34,652 bases of DNA, taken from the IMG/VR virus record IMGVR_UViG_3300028589_000007; one strand, 5' to 3'. The DNA is from a virus. The translations under genes were made by a program, and so were the position numbers. Shown one piece after another: positions 1-34,652 of this stretch. Every line of letters starts with the position of its first letter. The stretch's first letter is position 1. The notes under the pieces are model-generated. The model did not search any database and was not told where the DNA came from. It saw only the letters and a list, made by a program, of their open reading frames with translations.

Positions 1-127
1 TCGGCCATGGTGTCGGCCAGCACCTGGGCGGTGCGGGTGTAGTTCTCGAAGGCGAACAGCGGATCGGCACTGGTGGTGCGGTTGCCCCAGAAGCGGAAGC
101 CTTCGCGGCGGATTAGGGTGGTCACCT
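1..127. repeat. Terminal direct repeat, identical to 34526..34652 (circular-contig overlap)
   Basis: Read by eye: tcggccatggtgtcggccagcacctgggcgg...gattagggtggtcacct occurs at both window ends, 127 of 127 nt. It lies inside the tail-sheath reading frame. Confidence 0.95.
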
Positions 128-911
128 CGGAGGCGTTGAGCAGGCCGGCGTCGGTGGCTGGATTCTGCAGGTCCCAGAAGATGTCCTTGGACAGGCCCGA
201 CACGCCGTTGACTGGCACGTTGGACAGGGTCTTGTGCCAGCCGACTTGCTCGTCGATCTTGGCGCGCAGGCCCAGGGCGCGAGCGACGGCCGAGGCCGGG
301 GCATTGGTGCTGGTGGCAGTGTCCCAGTTGACGAAGTCCGGCCAGATAAGCATGAGCTCGCGGGAGCCGAAGCCGTCCCGGTAAGCGATGGCCTCGGAGA
401 CGTTCTCGCAGTCCCAGGCGCTGGCGTAGGAGAAAGCACGCATCTGCTCGGCGATGGCCGCCAGCTCGGTGGTGACGGCGAGGTTGTCCAGGCCCGGCAC
501 GCCCAGGATGCGCGGGCGCACGCCGAGTTGCACTTCGGCCGCCAGCAGGGCTTTGAGGCCGGTGTACTGACCCTGGCTGGTGACGCCGCCGATGATCTTT
601 GTGGTTTGGTCCGCTTCCTTGGCGGCGGCATCGGCGCCTTCGCCGTCGGCCACGCGCACAACAACGGTAACTGGGCTGGCCTGGTCGGCAATGGCGTCCA
701 GGCTGCGGGCAAGGGTGCCCAGCTCGCCGGCTTTGCCGGAAGCGGTGAGCACGTCGGTGAGCAGGACCGGGGTGTTGAGCGGAAAGGCAGCCGCGTCAGC
801 GTCGCTGCCGGTGCAGACCATTCCCACCACGGCGGTGGCGATAGTGCGAATGGGGCGGATGCCCTCGTTGATTTCGAGGACGCGAACGCCGTGATGGAAG
901 TCGGTAGCCAT
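1..911 (-). CDS. FI: Contractile tail sheath protein (P2 FI-like), 5' part; continues across the circular junction into 34246..34652
   Basis: ATG at 911 is preceded by AGGAG. Hand translation gives MATDFHHGVRVLEINEGIRPIRTIATAVVGMVCTGSDADAAAFPLNTPVLL, which closely resembles the remembered P2 FI N-terminus. The frame is open to the window edge, so it is absent from the ORF track for lack of a stop. Position 125 equals 34650 and is in frame (911-125=786). The joined length is 396 aa. Confidence 0.9.
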   Translation of the reverse strand, partial: MATDFHHGVRVLEINEGIRPIRTIATAVVGMVCTGSDADAAAFPLNTPVLLTDVLTASGKAGELGTLARSLDAIADQASPVTVVVRVADGEGADAAAKEADQTTKIIGGVTSQGQYTGLKALLAAEVQLGVRPRILGVPGLDNLAVTTELAAIAEQMRAFSYASAWDCENVSEAIAYRDGFGSRELMLIWPDFVNWDTATSTNAPASAVARALGLRAKIDEQVGWHKTLSNVPVNGVSGLSKDIFWDLQNPATDAGLLNASEVTTLIRREGFRFWGNRTTSADPLFAFENYTRTAQVLADTMA

Positions 912-994
912 TGGGCAGCTCCTGGTGGGCGTGATGCCGTTTCAGTGAGCCTTGAGGGTGACGCGCGCGCGCAAGCGGGGCGAGTGGCGGGCGG

Positions 995-1013
995 TGTAGC
1001 GGGGCGCGGTACA
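995..1013. promoter_or_regulatory. Late-promoter activator dyad upstream of the sheath operon (TGTAGCG-GGGCG-CGGTACA)
   Basis: Imperfect copy of the dyad also seen at 5531..5549 and 12310..12328. Its centre is 93 nt upstream of the FI ATG. It resembles the P2 Ogr-dependent TGT-N12-ACA element, though I count 13 nt between TGT and ACA here. Confidence 0.6.
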
Positions 1014-1022
1014 GGGCGGACA

Positions 1023-1047
1023 TAAAAAAGCCCCGCCGAAGCGGGGC
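1023..1047 (-). terminator. Rho-independent terminator after the tail-fibre assembly gene
   Basis: The minus strand reads GCCCCGC-TTCG-GCGGGGC followed by TTTTTTATG. It lies about 20 nt after the stop of 1066..1488. Confidence 0.8.
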
Positions 1048-1065
1048 AAATATCTCCTATTCGAA

Positions 1066-1488
1066 CTACTCGGCCTGCTCGGCTATCCATCCTGGGGAAA
1101 GTGGCCGCAGCCAGCTATCGGGGAAGTTTGCCGACTGAGGCCAATCGCGTAGCGCCTGCATGTAATCCAACAGGCCCGCATATTGCTCGGGCGTGATCGT
1201 GGTCGGCCGTTCCAGCTCGCGCTCGTCCCGATGCCGGTCGCGAATCCATTGCACGCGCTGAATTTCGCCGTCGCGCCATCCCCGCTCTAACATGGCCAGA
1301 TCTTCCGGCGGCGGGTCGATCAGGATCGGCAGCCCGTCCGCATCATGCCCCCGCACCTTGCCAGGCGCAGGATTCGCCAGCACCTCAAGGTAACGATCCT
1401 CGCTGATTTCCTTGGCGTCGCTCGGCATGGTCTTGTGCAGACCTTCAAGGTAGGTCGTTTGCGTGCTCTGACTGTAGAAACGTTTCAA
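1066..1488 (-). CDS. G: Tail fibre assembly/chaperone protein (P2 G-like)
   Basis: 140-aa ORF directly downstream of the tail fibre gene, in the P2 G position. Its size and acidic C-terminal half are typical of Tfa proteins. Confidence 0.75.
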   Translation of the reverse strand: MKRFYSQSTQTTYLEGLHKTMPSDAKEISEDRYLEVLANPAPGKVRGHDADGLPILIDPPPEDLAMLERGWRDGEIQRVQWIRDRHRDERELERPTTITPEQYAGLLDYMQALRDWPQSANFPDSWLRPLSPGWIAEQAE

Positions 1489-1491
1489 GGT

Positions 1492-3039
1492 TTAGACTCC
1501 AATCCCAATGACACGAGCCGGCGCGTTGATCGCGCCCCAGTTGTACAAATTCACCGCAACAGGCGAAACACCACCCGCCACAATGTTGCCTGCACTGGAA
1601 TTGCCAGAGCTGCCCACGGGCGAAGACATCGCCCAAAGGCAGCCTACCGGAAAGCCAATCGGCCAATAAGCCGCCCCTGTCGCACCTGGCGCAATCACCG
1701 CGCTGTCCGTCCACTGGATGACTAGACTGCCCAACCAAGGCGGGAAAACGACATAACCCCGCGCGCTGAAGTTGACCAAAAAACCTAGGCGCATCTTGTA
1801 TGGAGTGACAATCACGTCATCGCCACTGCCCGCATTCACTTGCGCCTGAGTCGCAATTTTAGCGATACCCTTTATGGCCTCAGTCGCCTGAATAACCAGC
1901 GCCGCGATACCCGCCGAAAACTTCTTCGGCGTCACGATTGTGGTGTCATCTACCCCCGAGTTGGTTTGCGCTTGTGTGGCAATTTTCGCCCAGCCAAAAG
2001 CTGCCTCAGTTGCCTGAATGAGCCGAGCGGATATCGCCTGAAAAACCCGCAAAGCGGTCATAGGCCTGGAGTTGTCCTGGGCAGTTTGCGCCTCAGCATC
2101 AGCTTGCGAAGCGACAGAGATCCCATAAGCGGAAAGCGTGGCCGGATTGGTGCCACCGACTACACGCCCATACTTGTCCACGGTGACACTGCGATAGGTC
2201 CCGGCGCTTACGCCCGTCCGCCCTGCGACCATCTCAAACAGCAGATCCGACGTGCCAAGCACAATCGGCGCATCCGACACCAGCTGCCAAATGCTGTCAC
2301 CGTTGACCGTGCCTTGTTCGACGTGAACAAACAGGCCAGGCGTCAATTCGGCGCTAACGTCAGCATCGTCGGTACGTACCCAAGCACCGGCTGCTGCGAT
2401 GTATGGGCCGTTATCTTTTGACGCGGCCTGGTCCTTAACCAACACACGCTTGCCAGCCGTCACCGCGACACCGTCGATTGTCTGCAAACCATTCAGAGCG
2501 ATGGGGCCTGTCGTGGCGACTAGCACCGAGTGCTTGAAATCCTGCTTGTTTAGCTCATCGAGGACCTTTTGATCCACATATGCCCGAGTTGCCAAAACCA
2601 CGCTTGGATCGATCTTGAGGGTGATGCTCTGGGTGCTGCTGACCAGCAGGTTGAGGCGGACCACCTGGGTGCGACCGCTGCCTTGGGCAAGCTGTGGTTT
2701 GAAGGTGGGCGGGCAGTTGGCCACGGCGACCAGGTCGCCGGATTCGTCGTAGAGTCCAATCTCGCGGATCCACCAGCCGCCGACATCCTCGGGTATCACC
2801 TGCTCGGCGATGATGTTGGAGGCGTTGTTGGGGTCGACCTTGAGCTGGTTGAGCGGCGCGCGGCGGCGCTCGTTGAGCAGCGCGGTCTGCAGGCGATCCG
2901 GCATGGGTTCGGCGCCGTTGCCATCTCCCACGCCTAGCTGAGTGATTTTCCAGGCGATGCCGAGGGCCTGGGCATTGGCCAGTCGAGCCTCACCGACGGC
3001 GGTGAGGATGGCCATGAACTGCGAGTTCTGGTCTGCCAT
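1492..3039 (-). CDS. H: Tail fibre protein (P2 H-like N-terminus, divergent receptor-binding C-terminus)
   Basis: 515 aa. The N-terminal ~150 aa (MADQNSQFMAILTAVGEARLANA...WWIREIGLYDESGDLVAVANCP) is of the P2 H / tail-collar type. It carries tandem QATEAxxGxAKIATQAQxNxGxxDxxIVTPxK fibre repeats, and the start overlaps the stop of gene I. Confidence 0.9.
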   Translation of the reverse strand: MADQNSQFMAILTAVGEARLANAQALGIAWKITQLGVGDGNGAEPMPDRLQTALLNERRRAPLNQLKVDPNNASNIIAEQVIPEDVGGWWIREIGLYDESGDLVAVANCPPTFKPQLAQGSGRTQVVRLNLLVSSTQSITLKIDPSVVLATRAYVDQKVLDELNKQDFKHSVLVATTGPIALNGLQTIDGVAVTAGKRVLVKDQAASKDNGPYIAAAGAWVRTDDADVSAELTPGLFVHVEQGTVNGDSIWQLVSDAPIVLGTSDLLFEMVAGRTGVSAGTYRSVTVDKYGRVVGGTNPATLSAYGISVASQADAEAQTAQDNSRPMTALRVFQAISARLIQATEAAFGWAKIATQAQTNSGVDDTTIVTPKKFSAGIAALVIQATEAIKGIAKIATQAQVNAGSGDDVIVTPYKMRLGFLVNFSARGYVVFPPWLGSLVIQWTDSAVIAPGATGAAYWPIGFPVGCLWAMSSPVGSSGNSSAGNIVAGGVSPVAVNLYNWGAINAPARVIGIGV

Positions 3040-3650
3040 TAGTAGATGTCCATGCTGTCGATAACGTGTTCACGCGAGCCCCAGGTCAGCGGGCCGCTGA
3101 CCTCGATGTCACGCGAGGCGGGTGGGTAGATGTCGAGTTCGTCGCCGCTGGTGAGAACGACGCCGATGTTTTCCTTACCGGAGATGTCGAGGCTGATGGC
3201 CAAACCGACCAGGTGGCGGCTCAGTGGCTTGGCGTCGTCGATCAGCCAGGTGAGTTCCAGGTACATCTCGTCGGTGATGCCGGTGTCGAGCACGCCGATC
3301 AGCAGGCGGAAGGTACCGGGCACGCCCAAGGGGAATTCCTCCCACCACTCGCGCACTTCGATCAGGTAGCCCAGCGGCTCGACCACGCGGCGCAGCGCGC
3401 CGATGGTTCCTTTGCGGGAGTGGATGAAGTAGGCAGCCTTGATAGCGTTGCGCTTTGCGCTCTCCGGCCAGGCCTGGGACCAGCGGTCGACCGAGAAGGC
3501 CCAGGCCAGGTAGGGCAGCAGCGCCACGGGGCAGGCGTCCGGGTTCCAGAGGTCGCGCGGCGGCACGGGCACACGCTCGATCTGCGCCAAGGCCTGGGCG
3601 GCGAGGCGCTCCAGTTCGGTGGCGTTGCCCGGCAGCAGGCGCGCGACCAT
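3039..3650 (-). CDS. I: Baseplate protein (P2 I-like)
   Basis: 203-aa ORF between J and H with start/stop overlaps on both sides, in the P2 gpI position and of matching size. Confidence 0.85.
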   Translation of the reverse strand: MVARLLPGNATELERLAAQALAQIERVPVPPRDLWNPDACPVALLPYLAWAFSVDRWSQAWPESAKRNAIKAAYFIHSRKGTIGALRRVVEPLGYLIEVREWWEEFPLGVPGTFRLLIGVLDTGITDEMYLELTWLIDDAKPLSRHLVGLAISLDISGKENIGVVLTSGDELDIYPPASRDIEVSGPLTWGSREHVIDSMDIY

Positions 3651-4561
3651 TACTCAGCCACCGTGACGCTGTAGGCGGTGCAGTAAGGAGCCTGGGTGAG
3701 GCTGGCGACGACGTCAGTCCAGCCGGGCAACTCAACGCGCTTGACGCCCTCAATGTGCAGGGCAGCATCTAGAGCGGAGCGGTTGATCTCCTGACCGAGG
3801 CGTCGGCGAGCGTTGACCAGGGCAGCAAGGCGGGTCTCGGCGGCGGCGCGTACCGGCTCAGATTCGGGGCCGGAGCTGTTCAGGTAAAGCACGGCTTCCA
3901 CAGTGTAGGGCAGCTCCTGGGCACTCTGCACGGTGAGGCGGTCAGCCACTGGGCGGCGGTCCTCGTCGCTGAGGTAGGCGGCGACCGCTGCGAGCAGATC
4001 GGCCGCCGCGGTGCCGTTGCCTATGGCGCTCTGCACAGTGACGACGACCTCGGCCGGCGCCGGGCTGATTGCCGAGGCATCGGCGACGCGGCCGTCCGCG
4101 CTGCGGGCGTGGAATATATAGGCATTGCGTGGGCCGGCGGTGCTGAGGCCTTCCATGGCCATCTGGATGCGCTCGCGCAGGCTCTCGTAATCCTCCAGCA
4201 CAGCCGCCACCGGGGGCACTGCGGCCGGGTCGGCCGGGGTGATGACCAGGCGCGCGACGTTGAAGCGGGCGCCGATCTGCTCCAGGTCCGCGCCCTGGGC
4301 GAAGGGCAGCAGCACGGCAAGGGCGGCCTCGTTGACGCGCTGGCGGAGCAGAGTTTCGCGATAGGCGCTCTCCTGGAGCAGCTTGGTGAGCGGCTCGGAT
4401 TCCAGGGCGAGGGTGGCAGCCACCTCGGCCTGTTGGTCGGCCGGCCAAAGGCTAACGGCGTAGGTCTTACGCTCGGCGAGGATCGCTTCGTAGTCGATTT
4501 GCTCGACCACGACGGGTGCGGGCAGTCTGCTGAGGTCGATAGGGGTAAAGGTGGTGGTCAT
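3650..4561 (-). CDS. J: Baseplate wedge protein (P2 J-like)
   Basis: The internal start MTTTFTPIDLSRLPAPVVVEQIDYEAILAERK (ATG at 4561) forms an ATGA overlap with the W stop. The product is 303 aa versus about 302 aa for P2 J. The Pro/Arg-rich upstream extension of track ORF 3650..5233 overlaps W and V. Confidence 0.88.
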   Translation of the reverse strand: MTTTFTPIDLSRLPAPVVVEQIDYEAILAERKTYAVSLWPADQQAEVAATLALESEPLTKLLQESAYRETLLRQRVNEAALAVLLPFAQGADLEQIGARFNVARLVITPADPAAVPPVAAVLEDYESLRERIQMAMEGLSTAGPRNAYIFHARSADGRVADASAISPAPAEVVVTVQSAIGNGTAAADLLAAVAAYLSDEDRRPVADRLTVQSAQELPYTVEAVLYLNSSGPESEPVRAAAETRLAALVNARRRLGQEINRSALDAALHIEGVKRVELPGWTDVVASLTQAPYCTAYSVTVAE

Positions 4562-4911
4562 GTGGAGGCCCCCAGGCTCAGCGGCACGCGCAGGCTGAGC
4601 GCTTCGTTGGTGTCGGTGACGGTGCCCTCGATGTCCAGCACGGCGCCGCCCGGGACGTCGGTGGGTGTGAGTTGCACGCGGCTGAGGCGGATGCGCGGCT
4701 CCCAGCGCATGAGGGCCATGGCGATGGCGGCATAGGCCTGCAGGCGAGTGGCGCTGTTGAGCGGCCAGTCCATGAGGTCGGCCATCGGGCTGCCGTACTC
4801 TCGGCGCATGACGCGGCTTCCGAGAGGTGTGGTGACGATGTCGGCGATGCACTGTGCCAGGTGCTGGCGGTCGCTGATGGTGCGCCCGGTCTTGGCGCTC
4901 ATGCCGATCAT
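4558..4911 (-). CDS. W: Baseplate protein, GPW/gp25 family (P2 W-like)
   Basis: 117 aa. The sequence MIGMSAKTGRTISDRQHLAQCIADIVTTPLGSRVMRREYGS is typical of the GPW/gp25 family, and the gene sits between V and J. Confidence 0.88.
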   Translation of the reverse strand: MIGMSAKTGRTISDRQHLAQCIADIVTTPLGSRVMRREYGSPMADLMDWPLNSATRLQAYAAIAMALMRWEPRIRLSRVQLTPTDVPGGAVLDIEGTVTDTNEALSLRVPLSLGAST

Positions 4912-5483
4912 GGGGTTGGCCCGTCCGAAACGGCGGTGCCTCTGGTGACGCCCTTGGTTCGGTGGTTGCGCAGGCTGATGTCGGCTGCGATGACGTCCTC
5001 GCTGACGTTGACGGTGCCGGTGACGTGCTGGTTGCCGGTCTGCGTGTAGTCACCGTTGTGGGTGATAGGGCCTTCGATATTGATGCCGCCGGTGCTGACC
5101 AGGTGAGTGACGCCGCCTTCGGGCAGGGTGGCTTGGAGCGCATGCGCGACGAAGTCGTACTCGACAACAGCCCCGTCTGGGTAGGTGCGGCGGTGCAGAC
5201 CCTCGCGGTCGCCGTTGGCCGGGTTGGCGTCACTGAACAGGCCGCCCAGGGCGACGCCCTGGGCGAGCACGCCGGATGGGCTGAGCAAGACGACTTGCTC
5301 GCCGACGGTGGGCGGGTCCCATTCCTTTGAGGTGCCTGCGCGCAGGGCCAGCCAGGGTAACCAGGTGGTGGTGATGTTGCCGGTATTCACGCGCACTCGG
5401 GGCGGCTGGACTTGCACTTCGGCAACGGTGCCAAGGCGGACGAGGTTTTCGATAAGTCGGGCAAGTTCGGCGAGTTGGTTCAT
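4908..5483 (-). CDS. V: Baseplate assembly/spike protein (P2 V-like)
   Basis: The start MNQLAELARLIENLVRLGTVAEV (ATG at 5483) parallels the P2 V N-terminus. The C-terminal HRTKGVTRGTAVSDGP is reminiscent of the P2 V tip. Confidence 0.88.
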   Translation of the reverse strand: MNQLAELARLIENLVRLGTVAEVQVQPPRVRVNTGNITTTWLPWLALRAGTSKEWDPPTVGEQVVLLSPSGVLAQGVALGGLFSDANPANGDREGLHRRTYPDGAVVEYDFVAHALQATLPEGGVTHLVSTGGINIEGPITHNGDYTQTGNQHVTGTVNVSEDVIAADISLRNHRTKGVTRGTAVSDGPTP

Positions 5484-5530
5484 GCCGCTGATGCTGCAGC
5501 GCGCGCGCGCGGGGTGCACTTGGTGCTAGC

Positions 5531-5549
5531 TGTAGCGGGGCGCGCTACA
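5531..5549. promoter_or_regulatory. Late-promoter activator dyad upstream of V (TGTAGCG-GGGCG-CGCTACA)
   Basis: Perfect 7-bp inverted repeat with a 5-bp spacer in the 47-bp gap between the S stop and the V start. Its centre is 57 nt from the V ATG. Confidence 0.6.
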
Positions 5550-5557
5550 GCGCAAGG

Positions 5558-6010
5558 TTAGGCAGTGAGATGGGTCAAGAGGCGGTCGCGGATCATTTCG
5601 AGGTCGTCTTCGGTGAAGCCGAGCAGCTCGCGGCGGTCGTACTGCACGTCATCCTGGCCGCGTGCGGGGCGGTCGCGAAGGCCGTATTGGTGGACGCGGG
5701 CAATGCGGGATACGCGACCAGCGAAGGCGATGGCGATGGTATTGGGGGTGCTCTGCAGGCGCAGATACTTCGCCTGGCGCAAACGGGCGAACATCTGGCG
5801 CTTGATGCGGCCGGCCTTATTGCGCAACTGGCGGGGCTTGCGAGCCGCGTAGGCTGTGCCGTCCGGATTGCGCTGGGATGCGATGCGCTTTTGCTGGTTG
5901 CGACGCAGGTCTCGGCCGATGGTGTTACCGAGTTTGCGCCGCTCGCCCGGGGAGAGCTTGGCGAGCAGCAGACCGGCCCACTCTTCCAGGGCGTGGAGGT
6001 TGTCGGTCAC
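5558..6010 (-). CDS. S: Tail completion / virion morphogenesis protein (P2 S-like)
   Basis: 150-aa basic protein downstream of R with overlapping stop and start, in the P2 gpS position. Confidence 0.8.
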   Translation of the reverse strand: MTDNLHALEEWAGLLLAKLSPGERRKLGNTIGRDLRRNQQKRIASQRNPDGTAYAARKPRQLRNKAGRIKRQMFARLRQAKYLRLQSTPNTIAIAFAGRVSRIARVHQYGLRDRPARGQDDVQYDRRELLGFTEDDLEMIRDRLLTHLTA

Positions 6011-6417
6011 AGCTCGAAGTCCGGCTCTTCGGGGTGGCTGATGTCGAGACTGCCGTCATCCAGGCGCTTGACAATGACTCGCTCGGTGAGTGGCAGCTTG
6101 AGCGACATATCGACCTTGCCGCCGTCCAGGATGTCGGCCTCGAAGGCGATTGCATCCTTGCCGCGCTCAAGGTTAGTGAGCAGCTCCGGCTGCTGGCGGC
6201 GCAGCCACTCCAGCACCGGAATGAATACGCTGTCCGGGTGACCGGCGAAGTCGGTGAGCAGCACCTGCAGGGTGTAGGTGTACTCGAAGGAAAGGCCCTT
6301 AGCTGCCGTGCAGCGGACGCTGCCGGCGTCGATGAATATGAGCAGCCGGTCGGGGTTCTTCTTGAGCCCTGTGACGGCGGTGAGCAGATGCTCGCGGAGG
6401 CTGTTGGGTTTGTTCAT
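6007..6417 (-). CDS. R: Tail completion protein (P2 R-like)
   Basis: MNKPNSLREHLLTAVTGLKKNPDRLLIFIDAGS parallels the P2 R N-terminus (MLKPDSLRRALTDAV, from memory). The ATG at 6417 forms an ATGA overlap with the o-spanin stop. Confidence 0.82.
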   Translation of the reverse strand: MNKPNSLREHLLTAVTGLKKNPDRLLIFIDAGSVRCTAAKGLSFEYTYTLQVLLTDFAGHPDSVFIPVLEWLRRQQPELLTNLERGKDAIAFEADILDGGKVDMSLKLPLTERVIVKRLDDGSLDISHPEEPDFEL

Positions 6418-6677
6418 CGGTTGGCTGCCTTCTGCTGGCACTCGTATACCAGGTCGACCTTGGCGGCGCAGGCTGCCCAGTCGGCCTCGGTGATGTCCTG
6501 GTCGTCGAGCAGCTCGCCGTTGGTGGCCGGATCAGTCGCGCTCAGGGTGCAGCGCGTTACGGCCGGACAGCCAGTCACGATATGCGACTGCTCCGGTGAT
6601 GGCGGGGCGCTGCCGCAGCCTGCGAGCAGCAGCAGGCAGTTGAACAACAGCCCACTCGCGTAGTTCGGCGTTTTCAC
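6414..6677 (-). CDS. Outer-membrane spanin lipoprotein (Rz1 / LysC-like)
   Basis: 87 aa with a signal peptide and LLAGC lipobox, and a Pro-rich mature N-terminus. The start is embedded out of frame in the i-spanin gene, and the ORF extends past that gene's stop (overlapped architecture). Confidence 0.8.
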   Translation of the reverse strand: MKTPNYASGLLFNCLLLLAGCGSAPPSPEQSHIVTGCPAVTRCTLSATDPATNGELLDDQDITEADWAACAAKVDLVYECQQKAANR

Positions 6678-6963
6678 GTTTCAGCTCCTTAATCTGTTGC
6701 TTGCGGACGTCCAGCTCGCGGCGCAGGTCCTGGCCGATCTGTTGCAGCGCGGTCTGGGCCTGACGTTCGTCTGCCAGGGTGGTGCGAAGGGTGGCGATGG
6801 TGGTGGCGTCGCGTTCGACGCGAGCGTTGACGGTGGCCAGCTTCTCTTGGGCCAGGGCGGTGCGCGCCTGCTCGGCCTCGCTGCGCTGGTAGGCGCCCCA
6901 CAGCAGTAAGGTCAGGACGCCGAGCAGTGCGGCGCCGTAGAGGGCTTGGCGCAGCGTAGTCAT
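6532..6963 (-). CDS. Inner-membrane spanin (Rz / LysB-like)
   Basis: 143 aa with an N-terminal TM helix (LYGAALLGVLTLLLWGAY) followed by a charged coiled-coil region. The o-spanin gene overlaps its 3' part. Confidence 0.8.
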   Translation of the reverse strand: MTTLRQALYGAALLGVLTLLLWGAYQRSEAEQARTALAQEKLATVNARVERDATTIATLRTTLADERQAQTALQQIGQDLRRELDVRKQQIKELKRENAELREWAVVQLPAAARRLRQRPAITGAVAYRDWLSGRNALHPERD

Positions 6964-7166
6964 TTGCGGTACCAGCCGGCGGCGTTCATCTCGGCCTCAT
7001 CCAGGGCGTGGACGTCACCCAGGACAATCAGCCAGCGGGTGCCAAGTTTGGTTTGGCCGAGGGCCGCTGCAAACTCGTGGACCTGCTCATGTGGGGTGTC
7101 GCCGGGTAAGCAAATGACGTCGCCGTCGCGCAGTTCCAAGCGGCGGGCGTGCTCGATCAGGCTCAT
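6960..7166 (-). CDS. Hypothetical 68-aa protein inside the lysis cassette
   Basis: The internal ATG at 7166 forms an ATGA overlap with the endolysin stop. The sequence MSLIEHARRLELRDGDVICLPGD has no TM segment and no family I recognise. Confidence 0.5.
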   Translation of the reverse strand: MSLIEHARRLELRDGDVICLPGDTPHEQVHEFAAALGQTKLGTRWLIVLGDVHALDEAEMNAAGWYRK

Positions 7167-8005
7167 GCCGCCTCCTTGCCGCAGCCGCAGCCGGCGTGCA
7201 ACTCGTAGGCACGTTCGAGCTTCACGTCGTAGAAATTCCGGGCGTAGGCAGGGCCGTTGTAGGCCTTGGCGAAGGTTGCCCACTTCTTGCCCTTGAGGGC
7301 CTTGAGCAGGGACGGGTCGGCTTCGATGAAGCGGACGAACGCCTCGAACTGCTGATTTTCATCCTGGCCCATGAGACTGACGAACTCGTCGACGCTGGCG
7401 TAGCCCAGGCGCTCGGCGTGGTAGCCCATGATCTGGAAGGCGCCCCAACTGGCCGACTCGTTGGCGCAGAGCGCGTCGATCATGCGGGCCTGGGCCAGGC
7501 GCTGGTGTTCTGCGGCGCCGCCGATGTAGCCGCCGGGCTTGGTGTTGACCAGGGCGGGAAACTGGGCGGCGAGCTCGTCGGCGTGGCGGCGTAGGGCGCC
7601 CTGATCGTCATCTTCGGCGCGCGGCAGGGCCAGGCGCTGGTGCATGACGTGGCGCTCGAAGAGAATCTTCGGCTTGCCGGTGGCCAGGAAGCCGGAGCCG
7701 GCGCTCTCCACCTCGTTGACGGCGTAGATGGCGGCCAGCTCGACGCCCAGGCGCTTAGCCGCTGCCGCGAGGGTGGCATTGCGTAGCAGCTTGCTGCAGT
7801 CGGCGCCGGCCAGCGCGCTGAGGGTCTTTTCGCCTACCTTGCCGTCGACCACCAGGCCGATCTTGGCTTGATACGCGCGGACGGCCTTTTCGGTTTCGTC
7901 GCCGTAGTCGCCATCGGTGGCAAGCTGGGCGCCGTGCGCGTTGAGTTGTTGCTGTAAGCGGCGGACAGCGAGGCCTTTGTCGCCGTGCTTGAGGACTTCG
8001 GTCAT
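7163..8005 (-). CDS. Endolysin: N-terminal peptidoglycan-binding domain plus N-acetylmuramidase-type (DUF3380-like) catalytic domain
   Basis: 280 aa. The PG_binding_1-like repeat is GDKGLAVRRLQQQLNAHGAQLATDGDYGDETEKAVRAYQAKIGLVVDGKVGEKT. The C-terminal domain carries AIYAVNEVESAGSGF and a WGAFQIMG motif. The gene is adjacent to the holin. Confidence 0.85.
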   Translation of the reverse strand: MTEVLKHGDKGLAVRRLQQQLNAHGAQLATDGDYGDETEKAVRAYQAKIGLVVDGKVGEKTLSALAGADCSKLLRNATLAAAAKRLGVELAAIYAVNEVESAGSGFLATGKPKILFERHVMHQRLALPRAEDDDQGALRRHADELAAQFPALVNTKPGGYIGGAAEHQRLAQARMIDALCANESASWGAFQIMGYHAERLGYASVDEFVSLMGQDENQQFEAFVRFIEADPSLLKALKGKKWATFAKAYNGPAYARNFYDVKLERAYELHAGCGCGKEAA

Positions 8006-8325
8006 AGCTGGTCTGCCTTGCGGGTAGCGATGCGTTTGAGGCTGGAGCGGACGTAGTCGGCACCGAGCAGGCCGACGACTCCGCCGAAGAAAGGCGCGAA
8101 CTGCTCGGGGATGCCGAACAGGGCCAGGCCGTTGGTCACTGCCAGGGTGATGAGGCCGCAGATGAAGCCTTCACCCACGGCACGGCGTAGGCTGCCGCCG
8201 GAGTAAATGAAGCGGGCTGAGGCGATCAGGGCTGAGAGCACTGCGGCGTATATAAGCGGGTGGTGCTGCTCCATCCAGGCGAGCAGCATGGCCCAGGTTT
8301 CGGGGCGGTCAGGCATCTGTGACAT
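8002..8325 (-). CDS. Holin (three predicted TM segments)
   Basis: 107 aa with hydrophobic segments and a charged C-terminus, immediately upstream of the endolysin. An alternative ATG at 8316 (MPDRPETW) has better spacing from the AAGGA Shine-Dalgarno. Confidence 0.75.
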   Translation of the reverse strand: MSQMPDRPETWAMLLAWMEQHHPLIYAAVLSALIASARFIYSGGSLRRAVGEGFICGLITLAVTNGLALFGIPEQFAPFFGGVVGLLGADYVRSSLKRIATRKADQL

Positions 8326-8794
8326 TCCTTGAGTCCTGTGGAAGAGAGTGGGCGAGCTGCACGAACGGAAGGCAGTTGATGCGCTTGACCACTTCGCTCA
8401 GCAGCACGGGGCTGAATCGAGGGGCCGCTTGCTGCAGGCCGAGAGCGGCCGCGCAAAACTCGCTGCAGAACATGCGGCTTTTACTGTCGATACCCAGCGG
8501 CAGGAACTGGGCGAGCAGGATTCCGAGCCAGTCGTAGCCCTTGCCCTCGTGCCGGTCGAAGACCGACTCTATGAGCTTGGCGTTGGCCCAGGGCAGAGGG
8601 ATCAAGTCCCAATGCTCGAAGTCGAGCTCGATATGCTTGGCGCGCACCCCGCCATCCATGGCGCTGGCGGACAGCCAGCGGCCGTCTGGCATGACCAGTT
8701 CGCAGTGGCTGTAGCGCGAGCCTGTCCAGAGGCGGATGAGCCGGTTGAAGAGCTTGCCTTCGCCTTTGTAGACGGCGAGGTAGATCAGTCCCAT
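8309..8794 (-). CDS. Permuted papain-fold (YiiX/YaeF, C92-like) putative hydrolase
   Basis: Internal start MGLIYLAVYKGEGKLFN (ATG at 8794). It carries an RYSHCELV His motif followed by a YDWLG...MFCSEFCAAAL Cys motif. The upstream part of track ORF 8309..9142 is a Pro/Arg shadow overlapping X. Confidence 0.6.
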   Translation of the reverse strand: MGLIYLAVYKGEGKLFNRLIRLWTGSRYSHCELVMPDGRWLSASAMDGGVRAKHIELDFEHWDLIPLPWANAKLIESVFDRHEGKGYDWLGILLAQFLPLGIDSKSRMFCSEFCAAALGLQQAAPRFSPVLLSEVVKRINCLPFVQLAHSLPQDSRNVTDA

Positions 8795-8994
8795 AGGTTC
8801 ACCACTTGGCGCTGTTCGGGTTGGGGGGCGGCGTCCGGCAGGATGACAGCGGTGCCGTGGGGGATGATCGGGCCGAATTCGGCGAGGCCTGGGTTGGCAT
8901 CGAGGACGGCCTCGGTGACGCCCGTGGTGCGGCCGTAGTAGTGCCAGCAGAGGCTGTCGACGGTGTCGCCCTGGGCGGCGATGACGGTGGCCAC
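8785..8994 (-). CDS. X: Tail protein X (P2 X-like, LysM-type)
   Basis: 69 aa. MATVIAAQGDTVDSLCWHYYGRTTGVTEAVLDANPGL is typical of gpX, and the gene follows L as in P2. Confidence 0.88.
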   Translation of the reverse strand: MATVIAAQGDTVDSLCWHYYGRTTGVTEAVLDANPGLAEFGPIIPHGTAVILPDAAPQPEQRQVVNLWD

Positions 8995-9458
8995 TACAGC
9001 AGCTCCACGGTGGCGTGGCTGATGCCGAGGATGGTGCGCAGGGCCTTGCGCGCGTCGCGCCGCAGCTGATCGGGGCTGCTCTCTTCTTCGGTAACCTTCT
9101 GCTCGCCGCTGTTCGTCGCGTCGAAGCTGTTGTATCGCTCAATCAGCTCTGCCAGAGCGCCGCAGAAGATGACGCGGCGGTAGAGGTGCAGCCACTGGCT
9201 TTCGCCCTTTATCTTTTCGGCTGGCACGTCGTCTAGGGTGGCGTGGCCTTCAGCCTGGCGCGCGGCGCGGTAGGTGGCGAGTTCGCGGTTGGCCTCGATC
9301 ATGGCATTGACGGTGGCCACTTCGAGACGGTCGTCAGTGACGCTAGAGTCGATACGCATGGCGGCGCGTAGTTGCTGGCCGTCGATATCCGGCCAGAAGT
9401 CCGCGTTGCTGATCGGGTAGGCGGCGTTGGTGTCGCCGCCCGCGATAAATCCGCTCAT
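8994..9458 (-). CDS. L: Head completion/stabilisation protein (P2 L-like)
   Basis: 154-aa ORF between M and X, in the P2 gpL position and of matching size. Confidence 0.82.
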   Translation of the reverse strand: MSGFIAGGDTNAAYPISNADFWPDIDGQQLRAAMRIDSSVTDDRLEVATVNAMIEANRELATYRAARQAEGHATLDDVPAEKIKGESQWLHLYRRVIFCGALAELIERYNSFDATNSGEQKVTEEESSPDQLRRDARKALRTILGISHATVELL

Positions 9459-9561
9459 GGTCGGGCCTCAAATTAGTGGGCGGTGGTCGGGGCTTCACAG
9501 CTCGGGAAGGAGTAACCCTGCTGATCCGCCCCGAGCCGCCCGGGTGCGGGGGACCGCTCGG

Positions 9562-10263
9562 TTAGCTGGCGGGGCCAGCGTGTTTCTTGAGGAGGCGCTC
9601 AGCGCGCTCCAGGTCTTTCTTGCCGCCGCAGCTGTTGTGCTGCTGGATGGCGGTTCTCAGCAGGTCAATACCGGCCTGAATCTGGCCGGGTTGGCCGGGG
9701 TTGTTCTCGTCCAGGCCGACCAAGGTGGAACGACCCAGGGCGAGGGTGAGCTTGGCGCGAGCTTCGTCCGGCATGTCCTGTTCCGCGGTGAGCACCGCGG
9801 TGCGGGTGAGGACGTCGTGCGGGAATACGCTGCCGGCCTTCTGGTCCGTCAGTGCGGCTTCGGCCACTTCCTCGGCCACCAGGCAGCCGGTGGTGCGGTT
9901 AAAGCGGTTCGGCGTTTGCAGGTTGTGGCTGATGACGTACTCGGCGATGTCCAGGCCGCCGGCGTAGTCGCCCGCGTCGAAGCGCCAGACCATGATGGTG
10001 ACAAGCACGTCGTCCTGGGCACCCTGGCCGGCGGCGAGAATGCCGTCGACGTAGGGCACGTAGTCCGGGAGCAGCTCGGCCTTGACCTTCGCCTTGTTCT
10101 GCTGCGACTGGACCTGCTTGAGGCGCAGTTGATCCTGCTGGAGCTTGGCGAGCATGAGCTCGTAGCTGGTAAGGCCATCCATGAGCGCGGCGGGCGCGGT
10201 GCGCGCCGCCTCCTGGGCGGCACGCTTGCGCAGTTGGGTGCGTTGAGCAAGGGTCAAAGCCAT
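9562..10263 (-). CDS. M: Terminase small (endonuclease) subunit (P2 M-like)
   Basis: 233-aa ORF directly after the major capsid gene, in the P2 gpM position and of matching size. Confidence 0.82.
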   Translation of the reverse strand: MALTLAQRTQLRKRAAQEAARTAPAALMDGLTSYELMLAKLQQDQLRLKQVQSQQNKAKVKAELLPDYVPYVDGILAAGQGAQDDVLVTIMVWRFDAGDYAGGLDIAEYVISHNLQTPNRFNRTTGCLVAEEVAEAALTDQKAGSVFPHDVLTRTAVLTAEQDMPDEARAKLTLALGRSTLVGLDENNPGQPGQIQAGIDLLRTAIQQHNSCGGKKDLERAERLLKKHAGPAS

Positions 10264-10266
10264 GGC

Positions 10267-11337
10267 TTATGCCTCAGTCGGGGCTGGGTAGGTCATGGCT
10301 TCGATGTTCTCCACCAGAGCGACCGCCTCGAAGTCCTCGATGACGTAGGCGTCATTGCTGGACTGGTAGTCAGCAATGCGGTCGAACTCTGGTTCGTCCT
10401 TCAGGTGGCGCCGGCGGGCGCCTTCCTGCCAATAGATAGAGAGGTTCTTGAGGAAGGTGACCAGCACGGTGCCCTCCGGGAAGAACGGAGCATCGACCAC
10501 CGGCAGACCGCCGAGACGGGCGCGGCTGACGATCTCCTGTGCGGCGTTCTCTTCCTGGTTGGAGGCTGCGCCTTTCTCCACGGCCTTGAGCAGCTTCTCA
10601 TGCATCAGGTCGCGACTGACCAGCACCACCAGGTCGGGACGGCTGCGGTGCCATGGGGCGAGCATTTGAACGGCGTCGAAAACCAGGCCGTCGAGGGTCT
10701 GGTAGTCGCCGCTGATTTCGGTGTCGACACCAGCCACCTTGATCACCTTGGTGCCGCCTACGGTGACCTTCCCGGCGACGGCGCCCTCGTCCATGACGTG
10801 GTCGGCGGCGCCTTCCCGGATCTTCTGCAGCCAGCCTTTGTTGACGTCCTGCAGCAGGGGATTGTTAGCGCGGTTGGTGGCCACTGCCACGCTGGTTCCG
10901 TTGAAACCGATCATGATGCGGTCGAGGGACTGGCGCTCGATGATTGCGTTGGTCAAGCGCACCTGGAAATCGGGGAACTTGGCCCAGGCGTCAAGCAGCG
11001 CGTAAGGGAACGCGGTGTCGAAGTTGGTTTGCTTGCAGGCGTACTCGTCCTTGTCCAACTGAGAGACGTCCGCCGGATTGCGACGGTTGCCCGCTGCGGT
11101 GTTGGTGCGGCTGGCGATGGGGCCATTGACCCCTGCTAGAAGGGCTTCGCCCGTCTGTTCGGTGACGCCGATCAGGTTGATGGCCTTGAGGAAGGCGCTC
11201 GATTCCTGCATGGCGGTTTCCAGCGTCTGCTGCACGCTGGGGGCGACGTTAAATTTCTCGGTTGCACTGGCAACGCCGTTGAGCAGAGCGATCTGCGCGG
11301 CCAGGGCGGTAAAGGCGAGGCGGGTTACGTTACGCAT
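10267..11337 (-). CDS. N: Major capsid protein (P2 N-like)
   Basis: 356-aa ORF following the scaffold gene, with P2 gpN size and order. Confidence 0.88.
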   Translation of the reverse strand: MRNVTRLAFTALAAQIALLNGVASATEKFNVAPSVQQTLETAMQESSAFLKAINLIGVTEQTGEALLAGVNGPIASRTNTAAGNRRNPADVSQLDKDEYACKQTNFDTAFPYALLDAWAKFPDFQVRLTNAIIERQSLDRIMIGFNGTSVAVATNRANNPLLQDVNKGWLQKIREGAADHVMDEGAVAGKVTVGGTKVIKVAGVDTEISGDYQTLDGLVFDAVQMLAPWHRSRPDLVVLVSRDLMHEKLLKAVEKGAASNQEENAAQEIVSRARLGGLPVVDAPFFPEGTVLVTFLKNLSIYWQEGARRRHLKDEPEFDRIADYQSSNDAYVIEDFEAVALVENIEAMTYPAPTEA

Positions 11338-11369
11338 TGGGTATTCTCCGGGGTGCAGGCTGGGTGGTG

Positions 11370-12221
11370 TCAGAACGTGGTCAGCACTTTGCCGTCGCCG
11401 CCCGTAGCTGGTGGGCGTTGCTGGTGGCTGTGGTCTTCGGTGGCACCCAGGCGCTTGAGCAGGTCAGCGAATTCGCCGGCCAGTTTTTCGTGGGCGGTTT
11501 GCAGAGTTTTGAGCTTGTTCTGCTCGGTGGTGAAGACAGCGCCCTGGTCCTTGGCGTGGTTGGCGAGCGCCTCCACGGCTTCCGTCAGTTCGGAGAATTG
11601 GGCGTCATCCTTGACCGTTTTGTCCTTGCTCTTGCCGAGAGCCTCCATGACCCGGCTGAACAGGCCCAAGGCCTTGTTCTCGGAGTCGGTGACTTCCTCG
11701 AATTCGATGACCACCTCTTCGGCGGCGGTGAACAGGTTGTCCTTGTCCAGCTTGCGGCCGGTTAGGGTGCCGTTTTTGGCGCTGAACTGCAGCGCCTCGG
11801 TGCCCAGGCTGGCCGGGGTGTCTGTGACGGCAAGGCCGACTAGGTAGGCCTTGCCGGTGTCGGCGAAGCTGGGATTGATCTCGACGGAGGTATAGACCTT
11901 CTGACCGGCTTTGTTCAGCGCGAGCAAAGCTTCGTTCGGCTCCAGCTGTGCGAACAAGGCGAGCTTCTTGGCGCCGTTGATCTCGACCTCTTCCGCCTTG
12001 CAGGCCAGCACGTCGCCATAGGCGCCGAACTCACCCCCCGGCCAGGACCATTTGATGTGCTCGCAGTTGATACGGGCGCCATAGGTGTTGGGGCTGTACT
12101 GGGCGGCCATTTGCTCGATCCAGGCGCGTTCGATGTTGCGGCCGTCGGTGGTGGCACCTTCGGTGGCGACTTGGAACCACTTGGAGCGGAATTTCTTGGT
12201 GGGGGCGGTGCTTGCGGCCAT
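11370..12221 (-). CDS. O: Capsid scaffolding protein (P2 O-like)
   Basis: 283 aa. MAASTAPTKKFRSKWFQVATEGATTDGRNIERAWIEQMA is a typical GPO-family N-terminus. The gene is divergent from the terminase gene, as in P2. Confidence 0.88.
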   Translation of the reverse strand: MAASTAPTKKFRSKWFQVATEGATTDGRNIERAWIEQMAAQYSPNTYGARINCEHIKWSWPGGEFGAYGDVLACKAEEVEINGAKKLALFAQLEPNEALLALNKAGQKVYTSVEINPSFADTGKAYLVGLAVTDTPASLGTEALQFSAKNGTLTGRKLDKDNLFTAAEEVVIEFEEVTDSENKALGLFSRVMEALGKSKDKTVKDDAQFSELTEAVEALANHAKDQGAVFTTEQNKLKTLQTAHEKLAGEFADLLKRLGATEDHSHQQRPPATGGDGKVLTTF

Positions 12222-12309
12222 GTGGGCTGTCCTCGATGCGTTGGCGGCGGTTGCCGTTGCGTTGAGGGCATGGTCGACAGTGGGGGAAGGCGCGGCAACG
12301 CTCTGACCT

Positions 12310-12328
12310 TGTAGCGGGTCGCGCTACA
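12310..12328. promoter_or_regulatory. Late-promoter activator dyad in the divergent O / P intergenic region (TGTAGCG-GGTCG-CGCTACA)
   Basis: Perfect 7-bp inverted repeat. Its centre is 98 nt from the O ATG (12221) and 57 nt from the P ATG (12376). It is the only copy in this divergent region. Confidence 0.6.
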
Positions 12329-12375
12329 GGGCGCGGGGTTAGGGGCTCGCGCGCGTGAGCGGCAGCATCGGCGTC

Positions 12376-14127
12376 ATGAACTCTATCGCCCAGCCGACCT
12401 CCGATCCGCGCCGCCACGCCAAGTTCCTGTATTGGACGGGCTGGCGCATCACCGATATCGCCGACTACCTCGGCGAGAAAGAGAAGACCCTGCACAGTTG
12501 GAAAACACGGGACGAGTGGGACCGGGCGGACAACGTTGAGCGGATCGGCGGGGCGCTGGAGGCGCGTCTGGTGCAGTTGATCCTCAAGGACGGCAAGACC
12601 GGCGGGGACTTCAAGGAAATCGACCTGCTGCACCGGCAGCTGGAGCGGCAGGCCAGGATTCAGCGCTACCAGGGCGGCGGGACCGAGACGGACCTCAACC
12701 CGAACATCGCCAAGCGCAACGAGGGGCCAAAGAAGGCTCCCAAGCGCAACGAGCTGGACGAGGGGCAGATCGAGACACTGGTCGAGGCATTCCGCGACAG
12801 CTGTTTCGACTATCAGCTTGACTGGCACCGCGCGGGGAACATGCGCACCCGCATGATCCTGAAGAGCCGGCAGATTGGCGCTACGTTCTACTTCGCCCGC
12901 GAGGCTCTGATCGACGCCATCACCACAGGCCGCAACCAGATATTTCTGTCGGCCAGCAAGGCGCAGGCGCACCAGTTCAAGACCTACATGCAGTCGTTCC
13001 TCAACGAAGTGCTGGGGGTAAAGCTCACTGGCGACCCCATCGTTCTGTGGAACAACGCCGAACTGCATTTCCTTGGCACCAACTACCGCACGGCGCAGGG
13101 GCGCAGTGGAAACTTCTATTTCGACGAGTTTTTTTGGGTTCACGGCTTCGCCGAGATCAACAAAGTGGCCTCGGGTATGGCTCTGCACAAGAAGTGGCGC
13201 AAGACCTACTTCTCGACGCCGAGCAGCATGGCGCACCCAGCGTACAACTACTGGACGGGTGAGCGCTTCAACAAGGGCAAGCCTACGGCCCAGCATATCC
13301 AACTCGACGTGAGTCACGAGGCGCTGCAGCAGGGCCGGTACTGCGAGGACCGCATCTGGCGCCAGATTGTCACCATCCTCGATGCGGAGGCACGCGGTTG
13401 CGATCTATTTGACCTGGACGAGCTGCGGGAGGAATACGACGCTGCAGCCTTCCAGAACCTGCTGATGTGCCAGTTTGTCGATGACGGGCAGAGCATTTTC
13501 CCGCTTTCGATGCTGCAGCCGTGCATGGTGGAAAGCTGGGATTGGCCAGACTACAGCCCCTTTGCGATGCGGCCGTTCGGCGAGCGGCCCGTCTGGGTTG
13601 GGTACGATCCCGCCGAGAGCGGCGACTCTGCCGGCCTGGTGGTAGTGGGGCCGCCGCTGGTGGCGGGTGGCAAGTTCCGTGTGTTGGAGCGCCATCAGTT
13701 CCGAGGCATGGACTTCGCCGCGCAGGCCGAGACGATCCGGCAAGTTACTCGCCGCTATAACGTGGCCTATATCGGGATCGACACCACGGGCATCGGCAGC
13801 GCCGTTGCTCAGTTAGTGCGCCAGTTCTTCCCGGCGCTGAAGACGTTTTCTTACAACCCCGAGGTCAAGACCCGCCTGGTGATGAAGGCGTGGGACGTAA
13901 TCAGCAAGGGTCGCCTTGAATTCGATGCCGGCTGGATCGACATCGCGCAGTCGCTCATGGCCATCCGCAAGACCATCACCCCAGGTGGACGCCAGTTCAC
14001 TTATGTCGCTGGCCGCAACGACAGCACCGGCCACGCCGATCTGGCGTGGGCGCTCTTTCACGCATTGCACAACGAGCCGCTGGAGGGCCGCACGGCGGCC
14101 AACACCGGCATCATGGAGATTTACTGA
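12376..14127 (+). CDS. P: Terminase large (ATPase) subunit (P2 P-like)
   Basis: The ATG at 12376 gives MNSIAQPTSDPRRHAKFLYWTGWRITDIADYLGEKEKTLHSWKTRDEWD, which parallels the P2 P N-terminus. The track ORF starts at an upstream GTG (12355). Confidence 0.9.
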   Translation: MNSIAQPTSDPRRHAKFLYWTGWRITDIADYLGEKEKTLHSWKTRDEWDRADNVERIGGALEARLVQLILKDGKTGGDFKEIDLLHRQLERQARIQRYQGGGTETDLNPNIAKRNEGPKKAPKRNELDEGQIETLVEAFRDSCFDYQLDWHRAGNMRTRMILKSRQIGATFYFAREALIDAITTGRNQIFLSASKAQAHQFKTYMQSFLNEVLGVKLTGDPIVLWNNAELHFLGTNYRTAQGRSGNFYFDEFFWVHGFAEINKVASGMALHKKWRKTYFSTPSSMAHPAYNYWTGERFNKGKPTAQHIQLDVSHEALQQGRYCEDRIWRQIVTILDAEARGCDLFDLDELREEYDAAAFQNLLMCQFVDDGQSIFPLSMLQPCMVESWDWPDYSPFAMRPFGERPVWVGYDPAESGDSAGLVVVGPPLVAGGKFRVLERHQFRGMDFAAQAETIRQVTRRYNVAYIGIDTTGIGSAVAQLVRQFFPALKTFSYNPEVKTRLVMKAWDVISKGRLEFDAGWIDIAQSLMAIRKTITPGGRQFTYVAGRNDSTGHADLAWALFHALHNEPLEGRTAANTGIMEIY

Positions 14128-15188
14128 TGAGCACGAGTCGCAACCTCAGCCAGCATGACCTTGCGGCAACCACCCAGGATCGAGAGGCGGAGGTGCTGGT
14201 CAAGGAGCAGGGTGGCCAGTCGATGGCCTTCACCTTCGGCGATCCGGTACCGGTGTTGGATGGCCGGGAGATTCTCGACTATCTGGAGTGCTGGGCGAAC
14301 GGCCGGTGGTATGAGCCGCCTGTATCCCTGGACGGCCTGGCTCGCTCGACTAAAGCGAGCGTGTACCTGCAGTCTGGGCTCAACTTCAAGCGGAACGCAC
14401 TGGCGCGCACGTTTAAACCTCATCGGCTGCTGAGCCGGGCGGCATTCGAACAGATCGTCATGGACTGGGGATGGTGTGGCAACTTGTACCTGGAGAAGCG
14501 TGACAACATGTTGCGTCAGACGCTCGGCCTGCAGCCGTGCCTGGCGAAGTACATGCGACGCGGTACCGACCTGGCGACCTATTACCAGGTGCGCGGATGG
14601 AAGGACGAGCACGAGTTTAAGACCGGGACCGTCTGCCACCTGCGTGAGGCAGATATCAACCAGGAGGTATACGGCCTGCCGGAGTGGCTGGCGTCCCTAC
14701 AGAGCGCGCTGCTTAACGAGTCGGCCACGCTATTCCGCCGCAAGTATTACCAGAACGGCTCGCACGCTGGGTTCATCCTTTACATGACCGACGCGGCACA
14801 GAACGAGGACTTCGTCACCAACCTGCGCGACGCGATGAAGAGCAGCAAGGGGCCTGGTAACTTTCGCAACCTGTTCATGTACGCCCCTGGGGGCAAGAAG
14901 GATGGTATGCAGCTGATCCCGATCAGTGAGGTGGCGGCCAAGGATGACTTCGCCTCGATCAAGAACATCAGCCGCGATGACCTGCTGGCGGCGCTGCGCA
15001 TCCCGCCTCAGCTCATGGGTATCGTGCCGCAGAACGCGGGCGGGTTCGGTTCGATCCGCGACGCCGCCCAGGTGTGGGCGCTCAATGAGCTGGAGCCGGT
15101 TCAGGCACGACTGGCGCAGATCAACGATTGGCTTGGAGAAGAGGTGGTGCGCTTCCAACCGTATGAGCTGCCAGCTGCAGCGAACTGA
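14127..15188 (+). CDS. Q: Portal (capsid vertex) protein (P2 Q-like)
   Basis: The ATG at 14127 overlaps the P stop (TGATGA). The 353-aa product lies downstream of P, as in the P2 P-Q operon. Confidence 0.88.
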   Translation: MSTSRNLSQHDLAATTQDREAEVLVKEQGGQSMAFTFGDPVPVLDGREILDYLECWANGRWYEPPVSLDGLARSTKASVYLQSGLNFKRNALARTFKPHRLLSRAAFEQIVMDWGWCGNLYLEKRDNMLRQTLGLQPCLAKYMRRGTDLATYYQVRGWKDEHEFKTGTVCHLREADINQEVYGLPEWLASLQSALLNESATLFRRKYYQNGSHAGFILYMTDAAQNEDFVTNLRDAMKSSKGPGNFRNLFMYAPGGKKDGMQLIPISEVAAKDDFASIKNISRDDLLAALRIPPQLMGIVPQNAGGFGSIRDAAQVWALNELEPVQARLAQINDWLGEEVVRFQPYELPAAAN

Positions 15189-15194
15189 TTAAAG

Positions 15195-15713
15195 TCAGTC
15201 CTCTACCGGTCGACGCGGCACCCTGCCGAGGACCCGCTCAAGCAGGCTGCGCACCCACCACCAGCGGCGGCGTAGCCGCCCTGGGTTGCTGAACTCACGC
15301 CCACCTGCGATGCGCACGAAGCAGCCGCAGCGGCCGAGGTACTTCCTCTGGTAGGCACTGAAGGGCGTTATGGCATCGGGCAAAGAGATGGTGCATTCGG
15401 ACCTTGGCTCCAGACGCTTCGGTAGCCCCGGCCAGGCATCTGGCCCATCAAACCAATCGGACAAACTACCGTCGGCCTCAACAACCCCGACCGACACTAT
15501 TTCAATAGTGTGGGGGCTCAGATTGGAGACGATGATCAAGTCAGCTCTGTAATGGGAGCCGAGGTATAGACGCACGCTGGTGCGTCCCCGCCAAAGGGCT
15601 AGGACCGACAGCGCGAGGCCTGCATAAGCAGGGATACGAGAGCCCCAGTCGATGTCGCCGCTCATGGATTCTGTAAGCCATTTCCAGACGTCCGCCAACC
15701 ATTGCAAATCCAT
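15195..15713 (-). CDS. Hypothetical membrane-anchored protein (moron between portal gene and cos)
   Basis: The ATG at 15713 is preceded by AGGAGG. One TM helix (IPAYAGLALSVLALW) is followed by a soluble domain and an Arg/Trp-rich tail. The gene is visibly less GC-rich than its neighbours and convergent with Q, with a 6-bp gap. I recognise no family. Confidence 0.65.
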   Translation of the reverse strand: MDLQWLADVWKWLTESMSGDIDWGSRIPAYAGLALSVLALWRGRTSVRLYLGSHYRADLIIVSNLSPHTIEIVSVGVVEADGSLSDWFDGPDAWPGLPKRLEPRSECTISLPDAITPFSAYQRKYLGRCGCFVRIAGGREFSNPGRLRRRWWWVRSLLERVLGRVPRRPVED

Positions 15714-15737
15714 GCTCACCCCTCCTGTTGATTAGGG

Positions 15738-15767
15738 CTTATCGCGTGAAACTTCGCCCGGTTTCAA
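15738..15767 (-). promoter_or_regulatory. Candidate sigma70 promoter for the moron (TTGAAA-N18-GATAAG)
   Basis: The minus strand reads TTGAAA (15767..15762), an 18-nt spacer, then GATAAG (15743..15738), about 25 nt upstream of the ATG. A 7-bp inverted repeat TTTCAAT/ATTGAAA overlaps the -35. Confidence 0.4.
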
Positions 15768-15985
15768 TTTAAAAAACCCCATTGAAATCTACCATTTCCT
15801 GGCCTCGCAAGCCACTGCTAATAGAGCTGCACCCCTGTATTTACGAGGCCTCCAGCGGTGCGGGCGACGGGCGGCCAGCAGGTGGCGCGGCGCTGCGGGC
15901 GCGTGACTGGTCGAGGGCGTTGTCCCTGTGGCTTGGGTGTCCGGCCTGGGGCTGCTGTCGACCCCGGTTTTCACCCGGCGCGCGC

Positions 15986-16005
15986 GCTCGTCCCCCCGCC
16001 ACGCC
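15986..16005 (-). other. Candidate cos (cohesive-end) core
   Basis: The minus strand reads GGCGTGGCGGGGGGACGAGC. Its first 12 nt match the remembered P2 cohesive end GGCGAGGCGGGGAAAGCAC at 11 positions, and a GCGCGC run follows as in P2. It is oriented toward Q, as in P2, and lies in a ~400-bp GC-rich non-coding stretch. Confidence 0.5.
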
Positions 16006-16569
16006 CCCGGGCTAAACGTGTCATTTTTTCTGCACCCCCGCAGGCCGCCCAACGCGACCCAGGCGGCGGGCTGGCGGCAGGTATGAGGTGGCGCAGAAAC
16101 CTGCGATTCCCTGCAGTGGTGGGGGGGTTACGGGCTGTGGAGTGCACTCAGATTCCAGGGGCTGGCCGGAATTGATTTTTGGAAAGAGTAATTTCAGCAA
16201 TCTGGGGGAAGACCGACCCTGCAGGCCACGTCCTATAAGGGTTTTGACATTACAAAGAGAAGTAACATTGTAGTAATCAAAAAAGTAATTTTTTATAAGG
16301 TGCTGATTTATAAGGCTTTTTTACGGCCTAAATATCACCTCTAAAAAGAGTAATCAGATTACCTTTTAGTTACTTAAAAGTTACCTTTTGCAATCGCTGG
16401 AAAACCTTTGTAGATCAGGGTCTTGCGCTGATTTCTGGGCAGAGATTACGGAAATTACTCTTTTTGAAAAACCGAAAAAATCTGAGGAGGCATAAGAGCC
16501 CATGACGCCTGCAGGCGAGCGCGCGTTATAAAGGCTTGTTACGTGCGTTGTTACGCATCGCGGATAAAG

Positions 16570-16597
16570 CAAGGGCCTGCATCGCTGCAAGCCCTTG
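16570..16597 (-). terminator. Hairpin downstream of the tRNA-derived segment (possible tRNA terminator remnant)
   Basis: CAAGGGC-N14-GCCCTTG. On the minus strand it is followed by CTTTAT, and on the plus strand by TTTTG. The 14-nt loop makes it weak. Confidence 0.35.
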
Positions 16598-16604
16598 TTT
16601 TGTA

Positions 16605-16649
16605 TGGTGCCGGCACCAGGAATCGAACCCGGGACCTACTGATTACAAG
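16605..16649 (-). other. 3' fragment (45 nt) of a tRNA-Thr(UGU)-like gene; attP core
   Basis: The minus strand reads CTTGTAATCAGTAGGTCCCGGGTTCGATTCCTGGTGCCGGCACCA. It contains an anticodon loop with TGT, a variable loop, a T-arm CCGGG-TTCGATT-CCTGG, an acceptor 3' strand and CCA. The upstream sequence cannot form an anticodon stem or D-arm, so this is not a complete tRNA. Confidence 0.8.
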
Positions 16650-16768
16650 AAAACCGTTTTCGGCTTGCCTGTCAGTTACTTAGGTCGTGGCTTGTTACGT
16701 AATGACAGCGCTGACGGCCGGATTCCATGCGGAGTCCGGCGTGCTTGTTACGCAGCTTTCGGGGGGGA

Positions 16769-17911
16769 TCAGAGTGCGGAGGGGGCGACCTTCGGGACGC
16801 TCAGGTCGTAGATATCGAGCATGGACTCGTCGCGGTGGCCGCTTGCTTCCTGCTTGTCGGCCCTGGTGCCAGGGGTATCAGTGATGCCGCGGCGCTTGAG
16901 GTCGTGCAGACCGAAGCGTTGTTCGGCAGTGATGACGCCCGCCACGATGGCGTTACGCATGAAGCGGTTCCAGGCGGTGTCCAGGCCGGACTTGCCCAGC
17001 GGCCCGCCGTGATCGGCGGTGATGATGAAGCGTTTATCGGGATTGACCGGCACGGCCGTGCCCCGGGCTTTCCATATTTGGGAGCGGCGCGCCTTGGCAG
17101 CGTCCCAAGCGGACCGCAGGCGCGGCGTCCAGGTGACCACGTTGTCACGGCTGCCCTTGCGTCGGTTGGTGAGCACGCCGTCGGCCAGCTCGTTGGCGTC
17201 GGTCAGGGTGACGACCTCGATGCCCCGCAGCCGGCAGAGGTAGGCCAGCTCCATGACGTAGCTTAAGTGCGCAGGTACCGCGTCCTTCTGCCCGCGTTTC
17301 AGCTGGCCCAGCTCACGGGCTCGGCCGATCAGACGTTGCATCACGTCATGCGACGGCAGGCGGCGCTGCTTGCGCTCTGCAGGAGCCTCGATGCCCATGG
17401 CCGGATTGTCATCCAGGTAGCCGCGGTTGCGGCCCCACTGCATCACCAGGCGAAGGTACCGTAAGGCATGCGCAGCCTTCGACGGCGTGCCCTCGTCGGC
17501 GATCCGGTCAATGAGCCGCTGGATCAGCGCAGGGGTGAACTTGCGCACGGCCAGCTCGCCGAGCGGTTTGCCGAGCTTGGTGGGAATATTGGCCAGAACG
17601 TCGCGCGACCAGGTGTAGCTTTCCTGGGTTTTCGGCGCGAGCCTCTTGAACCTGGCGCTGTCGTGGTACTGCTCGCATAGGTGGTTGAGACTCTCGCGGT
17701 CGACGCCGTTGCGCACTTCCATGATCTTGTGGAGCTCGGCCAGCGTGGCCGAACTGTTGGCGATGTTCTGCCGGCGCTGCCGCCCTGCCTCGTCACGGTG
17801 CAGGGTGTACCAGCTTCCCTTGCCACGGTGGTCAAAGAAAACGGCCGCTGGGATAGCGGCCTGATCGATGTGCGGGGGGATGTTGGGGTTGTTCTTCCTG
17901 GATCGCCTCAT
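16769..17911 (-). CDS. int: Tyrosine recombinase / phage integrase
   Basis: The ATG at 17911 forms an ATGA overlap with the upstream gene. The 380-aa product has a C-terminal HDLKRRGITD and GHRDESMLDIY (H-x-x-R and catalytic Tyr region). The gene is adjacent to attP. The track ORF's 109-aa N-terminal extension is a GC shadow. Confidence 0.9.
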   Translation of the reverse strand: MRRSRKNNPNIPPHIDQAAIPAAVFFDHRGKGSWYTLHRDEAGRQRRQNIANSSATLAELHKIMEVRNGVDRESLNHLCEQYHDSARFKRLAPKTQESYTWSRDVLANIPTKLGKPLGELAVRKFTPALIQRLIDRIADEGTPSKAAHALRYLRLVMQWGRNRGYLDDNPAMGIEAPAERKQRRLPSHDVMQRLIGRARELGQLKRGQKDAVPAHLSYVMELAYLCRLRGIEVVTLTDANELADGVLTNRRKGSRDNVVTWTPRLRSAWDAAKARRSQIWKARGTAVPVNPDKRFIITADHGGPLGKSGLDTAWNRFMRNAIVAGVITAEQRFGLHDLKRRGITDTPGTRADKQEASGHRDESMLDIYDLSVPKVAPSAL

Positions 17912-18117
17912 AGAATCTCGACGCCGTATTGCTCCTGGGTGCCGGCTTTCAGCCCGCCGGCTTGATTGATCAGTTCCACGGTGGTCCAGGGGCCGGCGCG
18001 GCCCCTGAAAATGCGGATGCCCTGCTCGTGCAGGGTCCGCTCCACGTCTGCCCGCCGGGCATATCCGGTAATACGCTTGAGGTCGTCGAAAGTCAGCACG
18101 CGGGAGGCTTCGCTCAT
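17908..18117 (-). CDS. DUF4224-like small DNA-binding protein (possible excision/directionality factor)
   Basis: 69 aa. LTFDDLKRITGYARRADVERTLHEQGIRIFRGRAGPW fits the DUF4224 pattern as I remember it. The gene is translationally coupled to int. Confidence 0.55.
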   Translation of the reverse strand: MSEASRVLTFDDLKRITGYARRADVERTLHEQGIRIFRGRAGPWTTVELINQAGGLKAGTQEQYGVEIL

Positions 18118-18195
18118 GGCTGGGCCTCCAGTGTACTGCGGGTGGCCGGTGGCCTTTGCCGAGAATCGCAGCTCCGGCCTTCTCGCCGCATGTCG

Positions 18196-18420
18196 TTACC
18201 CATGCTCCTTCCCCAGCCATTCGTGGCGACGCCGCCACTGCTTGCGCATTTCCTCAATCAGCCTGTTGATGGCCTGCTCGCCGCGCTTGTTGAGGTGGGT
18301 TTCTTTCAACTCGGCCACCTTCTCCGGCGTTGTGTTCCCACGCCGGAGCCAGTACCGGGCCTCGCATTCCAGCATGTGCTGGCGTTCATCCTGATCAGCC
18401 ATGATAGATGGCCACCCCAT
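18196..18420 (-). CDS. Hypothetical small basic protein
   Basis: 74-aa ORF, or 68 aa from the alternative ATG at 18402 (MADQDERQHMLECEARYWLRRG). It overlaps the stop of the upstream gene. Confidence 0.5.
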   Translation of the reverse strand: MGWPSIMADQDERQHMLECEARYWLRRGNTTPEKVAELKETHLNKRGEQAINRLIEEMRKQWRRRHEWLGKEHG

Positions 18421-18667
18421 GCGGAAGGTCCACCACAGTCATCCGATCAGCTTTGGCAAGGAGGGCCAAGGCGTTGCGGACAGCGCGCCAATCGCTCGGC
18501 GTTTTGCTGGTGTGGATGATCGGCCGCTCAGGCTTGGTAAAGCGCAGGTGGCCGCCGTTGGTGTAGACGACTGACCAGCCGTTGCCCTGGGCGTATTGGA
18601 GCAGCGGTAGCAGGCGTTTAAAGCGACCGCATCGGCGGCCGCTTTGGACTATCAGTGGGCGGCTCAT
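18395..18667 (-). CDS. Hypothetical protein with HicA/YcfA-like sequence pattern
   Basis: The ATG at 18667 forms an ATGA overlap with the upstream stop. NGWSVVYTNGGHLRFTKPERPIIHTSKTPSDWRAVRNALALLAKA resembles the HicA GSxHxxF...P.H...L core. This is a weak, by-eye assignment. Confidence 0.4.
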   Translation of the reverse strand: MSRPLIVQSGRRCGRFKRLLPLLQYAQGNGWSVVYTNGGHLRFTKPERPIIHTSKTPSDWRAVRNALALLAKADRMTVVDLPHGVAIYHG

Positions 18668-19290
18668 GGCGCATTTCTCGCGCCGCAGTTTGGGCAATCC
18701 TCGAAGCGTTGGCGCTCGCTGAGGAAGCGACCGCAGCCGTCGCAGTTCAGCAGGTTGCTGAAGCTGCGATAGCGTGGGCGATTAAGCTTGGGGAGCTTGA
18801 GGCCGACCGAGCGTAGTGCCTGCTTGTGATTGAGCAGCGCGGCCCGGACCACCGGCCGGGAACGCTCGATGATGTATCCGCATGGCCACAGCTCGAAGCC
18901 TTGGGCCAGGTACCCAGTGGCATCTGCTGCCCCGGGGTGGATGGCGTCATCCAGGTTGGCGGTGGAGCCTGTACCGCCGAGCCATACCAAGTCGTTGCCG
19001 TCCCACTCGCGTGCGTAGGCCACATATACCCTGCCGTCTTCGTTGCGGTAGGCGTCGGCTTCTGACCTGGTGAGGTACTGGCAGTCGACGCCGATCTCTG
19101 CCAGGGCGAAGACGTATTCCACTGGCCAAGGTAGATCGGTGTCGCGGCACTCGTACTGCTTTACCGCTGACTCGCAGTTGAATTGCTCGGCCTCGTCGAG
19201 GTTCGAGGTGTAGCCGCCGCCGTTGCGCCAGAACATGGCTCGCGTCCCAACATTGCTACGGCTGTCTTGTACAAAGAAAAGGTCAGACAT
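18664..19290 (-). CDS. Hypothetical protein with internal duplication and a C-terminal zinc ribbon
   Basis: 208 aa. There are two similar segments (FWRNGGGYTSNLDEAEQF and VWLGGTGSTANLDDAIHP). The C-terminus reads CDGCGRF...CPNCG. The start overlaps the methyltransferase stop. Confidence 0.55.
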   Translation of the reverse strand: MSDLFFVQDSRSNVGTRAMFWRNGGGYTSNLDEAEQFNCESAVKQYECRDTDLPWPVEYVFALAEIGVDCQYLTRSEADAYRNEDGRVYVAYAREWDGNDLVWLGGTGSTANLDDAIHPGAADATGYLAQGFELWPCGYIIERSRPVVRAALLNHKQALRSVGLKLPKLNRPRYRSFSNLLNCDGCGRFLSERQRFEDCPNCGARNAP

Positions 19291-20968
19291 CAGTTAGCTC
19301 CTGTTGCGCCACGCTTAGTCCCACAGCAATGGGCTGCACCCAGATCGGCATGCTGTTGAGCATGAAGGTTTCGCCGGCGGCGGCAAGCAGTAGGGTGGTG
19401 CCCATAACATGGGCGATTGCTTCGGCAGCTGCAGGCGGCACGGCGTTGCCGATTCGCTCGCGCCAGGCCTGATCGCTCAGGCCGTCCAGCTCGAACTGTT
19501 CCTCTGGGTCTACCAGACTTTGCAGTGCGGCGAGCTCCAGCGTGGTGAACGGGCGGTGCCAGGTGCCGTCGAGGCTTTCGATCACGCAGGTCAACCTGTC
19601 GTTGGCTTCCGGCATGCGTGGATCAGCGACCGACCACCGACCGTTGTCCTGCTTGGCGCTGGCCGAAACTGCACCGCACTGGCTATTCCAGTCGACAACG
19701 CCGTAGTGCCCACCAGTCAGGTAGGCGTCACCTTTGACGCGCTTCATACCTGGGCGCGGATCAGCGATTGATAGCTGCCCACCTTGAACGCCCTTGCCGC
19801 CGGCGATCACGGTTGAGCTGTGGCGCTCGTACCTCATGACCGCAAGGTTGTTGCTGTGTCGTTTCCAGTTGGGCCGTGGATCAGCAACGCTGAACGTCCC
19901 TTGCCCGGGCGACTTGACGCCGATCACTGCGCCGCTCGTTTCGTCCCACCGCCGCACGCCATACTGCTGGTATTGCAGTGCGCCTGTCCTTGCCCTTGGG
20001 TCCGCTACTGAAAATGCACCATTGGTTGGGCTGCTGCGCCCGGCCACAGTGCCGGAGGTGTCGCTCCAGTCGTGCACGCCCAGATAGCCGGCCCGGTATT
20101 CCGGCACGATTACCAAGTCACGCAGATAGCCATCCTCGATCGCCAGGTCATTCAGGCTGCGCCAATCCTTCCCGGCTTCGACCAGGGCGAGGCGAACCCA
20201 CGTTTTCCACTGCAGCGCTGGTACCCGGTGCATCGGGCCAGCGGATTCGATATCGCCGGCGAGCGGCATGCGGCCAAGGATTGAGCCGACCGACTTGAGC
20301 GTCTTCTTTTCCGGCTCGTACAGGAACGGTGGCACCTTCTCAATATGACGGGCCACTAGAAGGAAGCGCTTGCGGCTTTGGGCCAGGCCACCGATGACGC
20401 CGCAGTCGTGAGTGGTTTCGGCGACGGCATAGCCGAAGTGGCTCAACAGCTTGTTGATCTGGTCCAGCAGGTGGCGACCGCGAGTGGCCAAGCGTGGCAC
20501 GTTCTCGAAAACTAGCAGTGGGACCGGATCGTCTTTCCAGGCTTCGCCGAATAGCCAGATGCAGCGCAACGTCAGCTCATTGAGGGCCTGGTACTTCGGT
20601 GTTTGGCTCATTGTTTCGGACAGCAAGCCCGACGCGCCTTTGCAGGGACTGGAAATGAACACGGCGTCAGGACGCTGGTAGTTCGCAGCGCGGCGGATGT
20701 CATCCACGGTGGCTTCGGTCCATCCTGCTGGAGGCTCTTTGCCGTGAAAGCGGATGTACTGATCCCGGGTGAACAGGTCCAACAGCGTACCTTTCACGCC
20801 ACTCAACCGCTCGAAGTCGGCCAGCCCGGCCGGGTCGATGTCGACGCCGCCGATGCACTCCCACTCTCCCTGGACATTGCCAACGATGGGCTTGGCACGA
20901 TTGAAACCTTTGGCACCGCCGCCGAGGCCGCAGCAAAAATGAAAGTGCTTGAGGATACGCTTAAGCAT
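19283..20968 (-). CDS. DNA (cytosine-5) methyltransferase, orphan, with a tandem-repeat variable region
   Basis: From the ATG at 20968 the motifs are FCCGLGGGAKGF (motif I), SSPCKGASG (motif IV, PC), LLVFENV (motif VI), QSRKRFLLVA (motif VIII) and IGNAVPP (motif X). Four repeats ending S(V/I)ADPR lie between VIII and X. No nuclease gene is adjacent. Confidence 0.85.
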   Translation of the reverse strand: MLKRILKHFHFCCGLGGGAKGFNRAKPIVGNVQGEWECIGGVDIDPAGLADFERLSGVKGTLLDLFTRDQYIRFHGKEPPAGWTEATVDDIRRAANYQRPDAVFISSPCKGASGLLSETMSQTPKYQALNELTLRCIWLFGEAWKDDPVPLLVFENVPRLATRGRHLLDQINKLLSHFGYAVAETTHDCGVIGGLAQSRKRFLLVARHIEKVPPFLYEPEKKTLKSVGSILGRMPLAGDIESAGPMHRVPALQWKTWVRLALVEAGKDWRSLNDLAIEDGYLRDLVIVPEYRAGYLGVHDWSDTSGTVAGRSSPTNGAFSVADPRARTGALQYQQYGVRRWDETSGAVIGVKSPGQGTFSVADPRPNWKRHSNNLAVMRYERHSSTVIAGGKGVQGGQLSIADPRPGMKRVKGDAYLTGGHYGVVDWNSQCGAVSASAKQDNGRWSVADPRMPEANDRLTCVIESLDGTWHRPFTTLELAALQSLVDPEEQFELDGLSDQAWRERIGNAVPPAAAEAIAHVMGTTLLLAAAGETFMLNSMPIWVQPIAVGLSVAQQELTDV

Positions 20969-21200
20969 AACGACGTCCCCTTGCTTGCTTCGCCGCAGCT
21001 TTGTCCGCCAGGAGCGCAGCCCATTCGGTGGACTTGCGCTGTTGGCGCTGACGGCTGCATTTTTCATGTTTGCGCGTCGAACGTGCTTTCCCGCAGATAT
21101 CGCAGATGCTGGGCAGGTCCAGACGGTGGCTAGCCATCGTCGGCCGGGTGCGTTCGGTGGTAGCCTTCTCGGCGCTGACTTCTTGGGGGTTCACTTGCAT
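20961..21200 (-). CDS. Hypothetical basic 79-aa protein, translationally coupled to the methyltransferase
   Basis: Preceded by the conserved hairpin plus RBS module. Its stop (20961..20963) overlaps the methyltransferase start region (ATG at 20968) by 8 nt. It contains CDIC and is rich in Lys/Arg. Confidence 0.55.
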   Translation of the reverse strand: MQVNPQEVSAEKATTERTRPTMASHRLDLPSICDICGKARSTRKHEKCSRQRQQRKSTEWAALLADKAAAKQARGRRYA

Positions 21201-21259
21201 GGTGCTTCTCCTTGGGGTTGGTCGGTCTCGGAGGGTTGCCGCCCTCCGGGGCCATCTTT
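21198..21259 (-). promoter_or_regulatory. Start-associated module copy 4: hairpin CGGAGGG-CGGCAA-CCCTCCG plus AAGGAGAAGCACCATGCA
   Basis: The hairpin is at 21229..21248. The conserved RBS/start block ends at the ATG at 21200. The module fills the whole gap after the stop of 21260..22222. Confidence 0.7.
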
Positions 21260-22222
21260 TTATGCCGCCACGTAACCGGCGGCGGTCTTGCTCAGAAGGC
21301 CGGCTTCGGCGGCCTTCTGCATCAGCCTGGTAGCTCTGTCGCTGCCTATCCGTAGAACCTTGGCGACCTGACGTACTGCCACCTTCGTTCCTCTTTCCGT
21401 GCTTGCTATGAGCTGCAGCAAATCGGACGGCAGCCCGTCGCTTGCTGCTTTTGCCTGCTCCGTTTCTCGATGTTCCTGTTGTTGTTCCTCGGCCTGTTCC
21501 TGTTCCGCTGCTACCGGTACTGGGGCGCGTTCCTGCGCGGGTGTTGGACGCAGGGCGGAAAGAATCAGGGCCGGCACAATCTCCAGTGCGGCGGCGAAGC
21601 CGAGGCAGAGCAGGGTGGCCAGTTCAAGCGGCAGACCCGCGGCTTTGGCTGGCAAGGCCAGCAGGGCAGTGAGCTCCTGCGATGCCTGGTCCCGACGCAC
21701 CTGGGCGCGCTCCCGTTCGGCATCGATGCGTGCCATGGAGGCTGTCTCCAGCTCCAGGGCACGGGTGACCATGCCTCGCTCGCGCAGTGCGTTGGCCTGC
21801 TGGTGGACGGCGGCCTCATCGCTGTCGAGCTGCCCGATGCGGGCGGCGTCTGCGTCGCGCTGCCCCACCAGGTCGATCTGGCGTTGTTCCTGGCGGGCTT
21901 GGTGCTCGGCGCGGCTGGTGATGATCGAGGACATGAGCCGGTCGTAAGTGGCCCAGCCGGAAACGGCGCCCAAGGCCAGCGCGCAGGCCATCATCAGCAG
22001 CGCGCACAGGGTTCGGCGCACGACCAGCAGACCGAGGGCCAGTGGCCAGGCGACGTATTTGAACAGGTCCAGGACCACGGCGGCCGAGGCGAATAGGACG
22101 GCGAGCAAGGTGTTGTCGATCAGCGCGGCGATGGCCAGAGCCACCGACGTGGCGGTCACGCCTGCCAGTGCGGCGACCATGGCCAGCAATGGCCAGCGGT
22201 GGTGATGCTGTAAGTGGTGCAT
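21260..22222 (-). CDS. Polytopic membrane / coiled-coil protein with a C-terminal winged-helix-like domain
   Basis: 320 aa with about four N-terminal TM helices and a ~100-aa charged helical region. This is followed by another TM (LELATLLCLGFAAALEIVPALILSAL), an acidic linker, and VAVRQVAKVLRIGSDRATRLMQKAAEAGLL (HTH-like). It is preceded by the conserved module. Confidence 0.6.
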   Translation of the reverse strand: MHHLQHHHRWPLLAMVAALAGVTATSVALAIAALIDNTLLAVLFASAAVVLDLFKYVAWPLALGLLVVRRTLCALLMMACALALGAVSGWATYDRLMSSIITSRAEHQARQEQRQIDLVGQRDADAARIGQLDSDEAAVHQQANALRERGMVTRALELETASMARIDAERERAQVRRDQASQELTALLALPAKAAGLPLELATLLCLGFAAALEIVPALILSALRPTPAQERAPVPVAAEQEQAEEQQQEHRETEQAKAASDGLPSDLLQLIASTERGTKVAVRQVAKVLRIGSDRATRLMQKAAEAGLLSKTAAGYVAA

Positions 22223-22280
22223 GGTGCTTCTCCTTGGAGGCTGGCCCTGTCGAGTTGCCGCTCGGCGGGGCCTTCTTGTT
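22220..22280 (-). promoter_or_regulatory. Start-associated module copy 3: interrupted hairpin GGCCC..CGAG-CGGCAA-CTCG..GGGCC plus AAGGAGAAGCACCATGCA
   Basis: The hairpin is at 22243..22272, with loop TTGCCG on the plus strand at 22255..22260. The module fills the gap between the stop of 22281..22625 and the ATG at 22222. Confidence 0.65.
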
Positions 22281-22625
22281 TCAGGCCCAGGCGCGTTTCA
22301 GGTGCGACCAGATTTCGTCGCCGTTCTCAACGTACTGATGCACTTCCTGCTCCGGCCGGCGGTCCAGGCGCAGCACCGCCAGGCAGTCGTCCCAAAGGGT
22401 GCTGTCGAGACCGCGCAACTCGGTGAGGGCGAAGGGGAAGGCGCTGCCGTTGTAGAGGCTCAGTAGGAAACGACCGACGATGCGGCTCTGTCCAGTGCAG
22501 CGCTGGGCGACTGGCAGCAGTCGGTGTAAGGCTTCAACGCCGGCCGCGCGGATGTATGGACGCTCTGCTTCTTCCACCGCTATGCGGTTGAGGTCGGCAC
22601 GGATTCTGTCTTGTGCGGTTTGCAT
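22281..22625 (-). CDS. Hypothetical 114-aa protein
   Basis: ORF preceded by the conserved module. RFLLSLYNGSAFPFALTELRGLDSTLWDDCLAVLRLD looks like a conserved unknown-function domain. I cannot name the family with confidence. Confidence 0.55.
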   Translation of the reverse strand: MQTAQDRIRADLNRIAVEEAERPYIRAAGVEALHRLLPVAQRCTGQSRIVGRFLLSLYNGSAFPFALTELRGLDSTLWDDCLAVLRLDRRPEQEVHQYVENGDEIWSHLKRAWA

Positions 22626-22678
22626 GGTGCTTCTCCTTGGGTTGGTTGCCCGGACGTTGCCGCGTCCGGGCGGTGGGG
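22623..22678 (-). promoter_or_regulatory. Start-associated module copy 2: hairpin CCCGGACG-CGGCAA-CGTCCGGG plus AAGGAGAAGCACCATGCA
   Basis: The hairpin is at 22649..22670. The module fills the gap between the stop of the 46-aa ORF and the ATG at 22625. Confidence 0.7.
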
Positions 22679-22819
22679 TTAGTGCAGGGCCACGGCCAGC
22701 AGGGACGGGGCGTAGTAGCCGGCCAGCGCGAGGGCCAGCAGGGTCACGCCGCTAGTGACCAGGGTGACCAACGTGTCGCCGCGGCTGTTCTGGTAGAAGT
22801 TGTCGTTGTCGTTTTGCAT
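22679..22819 (-). CDS. Small hydrophobic peptide (46 aa, single TM)
   Basis: Not in the ORF track because it is shorter than 60 aa. Hand translation gives MQNDNDNFYQNSRGDTLVTLVTSGVTLLALALAGYYAPSLLAVALH. It is preceded by the same conserved hairpin and RBS as three larger genes. Confidence 0.5.
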   Translation of the reverse strand: MQNDNDNFYQNSRGDTLVTLVTSGVTLLALALAGYYAPSLLAVALH

Positions 22820-22865
22820 GGTGCTTCTCCTTGGGGTTGATGCCGGCGTTGCCGCGCCGGCGGGG
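22817..22865 (-). promoter_or_regulatory. Start-associated module copy 1: hairpin GCCGGCG-CGGCAA-CGCCGGC plus AAGGAGAAGCACCATGCA
   Basis: The hairpin is at 22842..22861. The module begins 4 nt after the primase-helicase stop (22866..22868) and ends at the ATG at 22819. Confidence 0.7.
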
Positions 22866-25589
22866 TTACACGAGCTGGAACAACCAGCAGCGAACCGTCC
22901 TTGCCGCGCCGTGGGTGTCGACGGCGAGGGCTGAGTTGATCGGTTTGTTGGTTTCCAGGAATTTGGGCGACTTGCTGGTCTTGAGCACGCGCTTGAGCTC
23001 GCTGAGGTTCGGCAGCTGCTGGCGCTTGTTGGCCGCCGTCTCGACGAACTCGTTGAGATTGATGGCGAAGAAGGCCGACTTGCGGGAGTGGTTCAGTTTG
23101 CCGCCGGTGTCGCCCAGGGGACCGTTGAGGAACTCGACCATGTCCCAGAACTCGCGCACGAGTGGGTGGTCGGCGTTGATGGCCTCCTGACGTTCCTGGG
23201 CCATGCGTTCCACCTCGGCATGCACCAGGGCGGCGCGCTCGTCGCTCAGCGGTACGACCAACTGCAGGGCGTCCACCAGGCTGCGCAGTTGGGCGTGGTT
23301 CTTGGCGATACGCACAGTGCGAATGCCCGGGAGCGCCAGGAGCTGCTGCTCGTAACCGGAGGTACGCTCGTCCAGCAGGCTGAGGACCTTTGCCTCGGGC
23401 TGCAGCGCCTTGATCATGAAACCGCTGAGCTGTTCCACCGGCATGCGCTCCAGCTGCTCGGCGAACAGCTTGGTTTCCGGTGTCTGGTGTTCGCGGGTCA
23501 GGTGCACATGGCCCAGGCGCTGGAGGATCGGCTCTGAGGCATTGACCGCGTTGTTCTGAGCGATCAGCAGGGCGGCTCGGAATGGCGGTTCGCGGGTGTC
23601 GTTGCCGTTGTTCTTCACGCCGGTGGAGCGCACGCTACGGCCGTTGTAGGCGGTCTTGAGCTCGTCCCAGTCGAAGTGCTTCACCGGTGCGCCTTCCTTC
23701 TGCTCGCGCTCGGACTCGATCAGCACGACGGGCAGGTTGCCGACCTGGGCGAAGTTCCGCGCCCGGCTGGCCGGGGTGGCCTTGGACGGGTCGAAGCCTT
23801 CATATTCAACGCGTCCTGTGGTTTTCCAGAGCAGTTCCACCAGAGTGGTCTTGCCGGCGCCGGCCTCGCCGATCAGCTCCAGAAACAGATAGGACTTATG
23901 CATCTGGCGGATTTGCTCCGCGTACAGGGCGCCCAGCCACCAGGCCAGCACCACAACGCCGCGCACGCCGAAACACTTCCAGAACAGTTCAAACCAGCCT
24001 TCGTTGTAGGCGCTGAGGTCTGGGTTGATGTGCAGTACCGGGGACTGGCTCTGCGACTTCACGCTCAGCTTGCCGACGTCGAAGAAGTCCTCTTCGTTGA
24101 GCTTGTGCACCTTGCCGCCGGCGATGGCCAGTTCGTTAAACACGTAGACGCCGTGTTCACGGGTGTAGCCGATCCAGTCGATGGTGTTGACGGTCTTGAG
24201 GTCGTCGAGCTGGAAGCCGAGCATGCGTTCCAACTGCTGCGGAGTGCCGGTGAACATCGCACCGTTGCACTCGTTGAGCAGGCGCTTTTTAAACTCCGGT
24301 GCGGCAGTTATCTGCGAGGCGGTGAAGGTTGTCTTGACGGCACGGCTGTCTGGTCGATCTACGCGGAAGTAGTACCAGGCCTCCTGGGTCACGTCGTTGC
24401 GCATGTAGTACAGCGCTTGGAAAGCGCAGTTGGCGATGCGAACCACGGACGAACTCTGGCGCAGAGCCTTGTCCCGACGCTGCTTGTCGCTGAGCAACTG
24501 ATCTTCCTGGCGATCAGAGCTTTCGAGCTCGCGGGCGGCGCGCTCGTACTTCTCCAGGTCAAGGTTGAACCAGTACAGGCGGGAGCGATAGGTGAAGTTG
24601 AATTCCTTGCGCTCGTCCCACTCGTACATGAGCAAGCCCTTTTCCTCTGCCGAGTCGGCCAGGAGTAGGGCGCCCTGGTGACGGGCCTCGTCAAGGTCCA
24701 GCTCGATGCGCTTAGCGCGTTCGTCGTCGCCCTCAATGAAGGCCCAGCGCTGATGCAGGTCATTCCAGTCGATCTTTTTGGCGCCGCGCTGCGGGATGAC
24801 AGCGGCGTCGCACTTGAAGCCCAGCGCGCGGGCCTCTTTGGCCCAGCGGCGCATGTTGGCTTTGGCCACCGGCTCGTTATCAAGTGCCCAGACCAGGCGC
24901 GGCAGGCGCTTGTCTGCCTCCTGGCAGGCCTTCTTGAGGGCGCGGAGCGACTCCTCGGGGAAAGGGGCGCTGCTCATCATGGAGACGGCAGGTATGTCGT
25001 TGTGCAGCAGAGCGATGGCGTCGAAGATGCCTTCAACGATGTACAGCTCGTCGACATCCATTGGTGTGAGTGAAGGAGGGCACCACCAGACGCCCTTGTA
25101 GCTCTCGCCCGGTTTGAAGCGGGCCTTCTGCTTGCCGAAGCGCTCGGGGCGATCGATCAGACGCTCCCAGTAGCCTCCCTTCTCCAGGGGAAAACGAATG
25201 GTCGCGCTGCCGGCACCGATTTCGCGGCTCCAGTAGTTCTCCTGCGTGAACCAGCCGGCTATAAGTTCGACGCGAAAGCCCCTGGCCATTTCCAAGTAGG
25301 CGCGGGCGGTAGCCGTAGGGTTGTCTGCGGTTGACGGCGCCTGTTCGCTCCAGTCGTTGAACAGGTCGCTGTAGAGGTCCTTGACGTGAACGCGATGATT
25401 GCAGGCTTCCGGCCGGCCACAAATCAGCATCCAAGGCGAGTCATGGAATGTGTAGAGGGTGTTTTTACCGCACTTGTGCGCCGGGCATCTGCCCTTGCGC
25501 ATGTAGTTGGTGTTGCTCATGTGTTTGAGGCCGAAGTCGGACTCAATCCGGCGCAGCACCTCTACCCGTAGTTTCTCGTGCATCGTCAT
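22866..25589 (-). CDS. Replication protein: zinc-finger / TOPRIM primase fused to a P-loop helicase (P4-alpha / D5-like)
   Basis: 907 aa. The N-terminal Cys/His cluster is CPAHKCGK...CGRPEACNH. LYIVEGIFDAIAL is a TOPRIM-like acidic motif. Walker A is LIGEAGAGKTT, and the Walker B-like motif is PVVLIESE. Confidence 0.75.
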   Translation of the reverse strand: MTMHEKLRVEVLRRIESDFGLKHMSNTNYMRKGRCPAHKCGKNTLYTFHDSPWMLICGRPEACNHRVHVKDLYSDLFNDWSEQAPSTADNPTATARAYLEMARGFRVELIAGWFTQENYWSREIGAGSATIRFPLEKGGYWERLIDRPERFGKQKARFKPGESYKGVWWCPPSLTPMDVDELYIVEGIFDAIALLHNDIPAVSMMSSAPFPEESLRALKKACQEADKRLPRLVWALDNEPVAKANMRRWAKEARALGFKCDAAVIPQRGAKKIDWNDLHQRWAFIEGDDERAKRIELDLDEARHQGALLLADSAEEKGLLMYEWDERKEFNFTYRSRLYWFNLDLEKYERAARELESSDRQEDQLLSDKQRRDKALRQSSSVVRIANCAFQALYYMRNDVTQEAWYYFRVDRPDSRAVKTTFTASQITAAPEFKKRLLNECNGAMFTGTPQQLERMLGFQLDDLKTVNTIDWIGYTREHGVYVFNELAIAGGKVHKLNEEDFFDVGKLSVKSQSQSPVLHINPDLSAYNEGWFELFWKCFGVRGVVVLAWWLGALYAEQIRQMHKSYLFLELIGEAGAGKTTLVELLWKTTGRVEYEGFDPSKATPASRARNFAQVGNLPVVLIESEREQKEGAPVKHFDWDELKTAYNGRSVRSTGVKNNGNDTREPPFRAALLIAQNNAVNASEPILQRLGHVHLTREHQTPETKLFAEQLERMPVEQLSGFMIKALQPEAKVLSLLDERTSGYEQQLLALPGIRTVRIAKNHAQLRSLVDALQLVVPLSDERAALVHAEVERMAQERQEAINADHPLVREFWDMVEFLNGPLGDTGGKLNHSRKSAFFAINLNEFVETAANKRQQLPNLSELKRVLKTSKSPKFLETNKPINSALAVDTHGAARTVRCWLFQLV

Positions 25590-25598
25590 GGAGTTGCC

Positions 25599-25832
25599 TT
25601 ACTGATTGGCGGCAAGGGCGGCTTGCAGCGCGCCGATGGTGCGTTTGTGGCCGGCAAGGGCCGGGTAGTCGTCGAGGATGCGGTTGCTGCGCAGACCAGC
25701 CGGGACGGTGCGGTAGCGGTCGTCATACCAGTGCTCGGTCATGCTCCGGCGAAGCTCGGCGCGCAGGCTGTTGAGCAACGCTTCGGCCCAGGGCTTGGGC
25801 AGGTCCATCTGGATCGCAACGGCGTTTTGCAT
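25599..25832 (-). CDS. Hypothetical 77-aa early protein
   Basis: ORF in the early operon, 7 nt upstream of the primase-helicase start. No family recognised. Confidence 0.5.
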   Translation of the reverse strand: MQNAVAIQMDLPKPWAEALLNSLRAELRRSMTEHWYDDRYRTVPAGLRSNRILDDYPALAGHKRTIGALQAALAANQ

Positions 25833-25897
25833 GGCGCGTCCTCGGATTACGGGTGCAACTTCCCCAAACCCACGGGAGTGGGCCTGGGCGTTTTTGG

Positions 25898-26251
25898 TTA
25901 GCGTGGGGCCGGGTTGGCCAGGAAACGGTGCGGTAGGTGCCGGTGCGGTACCTGGATGATCTTGTTGAAGCGGCGATCATGGAAAACGCTCAGGTCCCGG
26001 CCGCTGGCCAGGTCTATGCCGATCCAACGGCCGCTTTTGAATGAACGCTCAGTCATGGCCAGGTGGACGAGGCGGTCGGCCATGAATACGGGCACGTCCC
26101 ACACTCCAACCAGGTGGTCGACGGTGCGGTCGAACAGACTGTCGTCGTACAGGTGTTCCTGCTGGTGGCGTTCGATGAAGGCAGCAGCGTTGCTCTGCAT
26201 GACGGTGCGGTAATCGTTGAGCTGCGGGGCGGTGAACTGGACGAGTTCCAT
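25898..26251 (-). CDS. Hypothetical 117-aa early protein
   Basis: ORF starting 4 nt after the ogr-like stop. No family recognised. Confidence 0.5.
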   Translation of the reverse strand: MELVQFTAPQLNDYRTVMQSNAAAFIERHQQEHLYDDSLFDRTVDHLVGVWDVPVFMADRLVHLAMTERSFKSGRWIGIDLASGRDLSVFHDRRFNKIIQVPHRHLPHRFLANPAPR

Positions 26252-26254
26252 GGC

Positions 26255-26557
26255 TTAGGCCTCCAGGATAGCGAGCATGTCGAGCTGGTTGGTTTTCTCA
26301 GCGCTGTCGCGGATGGCCTGCATGCGCTTGACCGAAGGGGCGACGGGAAGGCGGACTCGGGGGCGGTCCAGACCTGACGTGGTTAACTCGTACTCCCAGG
26401 ACAACGATCCGCCATAGGTCGCGCCGCAGCCCAGGTTGGTGCATTCGCCGTACATGGTTTTAAAGATTGGCGTCTGCTCTTCCGAATTGCGGATGCGCAT
26501 CCTGCTGCCGCAGGCCGGACACAGACACTTGTAACCGCCGCCGTGATTGGTGCTCAT
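26255..26557 (-). CDS. ogr: Ogr/Delta-family zinc-finger late-gene activator
   Basis: The ATG at 26557 is preceded by GGGGGAGAG. CPACGSRMRIRNSEEQTPIFKTMYGECTNLGC gives exact C-X2-C-X22-C-X4-C spacing, as in P2 Ogr. At 100 aa it has a longer C-terminus than Ogr. Confidence 0.85.
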   Translation of the reverse strand: MSTNHGGGYKCLCPACGSRMRIRNSEEQTPIFKTMYGECTNLGCGATYGGSLSWEYELTTSGLDRPRVRLPVAPSVKRMQAIRDSAEKTNQLDMLAILEA

Positions 26558-26627
26558 GAACTCTCCCCCTGCCGCCAGTGCGGCATTGGCCGAAGCCGAA
26601 AAATTGCGACGCCTCGTGCGTCTTTTG

Positions 26628-27107
26628 CTATTCCTGATTGCCCGGATTTTTCCGGTGCAACGTGATAACGGCCCCCACCTCGGCATGCCGGGCGGCAATG
26701 TGCGCGCGGTGGGCGGCGATGATGTCAGCGAGCTCTGCCTCGTCTAGGCGGCCATCGGCCAAGGCCTTGGCAATGATCTGGTCGACTCGGCCCTCGGCCA
26801 CGTCGGTGACCAGGGAGCGCTGGTAAAGGTCCAGGTTGTCGAGCGGGGTGTCGTCGGGCATGGGGACGAAAACGCCGCCGTAGAGGCCGGACACGTAGTC
26901 GGGCAGGAAGCTGGTACCGCCTACTCGCTCCAGCTGGCGAACCTGCTCGTCGGTCAGCGGGCGGTGGCCGGTGTTCTCGTACAGCTTGTTGTCAAACTGC
27001 TTGAGGTCCAGCCCGAGGTGGGCGGCGGCGCACTCGCGGCCGCCCGGGAAGGCGGCGACGGCGGCCATCACGGCCTTGCGGCGGCTATCAAGAATTGGTC
27101 GGGTCAT
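26628..27107 (-). CDS. cII: Phage 186 CII-type (CP76 family) regulatory protein
   Basis: The ATG at 27107 is preceded by GGAGAA; the track ORF starts at GTG 27137. The architecture and size resemble the 169-aa 186 CII. The gene lies second in the early operon, after the Cro-like gene. Confidence 0.6.
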   Translation of the reverse strand: MTRPILDSRRKAVMAAVAAFPGGRECAAAHLGLDLKQFDNKLYENTGHRPLTDEQVRQLERVGGTSFLPDYVSGLYGGVFVPMPDDTPLDNLDLYQRSLVTDVAEGRVDQIIAKALADGRLDEAELADIIAAHRAHIAARHAEVGAVITLHRKNPGNQE

Positions 27108-27136
27108 GTTCTCGTTTTCTCCGTGAGCCAGCCGCA

Positions 27137-27346
27137 CTACTGTGCGACCGTGCCTTCCTTGATGCCGAGCAGTACGGCTGCGCGGTGTGCTTCTCCGCGC
27201 TTGCCCTTCTTCCGACCGTTGAGCAAGTCGCTGACCAAATTTCTGTTCAATTCATGCTGCCGGCAGAAGTCGGCGATGGACCTGCCCTCGCGGTCAAGCG
27301 TGGCGCGGGCTTGCTCGGGGGTTAATGGGCCGTGCATAGTGTTCAT
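27137..27346 (-). CDS. Ner/Nlp-like HTH early regulator (Cro/Cox position)
   Basis: 69 aa. RSIADFCRQHELNRNLVSDLLNGRKKGKRGEAHRAAVLLGIK parallels the Mu Ner pattern LSRQFGY..TTLANALERHWPKGEQIIANAL. It is the first gene of the leftward early operon and divergent from the repressor. Confidence 0.6.
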   Translation of the reverse strand: MNTMHGPLTPEQARATLDREGRSIADFCRQHELNRNLVSDLLNGRKKGKRGEAHRAAVLLGIKEGTVAQ

Positions 27347-27421
27347 CCGTGTTTAATCGTGTTCGACGACAAGGATTCTTGGGCAGAAAACTGTTCAAGT
27401 CAACTGGTATTGATCAAAAAA
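27347..27421. promoter_or_regulatory. Divergent early/immunity promoter-operator region
   Basis: 75-bp AT-richer gap between divergent HTH genes. It holds a direct repeat CGTGTT-N4-CGTGTT (27356..27371) and the palindrome TTGATCAA (27409..27416) just before the repressor ATG. No promoter hexamers are confidently assignable. Confidence 0.45.
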
Positions 27422-27760
27422 ATGCTCATCGCAGCTGGAGCAGGTGAACGCCTGCGAGAAGAACGGGAGAAAACTGGCCAAAGTCAGACTGATTTTGGCA
27501 AGGCCGCAGGCGTAAGCCGGGGCACCCAGAAAGCCTATGAGCTGGAGACGAGCTCGCCCGACATTCGTTACCTCTGCGCCGTGCAGGAGATGGGTGTGGA
27601 TGTGCACTACGTCCTTACAGGCTCCCGAGTTTCCACCGATCCGGGCGCTCTTTCCGAACGTGAGACCGCAATGCTGGGCTTCTTCCGTCAACTTCCTGAT
27701 GGCGAGCAGGCCAACCTGGTCCGTACGGCATCAGCGTTGGCCGCGACCCTTGATCACTAA
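27422..27760 (+). CDS. XRE-family HTH repressor (immunity repressor candidate)
   Basis: The ATG at 27422 gives 112 aa. The N-terminal HTH is GERLREEREKTGQSQTDFGKAAGVSRGTQKAYELE, followed by a C-terminal extension. The gene is divergent from the early operon. Confidence 0.7.
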   Translation: MLIAAGAGERLREEREKTGQSQTDFGKAAGVSRGTQKAYELETSSPDIRYLCAVQEMGVDVHYVLTGSRVSTDPGALSERETAMLGFFRQLPDGEQANLVRTASALAATLDH

Positions 27761-27772
27761 TGAGGCTCTGAG

Positions 27773-27997
27773 ATGACCCTGTACCTGGATGAAGACCCTG
27801 CTTTTGGCGCACGACTGCGGGAAGAGCGCGAGCGCCTTGGCATTGAGGTTCATGACCTCGGCCACCTCGGCGGTAAGCCCGTCAACATCCAGAAGCGCTA
27901 TGAGAAGGGTACCGCCACCATTCCCATCCGCTATCTGCAGGCTATCGCCCTGCGCACGGACATTTCCATCCAGTACGTACTGACCGGAAAGCGCTGA
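27773..27997 (+). CDS. Short XRE-family HTH protein, paralogous to the repressor N-terminal domain
   Basis: 74 aa. GARLREERERLGIEVHDLGHLGGKPVNIQKRYEKG...IRYLQAIALRTDISIQYVLTGKR aligns with the repressor's GERLREEREKTG...IRYLCAVQEMGVDVHYVLTGSR. Confidence 0.65.
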   Translation: MTLYLDEDPAFGARLREERERLGIEVHDLGHLGGKPVNIQKRYEKGTATIPIRYLQAIALRTDISIQYVLTGKR

Positions 27998-28012
27998 GCC
28001 GCTGACCTTTGA

Positions 28013-28486
<474 letters not shown>

Positions 28487-28507
28487 GAGGAATGACTCGC
28501 CCAGAAG

Positions 28508-28532
28508 CCCGGCCTTAGCGCCGGGTTTTTTT
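28508..28532 (+). terminator. Rho-independent terminator of the repressor-side operon
   Basis: CCCGGC-CTTAGC-GCCGGG followed by TTTTTTT. Confidence 0.8.
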
Positions 28533-28617
28533 GTGTTCTCTTGTAGACGAACGTCCAATCCATGCGAGCCGAGGTATACCTGCCGTTATGGTCAAAGCTC
28601 ACTGCCATTAACGGAGT

Positions 28618-28809
28618 ATGCAGATGGGTTGCGAGGTTGCTGTTGCGGTTGTTGTGCCGGAGATTGACGTAGCGTGCGTGCCTGAGCGTGAGGCTCTGAC
28701 GCCCGAGGAATGCATGATTATTCGGCTTTACCGTGGCCTTAGTGAACACGACCAGGAGTGGATGCGGAGGATGATATCGGCGCTAGCTGCACGATCAGTG
28801 CCCGGTTGA
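28618..28809 (+). CDS. Hypothetical 63-aa protein in a lower-GC islet
   Basis: The ATG at 28618 is preceded by ACGGAG; an alternative ATG lies at 28624. The gene is bracketed by two terminators. No family recognised. Confidence 0.4.
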   Translation: MQMGCEVAVAVVVPEIDVACVPEREALTPEECMIIRLYRGLSEHDQEWMRRMISALAARSVPG

Positions 28810-28815
28810 TATGAG

Positions 28816-28838
28816 AAGGCCCCTTCACGGGGCCTTTT
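28816..28838 (+). terminator. Terminator hairpin between the 63-aa ORF and the convergent D gene
   Basis: AAGGCCCC-TTCAC-GGGGCCTT followed by TTGCTTTT. The D stop codon lies in the loop. Confidence 0.7.
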
Positions 28839-30102
28839 GCTTTTCCTGCATCCGCTTCCACTCTCGATCAAGGGCGCGCTTGGCAGCTGCTTTGCTCTGG
28901 TAGAGGTGGGTGAGACGTAGGGGCTTAGCCTGGTCGCCCTCGGTGACCTTATGTTGCTGTCCGGTCTTCTCGTCGCGGTACCAGGTTACGAGACCGGTGT
29001 AGCCGCCGTCGCCATCGGCCAAGTCGCCCAGTTCGTCACCGTCTGGGAGTTGGGACTCCAGCTCCATGGAGGTGGTGAGGCTGTCGGACGTGAAGCTGTG
29101 GCGCAGATTGCCGCCGAGCCAGATGATGGCGGCGATTTCGTCCTTGATGCCGGTGAGGCTGTAGGTCTGGTCCGGAGTCAACTCGGGGCGGCCCCTGGCC
29201 AGGGTGTAGCTGAGCGTGGCGGTACCGCGTTGCAGGCGGTTCCATTCTGCTCGGGCTGCCTGCAATGCGCTGGCCTGGTCGGTGAAACTGTGGCGCAGCT
29301 CCTTGATGTTCTCGCCGCCGCCGGCGATGGCCTCTTTCTTCTCCGCGCTATTGACCTCGTAGTAGTAGGCCTTGACGCCGGTATAGGAGTCGCGGTCGGC
29401 CTGCAGAAAACGGTGCTGGTCGCCGTCTGCCCTGGTGAGGGTAACGTGGGGCAGGGCAAGGCCGCTGGCGGTGGTGGCTTTGCCGGTGGGCAGGAATAGC
29501 AGGCGGTCGGCCTTCACGGTGGCGATGGCGTCATGCTCTCGGCCGAGACGGCTGAGCAGGTTGGCGTCCGACTCGTTGGCCTGGTCCAGGTGCAGCAGCT
29601 CGATGCCGGCGAGCACGGCGCTGACCACGGGAGTGAGGCCCTGCGCGGTGGCGATGGCACCGATGACCGTGCCCAGGGTGGTGGCGTCGAAGCTGCGTTC
29701 TTTCTTTGCCTTGAGGCCGCCGCGTAGGTCCGCGCTTCGAGCGCGGATGCTGAGGGTGTCCGGTGCGCCGCTGTGCTCGGTTTCGTCCACGGTGAAGCTG
29801 CCCTTGTCGATCAGGCCGGTGTCATCCCAGCCCAGCCAGAGGCGCACGGTGGCGCCCCGGGGCGGGATGGCGAGCAGGCCGTCATGGTCGCTGAGGGTGA
29901 TGTCGAGCTGGTCGGCCTCCAGTCCGCGGTTGTCGGTGAGCTCGATGCTGATCAGGCGCGGCTGCTGTCCGCCGAGCAGCATGTCGGTGATGTCGTTGCC
30001 GTTGACCACCACCTTGCAGATCGGGCGCGGGTAGGCGGTGAGCTCGCGGTACTTCTGGGTAGCTTTGCCGAGCAGCTCGCCGGCCTGGTTCTGCAGGCTC
30101 AA
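28825..30102 (-). CDS. D: Tail protein D (P2 late control D-like)
   Basis: 425-aa last gene of the tail operon, after U. P2 gpD size and order. Confidence 0.88.
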   Translation of the reverse strand: MSLQNQAGELLGKATQKYRELTAYPRPICKVVVNGNDITDMLLGGQQPRLISIELTDNRGLEADQLDITLSDHDGLLAIPPRGATVRLWLGWDDTGLIDKGSFTVDETEHSGAPDTLSIRARSADLRGGLKAKKERSFDATTLGTVIGAIATAQGLTPVVSAVLAGIELLHLDQANESDANLLSRLGREHDAIATVKADRLLFLPTGKATTASGLALPHVTLTRADGDQHRFLQADRDSYTGVKAYYYEVNSAEKKEAIAGGGENIKELRHSFTDQASALQAARAEWNRLQRGTATLSYTLARGRPELTPDQTYSLTGIKDEIAAIIWLGGNLRHSFTSDSLTTSMELESQLPDGDELGDLADGDGGYTGLVTWYRDEKTGQQHKVTEGDQAKPLRLTHLYQSKAAAKRALDREWKRMQEKQKAP

Positions 30103-30551
30103 AGCAGGCCCCCGAGGGCACCGCGCAGGATGCCGCCGCCTGCGCCGATGACACTGCCGAGCATGTCGATGCGGCCGTCGTCAATGCGCTTGAGGCTGAT
30201 GGTGAACTCGTAGCGGCGAGGCGTGCCGTCCTCGAAAAAGACCTGCTGCGTCTCGCTGATCGAGGTGATAACCCAAGTGCCGTAGATGCGGCCGGTGCCG
30301 CCGATCAGGGGCCAGGCTTTGCCGGTGTCGGCCATCTTGCGCAGCACGTCAAGGCTGAGGGGCGAGCCGACCAGGCCCGGCAGCAGGGTGCCGGGCAGCG
30401 TGATGGTGTCCTCGCCGCGGCCCAAGAATTGGCTGGCCGGGTTGGTACCGATGCGGCTGGTGGAGGCGTGCCGCCATTCGGTAGTGCGCTGGAGCTCTTG
30501 GTACGCGAGTGTGGGTAGTCCGAAAACAAACATGCCAAGGGTCATCATCAT
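30099..30551 (-). CDS. U: Tail protein U (P2 U-like)
   Basis: MMMTLGMFVFGLPTLAYQELQRTTEWRHASTSRIG parallels the P2 U N-terminus MMLALGMFVFMRQTLPHQ (from memory). Confidence 0.88.
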   Translation of the reverse strand: MMMTLGMFVFGLPTLAYQELQRTTEWRHASTSRIGTNPASQFLGRGEDTITLPGTLLPGLVGSPLSLDVLRKMADTGKAWPLIGGTGRIYGTWVITSISETQQVFFEDGTPRRYEFTISLKRIDDGRIDMLGSVIGAGGGILRGALGGLL

Positions 30552-30557
30552 GGTGGG

Positions 30558-33140
30558 TTACTCCTGGTCGCCCAAGCGCGAGCGAATGCGGGCGGCCTTA
30601 GCGCGCTCGCGTTCATCCAGCAGCTGGTTGAGCATGCTGCGCAGCCCGTCAGTGTCAGTTCCCGGGGTAGCGCTGATGTTGATTTCGATGGTGTCGCCCT
30701 GGACAACGATACCGCTGCCCGCGTTGGCCGACAGAGGTGGGCGATTGTCCATGGCGATGGCACCGCCGGTATTCCCGAAGCCAACGGCGCCGGCTGCGAC
30801 CATCTGTTTGCCCATGTTTGTCACTGCGGCCAGCGGGCCTTGCTGGTTGTTCGTGAGCCCCTGCTCAAGCCCGGCCATGGTGTAGCCGCCCAACTCGGCG
30901 AACACGCGTGAGGGCGAGTGGATGCCGAGCTTCTCCTTGAACCAGGTGATGCTGCTGTCTGCGGCTCCTGTGATGGCATCCTTCACGGCGGTCAGGCCGT
31001 TGGTGATGCCCTGCACCATGCCTTGCATGAGCATGGAGCCGAACTCGGTGAATTTGCCGGGCATTTCGACGCCGAAGTAGTTCATCACGCCGGCGAAAGC
31101 GCGATAGAACAGGCCCAGCGGGGAGAAGTTGAGGATCAGCGCGGCGATGCCGGCGAAGCCGCCGTTGAAGCCTTCCTTCACTTCTGCCCACAACCCCATG
31201 AAATAAGCCTTGATGGGGTCCCAGTACCTGTAAATCAGGAAGGCGGCGGTTGCAATCGCCATCACCGCCAGGCCAATGGGATTCATCATGAGCGCGCGGC
31301 CTAACAACAGCACGGTCTTGCCGGCCCACAGCAGGGCGCTGCCCAGACCTTTCAGGGCGGTGGCGGCGCCGAGGCTCTTGATGCCTAAAAAGGTGAGGGC
31401 ATAGCGGGCCATGGCGAAGGGGCCGAGGAAGCTGGCCATCATCAGTGTTACGCCCCCGCCGACGGCCAACAGCATGGCCAAGCCGCCCGCAGTCTTGACG
31501 AGGGCGGAAGTGAGGCCAGGGTTTTCCTTGACCCAGTTCTTGACGCTGACGGCGAGCTCGCCGATGCCGTTGATGAGGTCCTTGAGCTCGGGCGCGATGG
31601 TGGCGCCGATCTCGCTCATGGCGTTAGACCAACTACCTTCGGCGGCCTCGATGGTGTTGGCGAGGGTGCCGAGCTGCTCTTTGACGCGAGTCTGCAGGTC
31701 GGCCTGGTTGCGCATCTTGTCGGCGACTTCCTGGTAGCCGGCAAGCCCCTTGTCCATCAGGGTGTTTACTACCTGCAGGGTCTCGGAGTCGTCGCCGAAC
31801 AGCTCCTTCATCACACTGGTGCGCTGCACGCTGGTGAGCTTCTTCAGCTTTTCCAGCTGGGCGAAGAGTTGGTCCATGCCCCCGAACTCGCCCTTGCCAT
31901 CGGTGAAGTCGAGGTCGAAGCCGGCCTTCATTTCGGCGAGGGCGGCGTTGGCCTTGGTGAAGCGCTTCTCGTCCACTCCGGACTGGAACACTTTGCGGAT
32001 GGCGTTGCCTGCGGACTCTCCGGCCATGCCGGTCTGATCCATCATCACCAACAGCGGTGCCAAGGTGTTGGCCGCGTCAAGGCCTTCCTTCTTGATGATG
32101 CCCATGACCGGGCTGAGCTTGGTGAAGCCCTGGAGCATGTTGTTGTCGTCGACGCCCAGGTAGAAGGCCCGCTGGATGGTGTCCATCAGCCCCATCATGT
32201 CCTTTTCGCTGGTGCGGGTGGCGTCCTGCATCTTGGCCGCGAACTCAGCGGCCTCGGCCACAGGCTTCTGCAGCTGGACGCCAAGGTATGCGGCTGCCTC
32301 GCCGGTACCGCCCAGGATCGATTGGGCGCTAATGCCCTGCCTGCGCAGCGTGGTCATCATGTCCTGGAAGTCGGCTGTAGTGCCTGGAAGGCGGTCGCCC
32401 AGGCCTGTGGCCAGATCGCTAATCTTCTGGAAGTCGGCCGGGACCTGGCCGGTGCTGTCCATCATGGCCACCTTGAGTTGGGTGGCGGCGTTCTCGGCGG
32501 GTGCGAATGCGTCCACGATGCCCTTGAGAGGCCTGGAAATGGCGTAGGCAGTACCGAGCCCCGCGGCGCCGCCGGCGGCCATGCTGCCGGCAAGCTGCTG
32601 TGACTTGTCATACTGGGCGCGGGCGTTGGCTAGACGCTTGGATTGGGCGGCCAAGCGCTGCATGCGCTGGGTCTGCTCGCTGATCTGCTGATTGGTATTG
32701 GCGATGCGGTCGCGGAGTTCGCGCTCGCCCTGCACGAGATTGCGCGTGCTGATGCCAGCGGCGCTGAGCTTGTTGCGCAGCCCCTGCAGCTCGGCCTGCT
32801 GTTCCTGGTGCTGTTTCTTGAGATCGGATGCGGCGCGGATGGCGGCCTGCATGTCCGTCGCCATCTGCTTGGTCGGCACGCCAGTGGCGGCCATCTGGCG
32901 GCCGAGTTCCTTCACTCGATCACGCGCGCCCTGGAGGGCGGTTTCGGTGTTGGCGCTGATGGCGCGCAGGCGCTGCCAGCTGCTGACATCGTTCTGCGTT
33001 GCCTGCAGCTGCTTGAGCTGGTCGCGGGACTCTTTGAGTGCACGGCCGAGGCCGACGCTTCCTTGCGTCACCGCGCGGATGGGGCGGGTGGCGCGGTCGA
33101 TAGCCTGGAGGATCACCTCCATTTTCAGATTATTGGCCAT
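30558..33140 (-). CDS. T: Tail tape measure protein (P2 T-like)
   Basis: 860-aa helical protein with hydrophobic central segments, located after E/E'. Confidence 0.9.
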   Translation of the reverse strand: MANNLKMEVILQAIDRATRPIRAVTQGSVGLGRALKESRDQLKQLQATQNDVSSWQRLRAISANTETALQGARDRVKELGRQMAATGVPTKQMATDMQAAIRAASDLKKQHQEQQAELQGLRNKLSAAGISTRNLVQGERELRDRIANTNQQISEQTQRMQRLAAQSKRLANARAQYDKSQQLAGSMAAGGAAGLGTAYAISRPLKGIVDAFAPAENAATQLKVAMMDSTGQVPADFQKISDLATGLGDRLPGTTADFQDMMTTLRRQGISAQSILGGTGEAAAYLGVQLQKPVAEAAEFAAKMQDATRTSEKDMMGLMDTIQRAFYLGVDDNNMLQGFTKLSPVMGIIKKEGLDAANTLAPLLVMMDQTGMAGESAGNAIRKVFQSGVDEKRFTKANAALAEMKAGFDLDFTDGKGEFGGMDQLFAQLEKLKKLTSVQRTSVMKELFGDDSETLQVVNTLMDKGLAGYQEVADKMRNQADLQTRVKEQLGTLANTIEAAEGSWSNAMSEIGATIAPELKDLINGIGELAVSVKNWVKENPGLTSALVKTAGGLAMLLAVGGGVTLMMASFLGPFAMARYALTFLGIKSLGAATALKGLGSALLWAGKTVLLLGRALMMNPIGLAVMAIATAAFLIYRYWDPIKAYFMGLWAEVKEGFNGGFAGIAALILNFSPLGLFYRAFAGVMNYFGVEMPGKFTEFGSMLMQGMVQGITNGLTAVKDAITGAADSSITWFKEKLGIHSPSRVFAELGGYTMAGLEQGLTNNQQGPLAAVTNMGKQMVAAGAVGFGNTGGAIAMDNRPPLSANAGSGIVVQGDTIEINISATPGTDTDGLRSMLNQLLDERERAKAARIRSRLGDQE

Positions 33141-33623
33141 CGTTCTTCTCCCAGCGGCTTCTGGCCCGCTCGCGCCATTCCATCAGTTCCGACAGGGGCA
33201 GCGGGTCCAAGTCCGCCGGCCCCCAGTGAAAGACCATGGCCAGGTCGGCCATGGCTTCTTCTACGCGACGAGGGCAGCTTCCTTCGCCGACTTCTGCAGC
33301 AAAAAACTTGCGACAGCAAGCCCGCACTGGAACAGGTCCGCCGGATCCATGCGGCCGACCTCGATGTCGGTGAGGCTGGGCGTACTGATGCGCGGCAATA
33401 CCTTGCGCAGGGCGAGCACGTCCATCTGTGCCAGGTCGGACAAAGTCACGCCGCGCAGTTCGCCGCTCATGGGCTTGCGCAGGGTTACCTGCTCGATCTT
33501 CTGCTCGCCGCGGATGATCGGGGTGTCGAGGTCGATGACTTCCTCGTTGGGGTTCTTGGTCGGGGTCGGTGCAACCGATGCAGCGGTGGTGCTGTCGTCG
33601 TGCTGGGCTTCTGGGGTCGGCAT
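33130..33623 (-). CDS. E+E': Tail assembly chaperone E+E' fusion made by programmed -1 frameshift
   Basis: The E frame shifts at T_TTT_TTG into the frame of ORF 33130..33327 (FFAAEVGEGSCPRRVEEAMADLAMVFHWGPADL). That frame ends 8 nt inside the T start region, as in P2. Confidence 0.75.
33261..33623 (-). CDS. E: Tail assembly chaperone E (P2 E-like)
   Basis: 120-aa ORF between the tube and tape measure genes. Confidence 0.85.
   Translation of the reverse strand: MPTPEAQHDDSTTAASVAPTPTKNPNEEVIDLDTPIIRGEQKIEQVTLRKPMSGELRGVTLSDLAQMDVLALRKVLPRISTPSLTDIEVGRMDPADLFQCGLAVASFLLQKSAKEAALVA
33300..33306 (-). other. Slippery heptamer T_TTT_TTG for the E/E' -1 frameshift
   Basis: The minus strand reads GCA AGT TTT TTG CTG in the E frame. 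The plus strand reads caaaaaa at 33300..33306. Confidence 0.75.
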
Positions 33624-33682
33624 GGGGTGGTGCTCCTTGTTTCAGGGGGGGAAGGCCGGCATGGGCGCCGGCGGCTGGCGGA

Positions 33683-34198
33683 TCAGAGACCGATGTTCTT
33701 GCGGTGCGCGGCGAGCAGGTCTTCGCCGTCGACCATGAACACGAAGTTCAGGAGGTCGATTTCGGTGATGACCTCATCGTCGACGGTGAGCTTGTAGTAC
33801 GTGCAGGTGGTGCTGATTTGGTGCTCGGTGTCTTCGCCCGGGGTGGATTCGCCGAAGTCGATCTCTTCATGCCGGCCGCGCACGTAGATTTCTACGGAGC
33901 TGGTTCCGCCGTCGTCGTCGCGCTGGACTGAGCCGGCGAAGCGCAGGGAGACGCCATCAGCACGCACGGCGCCGAACTGGCGCAGGGCGATCAGGTCCCA
34001 GCCACCCAGGGTCCAGGCGAGGACGATGCCGTCGTCGCCGAAGCCGAGGTCGACCTTGACCGGGCCGTCCATACCACCGCCGCGGTAGGCCTCCATCTTG
34101 CGGGCAAGCTTAGGCAGGGTGACGGTCTTGGCGATGCCGCCGTAGACGTTACCGTCGTTGAACAGGTTGAAATGCTTGAGCTTCTTGGCTAAGGCCAT
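33683..34198 (-). CDS. FII: Tail tube protein (P2 FII-like)
   Basis: 171-aa ORF directly after the sheath gene. P2 FII size and order. Confidence 0.88.
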   Translation of the reverse strand: MALAKKLKHFNLFNDGNVYGGIAKTVTLPKLARKMEAYRGGGMDGPVKVDLGFGDDGIVLAWTLGGWDLIALRQFGAVRADGVSLRFAGSVQRDDDGGTSSVEIYVRGRHEEIDFGESTPGEDTEHQISTTCTYYKLTVDDEVITEIDLLNFVFMVDGEDLLAAHRKNIGL

Positions 34199-34245
34199 GG
34201 TTGGGCGCTCCTACGGCGCGACCGGGGCCGCGCGGGTGAGTGGGA

Positions 34246-34652
34246 TTAGGCCTTGACGCTCTCGGCGAAGGTCATGAGGTAGCGGTCGGTGATGCGCTGG
34301 CGGAACAGCAGGTTTTCCAGCGGCGGGACGGGGGTGTAGTCGTAGTCGAGGAACAGCTTGCCGGCCTTGAGCGTGGTGGCATCGTTGGCAGCCGGGTCGA
34401 ACCAGCACTGACCGTCGATGATATAGCCGCCGGTTTTCAGCTCGCGGAACTTGGCGTTGACGCCGTCGATGATGTCTTTGACCAGGCTGCCGTGCATGGG
34501 CTTGTCCACAGCCCAAAAGTGGGCCTCGGCCATGGTGTCGGCCAGCACCTGGGCGGTGCGGGTGTAGTTCTCGAAGGCGAACAGCGGATCGGCACTGGTG
34601 GTGCGGTTGCCCCAGAAGCGGAAGCCTTCGCGGCGGATTAGGGTGGTCACCT
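34246..34652 (-). CDS. FI: Tail sheath protein (P2 FI-like), 3' part; joins 1..911 across the circular junction
   Basis: The frame is open to the window end. The track's apparent GTG start at 34650 is an edge artefact. It is in frame with the ATG at 911 through the 127-bp overlap. Confidence 0.9.
34526..34652. repeat. Terminal direct repeat, identical to 1..127
   Basis: See the feature at 1..127. Confidence 0.95.

What the first reader, a model, noticed from the sequence alone, without database searches (positions are those of the whole stretch)
21198..22865. Four copies of a hairpin (invariant CGGCAA loop, covarying stems) plus an identical RBS/start block framing an accessory early-gene array
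Four consecutive minus-strand genes are each preceded by the same module, and the module fills the entire intergenic gap. The genes are the 46-aa TM peptide, the 114-aa ORF, the 320-aa membrane/wHTH protein, and the 79-aa ORF coupled to the methyltransferase.

In mRNA sense the four copies read:
- E1: TAA-CCCC-GCCGGCG-CGGCAA-CGCCGGC-ATCAACCCC-AAGGAGAAGCACC-ATGCA
- E2: TAA-CCCCACCG-CCCGGACG-CGGCAA-CGTCCGGG-CAACCAACCC-AAGGAGAAGCACC-ATGCA
- E3: TGA-AACAAGAA-GGCCCCGCCGAG-CGGCAA-CTCGACAGGGCC-AGCCTCC-AAGGAGAAGCACC-ATGCA
- E4: TAA-AAAGATGGCCC-CGGAGGG-CGGCAA-CCCTCCG-AGACCGACCAACCCC-AAGGAGAAGCACC-ATGCA

The 6-nt loop and the 18-nt RBS-to-start block are identical in all four. The stems differ in sequence but still pair, so this looks like selection for structure rather than recent duplication. 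No U-tract follows any hairpin, so they are not intrinsic terminators. I found no copy upstream of any other gene in the window.

The closest described analogue I know is the start-associated sequence (SAS) with extended inverted repeats (ESAS) in Cluster K mycobacteriophages. boxB/nut-type hairpins are another precedent.

Possible roles:
- A binding site for a phage or host RNA-binding protein that co-regulates translation of these cassettes.
- An RNA processing or stability element.
- A conserved linker that allows cassette shuffling by recombination.

The genes so marked are all accessory unknowns plus an anti-restriction-type methylase. The array could therefore be a co-regulated counter-defence or host-takeover module.
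Basis: seen in the sequence. Interest (0 to 1): 0.72.

Follow-up and report, generated by a model that had tools for sequence, protein, structure and literature searches.

The report
Shared gene-start modules and antisense RNA
Four accessory genes of a phiCTX-like Pseudomonas prophage each begin with the same hairpin-plus-ribosome-site module, and the last module appears to encode a small antisense RNA of about 90 nt that can pair with all four, so the phage could control the set together and swap genes at these modules.

Summary
Four exact copies of AAGGAGAAGCACCATGCA lie on the minus strand, each preceded by a hairpin with a CGGCAA loop. There are no other copies in the window.

The module is not a host repeat. 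It occurs 2-5 times per genome in phiCTX-like (Peduoviridae) prophages of Pseudomonas and close relatives, always downstream of the primase gene. Across 96 distinct hairpins the stems covary strongly and the loop stays C-(G/T)-GCAA. Homology between phages breaks exactly at module edges, and more than 20 unrelated ORFs sit between modules, so the modules are cassette-exchange points.

The last module, plus the first 15 codons of its gene, has the anatomy of a small antisense RNA gene on the opposite strand: an extended -10 motif (TGnTAGCCT), a 5' hairpin that displays the anti-start codon, and a GC-rich terminator with a U-tail. There is one per prophage, and it is structured only on the antisense strand (z about -5).

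This RNA would be 20-26 nt complementary to every module. Its terminator loop (UUGCCG) is complementary to every mRNA hairpin loop.

The transcript itself is inferred, not shown.

The parts
22842..22861 (-). Module E1 hairpin: GCCGGCG-CGGCAA-CGCCGGC, 4 nt after the primase stop codon
22815..22832 (-). Module E1 RBS/start block AAGGAGAAGCACCATGCA (ATG at 22819-22817) of the 46-aa membrane peptide gene (22679-22819). It shares a 26-nt identical run with E4.
22648..22671 (-). Module E2 hairpin: CCCGGACG-CGGCAA-CGTCCGGG, closed by one further G-C pair (9 bp)
22621..22638 (-). Module E2 RBS/start block of the 114-aa DUF7673 gene (22281-22625). It shares a 22-nt identical run with E4.
22243..22272 (-). 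Module E3 hairpin (12 pairs, with two C.A mismatches on the mRNA strand). On the + strand it is terminator-like, with tail TTCTTGTTTC.
22218..22235 (-). Module E3 RBS/start block of the 320-aa membrane/wHTH gene (21260-22222). It shares a 20-nt identical run with E4.
21224..21253 (-). Module E4 hairpin. On the + strand it is the predicted terminator of the antisense RNA (13 pairs, tail ATCTTTTTAT).
21196..21213 (-). Module E4 RBS/start block of the 79-aa ORF (20961-21200), whose stop overlaps the start of the C5 methyltransferase gene (19283-20968)
21156..21200 (-). Fifteen-codon leader (MQVNPQEVSAEKATT), conserved at nucleotide level and fused to at least 8 unrelated protein bodies in other phages
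21158..21166 (+). TGGTAGCCT: extended -10 promoter-like motif (TGnTAnnnT) on the antisense strand
   Evidence: present at this fixed position in 83 modules, exactly one per locus, against a background of 2.4e-4 per nt. Wobble positions are invariant and the 'n' position is free.
21173..21263 (+). Predicted antisense RNA of about 90 nt: a 5' hairpin with apical loop UUGCAU (anti-AUGCAA), the anti-SD sequence, a terminator hairpin with loop UUGCCG, and a U-tail. The start position is inferred from the -10 motif, give or take 2 nt.
22866..25589 (-). Primase/helicase gene (Toprim + P-loop, 907 aa). In every related phage the array begins at its stop codon.

Best explanation
The four modules are portable translation-initiation cassettes. 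Each has a hairpin with a fixed loop, a C/A-rich spacer, and a standard SD-AUG block. They tie the accessory genes downstream of the primase to one small antisense RNA.

That RNA is encoded by the last module itself, on the + strand at about 21173-21263. It would start from an extended -10 promoter that lies inside the first 15 codons of the 79-aa ORF. It runs back over the start codon and SD and ends at the E4 hairpin, which on that strand is a Rho-independent terminator.

The RNA is fully complementary to the E4 initiation region. It is 20-26 nt complementary to E1-E3, because they carry the same block. Its terminator loop (UUGCCG) is complementary to the CGGCAA loop of every mRNA hairpin, which offers a loop-loop 'kissing' contact. 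Its 5' hairpin loop (UUGCAU) is complementary to AUGCAA at every start.

Pairing would block ribosome binding. At E4 it would also block the translationally coupled methyltransferase. The whole set would therefore be repressed or thresholded together.

Because the modules are conserved, they also act as homologous-recombination points where ORFs are swapped. Any ORF that lands between two modules inherits the same control.

Shown here: the sequence anatomy, its conservation, strand-specific structure, covariation, complementarity and the recombination breakpoints.

Inferred: that the antisense RNA is transcribed, that it pairs in vivo, and that the outcome is repression.
For: 1. Promoter-like motif. 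TGnTAnnnT (mostly TGGTAGCCT) sits on the antisense strand at ORF positions +35 to +43 in 83 modules, exactly one per locus. Only 1 of 125 non-leader modules has it, and the background is 2.4e-4 per nt. The wobble positions +36, +39 and +42 are near-invariant, while the second-codon position +41 (the 'n') takes C, A, T or G. That is the reverse of a coding constraint. phiCTX has TGCTAGCCT. L134 and L214 keep TGTTAGCCT even though their leader is 2 codons shorter.

2. Terminator. Hairpins of these modules have longer stems (12.8 vs 9.0 pairs) and T-richer antisense tails (5.8 vs 3.3 T in 10 nt; p about 1e-16). E4 and E3 are the two best terminator-like sites on the + strand in 10 kb.

3. Strand-specific structure.
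- Window 21173-21264 on the + strand folds at -46.4 kcal/mol, z = -5.5, with 0 of 200 shuffles as good. The mRNA strand folds at -19.1 kcal/mol, z = -0.8.
- The antisense strand is the more stable in 67 of 67 distinct sequences. The 5' hairpin alone is more stable in 47 of 47 (-18.6 vs -4.6 kcal/mol).
- Eight diverse phages, including phiCTX, give the same two-hairpin fold with z from -4.9 to -5.9.
- On 38 sequences, 97.6% of cells pair, against 42-51% for slid controls, and 12 pairs change on both sides.
- Variation of leader codon 3 (GTG, GTA, GCA, GCG) keeps pairing only on the antisense strand.
- Leader hairpins carry 36 antisense-type wobbles and 0 sense-type.

4. Copy number. Covariance model R1 gives one full-length hit (97 bits) in the window and three partial hits at the other modules. 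Across related loci it gives 81 full-length hits (at least 78 bits) in 81 different loci, followed by a gap down to 59 bits or less. The + strand at E1-E3 is not significantly structured: z = +1.1, -1.2 and -1.6.

5. Boundaries. The island conserved between otherwise different phages is window 21157-21261. That runs from the -10 motif to the U-tail, which is exactly a minimal small-RNA gene.

6. Targets. E1, E2 and E3 share perfect runs of 26, 22 and 20 nt with E4. Their duplex energies are outliers: -92 to -103 kcal/mol, against a background median of -64 and a best of -83.

7. Concerted evolution, as a single shared partner predicts.
- Loop type was uniform in 63 of 63 multi-module viral loci and in all multi-module genomic loci of the first two scans.
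- L079/L117 (G) and L037/L078 (T) have homologous modules at three positions that all differ at loop position 2, while their primases are about 90% identical.
- The two block variants (AAGGAGAAGCACC and AAGGAGAGACACC) are never mixed in 104 multi-module loci.
- Both loop types occur in hosts of the P. fluorescens group, so the partner is not host-clade specific.

8. Recombination. Homology breaks at 22620, 22279-22285, 21261 and 21157. More than 20 unrelated protein families follow modules.
Against: - No transcript data: the antisense RNA is predicted from sequence only.
- The -10 hexamer TAGCCT is weak (3 of 6 matches, plus the TG extension), and there is no conserved -35 (none in the window by inspection).
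- For hairpins of the non-leader modules, sense-type G.U and antisense-type A.C wobbles are balanced (12 vs 11). Nothing shows that these hairpins act in the mRNA.
- Loop uniformity is not absolute. L274 and L287 carry one CTGCAA loop among CGGCAA loops. L274 has AGGCAA in its leader hairpin. L291 has one CGGCGA loop.
- With 20-26 nt of complementarity in the block, a kissing contact may not be needed, so the loop constraint could have another cause.
- The G/T loop split may rest on few independent evolutionary events.
- Model R1 was built from the same family it then counted.
Confidence: 0.55

Rival explanations
1. The antisense RNA exists but acts only in cis, on the leader gene and the methyltransferase coupled to it. 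Modules E1-E3 are copies of the same initiation cassette that spread by recombination and are kept as good translation starts and cassette borders. Their loops are conserved for some other reason.
For: The antisense-gene anatomy is present only at E4. The non-leader hairpins show no strand bias in wobble pairs. A few mixed-loop arrays persist.
Against: This leaves three things unexplained: the near-invariant loop over covarying stems in the non-leader modules, the concerted G/T switch at three homologous modules, and the fact that block variants are never mixed within a genome. With 20-26 nt of perfect complementarity, trans pairing would be hard to avoid.
Confidence: 0.2
2. The hairpin loop is the operator for a sequence-specific RNA-binding protein, phage- or host-encoded, that controls translation or stability of each cistron.
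For: The loop is invariant over covarying stems. Loop type is lineage-specific. The 79-aa ORF has a C2HC knuckle and a basic tail and is widespread in the family.
Against: No flanking protein family tracks loop type: primase, the 77-aa family and the Ogr-like protein reach 96-98% identity between G- and T-type phages. Many phages have the modules but a different protein in place of the zinc-knuckle ORF. Both loop types occur in related hosts. The identical RBS block and the nucleotide-level leader need a separate explanation. There is no Rfam match and no boxA.
Confidence: 0.1
3. The modules are only recombination linkers plus a strong standard ribosome-binding site, a PeSL-like plasticity device. 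There is no dedicated trans-acting regulator.
For: Breakpoints lie exactly at module edges. L099 carries a hairpin-duplication scar. Cassette content is very diverse.
Against: Recombination needs sequence identity, not base-pairing, and the stems are the least conserved part yet covary. Gene conversion cannot homogenise a 6-nt loop while leaving the adjacent stems different. This reading also fails to explain the strand-specific structure and the promoter- and terminator-like features at the leader module.
Confidence: 0.1
4. The hairpins act at the DNA level, as cruciforms or single-stranded DNA structures. They might be sites for the adjacent primase/helicase or the methyltransferase (the loop contains GCKGC).
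For: Wobble types are balanced in the non-leader hairpins. The array lies next to the primase and methyltransferase genes.
Against: The elements are strictly oriented with the genes, sit in every intergenic gap, and are joined to an SD-ATG block. The leader hairpins show a 36:0 bias for one RNA strand. No such hairpins occur elsewhere in the phage.
Confidence: 0.03

Closest known systems
P22 sar RNA / ant (cis-encoded antisense RNA of a temperate phage; from my own knowledge)
   Same: A small RNA is transcribed from a promoter inside the 5' end of the target gene. It runs back across the target's ribosome-binding site and ends in the upstream intercistronic region, repressing translation of an accessory or regulatory gene.
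   Different: Here the target sequence is repeated in front of 2-5 genes, so one RNA could act in trans on a set of genes. The targets also carry a hairpin whose loop matches the RNA's terminator loop. No transcript has been shown yet.
CopA/CopT of plasmid R1 and related ctRNAs (from my own knowledge; Rfam ctRNA_pGA1 gave sub-threshold hits only)
   Same: An antisense RNA of about 90 nt with two stem-loops. A GC-rich hairpin with a 6-nt recognition loop kisses the complementary loop of the target. Control is exerted through a short leader ORF to which the downstream gene is translationally coupled, as with the 79-aa ORF and the methyltransferase here.
   Different: The setting is a phage early operon, not replication control. 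There are multiple targets. The Rfam score of 22 bits is far below the gathering score of 45, so this is not a member of that family.
PeSLs of T4-type phages (PMC2839356, PMC4122927)
   Same: Short conserved regulatory cassettes containing a stem-loop flank non-essential ORFs in plastic regions and mediate modular shuffling by recombination between copies.
   Different: A PeSL is a sigma-70 early promoter plus a terminator stem-loop, both on the gene strand. Here the cassette is a hairpin plus an SD-ATG block inside one operon. No gene-strand promoter is present, and the hairpins are not terminators on that strand.
SAS/ESAS of Cluster K mycobacteriophages (PMC3203893)
   Same: A conserved asymmetric motif that includes the SD lies a few nt before the ATG of many non-structural genes from different families. 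About half have an upstream inverted repeat, and the repeat consensus differs between subclusters. Its function is unknown.
   Different: The sequence is unrelated (GGGATAGGAGCCC). Pope et al. report that ESAS repeats do not show compensatory pairing, and they favour a DNA-binding protein. Here the pairing covaries strongly, and an antisense-RNA gene is attached.
Lambda-type nut sites (boxA + boxB with N protein; from my own knowledge)
   Same: A hairpin with a phage-specific loop and a variable stem in early transcripts.
   Different: There is no boxA and no N-like protein was identified. There is one site per intergenic gap rather than one per operon, each fused to an RBS block. Nothing links the sites to termination.

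Membership tests
Cis-encoded antisense RNA regulator (sar / CopA type) | Promoter on the opposite strand within or near the 5' end of the target gene | tested here: inconclusive
   The extended -10 motif TGnTAnnnT sits at a fixed position, one per phage, with wobble bases invariant and the 'n' position free. There is no conserved -35, and promoter activity was not measured.
Cis-encoded antisense RNA regulator (sar / CopA type) | Defined 3' end: an intrinsic terminator on the antisense strand | tested here: met
   A 13-pair GC-rich hairpin with a T-rich tail. The wobble pairs are compatible with the antisense strand only, 36:0.
Cis-encoded antisense RNA regulator (sar / CopA type) | Stable, conserved secondary structure specific to the antisense strand, with exposed recognition loops | tested here: met
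   z = -5.5 on the antisense strand against -0.8 on the sense strand. Antisense more stable in 67 of 67 sequences. Eight diverse phages give z from -4.9 to -5.9. 97.6% of cells paired, with 12 compensatory pairs.
Cis-encoded antisense RNA regulator (sar / CopA type) | Complementarity to the target's translation initiation region | tested here: met
   Full complementarity at E4 by construction. Perfect runs of 26, 22 and 20 nt at E1-E3, which cover the SD and AUG.
Cis-encoded antisense RNA regulator (sar / CopA type) | The RNA is made, and it changes target expression | not testable with these tools
   This needs Northern blots, dRNA-seq and reporter assays.
Intrinsic terminator on the mRNA strand | GC-rich hairpin followed by a U-tract | tested here: not met
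   All four hairpins are followed by C/A-rich spacers on the minus strand. No minus-strand terminator-like site was called at any module.
Host REP-like / dispersed extragenic repeat | Many copies scattered through chromosomes, independent of any prophage | tested here: not met
   In one genome per species, true modules were found in 35 of 120 hit loci. All were from Pseudomonas or close relatives, and at least 25 of the 35 have a primase homologue within 8 kb. The other hits are single chance matches without the hairpin.
PeSL (T4-type promoter-early stem-loop) | Strong sigma-70 promoter joined to a terminator stem-loop on the gene strand | tested here: not met
   No promoter-like site was found at any module on the minus strand, and the hairpins lack U-tracts on that strand. 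Definition taken from PMC2839356.
PeSL (T4-type promoter-early stem-loop) | Recombination between copies swaps, inserts or deletes the ORFs in between | tested here: met
   Breakpoints fall at module edges in L023, L072, L090, L099, L067 and others. More than 20 ORF families occur between modules.
SAS/ESAS (Cluster K mycobacteriophages) | The 13-bp motif GGGATAGGAGCCC lies 3-7 bp before the start codon, and ESAS is a 17-bp inverted repeat without compensatory pairing | tested here: not met
   The motif here is different, and the hairpins here covary. Definition taken from PMC3203893.
Lambda-type nut site | boxA plus boxB downstream of an early promoter, read by an N-type protein | not tested
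   No boxA search was run and no N-like protein was looked for beyond Pfam and PHROGs scans of neighbouring ORFs. Having one site per gene argues against this reading.
Integron attC | R''/L''...L'/R' cores (RYYYAAC ... GTTRRRY) in a 57-141 bp imperfect palindrome at the 3' end of each cassette | tested here: not met
   By inspection of the four modules: the hairpins have 4-13 bp stems with a fixed 6-nt loop, and there is no GTTRRRY core.
Any Rfam 15 family | Score at or above the family's gathering threshold | tested here: not met
   The best hits were ctRNA_pGA1 at 22 bits (gathering score 45) on the + strand at E3 and E4.

The most novel reading that the evidence does not exclude
One phage-encoded antisense RNA defines a plug-and-play regulon. 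Every ORF that recombines into the array between two modules acquires the same ribosome-binding site, the same kissing hairpin, and therefore the same antisense control. The antisense gene itself is overprinted on the first 15 codons of whichever ORF follows it, so unrelated proteins all begin MQVNQ...ATT. Loop and block variants would then act as 'specificity alleles' that keep arrays from different phage lineages regulatorily separate.
Probability: 0.4. Interest if true: 0.85.

Novelty: new variant of a known kind. Interest (0 to 1): 0.75.

Why it matters
phiCTX was sequenced in 1999, and it carries two of these modules together with the predicted antisense gene. I found no description of either in Rfam or in the paper library.

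If the model holds, it matters in four ways:
1. It gives a concrete, testable mechanism for a class of 'start-associated' repeats whose function has stayed open since they were described in mycobacteriophages.
2. It shows how a temperate phage can keep a fast-changing set of accessory, possibly toxic or anti-defence, genes under a single post-transcriptional switch while shuffling them freely.
3. It provides a natural example of standardised, insulated expression cassettes with a matched antisense controller, which may be useful for engineering in Pseudomonas.
4. It flags a hotspot with more than 20 unknown gene families for functional screening.

Tried and rejected
1. GenBank phages, megablast with the array: no match. 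Relatives were found only through the primase protein.
2. Exact-motif literature search and searches on phiCTX with 'stem-loop' or 'antisense': nothing relevant.
3. G.U versus A.C counting on all hairpins pooled: confounded by the C/A-rich flanks. It became informative only after splitting leader from non-leader modules and counting internal mismatches.
4. Search for a phage protein that tracks loop type. After GC3-based gene calling, no family separated cleanly. The apparent signal for the 77-aa and 117-aa genes disappeared: their maximum cross-type identities are 96% and 89%.
5. RNAalifold on the MAFFT alignment of the antisense 5' part recovered only the inner 4 pairs, because of register shifts. 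A hand-written structure taken from the individual folds was used instead.
6. Ideas considered and dropped after inspecting the sequence:
- A sigma-54 promoter: no conserved -12 element.
- An RsmA/CsrA site: the loop lacks GGA.
- A Crc/Hfq AAnAAnAA motif before E3: better explained as the U-tail of the antisense-strand terminator.
- An integron attC site: no core sites.
- An antisense promoter at E3: no convincing -10.
7. Ralstonia RSY1 and a Halomonas phage, which have related primases, carry no modules and give no hit with the model.


Full report
**1. The observation**

The 18-nt string AAGGAGAAGCACCATGCA occurs four times in the window, all on the minus strand, at 22815-22832, 22621-22638, 22218-22235 and 21196-21213. 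A search allowing 3 mismatches finds nothing else, and shuffles give none.

Each copy is preceded by a hairpin with the loop CGGCAA. Each module fills the 46-59 nt gap between an upstream stop codon and the next ATG.

The stop of the 79-aa ORF overlaps the start of a C5 cytosine methyltransferase gene.

The array lies in the distal part of a minus-strand early operon. That operon runs from a promoter-like site at 27403-27375 through Cox-like, CII-like and Ogr-like genes, two small ORFs and a 907-aa Toprim/P-loop primase. It then continues into the array and on towards the integrase.

**2. Distribution**

The nearest annotated phages are phiCTX, Dobby and BR319a (Citexvirus, Peduoviridae), with about 51% primase identity.

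Sixty-two of them have 2-5 copies. In these, almost every copy is preceded by a hairpin with loop CGGCAA or CTGCAA.

phiCTX and Dobby have two modules each, with a lineage-specific block, AAAGGAGAGACACCATGCAA, that is identical in both copies. Ralstonia and Halomonas phages with related primases have none.

In one genome per bacterial species, true modules were found only in Pseudomonas, Stutzerimonas, Phytopseudomonas and Metapseudomonas. They lie next to a primase homologue wherever the fetched stretch reaches far enough. The element is therefore specific to one phage family, not a host REP-like repeat.

**3. The hairpin is under selection for pairing**

I aligned 96 distinct hairpins anchored on the loop. 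All 11 pairs show changes on both sides. The covariation score is 0.517, against at most 0.11 when partners are slid, and 0 of 500 shuffles reach it.

Loop positions 1, 4, 5 and 6 are invariant in that set. Position 2 is G or T. The closing pair is G-C in 94 hairpins and A-U in 2.

**4. The modules are cassette borders**

BLASTN of the window against related loci shows homology ending or starting at 22620 (just after the ATGCA of E2), at 22279-22285 (start of E3), at 21261 (start of E4) and at 21157. For example, L023 is 94.7% identical to the window up to 22620, then has a different ORF, and resumes at 22279.

At least 20 unrelated ORF families follow modules in different phages. L099 carries a duplicated hairpin inside the end of its primase gene, which is a recombination scar.

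**5. The 'family' after the last module is not a family**

At least eight unrelated proteins share only the first 15 residues, MQVNQPQGGTAEATT or MQVNPQEVSAEKATT. They include the zinc-knuckle ORF of the window, an Arc-like protein, an FtsK-gamma protein and several with no known family.

Information content in these 15 codons is equal at codon positions 1, 2 and 3 (1.28, 1.27 and 1.21 bits). The conservation is therefore at nucleotide level.

**6. An antisense RNA gene**

On the opposite strand, the near-invariant RAG-GCT-ACC-AC of the leader reads TGnTAGCCT, an extended -10 motif.

- It occurs at this fixed position in 83 modules, exactly one per locus. Only 1 of 125 other modules has it. 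The background is 2.4e-4 per nt.
- The wobble bases that correspond to -7, -11 and -14 are near-invariant, while the second-codon base that corresponds to 'n' varies freely.
- The hairpins of these modules have longer stems and T-rich tails on the antisense strand (p about 1e-16). E4 and E3 are the two best terminator-like sites on the + strand in 10 kb.

An RNA starting 7 nt after the motif (21173) and ending in the tail (21263) folds at -46.4 kcal/mol with z = -5.5. The mRNA strand of the same region gives z = -0.8.

The fold has two parts. The first is a 5' hairpin whose apical loop UUGCAU is the complement of AUGCAA. The second is the terminator hairpin. The same architecture appears in eight diverse phages, including phiCTX, with z from -4.9 to -5.9.

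Further support for the antisense strand:
- It is the more stable strand in 67 of 67 distinct sequences.
- On 38 aligned sequences, 97.6% of cells pair, against 42-51% for slid controls, and 12 pairs are compensatory.
- Many of the pairs are G.U, which would be C.A mismatches in the mRNA.
- Leader hairpins show 36 antisense-type wobbles and no sense-type wobble.

The covariance model gives one full-length hit in the window (97 bits, 21173-21263, + strand) and partial hits at E3, E2 and E1 (50, 33 and 24 bits). Across related loci there are 81 full-length hits in 81 different loci, followed by a gap. The + strand at E1-E3 is not significantly structured.

The segment conserved between otherwise unrelated arrays is 21157-21261. 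That runs from the promoter motif to the terminator tail.

**7. What this explains**

The predicted RNA is complementary to the E4 initiation region. Because the block is shared, it is also complementary over 26, 22 and 20 nt to E1, E2 and E3, which are clear outliers among all SD-bearing starts in the window.

Its terminator loop, UUGCCG, is complementary to every mRNA hairpin loop. In T-type phages the corresponding pair is UUGCAG and CUGCAA.

A single shared partner predicts concerted evolution, and that is what is seen:
- Loop type was uniform in 63 of 63 multi-module viral loci and in the genomic loci.
- L079/L117 and L037/L078 differ at loop position 2 in all three homologous modules, although their primases are about 90% identical.
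- The two block variants are never mixed in 104 multi-module loci.

Gene conversion cannot easily account for this, because the stems next to the loop differ between copies within one genome.

No flanking protein family tracks loop type, and both types occur in related hosts.

**8. Limits**

- Nothing here shows that the RNA is made. The -10 is weak, and there is no conserved -35.
- For the non-leader hairpins, sense-type and antisense-type wobbles are balanced (12 vs 11). Their strand of action is unresolved, and the kissing step is an inference.
- Loop uniformity has exceptions in one P. aeruginosa lineage: L274, L287 and L291.
- The covariance model was built from the family it then counted.

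I put 0.55 on the full model, in which the antisense RNA acts on all modules. I put about 0.2 more on a version where it acts only in cis.

**9. Comparison with known systems**

The system would work like P22 sar or plasmid CopA/CopT: a small antisense RNA across a ribosome-binding site, with loop-loop recognition and control through a coupled leader ORF. These comparisons are from my own knowledge. Rfam gives only sub-threshold ctRNA hits.

Its role in genome plasticity matches the PeSLs of T4-type phages. However, it lacks their gene-strand promoter and terminator.

It resembles SAS/ESAS of Cluster K mycobacteriophages in placement. The motif is unrelated, though, and ESAS repeats were reported not to show compensatory pairing.

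It is not an intrinsic terminator on the gene strand, not an attC site, and not a host repeat.

**10. Verdict**

The most likely trans-acting partner is an antisense RNA encoded by the last module, rather than a protein.

This is a new variant of known kinds of system and, as far as I could find, undescribed. It is directly testable with a Northern blot and a few reporter fusions.

Noticed in passing
window 22206-22282 (+): Module E3 scores 50 bits with the antisense-RNA model. The terminator hairpin and T-tail are intact, but the 5' hairpin is largely deleted and the fold is not significant (z = -1.6). It may be a decayed second antisense gene. This type of module precedes the 320-aa membrane/wHTH cassette in every phage that carries that cassette.
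   Followed up: partly
L073 (cassette family c4) versus window 22866-25589: One cassette family (273-280 aa) is a free-standing paralogue of primase residues 533-793, the P-loop region: 33% identity, E = 1e-37.
   Followed up: partly
L099, 3' end of the primase gene: A G-type hairpin is duplicated inside the end of a primase that is 93-96% identical to those of T-type phages, and a G-type array follows. This looks like a recombination scar at the hairpin.
   Followed up: partly
window 20961-21200 (-): The 79-aa ORF has a C2HC knuckle (CDIC-x8-HEKC) and a basic tail, both conserved in phiCTX orf40. Its stop overlaps the methyltransferase start (ATGCTTAA), so control of this ORF would pass on to the methyltransferase.
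   Followed up: no
L274, L287, L291 (P. aeruginosa phiCTX lineage): Rare loop variants exist. L274 and L287 have one CTGCAA loop among CGGCAA loops. L274 has AGGCAA in its leader hairpin. L291 has one CGGCGA loop. Mixed arrays can therefore persist for at least a short time.
   Followed up: partly
All T-type loci, e.g. L037, L078: In T-type phages both loops of the predicted antisense RNA read UUGCA(U/G). Equivalently, the mRNA hairpin loop CUGCAA resembles the start region AUGCAA. I have no explanation for this resemblance.
   Followed up: no
L134, L214: The leader is two codons shorter, yet the antisense -10 motif (TGTTAGCCT) is retained and shifted by 6 nt. Modules 3 and 4 in these phages carry the block variant AAGGAGAAACACC, whereas modules 1 and 2 have the standard block.
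   Followed up: partly
window 27375-27403 (-): A sigma-70-like site (TTGACT, 17 nt, AAGAAT) lies just upstream of the Cox-like gene and facing the divergent XRE-type repressor gene (27332-27760, +). It is the likely early promoter that feeds the array.
   Followed up: no
window 18664-19290 and 19283-20968 (-): The methyltransferase gene overlaps by 8 nt a 208-aa ORF (PHROG 2457, with a zinc-ribbon-like C-terminus). In some relatives that lack the methyltransferase, this ORF is still present in the region downstream of the last module.
   Followed up: no
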